DNA from: Verrucomicrobiota bacterium
GTDB lineage: Bacteria; Verrucomicrobiota; Verrucomicrobiia; Chthoniobacterales; UBA6821
Assembly: GCA_008932965.1 (NCBI GenBank)
Contig: WBXG01000062.1
Location: 1-9,701 of the forward strand
Direction of reading: 5' to 3'
Length of the DNA stretch: 9,701 nt
The translations under genes and the position numbers were made by a program. Numbering within the stretch: the stretch's first letter is position 1; each line of letters starts with the position of its first letter. The notes beneath the pieces are model-generated. The model worked only from the letters and a program-made list of their open reading frames with translations, did not search any database and was not told the origin of the DNA. Positions 1 to 9,701 of this stretch are shown piece after piece.

Positions 1-651
1 AGGGCGAAGGGTAATAGAGTTAAGCTGCTCAAATCGCCCCACATGGCGCACAATGATTTTTCCTCCATCCATAGCCAGATCATTGGGAATAGTAATCGTA
101 CGAGAGTTCATTCCAAGGGCTGGTCCATTGATTCCTAGGCCACTGTAGAGTAATGTTGGGAAGGCCTCATTCTTACTTTGTTTTTCAATCAAAGGCCCAC
201 CATCTCCCATATCCATAAAATTGATCGTGATGGCAAAATTTTCAATATCAGTTTGCTCAGCAAGAGGAGGAATAGGTATTTCTACCGAAGAGGATTCCTT
301 GTCAATGTGTGGGGGGAGTGCCCAATGAGGAATGGGACCAATATTGGGTTCAGGGCTTACGGTGATTTTGAGGGGAGCCCATGGATCATTGCTCTCAACG
401 GTGGAAAGAGGGGGAGAGATGAGATTAGTATCTTGGGATGACTGGCTGGAAGCTTGACGATCACAAAGGAATTTTTGAGAGATCGTAAGAAGGGTTGGAG
501 AGAGTTCCTGGGAGCTTGTTGGTGATCTTTCTAGGCTGCTTGCCAGGGAGATAGGGAAAATCGAAGTAAACAAGTAAAATAGAAGAGAGATAGAACCAAG
601 GCGCACGGTAAGGCCAAATAAAGGAGGAAGAGGGGAGTTTCTACAAAGCAT
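1..651 (-). CDS. Hypothetical secreted protein, N-terminal 217 codons; the 3' end runs off the left edge of the window
   Basis: Own reverse-complement translation. ATG at 651-649, open in frame to position 1 (217 codons, no stop): MLCRNSPLPPLFGLTVRLGSISLLFYLFTSIFPISLASSLERSPTSSQELSPTLLTISQKF...FAITINFMDMGDGGPLIEKQSKNEAFPTLLYSGLGINGPALGMNSRTITIPNDLAMDGGKIIVRHVGRFEQLNSITLRP. The Arg followed by the hydrophobic run LGSISLLFYLFTSIFPISLA looks like a Sec signal peptide. GTG at 606-604 is an alternative start. It is absent from the supplied track because it is open-ended. No family recognised. Confidence 0.6.
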   Translation of the reverse strand, partial: MLCRNSPLPPLFGLTVRLGSISLLFYLFTSIFPISLASSLERSPTSSQELSPTLLTISQKFLCDRQASSQSSQDTNLISPPLSTVESNDPWAPLKITVSPEPNIGPIPHWALPPHIDKESSSVEIPIPPLAEQTDIENFAITINFMDMGDGGPLIEKQSKNEAFPTLLYSGLGINGPALGMNSRTITIPNDLAMDGGKIIVRHVGRFEQLNSITLRP

Positions 652-701
652 AAATCGATGATGAAGAGTAATCGTTTTTTCTAAAAAAGCGAATCGATTA
701 T

Positions 702-727
702 CGATCAGTATGAAATATGCAGGTTAA
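702..727 (+). repeat. Solo arm of the palindromic repeat family (CGATCAGTATGAAATATGCAGG + TTAA), tip pointing toward gspE
   Basis: Differs at one position from the arm at 4301-4326 (CGATCAGTATGAAATATGCGGG+TTAA). No partner arm or element core is detectable to its left. Confidence 0.75.
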
Positions 728-882
728 TTCACTATAAATCTTTTCCTTTCACTTGTTCATAGGATCTTCCATTTGCATTTATAAAAAAAAGGGGTAGTTT
801 TCGTTCGTTACATGTGTCAACGAATGATTAACAAGAAACTATGAACTGTAATATCCCCCACCTTTAAAATAGGCTCTTCTCC

Positions 883-2652
883 ATGTCTTCTGATTCCGTC
901 TCACTTGAGCAACAGTCCGTTTTATCTCCTACCACACCTCAAGGTCTAGCCTCTCAACTTTTGTTCATCGCTCAAAAAGTCGGTTGCTCCGACTCTGATG
1001 CTTTAAAAAAAGCATTAGAGCAGGCAGGCTTCTCTCAGTGCTCACTCATCGGAGCAGTCCTTGATACGGGCCTTGTTGCGGAGCGAGACTTTCTTTTTGA
1101 AGTTGCTCAGTTTTTTGGAATGGAATGGAGAGAGGAAGGGGAACTGAGCCCGTCGCCCCATGTGAGAGACCGTTTTCCTGCTCGTTTGGCATTAGGGTTT
1201 AATGTGATTTGTGACCATGAAGATCTTGTTGCCCCAGAAAAAGAACTCCGACTCTTTACCTTTGATCCTTTTGATTATGCTGCATGGAAAGTTCTTACGA
1301 TGTATCATTACGGTTCCATTCGTTTTGTCATGACCACGCGTCGACGACTGACCGATGTTATTAAATCGACCTATGGTGTCGGTGCAGAGACCTTCGAGGA
1401 GCTTATGGAAGGGCGTGAAGAGGAGGTGCTCTCCAACTCAAAAGAGGAGGTCAATGTGGTTGATGAAGAGGATACAGAAGCCTCTGTTATGAAATTTGTG
1501 AATCAAATTCTTCGTGAGGCACTCGAACAATCGGCCACAGATATTCATTTTGAGCCGCTTGGAAAAGACCTGCGTATTCGCTATCGCATCGATGGAGTCT
1601 TACATGAAGCACCTGTTCCTCCACGTATTAAAATGTTTCAAGATTCGGTGATATCCCGTCTTAAAATTATGGCTGGACTGGATATTGCTGAGCGCCGCTT
1701 GCCTCAAGATGGGCGTATTGCGCTCGAGCATGGAGGTCAATCAATCGATGTTCGTGTGGCAACGATCCCATGCGTTCATGGAGAGAATGTAAGCCTACGT
1801 CTTTTGGGACAAGAACGATTTGATTTTAAGCGCCTCGGTTTGGAAGCTGGTATTGAACGTCGCATTCGTGAGCTTGTTTCGATGTCCAACGGGATTGTTC
1901 TAGTAACAGGACCGACGGGATGCGGAAAGAGTACTTCACTGTATACTTTTTTAAGCCATCTCAATGTTAAAGAACGTCGTATTGTAACCATTGAGGATCC
2001 CGTCGAGCATAAGTTAGATGGTGTCATCCAAATCGCAGTGAAGCCGGAAATCGATTTGACCTTTGCAAATGCTCTAAGAAGCATTCTTCGTGGAGATCCA
2101 AATGTCATCATGGTTGGTGAAATGCGTGATGCAGAAACTGCAGATATTGCCATTCGTGCTGCATTGACCGGACACTTAGTCTTTAGCACCCTTCATACCA
2201 ATGATGCTGTTGGTGGTATCACACGACTTTTAGATATGGGGGTAGAACCCTTCTTAGTGGGCTCTTCTGTCCGAGCTTTTCTTGCTCAACGGCTCGTACG
2301 CAAACTTTGCCCACATTGTTCTAAGCCCTCAGAAATTACGGATGAGGAATTAAAAAAAATTGGGTTTCCCCTCGAGCTTAAAGCAGGTATTCGTCAGCCG
2401 GTTGGTTGCGACCAATGCCGTCAAACCGGTTATGCTGGCCGACTCGCAATTATGGAAATTTGTCCCATGACCTCTGATCTTCAAGAGCTCATTCAAAAAA
2501 GAGCAACCGGAAAAGATTTTATGGCACAAGCAATACAAGATGGAATGGTGCCGCTACGTCTCGATGGTTGGCAAAAAGTAGCTCAAGGAGTTACCTCAGT
2601 AGAAGAGGTCGTTCGTGTGACCTCAAGTGAGCTGGTGGCATTGCACCATTGA
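883..2652 (+). CDS. gspE: GspE/PilB-family type II secretion / type IV pilus assembly ATPase
   Basis: 589-aa ORF. Walker A is VLVTGPTGCGKST, Asp box RIVTIEDPVE, Walker B NVIMVGEMRD and His box TGHLVFSTLHTND. A tetracysteine CPHC...CDQC zinc motif is typical of GspE/PilB rather than PilT. The N-terminal region resembles a T2SSE_N domain (SLIGAVLDTGLVAERDFLFEVAQFFG). An in-frame TAA at 865-867 excludes any upstream start. GspE versus PilB cannot be decided from sequence alone. Confidence 0.93.
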   Translation: MSSDSVSLEQQSVLSPTTPQGLASQLLFIAQKVGCSDSDALKKALEQAGFSQCSLIGAVLDTGLVAERDFLFEVAQFFGMEWREEGELSPSPHVRDRFPARLALGFNVICDHEDLVAPEKELRLFTFDPFDYAAWKVLTMYHYGSIRFVMTTRRRLTDVIKSTYGVGAETFEELMEGREEEVLSNSKEEVNVVDEEDTEASVMKFVNQILREALEQSATDIHFEPLGKDLRIRYRIDGVLHEAPVPPRIKMFQDSVISRLKIMAGLDIAERRLPQDGRIALEHGGQSIDVRVATIPCVHGENVSLRLLGQERFDFKRLGLEAGIERRIRELVSMSNGIVLVTGPTGCGKSTSLYTFLSHLNVKERRIVTIEDPVEHKLDGVIQIAVKPEIDLTFANALRSILRGDPNVIMVGEMRDAETADIAIRAALTGHLVFSTLHTNDAVGGITRLLDMGVEPFLVGSSVRAFLAQRLVRKLCPHCSKPSEITDEELKKIGFPLELKAGIRQPVGCDQCRQTGYAGRLAIMEICPMTSDLQELIQKRATGKDFMAQAIQDGMVPLRLDGWQKVAQGVTSVEEVVRVTSSELVALHH

Positions 2653-2671
2653 TTGAAACTTCAAAACGTGA

Positions 2672-4264
2672 ATGGAAACAGAACATCTTAATACGCGTGC
2701 AGCAGGTATTGTTGCTGGGGCTGTGATGCTCAGTCGCTTGCTTGGTCTGGTGCGCGAACTCATTTTTGCAGGACTCTTTGGTGCAGGGCGCGGGATGGAT
2801 GCTTTTATTACTGCATTTCGAGCTCCCAACTTGCTACGAGATCTTTTTGCCGAGGGGGCTTTGTCAACGGCCTTTGTCACTGTTTTTTCTCAGGAAATTG
2901 CAAAACATGGTGATGTAGCAGCCTGGAAATTGGCTTCCAAGATGATCACCCTAACGACTCTGTTTATGAGTCTCATCACGCTGCTTGGGATTTTTTTTGC
3001 ACCACAGCTTATTGCAATTCTTGCTCCTGGTTTTGCTCCAGAAAAAGCAGAACTCACTATTTTTCTAACTAAGGTGATGTATCCCTTTATTTTGCTCGTC
3101 TCACTTGCCGCTCTGGTTATGGGGATGCTCAATGCAAAAAATATTTTTACTGCACCAGCCCTTGCCTCGAGTTTTTTTAATTTGGGATCGATTATTGGAG
3201 GTGTTGCCTTTGGTTGGTATTGTGATCCTCACTTTGGAGAGCGAGCCTTAACTGGGTTAGCTCTTGGAACCTTGCTTGGAGGGTTGCTGCAGTTGATAGT
3301 ACAATTTCCCAGTTTATCCCAAGCTGGGTTTCGTCTGGTTCTTGATTTTCAATGGCGTGATCCAGGAGTAAAACAGGTTCTCCTTCTAATGTTACCTGCA
3401 GTGATTGCTGCAAGTGCTGTTCAGATTAATGTGATGGTCAATAGTATTTTTGCCTCCTACCTCGGAGATGGTCCTGTAAGCTGGCTCTCGTATGCCTTTC
3501 GTCTCATGCAATTACCCCTTGGTGTTTTCGGCGTAGCTATTGCAACAGTAACCTTACCCCTCGTTTCAAGGATTGCTGCCCTAGGGGATTTGAGCAAATT
3601 TCGATCCACTCTTGCCCGTGCCTTGCGACTGGCCCTTTTTTTAACTCTTCCCTCAGCTGTGGGACTCATGATTTTAGCACAGCCTATTATTGCTCTTATC
3701 TATGAGCGTGGAAAATTTCATCCCCACGACACAGTACAAACCGCTTCAGCACTTCAATTCTATGCCATAGGACTTGTTTCTTATTCCTGTATTAAAGTTC
3801 TTTCGCCTGCCTTCTATGCTTTGAATCATCGTTGGACCCCAATGATGGTCAGTTTTCTCTCGATCGCACTGAATTTATTATTTAATTGGATTTTTATTTT
3901 TGAGCTCAAGATGGGGCATCGAGGCTTAGCTCTTTCGACAGCATTATCGGCCACTCTTAATTTTGGACTGCTCTATTTTTTTATGGTCCGTTTTGCAGGA
4001 GCACTTCACTTTCGCGAGTTGTTATCGACGTTTTGGCGTTGTGGGATTGCAACCCTTCCAATGATAGCACTCGTTGCCTTCTCCTCCCATTGGCTTGAAC
4101 ATCTTCATGGAATGCACCTCATCACTAGGGTAGGTGGTTTACTCCTCATCATTGCTCTTGCAAGCGGGCTTTTTATAGCAGGATGTATCTTTTTGAAAGT
4201 AAAGGAGACCTCGGATTTTTTGGTGATTTTAGAACGACGCTGGAATCGTGTGCGTGGCAGTTAG
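2672..4264 (+). CDS. murJ: Lipid II flippase MurJ (MviN family, MOP superfamily)
   Basis: 530-aa polytopic membrane ORF. The N-terminus is characteristic of MurJ: AGIVAGAVMLSRLLGLVRELIFAGLFGAGRGMDAFITAFRAPNLLRDLFAEGALSTAFVTVFS. Later LPLVS and FYA motifs and about 14 hydrophobic segments also fit. It starts 19 nt after the gspE stop, so co-transcription is likely. Confidence 0.93.
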   Translation: METEHLNTRAAGIVAGAVMLSRLLGLVRELIFAGLFGAGRGMDAFITAFRAPNLLRDLFAEGALSTAFVTVFSQEIAKHGDVAAWKLASKMITLTTLFMSLITLLGIFFAPQLIAILAPGFAPEKAELTIFLTKVMYPFILLVSLAALVMGMLNAKNIFTAPALASSFFNLGSIIGGVAFGWYCDPHFGERALTGLALGTLLGGLLQLIVQFPSLSQAGFRLVLDFQWRDPGVKQVLLLMLPAVIAASAVQINVMVNSIFASYLGDGPVSWLSYAFRLMQLPLGVFGVAIATVTLPLVSRIAALGDLSKFRSTLARALRLALFLTLPSAVGLMILAQPIIALIYERGKFHPHDTVQTASALQFYAIGLVSYSCIKVLSPAFYALNHRWTPMMVSFLSIALNLLFNWIFIFELKMGHRGLALSTALSATLNFGLLYFFMVRFAGALHFRELLSTFWRCGIATLPMIALVAFSSHWLEHLHGMHLITRVGGLLLIIALASGLFIAGCIFLKVKETSDFLVILERRWNRVRGS

Positions 4265-4326
4265 AGTGGATATTTCAAACTGATCGCGACTTTTTCATCA
4301 CGATCAGTATGAAATATGCGGGTTAA
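4261..4326. repeat. Minimal (core-less) copy of the palindromic element: 22-nt arm, 14-nt loop, 22-nt arm; possible bidirectional terminator hairpin
   Basis: The left arm is 4265-4286 (AGTGGATATTTCAAACTGATCG), the loop is 4287-4300, and the right arm is 4301-4322 (CGATCAGTATGAAATATGCGGG). The inner 17 nt of the arms pair with one mismatch. The flanks are TTAG (4261-4264) and TTAA (4323-4326). It lies between the convergent murJ and entericidin genes. No U-tract follows on either strand, so terminator function is not established. Confidence 0.7.
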
Positions 4327-4481
4327 TGATTGCTCATCGACCTGCCGACTGCATTAGCCCCAGCAGCAACATCAGAACCGACGGTGCTGACATCACGACC
4401 CATGCCGCTAATAGTGTTACATCCAGTGATCCCAACAAGTGTGATAACAATCATAGATAATGAGAGAATTAGTTTTTTCAT
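4323..4481 (-). CDS. ecnB: Entericidin A/B-family small lipoprotein (52 aa)
   Basis: Own translation of the minus strand: MKKLILSLSMIVITLVGITGCNTISGMGRDVSTVGSDVAAGANAVGRSMSNH*. It has a lipobox ITG|C. The mature part CNT..G.G.D....G......A matches the pattern I recall for E. coli entericidin B (...[25 protein letters not shown]...). GGGG lies 4 nt upstream of the ATG. It is too short for the supplied ORF track. The A versus B assignment is arbitrary. Confidence 0.8.
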   Translation of the reverse strand: MKKLILSLSMIVITLVGITGCNTISGMGRDVSTVGSDVAAGANAVGRSMSNH

Positions 4482-4536
4482 AGGCCCCGTTGATGCCAAA
4501 ATTGAGATGGTTTGGCTACTTTTTTTTCTAAAAAAG

Positions 4537-4720
4537 TTAACCCGGATGTTTCATACTGATCGTGACGAGGAGGCCGCGAAGGCTGATGGGGTAAGGCAGG
4601 CGAGCATTTTGATGTAGGGCTGTATGTGTACATACTGCCCAAATCAAAATGGGAGTCTAACGCAGCATCCATCTGACTTCCCGGCTTCCGTAGTAGATCG
4701 GTAGGAAATATGCGGGTTAA
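4537..4720 (-). mobile_element. Full-length 176-bp palindromic MITE-like element (4541-4716) with flanking TTAA/TTAA; non-autonomous, no transposase
   Basis: The arms are 4541-4562 (CCCGGATGTTTCATACTGATCG) and 4695-4716 (AGATCGGTAGGAAATATGCGGG), in inverted orientation. TTAA lies at 4537-4540 and 4717-4720. The reverse complement aligns without gaps to 8437-8612 at about 125/176 identities (hand count). Strand is given relative to the copy at 8433-8616. Confidence 0.8.
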
Positions 4721-4742
4721 CCCGAATATTTCATGCTAATCA
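4721..4742 (-). repeat. Additional left-type arm abutting the TTAA of the preceding element (GGGTTAACCC junction); possibly the start of a decayed, internally deleted copy extending to about 4822
   Basis: CCCGAATATTTCATGCTAATCA matches the arm at 8437-8458 (CTAAGATATTTCATGCTCATCT) at 16/22 positions. Downstream there is patchy similarity to the element core (CAACTCCT, TGAGC, TGCATG, CTCCTGC in the same order). A weak right-arm-like GATGATGAAGAGG precedes CTAG at 4823-4826. Confidence 0.6.
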
Positions 4743-4835
4743 TACCAACTCCTCAAAATGAGCTTGCATGTCATGATCTCCTGCAATTCCTCAATTTAGG
4801 ATGATGAAGAGGCTTCTTTAGGCTAGGGTAATAAT

Positions 4836-5642
4836 ATGCATCAACCACAGATTATTGGTATTGTTCTTGTCCGTAATGAAGAATCTTATGTGGAGCAGGC
4901 CATCCTTAATATTCTCTCTTTTTGTGATCGTTTGCTACTCGTAGATCATGAATCTTTAGACGGAACGCTTCCTATTTTACTCTCTCTTCAAAGCAAGCAT
5001 CCTGAAAAAATAAGCGTTCACTCGATTCATCACCCTCGAGAATCTCATGAACTTATCAAACCGTATGTTGGAACAGAAACATGGATTTTTGGTGTTGATG
5101 GAGATGAGATTTATGATCCTGAGGGGCTTCTTCATTTTCGAAAGAGACTTTTATCAGGGGAGTTTGACACTGAGTGGATGCTCTTAGGAAATGTTCTTCA
5201 TGTGGAAGAGCTCGATCCTAGAACAGCCACTGGCTATATGGCTCCTCCAAGTCGTAGTATTACAAAACTCTATAATTTTTCAGCGATCGAATCCTGGGAT
5301 GGAAATACGGGAGAGCGCCTGCATGGTGGGGAACTCCACTTTCGTAGCGGATTCCACGACCAAAAAAAAAGAAAACTCTTTGAGGAATCAAGATGGGAGG
5401 AGGCTTCCCTAAGGTGTCTTCATCTCTGTTTTATTCCACGAAGCCCTCACATAGGAGCAACAGTGCGCAAGAATATTGTAGAGACGTATGGTGGAGGAAT
5501 TACTACCATCATCAAAAATCAACTCATCACTATGATAAGGGGTTTTTTAGGAACATCAGAACATTCTTCTTGGAAGCAAAAACATTATGCTCGCGGCCAG
5601 AGAGTCTCGGTGAGATCTTCTCCTTTTTTTAAAAACCCATGA
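4836..5642 (+). CDS. Family 2 (GT-A fold) glycosyltransferase-like protein
   Basis: 268-aa ORF. The N-terminus IIGIVLVRNEESYVEQAILNILSFCDRLLLVDHESLDGT is typical of GT2 / Glyco_tranf_2_4-type enzymes. A DxD-like motif GVDGDE is present. AGGG lies 8 nt upstream of the ATG. The stop overlaps the next start (ATGA at 5639-5642). Confidence 0.75.
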   Translation: MHQPQIIGIVLVRNEESYVEQAILNILSFCDRLLLVDHESLDGTLPILLSLQSKHPEKISVHSIHHPRESHELIKPYVGTETWIFGVDGDEIYDPEGLLHFRKRLLSGEFDTEWMLLGNVLHVEELDPRTATGYMAPPSRSITKLYNFSAIESWDGNTGERLHGGELHFRSGFHDQKKRKLFEESRWEEASLRCLHLCFIPRSPHIGATVRKNIVETYGGGITTIIKNQLITMIRGFLGTSEHSSWKQKHYARGQRVSVRSSPFFKNP

Positions 5643-6610
5643 ATTTCTTTTCTTCTTCACCCGTAGCAACAGTGGCCATCAATCTTCGACCACGACCAGG
5701 ATCGTGGGGAGGGGCTAACCAGTGGACCACTCAACTTACACGATGGCTTTCCTATCATGGATGGTCGGTACGTTATGATTTAAAGAAAATTCCTGATGTT
5801 ATCGTGATGACTCACACAGGCCTTGCAGCAGGAACAACGTTTGGTGTTCATGAAATTTCAGAGTTAAAAAACAAGCATCCTGAAATTCCGTGCCTTCACC
5901 GGATTAATGATAATGATTTGCGCAAAGAATCGTCGACCATGAACACATTCTTAGCAGAGAGTCATCAAGTTGCTGACCATACTGTTTTCGTTTCTAAATG
6001 GCTTCGTGATTATCATGCTACCCATTGGTTTGACACCTCCAAACCTCATTCCGTAATTACTCCGGGAGCAGACCCTCGTTTTTTTCATCCCATCGGCAAT
6101 CATCTCCCATCTCCTTCCGAGCCACTCCGTTTGGTGACGCATCATTGGTCGGATCATTGGAACAAAGGATTTGATGTCTATCAGGAGATCGATGCATGGA
6201 TTGCTGCACAACAATCCCCAAACTATGAACTCTGGATCATCGGACGCTGGCCCAAGGAGATTCGTTGGAAAGCAGCTCGTACCTTTTCTCCTCAAAGTGG
6301 AGAAAAACTAGCAGCACTCCTGCGTCAATGTCATGGCTATGTCAGTGCCTCTCGCTATGAGCCTGGGGCGATGCATATTGCTGAAGGTTTGCAGTGTGGT
6401 CTTCCACTTCTCTACCACCCCGATACGGGTGGTACTGTGGAACAAGGAGTTCGCTTTGGAATGGAAATTCAAGATGATTGGGGGGTAACACTCCCATTTT
6501 TTGCTCAACAACTTCCTGAGCTTCGGGACAAGCTTCTTTCGAATCCTCCCTCAGGAAGTAAAATGGCGTTCGAATATCATCAGCTGATCCAAAAAATGAT
6601 GACAGCATGA
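5639..6610 (+). CDS. GT-B fold glycosyltransferase (group 1 / GT4-like)
   Basis: 323-aa ORF. The N-terminal SWGGANQWTTQLTRWLSYHGWSV resembles the GT4 GG...L...G motif. The C-terminal VSASRYEPGAMHIAEGLQCGLPLLYHPDTGG matches the GT1/GT4 E-x7-E nucleotide-sugar binding signature. ATGA overlaps occur at both ends (5639-5642 and 6607-6610). Confidence 0.75.
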   Translation: MNFFSSSPVATVAINLRPRPGSWGGANQWTTQLTRWLSYHGWSVRYDLKKIPDVIVMTHTGLAAGTTFGVHEISELKNKHPEIPCLHRINDNDLRKESSTMNTFLAESHQVADHTVFVSKWLRDYHATHWFDTSKPHSVITPGADPRFFHPIGNHLPSPSEPLRLVTHHWSDHWNKGFDVYQEIDAWIAAQQSPNYELWIIGRWPKEIRWKAARTFSPQSGEKLAALLRQCHGYVSASRYEPGAMHIAEGLQCGLPLLYHPDTGGTVEQGVRFGMEIQDDWGVTLPFFAQQLPELRDKLLSNPPSGSKMAFEYHQLIQKMMTA

Positions 6611-8349
6611 AGCAGAGTTTCCTTCCCAAAGTTTTTTTTATGCCGGGCGATGGTCACGGTTGGGCTCTGGATGAAGACCTCAGGCAGATGCGTATGGCCT
6701 TGACCGGGATTGTTCAGGAGACAAGCCTTGCTAGAGCTGAGATCATTCATACTCCTTTCTGGCAAGGACTCTCGGTGGTTCATCCCGAAATCTTACAGAA
6801 GGCTTTTGTCATCGCGCATGCTGATAACCCTCCATTTTTTTATTTGAAGCAACCTGATTTTTTACGAGGGCAGCAACATGTGGATTTATGGGTGGCACGC
6901 TCGAGTGAGGCTTTTGAGCAGTTTCATGCCTTACGTCTCCCGGTGACCTACATTCCCTATACGATTGATGAAAAACTTTTTTTTCCGATTGCAGACAAAA
7001 AATCTTTAAGAAAAAAATTTGGAATTCCTGAAAAATCTTATGTCATTACAAACCTACATCGCGACAGCGAAGGAGCAAATTTATCTACCCCTAAATTTCA
7101 AAAAGCTCCTGAGCTCATGGTCGAGATTCTCAAAGAGCTTCATGCAAGAGATCTCTCCTTTCACGTGCTGCTGGCAGGGCCCCGTCGTCATTGGATTCGG
7201 CATGCACTTGCCAAAGTAGGTATTCCTTTTACATTTGTTGGCAAAAGTGACGTGGAAGGAGATGATTTTGGAGTCAATATTTTAGAACGTTCTATTCTCA
7301 ATGAACTCATGAGTGCTGCTGATCTCATGCTCATTCCCTCCCGTTGGGAAGGAGGGCCTCAGTCAATCATGGAAGGAGCTGCATGCCGTTGTAAAATCCT
7401 GAGCACTCCTGTTGGGTTAGCTTACGATATTTTGGAACCACTATCTCTTTATCATTCTATTTCGGAAGCGGCCAATCGTATTGCTGAAGATCAAAAGAAA
7501 AATATTTTACAACCAACTCTTGAGCCTCAGTGGAAGCGCTGGCAGCAGTCGCATACCATGCAAAGGATGAAAAAGGACTTACAGGAGCTTTATCAAAAAT
7601 TGCCAAACGATACTTTGTTTCAGAAAAAAAGCATTGCTTCTCGTCATTCTTGGATACAAGCACAACGAATGCAAATTTTTCATTCTATTGGAAATAGGAT
7701 TTGCAAAAAGAGGCTACCATCTCATGTGGGGTGGAATCATCACGTAGGGAAGGATCATGATCTTGATCAAATTTTTGGAAGCCTTGGAAACATTCTCAAA
7801 GACTTGAATATTTTAACGCGTCCTGCCAATGGTTCTGGGATTGAATTCATTGGTTTCCCAACTAAGGATCTTCTCCCAATTCAGAAAAGTTGCTCTCGTT
7901 TTCAATGGATTACACCATCGATGTCATGTGCTTCCCTTTTGCAAGAAGCATCTATTATTGCACCTGGAGTTCAAGACATCGTGAAACTGAGGAGTGCAGG
8001 TTTGTTGAATTCCGTAATGGTACTTCCTCTTCCGATTCTTTCTGATCAAGACTTATGCGAAGAGCCATTGGTTATTTATGAGAAGGATACAACAGCCTCG
8101 CTCACAATTTGGAAAGCCATGGCGGCTGGGCGTCCGATTATTTATCCCATCGCATCAGCTTATTATGAACAAGTCTTTCATGGAGGGTTTTCTTATCAAC
8201 AGGAACAAGAGATTCCGATGCTTCTAGAAATGGCTCGGAAAGAGGCACCGCAACTCAGGGCGCTTGCAAAAGTTCCAAGTAGAGAGTCAGCACAAAAAGC
8301 CATTAAACAATTATTGGAAATCATCGCCATCGAAAATAAATTTCTTTAG
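6607..8349 (+). CDS. Large two-part glycosyltransferase: N-terminal GT4-like domain plus about 200-aa C-terminal extension with a second GT-B C-lobe-like segment
   Basis: 580-aa ORF. LMLIPSRWEGGPQSIMEGAACRCKILSTPVGLAYDIL is a GT1/GT4 signature. The C-terminal ASLTIWKAMAAGRPIIYPIASAY resembles a second EAMA.G.PVI-type motif. It is translationally coupled to the preceding gene. Confidence 0.7.
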   Translation: MKQSFLPKVFFMPGDGHGWALDEDLRQMRMALTGIVQETSLARAEIIHTPFWQGLSVVHPEILQKAFVIAHADNPPFFYLKQPDFLRGQQHVDLWVARSSEAFEQFHALRLPVTYIPYTIDEKLFFPIADKKSLRKKFGIPEKSYVITNLHRDSEGANLSTPKFQKAPELMVEILKELHARDLSFHVLLAGPRRHWIRHALAKVGIPFTFVGKSDVEGDDFGVNILERSILNELMSAADLMLIPSRWEGGPQSIMEGAACRCKILSTPVGLAYDILEPLSLYHSISEAANRIAEDQKKNILQPTLEPQWKRWQQSHTMQRMKKDLQELYQKLPNDTLFQKKSIASRHSWIQAQRMQIFHSIGNRICKKRLPSHVGWNHHVGKDHDLDQIFGSLGNILKDLNILTRPANGSGIEFIGFPTKDLLPIQKSCSRFQWITPSMSCASLLQEASIIAPGVQDIVKLRSAGLLNSVMVLPLPILSDQDLCEEPLVIYEKDTTASLTIWKAMAAGRPIIYPIASAYYEQVFHGGFSYQQEQEIPMLLEMARKEAPQLRALAKVPSRESAQKAIKQLLEIIAIENKFL

Positions 8350-8396
8350 GATAAGCAGTATTGAATTCATGGTATCTCAGAGTGTCTAAAAAATTT

Positions 8397-8402
8397 AGGG
8401 GA
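8397..8402 (+). promoter_or_regulatory. Shine-Dalgarno-like AGGGGA, 9 nt upstream of ATG 8412
   Basis: It is the strongest SD-like sequence in the window. It supports ATG 8412 as the ancestral and probably current start of the autotransporter gene. The internal GTG at 8617 has no comparable SD. Confidence 0.5.
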
Positions 8403-8411
8403 TAACCCTTT

Positions 8412-9701
8412 ATGAAGAAAAACCAAGCTCTTCTAGCTAAGATATTTCATGCTCATCTAATACTGCAACCGGGAAGCCAGTTGGATACAGCATCAAACTC
8501 CTATTGTGACTTGAGCCGTTTGGATGCATGCAGCTCTGCTTCTAAATACTCGCAAGCCAGGTCCTATCAGCCTTCGAAGTTTCCTCGTTACTATCAGTAT
8601 GAAATACACTGGCTAGTGCTGCTTATTATCGTGATCAGTCAATTGTTGGTGTCACATGTCATTGCACAATCATCAACTAATAATCTATACGTTGGTAGTA
8701 ATAGCTCTGGCCAGACGACCACTTTCACAAGTGGTACTAATTCCTACAACAACACCTATGTTGGTTATGCAAGTGGTGCTTCCAATAATAGCCTGAGTAT
8801 TATTAATGCAGGAACCCAACTTACAAATAGTTCATCCCTCATTATTGGCGTTGAGGGAGCAAATAATTCAATGACGATCTCCAGTGGTGGAAGAGTTGTC
8901 AATAATAGTGGAGTGATTGGATCTAGTAACTCTTCTTCTAACAACTCCGTTTTTGTGACTGGCACTGGATCCGTTTGGACTAACAGTGGCAATCTCACTA
9001 TTGGTCTTACTGGAGCAAATAATACTCTCACTATTGCAAATCGAGCTACGGTATATGCACGCAGTGGAGTCATTATAGGTAGCAATGGGATTCTCAAAGG
9101 AAATGGCACTCTTAATGCCTCAGTAACCAATAATGGACTTCTAGCTCCTGGATATCCTACAGGGAAATTAACCATTAATGGGAATGTCGCACAAAGCTCG
9201 AGTGGGACCCTCCAAATCAAAGTGGTAAATTCAAACGCTTACAGTAAACTTCAAGTCAATGGTAGTGTCACTCTTGCCGGCACCTTAGAAATCACCCCTA
9301 TTGAAAGTTCACTAAGCTATGGAGAGAAATTGACTTTTCTAAATTCATCAGGGCCGATTAAAGGAAGCTTCAATACCGTTCAAGTAGATGAGCCCTATTG
9401 CCGTGGCCGAGTTCAGATCATTGGAGACCCACAAGCCATAGTCACCATTGCTCCTACAAGCTACACATATTTAGCCCAGAATCAAAATCAAACCAATGTG
9501 GCCACTGCTCTTGATAGCTTCATCCCAGCAATTAGTGGGGATGAGCTTCTCGTTGCAACTGGCCTTGATTCTCTCACCGCTGCACAATATCCAGCAGCCT
9601 TGAATGCCATCATGCCCATCCTTTACCAATCCCTCTCTACGATTGCTTTCAATATCGACAATGCCCAGAATCAAGAACTCATTCAGCGCCTCTGGGGAGT
9701 C
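8412..9701 (+). CDS. Autotransporter (type Va) adhesin-like protein, first 430 codons (3' end beyond the window), carrying a 60-codon in-frame element insertion in its signal peptide
   Basis: Own translation, open from ATG 8412 to 9701 in frame. The N/S/T-rich passenger has strand-loop-strand type repeats (NNSVFVTGTGSVWTNSGNLTIGLTGANNTLTIANRATV). A typical pre-barrel segment follows (NNGLLAPGYPTGKLTINGNVAQSSSGTLQIKV...LQVNGSVTLAGTLEI). Then comes the junction/start of the autotransporter beta-domain (NQTNVATALDSFIPAISGDELLVATGLDSLTAAQYPAALNAIMPILYQSL). It is not in the ORF track because it is open-ended. Whether translation through the insert yields an exported protein is unknown. Confidence 0.85.
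   Translation, partial: MKKNQALLAKIFHAHLILQPGSQLDTASNSYCDLSRLDACSSASKYSQARSYQPSKFPRYYQYEIHWLVLLIIVISQLLVSHVIAQSSTNNLYVGSNSSGQTTTFTSGTNSYNNTYVGYASGASNNSLSIINAGTQLTNSSSLIIGVEGANNSMTISSGGRVVNNSGVIGSSNSSSNNSVFVTGTGSVWTNSGNLTIGLTGANNTLTIANRATVYARSGVIIGSNGILKGNGTLNASVTNNGLLAPGYPTGKLTINGNVAQSSSGTLQIKVVNSNAYSKLQVNGSVTLAGTLEITPIESSLSYGEKLTFLNSSGPIKGSFNTVQVDEPYCRGRVQIIGDPQAIVTIAPTSYTYLAQNQNQTNVATALDSFIPAISGDELLVATGLDSLTAAQYPAALNAIMPILYQSLSTIAFNIDNAQNQELIQRLWGV
8433..8616 (+). mobile_element. Full-length 176-bp palindromic MITE-like element (8437-8612) with flanking CTAG/CTAG, inserted inside the autotransporter coding region
   Basis: The arms are 8437-8458 (CTAAGATATTTCATGCTCATCT) and 8591-8612 (CTATCAGTATGAAATACACTGG). 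CTAG lies at 8433-8436 and 8613-8616. It aligns without gaps and at equal length with the reverse complement of 4541-4716. Confidence 0.8.

What the first reader, a model, noticed from the sequence alone, without database searches (positions are those of the whole stretch)
4537..4720. Apparently undescribed 176-bp MITE-like family with matching 4-bp flanks (TTAA, CTAG)
Two full copies (4541-4716 and 8437-8612, opposite orientations) have identical length. They align end to end without gaps at about 125/176 positions (hand count). Both have ~22-nt terminal inverted arms. Each copy is flanked by the same tetranucleotide on both sides, but the tetranucleotide differs between copies: TTAA/TTAA versus CTAG/CTAG. 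That is the signature of a target-site duplication rather than part of the element. Both flanks fit YTAR, the 4-bp target preference known for IS5-group transposases. A minimal TA duplication, as in IS630/Tc1-mariner-driven MITEs, cannot be excluded because the excision product would be identical. The window has no transposase gene, so the elements are non-autonomous. At least 8 arm copies occur in under 10 kb, and outside the autotransporter insertion all of them lie in the intergenic regions.
Basis: partly seen in the sequence, partly recalled or inferred. Interest (0 to 1): 0.75.

Follow-up and report, generated by a model that had tools for sequence, protein, structure and literature searches.

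The report
IS1380-derived miniature transposon family (MITE)
The two 176-base repeats are copies of an abundant, apparently undescribed miniature transposon of uncultured Verrucomicrobia that borrows the ends of IS1380-type insertion sequences, duplicates a 4-base YTAR site when it lands, and adds exactly 60 codons, so it persists even inside essential genes.

Summary
Copies at 4541-4716 (+) and 8437-8612 (-) are each 176 bp and match at 125/176 positions without gaps. They are flanked by TTAA/TTAA and CTAG/CTAG. There are 8 terminal arms in the window.

It is a real, recently mobile MITE. Near-identical strains differ by a third copy, and the empty site has one CTAG where the filled site has CTAG-176 bp-CTAG. 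About 200 copies occur in roughly 550 kb from four Chthoniobacterales/"Spartobacteria" MAGs.

The duplication is 4 bp at YTAR, not TA. 88% of flanks are YTAR. Left and right outer bases co-vary (p about 1e-7). Non-palindromic direct pairs exist, and near-identical copies carry different 4-mers.

The IS5/IS630 attribution is not supported. Elements with the same 16-18-nt termini and 4-bp direct repeats (CTAG, TTAG, CTAA) encode IS1380-family transposases (NF033539). No autonomous copy was found in the MITE-bearing lineage.

The added length, 176+4 = 180 bp, is 60 codons, and one frame per orientation is open. Copies sit in frame in pheT, glnD and the window's autotransporter signal peptide, as Rickettsia RPEs do. 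Others sit exactly on stop codons.

This is a new member of a known kind and is moderately interesting.

The parts
4541..4716 (+). Copy A: a full 176-bp MITE that forms a whole-length hairpin.
   Evidence: nhmmer E = 2e-53. DNA fold -43.2 kcal/mol, z = -6.96.
4537..4540 (.). TTAA, left target-site duplication of copy A.
4717..4720 (.). TTAA, right target-site duplication of copy A. It is shared with the adjacent stub, which marks re-use of a regenerated target.
   Evidence: 19/73 family copies abut another terminus across the 4-mer.
4721..4742 (+). Stub: only the left terminus of a second, truncated element (CCCGAATATTTCATGCTAATCA).
   Evidence: (D2).
8437..8612 (-). Copy B: a full 176-bp MITE, diverged, read through in frame inside the autotransporter ORF.
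   Evidence: nhmmer E = 5e-38. No hairpin (z = +0.36).
8433..8436 (.). CTAG, target-site duplication of copy B (upstream copy).
8613..8616 (.). CTAG, target-site duplication of copy B (downstream copy).
8412..9701 (+). Autotransporter ORF (it runs off the window) whose signal peptide is split by copy B. Removing 180 bp restores MKKNQALLVLLIIVISQLLVSHVIAQS.
   Evidence: In L005 the gene call of 864 aa has Pfam Autotransporter.
4265..4322 (+). 58-bp mini element: two termini with a 14-nt core. It is flanked by TTAG (4261-4264) and TTAA (4323-4326).
   Evidence: The same 58-bp form occurs at L048:7391-7448.
4261..4264 (+). TTAG flank of the mini element. Its TAG (4262-4264) is the MurJ stop codon.
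4323..4326 (-). TTAA flank of the mini element. On the minus strand it supplies the TAA stop of the 52-aa lipoprotein-like ORF (4323-4481).
702..727 (-). Solo right-type terminus plus TTAA (CGATCAGTATGAAATATGCAGG|TTAA), a remnant of a decayed copy upstream of the T2SS-E gene.
   Evidence: (D1).

Best explanation
The 176-bp units are copies of a miniature inverted-repeat transposable element (MITE) family. Its 18-22-nt termini (CCCG[G/C]ATATTTCATACTGATCG) are the terminal inverted repeats of a clade of IS1380-family insertion sequences. Shown: the element encodes no transposase. It inserts at YTAR tetranucleotides (TTAA > CTAG > CTAA, TTAG) and duplicates all four bases. It has moved recently, because the site is filled in some strains and empty in others. 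It is present in hundreds of copies in a group of uncultured Verrucomicrobiota (Chthoniobacterales-type MAGs). Full-length elements with the same termini and 4-bp direct repeats encode IS1380-family DDE transposases. Inferred: such a transposase, supplied in trans, binds the termini and moves the MITE. Whether the move is cut-and-paste or copy-and-paste is not known for this family. Copies persist for three reasons. (i) Element plus duplication adds 180 bp, which is 60 codons, and one frame per orientation is stop-free, so one insertion phase in three is read through. (ii) YTAR contains TAA or TAG, so landing on a stop codon regenerates the stop on both sides. (iii) The regenerated YTAR at each end is itself a target, which produces tandem arrays.
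For: Empty versus filled site: L001 and L003 have ...tttacCTAGgtaga..., while L002 and L004 have CTAG[176 bp]CTAG in otherwise 98-99% identical DNA. Flanks: 128 of 146 flanks are YTAR and 44/73 copies have identical 4-mers. There are 23 TTAA, 12 CTAG, 2 TTAG/TTAG and 1 CTAA/CTAA pairs, and no IR-type pairs. Left and right outer bases co-vary (p = 4e-7 and 4e-8), and 32/58 pairs of >=90%-identical copies carry different 4-mers. Abundance and range: about 208 HMM hits in about 550 kb from 4 MAGs and none in the chance-hit loci. Parent family: L102:1813-3888 is 2076 bp with CTAG/CTAG flanks, L117:630-2363 is 1734 bp with TTAG/TTAG flanks, and L104 is cut by the contig end. All three carry the same 16-18-nt termini around genes scoring 338-378 bits on NF033539 'IS1380 family transposase' (cut-off 180) and E about 1e-130 on PF13701. 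L134:2394-4026 (CTAA/CTAA) was found independently through protein homology. These transposases are only 40-61% identical to each other, yet they share the terminus. Coding tolerance: frame 2 is open in 31(+)/40(-) of 78 copies against 1-8 for the other frames, 8 copies are internal to long ORFs and 10 are at 5' ends. L038:3796-3971 lies within a 64-aa insertion in PheT, between residues that align to 183 and 187 of PDB 7n8y_B. Another copy lies in GlnD. Window copy B splits a signal peptide. Stop-codon sites account for 13/73 copies against 3.2% of all YTAR sites.
Against: No IS1380 gene was found in about 0.8 Mb of MITE-bearing loci. The transposase-bearing elements come from 58-65% GC contigs of other, unidentified organisms, so the actual mobilising enzyme in this lineage is not identified. 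Similarity between MITE and IS does not extend beyond about 18-20 nt. One IS copy (L133) has CTAA...TTAG flanks, which fits an inverted rather than a direct arrangement. 29/73 copies have non-identical flanks, which I attribute to decay or recombination. Transposition itself was not observed.
Confidence: 0.85

Rival explanations
1. The MITE is driven by an IS5-group transposase, which was the first reader's preferred reading because IS5 also makes 4-bp YTAR duplications.
For: The target and duplication (YTAR, 4 bp) fit what is known for IS5 (IS5 target from general knowledge).
Against: Every full-length element recovered with these termini encodes an IS1380-family transposase, not an IS5-type one. 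The termini begin 5'-CCC, whereas IS5-family ends begin with G (ISfinder family description, from memory). No IS5-like ORF lies next to any solo terminus examined.
Confidence: 0.04
2. The MITE is of IS630/Tc1-mariner type with a 2-bp TA duplication, and the outer bases are part of the inverted repeat.
For: TTAA and CTAG are palindromes, so for those sites a TA duplication plus one more IR base gives the same sequence. One IS copy has CTAA...TTAG flanks.
Against: The genomic outer base on the left co-varies with the base on the right (p about 1e-7). TTAG/TTAG (MITEs and the IS in L117) and CTAA/CTAA (a MITE and the IS in L134) are direct, not inverted. Near-identical copies carry different 4-mers. 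The parent transposase is not of the IS630 type.
Confidence: 0.02
3. The unit is primarily a structured RNA or regulatory element (terminator, sRNA or riboswitch-like) that happens to be repeated, rather than mobile DNA.
For: The consensus and copy A fold into a 176-nt hairpin.
Against: There is no Rfam match in the window or in 10 further loci. RNAalifold keeps only the 13 terminal pairs across 76 copies. Left and right halves occur in mosaic combinations that break interior pairing. Copy B does not fold better than shuffles. No promoter- or terminator-like sites were found. The TSD and the empty site show insertion.
Confidence: 0.03
4. The element is exapted. The open frame is kept by selection because the 60-aa peptide is useful as an RPE-like protein module, so the element is partly a coding cassette and not only selfish DNA. 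This is an addition to the MITE reading rather than an alternative to it.
For: Frame 2 is open in about half of all copies, including many outside genes. In-frame copies occur in pheT, glnD and an autotransporter, and they are fixed across strains.
Against: The open frames are already present in the consensus and are mirror images of one another, so they amount to one chance event of roughly 6% per frame. Intragenic copies must be open to survive, which is a survivorship effect. No test of peptide-level constraint was done.
Confidence: 0.12

Closest known systems
IS1380 family insertion sequences (ISEcp1, IS1247, IS1380)
   Same: The MITE termini are the inverted repeats of elements that encode NF033539/PF13701 transposases. 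The ends begin with CC. The duplication is short (4 bp here; the family is described with 4-5 bp, for example IS1247 with DR 5 and IR 16/13 in PMC3281130).
   Different: The MITE is 176 bp with no gene and cannot move by itself. The strict YTAR target seen here is not something I could find described for the family. No partner IS was found in the same lineage.
Rickettsia palindromic elements (RPE)
   Same: Both are short palindromic repeats in a probably host-associated lineage with a modest GC content. Both insert in frame into unrelated housekeeping genes, have an open frame, and add a peptide that the protein tolerates (RPE behaviour as reviewed in PMC10969869; here).
   Different: The organisms belong to different phyla and no sequence relationship is implied. 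This family has clear TIRs, a clear 4-bp TSD and an identifiable parent IS family.
Eukaryotic piggyBac elements and their MITEs
   Same: Both use a TTAA-type 4-bp target and duplication, and both have termini 5'-CCC...GGG-3' (piggyBac features from general knowledge). IS1380 transposases are used as the prokaryotic outgroup of piggyBac (PMC10813416).
   Different: The transposases here match DDE_Tnp_1_4, not the piggyBac Pfam family. TTAA makes up only 45% of flanks and CTAG, CTAA and TTAG are also used. Precise excision is not shown.
Other bacterial MITEs (Correia/NEMIS, ERIC, RUP, QMITE, cyanobacterial MITEs)
   Same: The architecture is the same: TIRs, a TSD, 100-300 bp, hairpin potential, a mostly intergenic location, high copy number and nested or tandem copies.
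   Different: Those families are linked to other IS families or to none, typically with TA or longer duplications. None is reported from Verrucomicrobia.

Membership tests
MITE (non-autonomous IS derivative) | Small size with no transposase coding capacity | tested here: met
   The element is 176 bp. The ORFs that overlap it have no Pfam hit, and the window holds no transposase.
MITE (non-autonomous IS derivative) | Terminal inverted repeats | tested here: met
   Copy A has 26-nt arms that are 85% complementary. 13 terminal pairs are kept across 76 copies.
MITE (non-autonomous IS derivative) | Target-site duplication of fixed length | tested here: met
   The duplication is 4 bp. This is shown by the empty versus filled site and by the flank statistics.
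MITE (non-autonomous IS derivative) | Multi-copy and dispersed, with insertion polymorphism | tested here: met
   About 208 hits occur in about 550 kb. Copy C is present in L002 and L004 and absent in L001 and L003.
MITE (non-autonomous IS derivative) | Termini shared with an autonomous element | tested here: met
   L102, L117, L104 and L134 carry the same 16-18-nt ends around a transposase gene.
MITE (non-autonomous IS derivative) | Mobilised in trans by that transposase | not testable with these tools
   This needs a transposition assay.
IS1380 family (as parent) | Transposase of the IS1380 type between the matching termini | tested here: met
   NF033539 equivalog scores of 338-378 bits against a cut-off of 180, and PF13701 at E about 1e-130.
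IS1380 family (as parent) | Ends beginning 5'-CC and a 4-5 bp duplication (family description, ISfinder, from memory; IS1247 DR 5) | tested here: met
   The ends are CCCG... and the direct repeats are 4 bp: CTAG, TTAG and CTAA.
IS1380 family (as parent) | Autonomous copy in the same genome as the MITEs | tested here: inconclusive
   No copy was found in about 0.8 Mb of MITE-bearing loci.
IS5 group | Termini and transposase of the IS5 type | tested here: not met
   Elements with these termini encode IS1380-family enzymes. The YTAR 4-bp duplication alone is shared.
IS630/Tc1-mariner | TA dinucleotide duplication | tested here: not met
   All four bases are duplicated.
piggyBac superfamily | piggyBac-type transposase (Pfam DDE_Tnp_1_7) | tested here: not met
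   Only DDE_Tnp_1_4 and DDE_Tnp_1 matched.
piggyBac superfamily | TTAA target and duplication with CCC...GGG ends | tested here: inconclusive
   The ends are CCC...GGG, but TTAA makes up only 45% of flanks and the wider YTAR is used.
Rickettsia palindromic elements | In-frame insertion into unrelated protein genes with an open frame | tested here: met
   Shown in pheT, glnD and the autotransporter. 18-19 of 78 copies are read through. This is a resemblance in behaviour only.
Rickettsia palindromic elements | Sequence membership in the RPE families | not tested
   No RPE library was available. The phylum differs and an identified IS1380 parent makes membership implausible.
Known structured RNA (Rfam) | Match to a curated covariance model | tested here: not met
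   There was no hit in the window at E <= 1, nor in 10 loci at gathering score.

The most novel reading that the evidence does not exclude
This may be the first described MITE family derived from IS1380, the prokaryotic sister of piggyBac. It shares piggyBac's hallmarks (a TTAA-type 4-bp target and CCC...GGG ends). It is currently active in a host-associated verrucomicrobial lineage, where it acts like Rickettsia RPEs by adding 60-residue peptides in frame to essential proteins. If so, the TTAA/CCC-GGG signature would predate the prokaryote-eukaryote split of this transposase lineage, and RPE-like gene invasion would have an identifiable enzymatic cause.
Probability: 0.45. Interest if true: 0.6.

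Novelty: new member of a known kind. Interest (0 to 1): 0.5.

Why it matters
The finding gives repeat annotation for a poorly known group of Verrucomicrobia. These elements break assemblies and create spurious or extended gene calls, for example the 64-aa ORF over copy A and the autotransporter start.

It adds IS1380 to the IS families known to spawn MITEs, and it shows a clade of that family with a strict YTAR/TTAA-type target reminiscent of its eukaryotic relative piggyBac.

It offers a second, mechanistically tractable example of in-frame invasion of essential genes. Unlike Rickettsia RPEs, this family has clear ends, a target-site duplication and a candidate transposase. How such insertions arise and are tolerated therefore becomes testable.

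Tried and rejected
- Rfam: the window at E <= 1 and 10 further loci at gathering score gave only tRNAs and a chance snoRNA hit.
- Multi-copy ORFs among 699 ORFs of the MAG loci: the only multi-copy 'proteins' were translations of the MITE itself.
- ORFs next to 10 solo termini: all were housekeeping genes such as IspG, RseP, PBPs and PriA.
- tblastn of the three IS1380 transposases against all held loci: no remnants in MITE-bearing DNA.
- Low-GC candidate partner P0061 (473 aa, 43-47% GC contigs): its ends do not match.
- Viral contigs scanned with the 18-nt terminus: 12 chance matches, with no YTAR flank, no HMM hit and no transposase.
- Family-wide conserved hairpin: rejected, because only the terminal pairs are conserved and the halves are mosaic.
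- Promoter and terminator scan of 4200-4900: nothing above the shuffles.
- Apparent '97-bp' elements: these were an artefact of the arm-like central motif (GGCTGTATGTTTCATACTGCCC) pairing with a true terminus.
- Literature searches for IS1380 with MITE, TTAA or 4-bp TSD, and for Verrucomicrobia MITEs: nothing relevant.

Full report
**Observation**

Window 4541-4716 (+) and 8437-8612 (-) are both 176 bp and match at 125 of 176 positions without a gap. The first copy is flanked by TTAA on both sides and the second by CTAG on both sides.

Copy A has 26-nt terminal arms that are 85% complementary. Arms with the consensus TTAA-CCCGCATATTTCATACTGATCG occur eight times in the window.

Besides the two full copies, three shorter pieces are present:
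- a 58-bp mini element at 4265-4322;
- a stub at 4721-4742 that shares copy A's right-hand TTAA;
- a solo terminus at 702-727.

The window encodes a T2SS ATPase, MurJ, three glycosyltransferases and the start of an autotransporter, and it holds no transposase. NCBI names the identical MurJ and T2SS-E proteins as coming from a Verrucomicrobia/Verrucomicrobiota MAG.

**It is mobile DNA**

The MurJ protein was found on six near-identical contigs, 98-99% identical to the window. Two of them (L002, L004) carry a third 176-bp copy that the other two covering the site (L001, L003) lack.

The empty site reads tttacCTAGgtaga. The filled site reads tttacCTAG[CCCGGATATTTC...GAAATATCCGGG]CTAGgtaga. This is a clean insertion (or precise excision) polymorphism with a net difference of 180 bp.

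**Size and range of the family**

Most came from four Chthoniobacterales/"Spartobacteria" MAGs.

A profile built from 59 full copies finds about 208 distinct hits in about 550 kb of those loci. It finds none in the handful of chance-match loci from other phyla. Full copies are mostly 176-177 bp long.

MurJ DNA of the window is only 77% identical to that of one of these MAGs. Individual MITE copies, by contrast, are 92-96% identical across them. This indicates activity or exchange after the species diverged.

**The duplication is four bases at YTAR**

- Of 146 flanks, 45% are TTAA, 25% CTAG, 10% CTAA and 8% TTAG. There is no preference beyond the four bases.
- 44 of 73 copies have identical 4-mers at both ends.
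- Among 59 paired copies, three have non-palindromic direct repeats (TTAG/TTAG twice, CTAA/CTAA once). None has the inverted arrangement that a TA duplication plus a longer inverted repeat would give.
- The outermost base on the left predicts the corresponding base on the right (Fisher p = 4e-7 and 4e-8).
- 32 of 58 pairs of copies that are at least 90% identical carry different 4-mers, so the tetranucleotide is not part of the element.
- 19 of 73 copies abut another terminus across a shared 4-mer, as copy A does with its stub. This is expected if the regenerated site is itself a target.

**The parent family is IS1380, not IS5 or IS630**

No transposase lay in the MAG loci. I therefore scanned metagenome contigs for the terminus followed by sequence that excludes the MITE interior (pattern YTARCCNGNATATTTCATACTG-N10-HH). 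This filter passes only 4 of 116 known arms.

Among the 35 hits, three contigs carry the terminus next to a long ORF:
- L102:1813-3888 is 2076 bp with an inverted copy of the terminus at the far end and CTAG/CTAG flanks.
- L117:630-2363 is 1734 bp with TTAG/TTAG flanks.
- L104 is cut by the contig end.

Their ORFs match Pfam DDE_Tnp_1_4 at E about 1e-130. They also match the NCBIfam equivalog 'IS1380 family transposase' at 338-378 bits, against a cut-off of 180.

A profile of the three proteins finds more than 8000 relatives. Contigs of two of them were retrieved through the protein alone, not the DNA pattern. They again show the terminus:
- L134:2394-4026 is 1633 bp with CTAA/CTAA flanks.
- L133 has CCCGGATTTTTCATA ends and CTAA...TTAG flanks, the one exception to direct repeats.

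The transposases are only 40-61% identical to one another yet share the 16-18-nt end. The end is therefore a conserved feature of a deep clade.

One published member, IS1247, has DR 5 and IR 16/13 (PMC3281130).

These IS copies sit on 58-65% GC contigs, so they belong to other organisms. No IS1380 gene or remnant was found in any MITE-bearing DNA I hold. The enzyme acting in this lineage is therefore inferred, not identified.

**How copies are tolerated**

The element plus its duplication adds 180 bp. The consensus has exactly one stop-free frame in each orientation. That frame is open in 31 and 40 of 78 copies, against 1-8 for the other frames.

Eight copies are internal to long ORFs and ten lie at their 5' ends. 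Examples:
- L038:3796-3971 lies in pheT. The protein aligns to PDB 7n8y_B over residues 6-187 and 252-853, with 64 extra residues where the reference has three.
- Another copy lies in glnD.
- In the window, copy B is read through from ATG 8412. Removing it restores a textbook signal peptide, MKKNQALLVLLIIVISQLLVSHVIAQS. Whether the interrupted signal still functions is unknown.

A second route is the stop codon, because YTAR contains TAA or TAG. In 13 of 73 copies the flanking TAR is the stop of an ORF of at least 100 codons, against 3.2% of all YTAR sites. The window's mini element sits exactly between the TAG of MurJ and the TAA of a convergent 52-aa lipoprotein-like ORF, one in each flank.

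**Structure**

The consensus and copy A fold as one long hairpin (copy A: z = -6.96). Copy B does not (z = +0.36).

Across 76 copies only the terminal pairs are conserved. Left and right halves fall into subtypes that occur in mosaic combinations joined at a conserved centre, GGCTGTATG(T)GTACATACTGCCC. In one subtype this centre resembles a terminus at 14 of 18 positions.

I read this as recombination among copies, not as a constrained RNA. There is no Rfam match and no promoter or terminator signal.

**Comparison with known elements, and verdict**

By architecture this is an ordinary bacterial MITE. Three things are new.
- The host group is new: no MITE is reported from Verrucomicrobia in the library searched.
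- The parent family is new: no paper links IS1380 to a MITE.
- It combines a strict TTAA-type target and CCC...GGG ends, which recall piggyBac. IS1380 serves as piggyBac's prokaryotic outgroup (PMC10813416).

The in-frame behaviour is known from Rickettsia RPEs and other MITEs (PMC10969869).

I file it as a new member of a known kind. The attribution to an IS5- or IS630-type transposase is replaced by IS1380.

Noticed in passing
L092:6663-6931, L032:3111-3385, L038:6174-6445, L093:123-379 and about 20 other loci: Variants of the MITE that are 257-295 bp long carry a nested module of about 90 bp (GTTGACTCGCTTGGCGAAGCTCG...GGCAGTCTCC...GGCCGCCGGTGGTACC). It occurs in both orientations and at two or more internal positions. 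It has no obvious inverted ends and no Rfam match, and 36 of 41 BLAST hits lie in or next to MITE copies. What moves it is unexplained.
   Followed up: partly
window 4323-4481 (-): A 52-aa ORF, MKKLILSLSMIVITLVGITGCNTISGMG..., has a lipobox-like LVGITGC and resembles entericidin-type small lipoproteins (from memory). It was called as a gene in L001 and L005. Its stop codon lies in the TTAA flank of the mini element.
   Followed up: partly
L001:3854-4170 versus L002:3996-4171 (upstream of the window region): A 141-bp (47-codon) tandem repeat in a pseudopilin-like T2SS gene differs in copy number between strains that are otherwise 98-99% identical.
   Followed up: partly
window 8838-9034; L002:16166-16663; L005:8401-8586: The autotransporter passenger region contains 156-bp tandem repeats (about 85% identical) whose number differs between strains (D5, 12, 15).
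   Followed up: no
L096, L109, L122, L124 (about 208 bp); L110 and L128 (about 266 bp); L094 and L113: Other short repeat families in unrelated metagenome contigs start with the same YTAR-CCCGNATATTTCATACTG terminus but have different interiors. This suggests that this IS1380 clade has spawned several independent MITE families.
   Followed up: partly
L002:3456-3631 versus L020:4347-4522, L057:2442-2617 and L038:3796-3971: MITE copies are 95-96% identical between MAGs whose MurJ DNA is about 77% identical. This points to recent activity or horizontal spread of the element among species.
   Followed up: partly
L133:166-1793: An IS1380-family element (protein P0059) with ends CCCGGATTTTTCATA has flanks CTAA...TTAG. 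This is an inverted rather than direct arrangement and is the only such case seen. It may result from recombination between two copies.
   Followed up: no
MurJ cluster members P0123, P0124 and P0127 (547 aa) versus the window MurJ (530 aa): Some strains have a MurJ that is 17 residues longer. This would be consistent with loss of the TAG in the TTAG flank and read-through into the mini element, but it was not checked.
   Followed up: no
L046:3623-3635, L050:3923-3935, L027:3758-3770, L015:6428-6440: Several solo stubs end after the same 13 nt (YTAA-CCCGNATATTTCA) and are followed by unrelated sequence. The recurrent truncation point is unexplained.
   Followed up: no

Follow-up and report, generated by a model that had tools for sequence, protein, structure and literature searches.

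The window, which is the whole stretch of 9,701 nucleotides analyzed here, contains the 5' part of an autotransporter gene and, farther upstream, murJ, a convergent small lipoprotein gene, and a T2SS ATPase gene. Among these lie two full-length copies (A and B) and shorter pieces of one palindromic repeat, as follows.

702-727, plus strand: solo terminal repeat upstream of the T2SS ATPase gene (repeat D1)
4261-4326, plus strand: 66-bp mini-element with both terminal inverted repeats and the interior deleted (repeat I2, from terminal-repeat matches)
4537-4720, minus strand: copy A, full-length and intergenic; core 4541-4716, TTAA on each side
4717-4742, minus strand: solo terminal repeat, head to head with copy A and sharing TTAA at 4717-4720 (repeat I8)
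8412-9701, plus strand: 5' part of the autotransporter ORF, from translation, continuing past the window end
8412-8435, plus strand: signal peptide n-region MKKNQALL, upstream of copy B
8433-8616, plus strand: copy B, full-length; core 8437-8612, CTAG duplication at 8433-8436 and 8613-8616
8616-8666, plus strand: signal peptide h/c-region VLLIIVISQLLVSHVIA, downstream of copy B

Repeats I2 to I8 of the window show terminal inverted repeats, and the solo repeat at 702-727 is a remnant of another copy. The terminal TTAG of the mini-element holds the murJ stop codon (TAG, 4262-4264), and its terminal TTAA holds that of the convergent lipoprotein gene (TAA, minus strand, 4323-4325); a full copy, 185 bp long, occupies the orthologous murJ stop in the Kiruna MAG (L029, 1963-2147). 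Copy A, which matches the family profile over model positions 1 to 184 (nhmmer, E = 5e-60), is an ordinary intergenic copy belonging to the largest subfamily. Copy B (E = 1e-35) is an old, diverged insertion that is also present in orthologues L001 and L138.

An initial sequence-only reading had proposed that the two copies share one length and one open 60-codon frame, as in the Rickettsia palindromic elements (RPEs). When copy A is reverse-complemented, it indeed aligns with copy B over 184 nucleotides without gaps, with 129/184 positions identical (70%). Frame 1 in the forward orientation (F1) is open in both, the peptide of copy A reading exactly as quoted and that of copy B running in the autotransporter frame from ATG 8412. 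As claimed, the other forward frames are closed, frame 2 at codon 1 in both copies and frame 3 at codon 2 in copy B and codon 25 in copy A. The equivalent reverse frame (R1) was said to be closed as well, which is correct for the window copies (stop at codons 25 to 27) but does not extend to the family, in which R1 is open in three of four subfamily consensus sequences. The caution that one open frame could arise by chance at the few-percent level was also justified: frame 1 is open in 7% of shuffled versions of copy A and 3% of those of copy B, so two homologous copies alone are weak evidence, and it is the family-wide data that make the case.

The family consensus has a 176-bp core, terminal inverted repeats of ~21 bp, and a 4-bp YTAR target duplication, giving a net gain per insertion of 180 bp, or 60 codons (core plus one duplication). 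The terminal repeat motif begins CCCGsATATTTCATACyGATC, 22 of 23 positions in the consensus termini (~21 to 25 nt) match their own reverse complement, and the interior is largely self-complementary. The family is small in unit size (184 bp) and multicopy, with at least 220 nonredundant matches in the ~560 kb of loci fetched from four MAGs, a copy sample that is biased toward loci whose terminal repeat is well conserved. Its ORFs are solely 60-codon read-through frames, without a transposase gene. Terminal inverted repeats, target duplications seen in filled and empty sites, small multicopy units, and no transposase of its own identify the repeat, both window copies included, as a MITE family of Chthoniobacterales MAGs, that is, a nonautonomous cut-and-paste element. 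The ~560 kb of fetched loci yielded neither a transposase nor a longer element carrying these terminal repeats, and a search for an autonomous partner among distant terminal-repeat pairs and multicopy ORFs of these loci returned host genes only.

Exact filled and empty alleles show that the element has been recently mobile. Three such pairs each differ by exactly 180 bp, and TTAG or CTAG occurs just once at the empty sites, where the filled alleles are 180 bp longer. L136 and L137 have only 4 mismatches in 1,032 bp besides the insertion, with TTAG duplicated; L002/L004 and L001/L003, from the window's own species, differ by a copy with CTAG duplicated; and the third pair consists of LMW-PTP orthologues (L025 versus L018). 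The reconstructed empty site of copy B had no exact match in the metagenomes searched, and a search with the passenger domain for this empty site recovered mostly distant paralogues. Two of these have element copies, which are intergenic, at unrelated positions, and interrupted by stops.

Copy B occupies a CTAG between the n-region and the h-region of the autotransporter signal peptide, where its frame 1 forms codons 8 to 68 of the ORF. Removal of 180 bp from copy B gives back a textbook signal peptide, MKKNQALLVLLIIVISQLLVSHVIA directly ahead of Q, and homologues likewise carry a short signal peptide immediately ahead of (Q)NLYVGSNSS. The odd 68-residue N terminus of the autotransporter is thus explained by insertion into its signal peptide, and the window protein is probably still exported. 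It is somewhat unlikely, though deserving of serious consideration, that copy B goes untranslated in the working protein, either through a downstream start (GTG 8616, or TTG 8481 within the element) or because the insertion inactivated the gene. Gene callers place the start variously at ATG 8412, at an ATG inside the element (the NCBI calls, P0053 and P0054), or at GTG 8616, and the JGI call in L002 begins after the element; moreover, 68 residues is an uncommon length for the n-region of a Sec signal peptide, and the related P0056/P0057 gene is seemingly truncated, without a beta-barrel. However, a Shine-Dalgarno-like AGGGGA (8397-8402) stands 9 nt upstream of ATG 8412, with nothing comparable before GTG 8616. 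An orthologue from a different species (87% protein identity) has kept the insertion open together with the first eight codons (ATG changed to GTG), whereas the upstream spacer is variable, and, even with more than 20 substitutions, no stop interrupts the frame in any of the three allele types. Outside the insertion, the gene is intact in a full-length orthologue of 864 amino acids, which includes the PF03797 barrel.

Further copies were to be expected inside coding sequences if the initial reading was right, and at least 11 others lie in frame, in either orientation, within genes of Pfam-supported identity. Hosts with a long ORF on both sides of the insert are PheT, GlnD, PyrF, LMW-PTP, an AddB-like nuclease, a LivM-like permease, a PMT-type glycosyltransferase, and a TamB-like protein. 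Of the 11 copies, five are read in F1 and six in R1, and ~12% of the sampled full copies among the matches listed are in frame in conserved genes. The insert breaks the alignment of the LMW-PTP to the solved YwlE structure at residues 27/34. Six candidates for disruptive, out-of-phase insertions were noted and three were inspected: two proved to be separate adjoining genes (CNNM/TolC and TrmD/next gene), and the remaining one lies in phase within AsnB and has a single stop. Because all in-gene copies are open and a multiple of 3 in length, bypass of the insert during translation or by splicing is unneeded. A search of the frame 1 consensus peptide against a collection of 5.8 billion proteins hit just short spurious ORFs over intergenic copies and yielded no census of host proteins.

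These patterns point to a mechanism. The element inserts at 5'-YTAR-3' and duplicates those 4 bp, adding 180 bp. Within a gene, only two phases of YTAR are possible, because in the third its TAA or TAG would itself end the frame. With the site in phase [YTA][Rnn], the element is read in its own frame 1 in either orientation, and in three of the four subfamilies the founder sequence is stop-free in that frame both ways. The host protein would gain a hydrophilic 60 residues (L-T/A-R-I-F-H-T-D ... D-Q-Y-E-I-S/C-G-L) and its frame would continue, while in the other phase 7 codons are read before a TGA of the terminal repeat. Copies that are in phase and lie in loops, linkers, or termini would be tolerated, since frame 1 is open and the host frame is preserved, and would persist as selfish passengers as intergenic copies decay. 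Translation probably runs through the element. A DDE transposase of the IS5 type may mobilize it in trans, the target site being the one character behind the IS5 assignment. We regard an in-frame MITE persisting as a selfish passenger as a highly probable explanation of the whole, including the window copies.

A census of 101 full copies among the matches listed, a family to which the window copies belong, refines the claim of strict length conservation. The modal length is exactly 184 bp, made up of the 176-bp core and 4 bp at either end (52/101 copies among the matches listed), and in a fourth subfamily the mode is 187 bp, for a net gain of 183 bp that is again a multiple of 3, with F1 open. 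The net length nevertheless departs from a multiple of 3 in 37 of the 101 copies among the matches listed, none of which are in genes, so conservation holds for the mode but not for every copy; 12/12 in-gene copies have a net length divisible by 3, versus 52/89 others (p = 0.003, among the matches listed). The flanking 4-mers are matching direct repeats in 66/101 copies (TTAA/TTAA in 38, CTAG/CTAG in 19, and CTAA/CTAA in 9), and TTAA, CTAG, CTAA, and TTAG together account for 91/101 left ends and 91/101 right ends, in each case among the matches listed.

At the consensus level, stops are absent from one frame in the manner that had been predicted. Among the matches listed, F1 is open in 48/101 copies and R1 in 41/101, versus 0 to 3 of 101 for each of the other four frames, and the consensus is stop-free in F1 in all four subfamilies. 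Three subfamilies differ from one another at 30 to 78 of 184 positions, and yet each consensus is stop-free in both F1 and R1; the probability of both frames staying open over these differences is ~0.1 and ~0.01 to 0.04, values that are not independent because the consensus sequences share ancestry. Evidence for ongoing selection against stops in individual copies is mixed. In the largest subfamily it is absent, as stops in F1 and R1 build up at about the neutral rate (of 26 copies, 19 are open in F1 versus 18.5 expected and 15 in R1 versus 20.4 expected), whereas the second subfamily shows some selection (P = 0.04 and 0.001), confounded by substructure. Individual intergenic copies decay roughly neutrally; copy A itself is open in F1 and closed in R1. 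Near-neutral accumulation in the largest subfamily means that constraint is visible only at the founder level and through in-gene survivorship. Selection at the level of the element may have favored translatability, and we suggest tentatively, at not quite an even chance, that the lineage has been shaped to be translatable, as a convergent and independent RPE-like "stealth" strategy in Verrucomicrobiota. A length divisible by 3 and terminal repeats that read as harmless peptide ends fit such a strategy, as do two orientations that are stop-free in the sole non-stop phase that YTAR allows in genes.

The element also folds strongly, and its main role might instead be to form a hairpin in DNA or RNA (for example, as an mRNA stabilizer of the REP or ERIC type, a transcription barrier, or a protein-binding site at gene ends), with translatability a by-product. 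The consensus hairpin has a minimum free energy of -82.5 kcal/mol and the 184-bp copies average ~-73 kcal/mol; copy A is at -66.9 kcal/mol, and copy B, with a decayed hairpin (-43.3 kcal/mol, z = -0.5), is an exception. Between murJ and the lipoprotein gene, which converge, the mini-element retains a strong hairpin (-24 kcal/mol, z = -5.2), numerous copies coincide exactly with stop codons, and in-gene hairpins are as strong as intergenic ones (Mann-Whitney p = 0.91), giving no support to the idea that they are weakened. Against this, we found no T-run terminators at the window copies and no match in Rfam (gathering thresholds) or tRNA/tmRNA scans of the window, and scans of the consensus gave no support for a terminator or promoter role. 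Placement on TAA and TAG stops follows from YTAR targeting, which alone suffices, and a hairpin role leaves the length divisible by 3 and the two open frames across subfamilies unexplained. We consider it improbable as the main role, although it is compatible with the in-frame MITE explanation.

That the 60-codon unit is a protein module selected for its amino acid sequence, with intergenic copies as pseudogenized remains, is very improbable. Many predicted proteins do share the peptide ends LTRIFHTD ... DQYEISGL, but these ends are simply what the terminal repeats encode in frame, and they occur in both orientations. Most copies are intergenic with target duplications, the host proteins are unrelated, and near-identical alleles without the insert exist. 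In-gene copies have substitutions spread evenly over codon positions 1, 2, and 3 (62/62/66), with 43 codons showing synonymous and 113 nonsynonymous changes and no synonymous or third-position excess. The insert is also predicted to be disordered in the AlphaFold model of P0057 (pLDDT of 23 to 32, versus 83 to 94 in the flanks), although the low values may only mirror missing alignment depth there. Selection on the peptide itself is undetectable, in agreement with the initial reading: 27/61 residues match between copies A and B, and peptide similarity tracks DNA similarity. Coincidence, in which two decayed intergenic copies share an open frame and one happens to lie beside the autotransporter start, draws on the 3 to 7% of shuffles with frame 1 open and on the near-neutral stops of the largest subfamily, but it is refuted by the family data (F1 open in all four consensus sequences and R1 in three, the other in-frame copies in Pfam-supported genes, the exact length of 12/12 in-gene copies, and the signal peptide restored by excision of copy B) and is scarcely credible.

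Selfish DNA inside protein genes, best known from Rickettsia, is thus found also in an unrelated, uncultured freshwater lineage, in an element whose mechanics are unusually clear from its terminal repeats, YTAR duplication, and exact 180-bp alleles. Filled and empty pairs in conserved enzymes are ready natural experiments on the tolerance of proteins to insertions; if selection for translatability is real, the element would still be active, and allele pairs in the essential genes for PheT, PyrF, GlnD, and LMW-PTP would test insertions of 60 residues. The family also affects annotation of public MAGs, in which dozens of "hypothetical proteins" of 49 to 105 amino acids are intergenic copies and gene starts adjoining copies are annotated inconsistently.

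As far as RPEs (Ogata et al. 2000, 2002) are described in the summaries in PMC2229807 and PMC10969869, both they and the Verrucomicrobiota element are short palindromic repeats with long hairpins and several subfamilies, and both are intergenic but also fused in frame in conserved, unrelated housekeeping genes as tolerated passengers. By the same summaries, the Verrucomicrobiota element differs in its core (176 bp versus 105 to 146 bp), its terminal repeats (~21 bp versus ~12 bp), and its clear 4-bp YTAR duplication, which is listed as uncertain for RPEs; unlike RPEs as described there, it is translatable both ways, shows recent mobility through exact filled and empty alleles, and has a peptide conserved no more than its DNA dictates. 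All of its hosts are Chthoniobacterales/Verrucomicrobiota MAGs, and core length and hosts place it outside the RPE families (105 to 146 bp, Rickettsiales). The RPE-type behavior initially proposed is therefore upheld for in-frame persistence in genes, but the likeness appears to be functional only, since this is a MITE with terminal repeats and target duplication, set apart by length, structure, and host phylum.

MITEs with contiguous ORFs fused in frame are known from ERIC/RU-1, YPAL/RU-2, the 107-bp Correia element, and Coxiella QMITE1, and YPAL supplies part of the signal peptide in YPO1552 (PMC2229807, PMC5896051, PMC10969869). Like these, the Verrucomicrobiota element is a 100- to 200-bp unit with terminal inverted repeats, target duplications, and stem-loop transcripts, some copies of which are in-frame fusions with host ORFs. 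It differs from them in sequence family and host lineage, in duplicating YTAR rather than TA, in having ~12% of sampled full copies in frame in conserved genes, and in having three subfamilies open in both orientations. The target duplication of IS5 is 4 bp with the consensus 5'-YTAR-3' (PMC5009759), and IS5-group insertion sequences and their MITE derivatives share it with the Verrucomicrobiota element, although the fetched loci yielded neither a transposase gene nor a full-length insertion sequence whose ends match. The in-frame MITE is thus a known kind of element, and what is new is this family and its presence in Verrucomicrobiota.

The element repeated in this contig is a MITE that inserts in frame; the finding of the sequence-only reading, which had likened it to the palindromic elements of Rickettsia (RPEs), is real, and its interpretation was essentially right. 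The following stretches of the window derive from the element:

702-727, solo terminal repeat end
4261-4326, mini-element of 66 bp, an internal-deletion derivative of a full copy
4537-4720, minus strand, full copy A, intergenic
4717-4742, solo terminal repeat end
8433-8616, plus strand, full copy B, in the 5' part of the autotransporter ORF

The reverse complement of 4537-4720 aligns with 8433-8616 over 184 nt without gaps, with 129 identical bases (70%). As had been claimed, frame 1 forward (F1) is free of stops in both copies, with the translation of copy A matching the previously quoted peptide exactly and copy B lying in the frame of an ORF beginning at ATG 8412 and extending past the window end. 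The closure of other frames was likewise reproduced: frame 2 ends in either copy at codon 1, frame 3 at codon 2 in copy B and codon 25 in copy A, and frame 1 reverse (R1) at codon 25-27 in each. In frame 1, the peptides of the two copies agree at 27/61 positions. Because frame 1 is open in 3-7% of shuffles of either copy, the two window copies are not convincing by themselves.

An nhmmer profile search of the collected loci yielded 220 non-redundant matches, 101 of which are full copies. The expected length constraint was recovered as a mode of 184 bp (52 of 101, with 185 bp in 14 and the rest scattered), although a net length divisible by 3 is not universal (64/101). F1 is open in 48 full copies and R1 in 41, and each of the other four frames in 0-3. 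Four subfamilies can be distinguished. In three of them (n = 35, 26, and 12), the mode is 184 bp and the consensus is stop-free in F1 as well as R1; in the fourth (n = 14), the mode is 187 bp, for a net length of 183 bp that is also divisible by 3, and F1 alone is open. The three 184-bp consensus sequences differ at 30-78 of 184 positions; the chance of both frames staying open under random substitution is ~0.1 at 30 differences and ~0.01-0.04 at 77-78, and when the interior is shuffled with the terminal repeats fixed, both frames are open in 3% of trials. The proposed depletion of stops holds for F1 in the four consensus sequences but not for individual copies of the largest subfamily, which gain stops at approximately the neutral expectation; some depletion in the second subfamily is probably confounded by substructure. 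Constraint is thus seen in founder sequences and in survivorship within genes, not in each intergenic copy.

The consensus has terminal inverted repeats of ~21 bp (CCCGsATATTTCATACyGATC) and a central palindrome, with a folding energy of -82.5 kcal/mol. The flanking 4 bp are TTAA, CTAG, CTAA, or TTAG at 91/101 left ends and 91/101 right ends, and matching direct 4-bp repeats flank 66/101 copies. These direct matches, including CTAA/CTAA nine times, point to a target duplication rather than an inverted repeat, and the flanking 4-mers bear out the earlier proposal of an element with a 176-bp core and a duplicated YTAR target, for a net gain of 180 bp. Approximately 20 copies of 265-376 bp (e.g., at loci L080 2860-3235, L041 4639-4945, L040 330-614, and L032 100-378) contain a second module of ~80-100 bp nested at consensus position ~83 or ~127, which are mirror positions; this module may be a second small mobile element. 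The L080 and L041 composites retain in-frame read-through within long ORFs.

The target sequence itself dictates which insertions can be read through. Within an ORF, the phase with TAR as a codon is impossible. In the phase YTA-Rnn, both orientations of the element are read in frame 1, so in-gene inserts all begin L-T/A-R-I-F-H. In the remaining phase, a TGA in the terminal repeat closes the frame at codon 7 (consensus frame 3, NPHISY-stop). With one of the two remaining phases open, about half of possible intragenic target phases give read-through insertion.

The search for further in-frame copies within coding sequences was productive: eleven full copies in addition to copy B are flanked on each side by 50 or more open codons. 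All eleven measure exactly 184 bp, with five read in F1 and six in R1. Their hosts, assigned by Pfam, include the following:

PheT, insert between the tRNA-binding and B3/4 domains
GlnD, insert before the last ACT domain
PyrF, insert directly after VCVGLDSE
LMW-PTP, host gene of an in-frame copy
AddB-like PD-(D/E)XK nuclease, LivM-like permease, PMT-type glycosyltransferase, and TamB-like protein, further hosts

Alignment of the LMW-PTP to the solved YwlE is split, with query residues 31-56 matching chain residues 2-27 and 122-232 matching 34-145, which places the insert immediately behind the P-loop helix. In-gene copies have a net length divisible by 3 in 12/12 cases versus 52/89 for the others (Fisher p = 0.003). 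As had been suspected, the insert peptide itself is without detectable selection: in-gene substitutions over codon positions 1/2/3 number 62/62/66, and 113 codons are nonsynonymous versus 43 synonymous. The two frame-1 peptides are hydrophilic, with GRAVY values of -0.7 and -0.4, and have a high content of Ser and Pro. AlphaFold, applied to the filled allele P0057, models a single internal region with low confidence, namely the insert (pLDDT 23-32, flanks 83-94), which may partly reflect low alignment depth. None of three candidates examined proved to be a clear out-of-phase disruptive insertion. What came closest was an in-phase R1 copy in asparagine synthetase (AsnB; L063 1300-1483), immediately before the SGGIDS motif, with one stop at insert codon 55; the gene may be split or a pseudogene, or the stop may be a sequencing error.

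Three independent filled/empty pairs, each differing by exactly 180 bp, demonstrate that the family moved recently, including in the population that the window comes from. In an autotransporter-like gene, the alleles differ by 4 mismatches over 1032 bp with a 3-kb flank 99.5% identical; the empty site reads GTTGCC-TTAG-CGCTC; in the filled allele, TTAG borders the 176-bp core at either end and the insertion is in frame. Within the window's own species, a copy occupies a CTAG in contigs L002 and L004 that is empty in L001 and L003, and the LMW-PTP gene contains the insertion in one MAG (L025) but not in a second (L018). Other insertions are old, with copy B and the copy at the murJ stop common to different species. 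GspJ-like pseudopilin calls (L001 2783-3535 and L002 2745-3548) extend upstream into element fragments (..DDRYEISGL.. and MKHTAVV...QYEISGL), so that the called N terminus is altered by a strain-specific 180-bp insertion; the real start probably lies just before the KTAG/FTLLE prepilin motif.

The ORF that contains copy B is an autotransporter, since its full-length orthologue carries PF03797. CTAG flanks the copy at 8433-8436 and 8613-8616, and removing the core and one CTAG leaves ATG AAG AAA AAC CAA GCT CTT CTA GTG CTG CTT ATT ATC GTG ..., translated as MKKNQALLVLLIIVISQLLVSHVIA and then QSS. The reconstructed MKKNQALLVLLIIVISQLLVSHVIA reads as a canonical n-h-c signal peptide, and related autotransporters have a similarly short one followed directly by (Q)NLYVGSNSS.... 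The insertion recurs at this position, its frame open, in strains L001, L002, L005, and L006 and in a different-species orthologue from the Tobar MAG (87% protein identity), which starts with GTG and has conserved the first eight codons. Among the 184-bp copies sampled, copy B has decayed furthest, its hairpin (-43.3 kcal/mol) no better than shuffles. Public gene calls place the start at ATG 8412, downstream of the element, or at an ATG within it that is TTG in the window. AGGGGA sits 9 nt upstream of ATG 8412. Long signal peptides can generally be tolerated by autotransporters. Translation from this ATG through the insert appears reasonably likely. The window is nearly identical to L001, L002, L005, and L006 except for a ~150-bp tract within 8350-8500 with ~30 differences. 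This tract takes in the spacer 5' of the autotransporter gene together with the left third of copy B and resembles DNA recombined in from a more distant lineage. One difference shifts the stop of the upstream glycosyltransferase (580 versus 585 aa).

The remaining window genes encode a T2SS ATPase, MurJ, a small lipoprotein (minus strand), and three glycosyltransferases; the same locus, including an identical MurJ protein, is present in MAG GCA_029866255.1 and in several contigs from lake metagenomes. The Kiruna MAG keeps a full-length counterpart of the 66-bp mini-element where the orthologous murJ gene ends, at its stop codon. The stops of the convergent murJ (4262-4264) and lipoprotein (4323-4325) genes both fall within the terminal YTAR of the mini-element, which retains a strong hairpin (-24 kcal/mol, z = -5.2) with no T-run; a bidirectional transcript-end structure is a candidate role. 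A 64-codon ORF (4478-4672, minus strand) starts at an ATG inside copy A, and its TGA overlaps the lipoprotein ATG (ATGA), resembling translational coupling (chance estimate roughly 10%); the ORF is probably spurious. In the 5' flank of this locus (L001 1-2700), genes with CesT and SicP-binding (type III secretion chaperone-like) matches, some of them faint, adjoin the T2SS pseudopilin operon and hint that the organism lives in association with a host, which would be a parallel to Rickettsia. A degenerate terminal-repeat pattern scan found at least 84 stretches, with all matches listed lying in four Chthoniobacterales/'Spartobacteria' MAGs.

The element is relevant to mobile-element and protein-evolution work and has practical bearing on the annotation of these MAGs. 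In a public protein collection, 52 clusters of 49-105-aa 'hypothetical proteins' (P0001-P0052) are frame-1 translations of intergenic copies, many starting at an ATG at element codon 17 (74% query coverage). Duplication of a 4-bp YTAR target is characteristic of IS5 (PMC5009759). The sampled DNA yielded no transposase partner, and our literature search found no description of such MITEs in Verrucomicrobia. In-frame MITE insertion is already an established phenomenon: ERIC, YPAL, and the 107-bp Correia element carry contiguous ORFs that have been observed fused in frame, with YPAL supplying part of one signal peptide (PMC2229807; PMC10969869). RPEs measure 105-146 bp, with terminal repeats of ~12 bp and a target duplication that is uncertain; of the first-described copies, 19 lie in protein genes (PMC2229807; PMC10969869). 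The Verrucomicrobiota element works like an RPE, as the sequence-only reading proposed, but falls outside that family, differing in host phylum, size, and end structure and lacking a conserved peptide. What sets it apart is that both orientations are translatable in three subfamilies, that the target-phase logic is clear, and that live filled/empty alleles occur in conserved genes.
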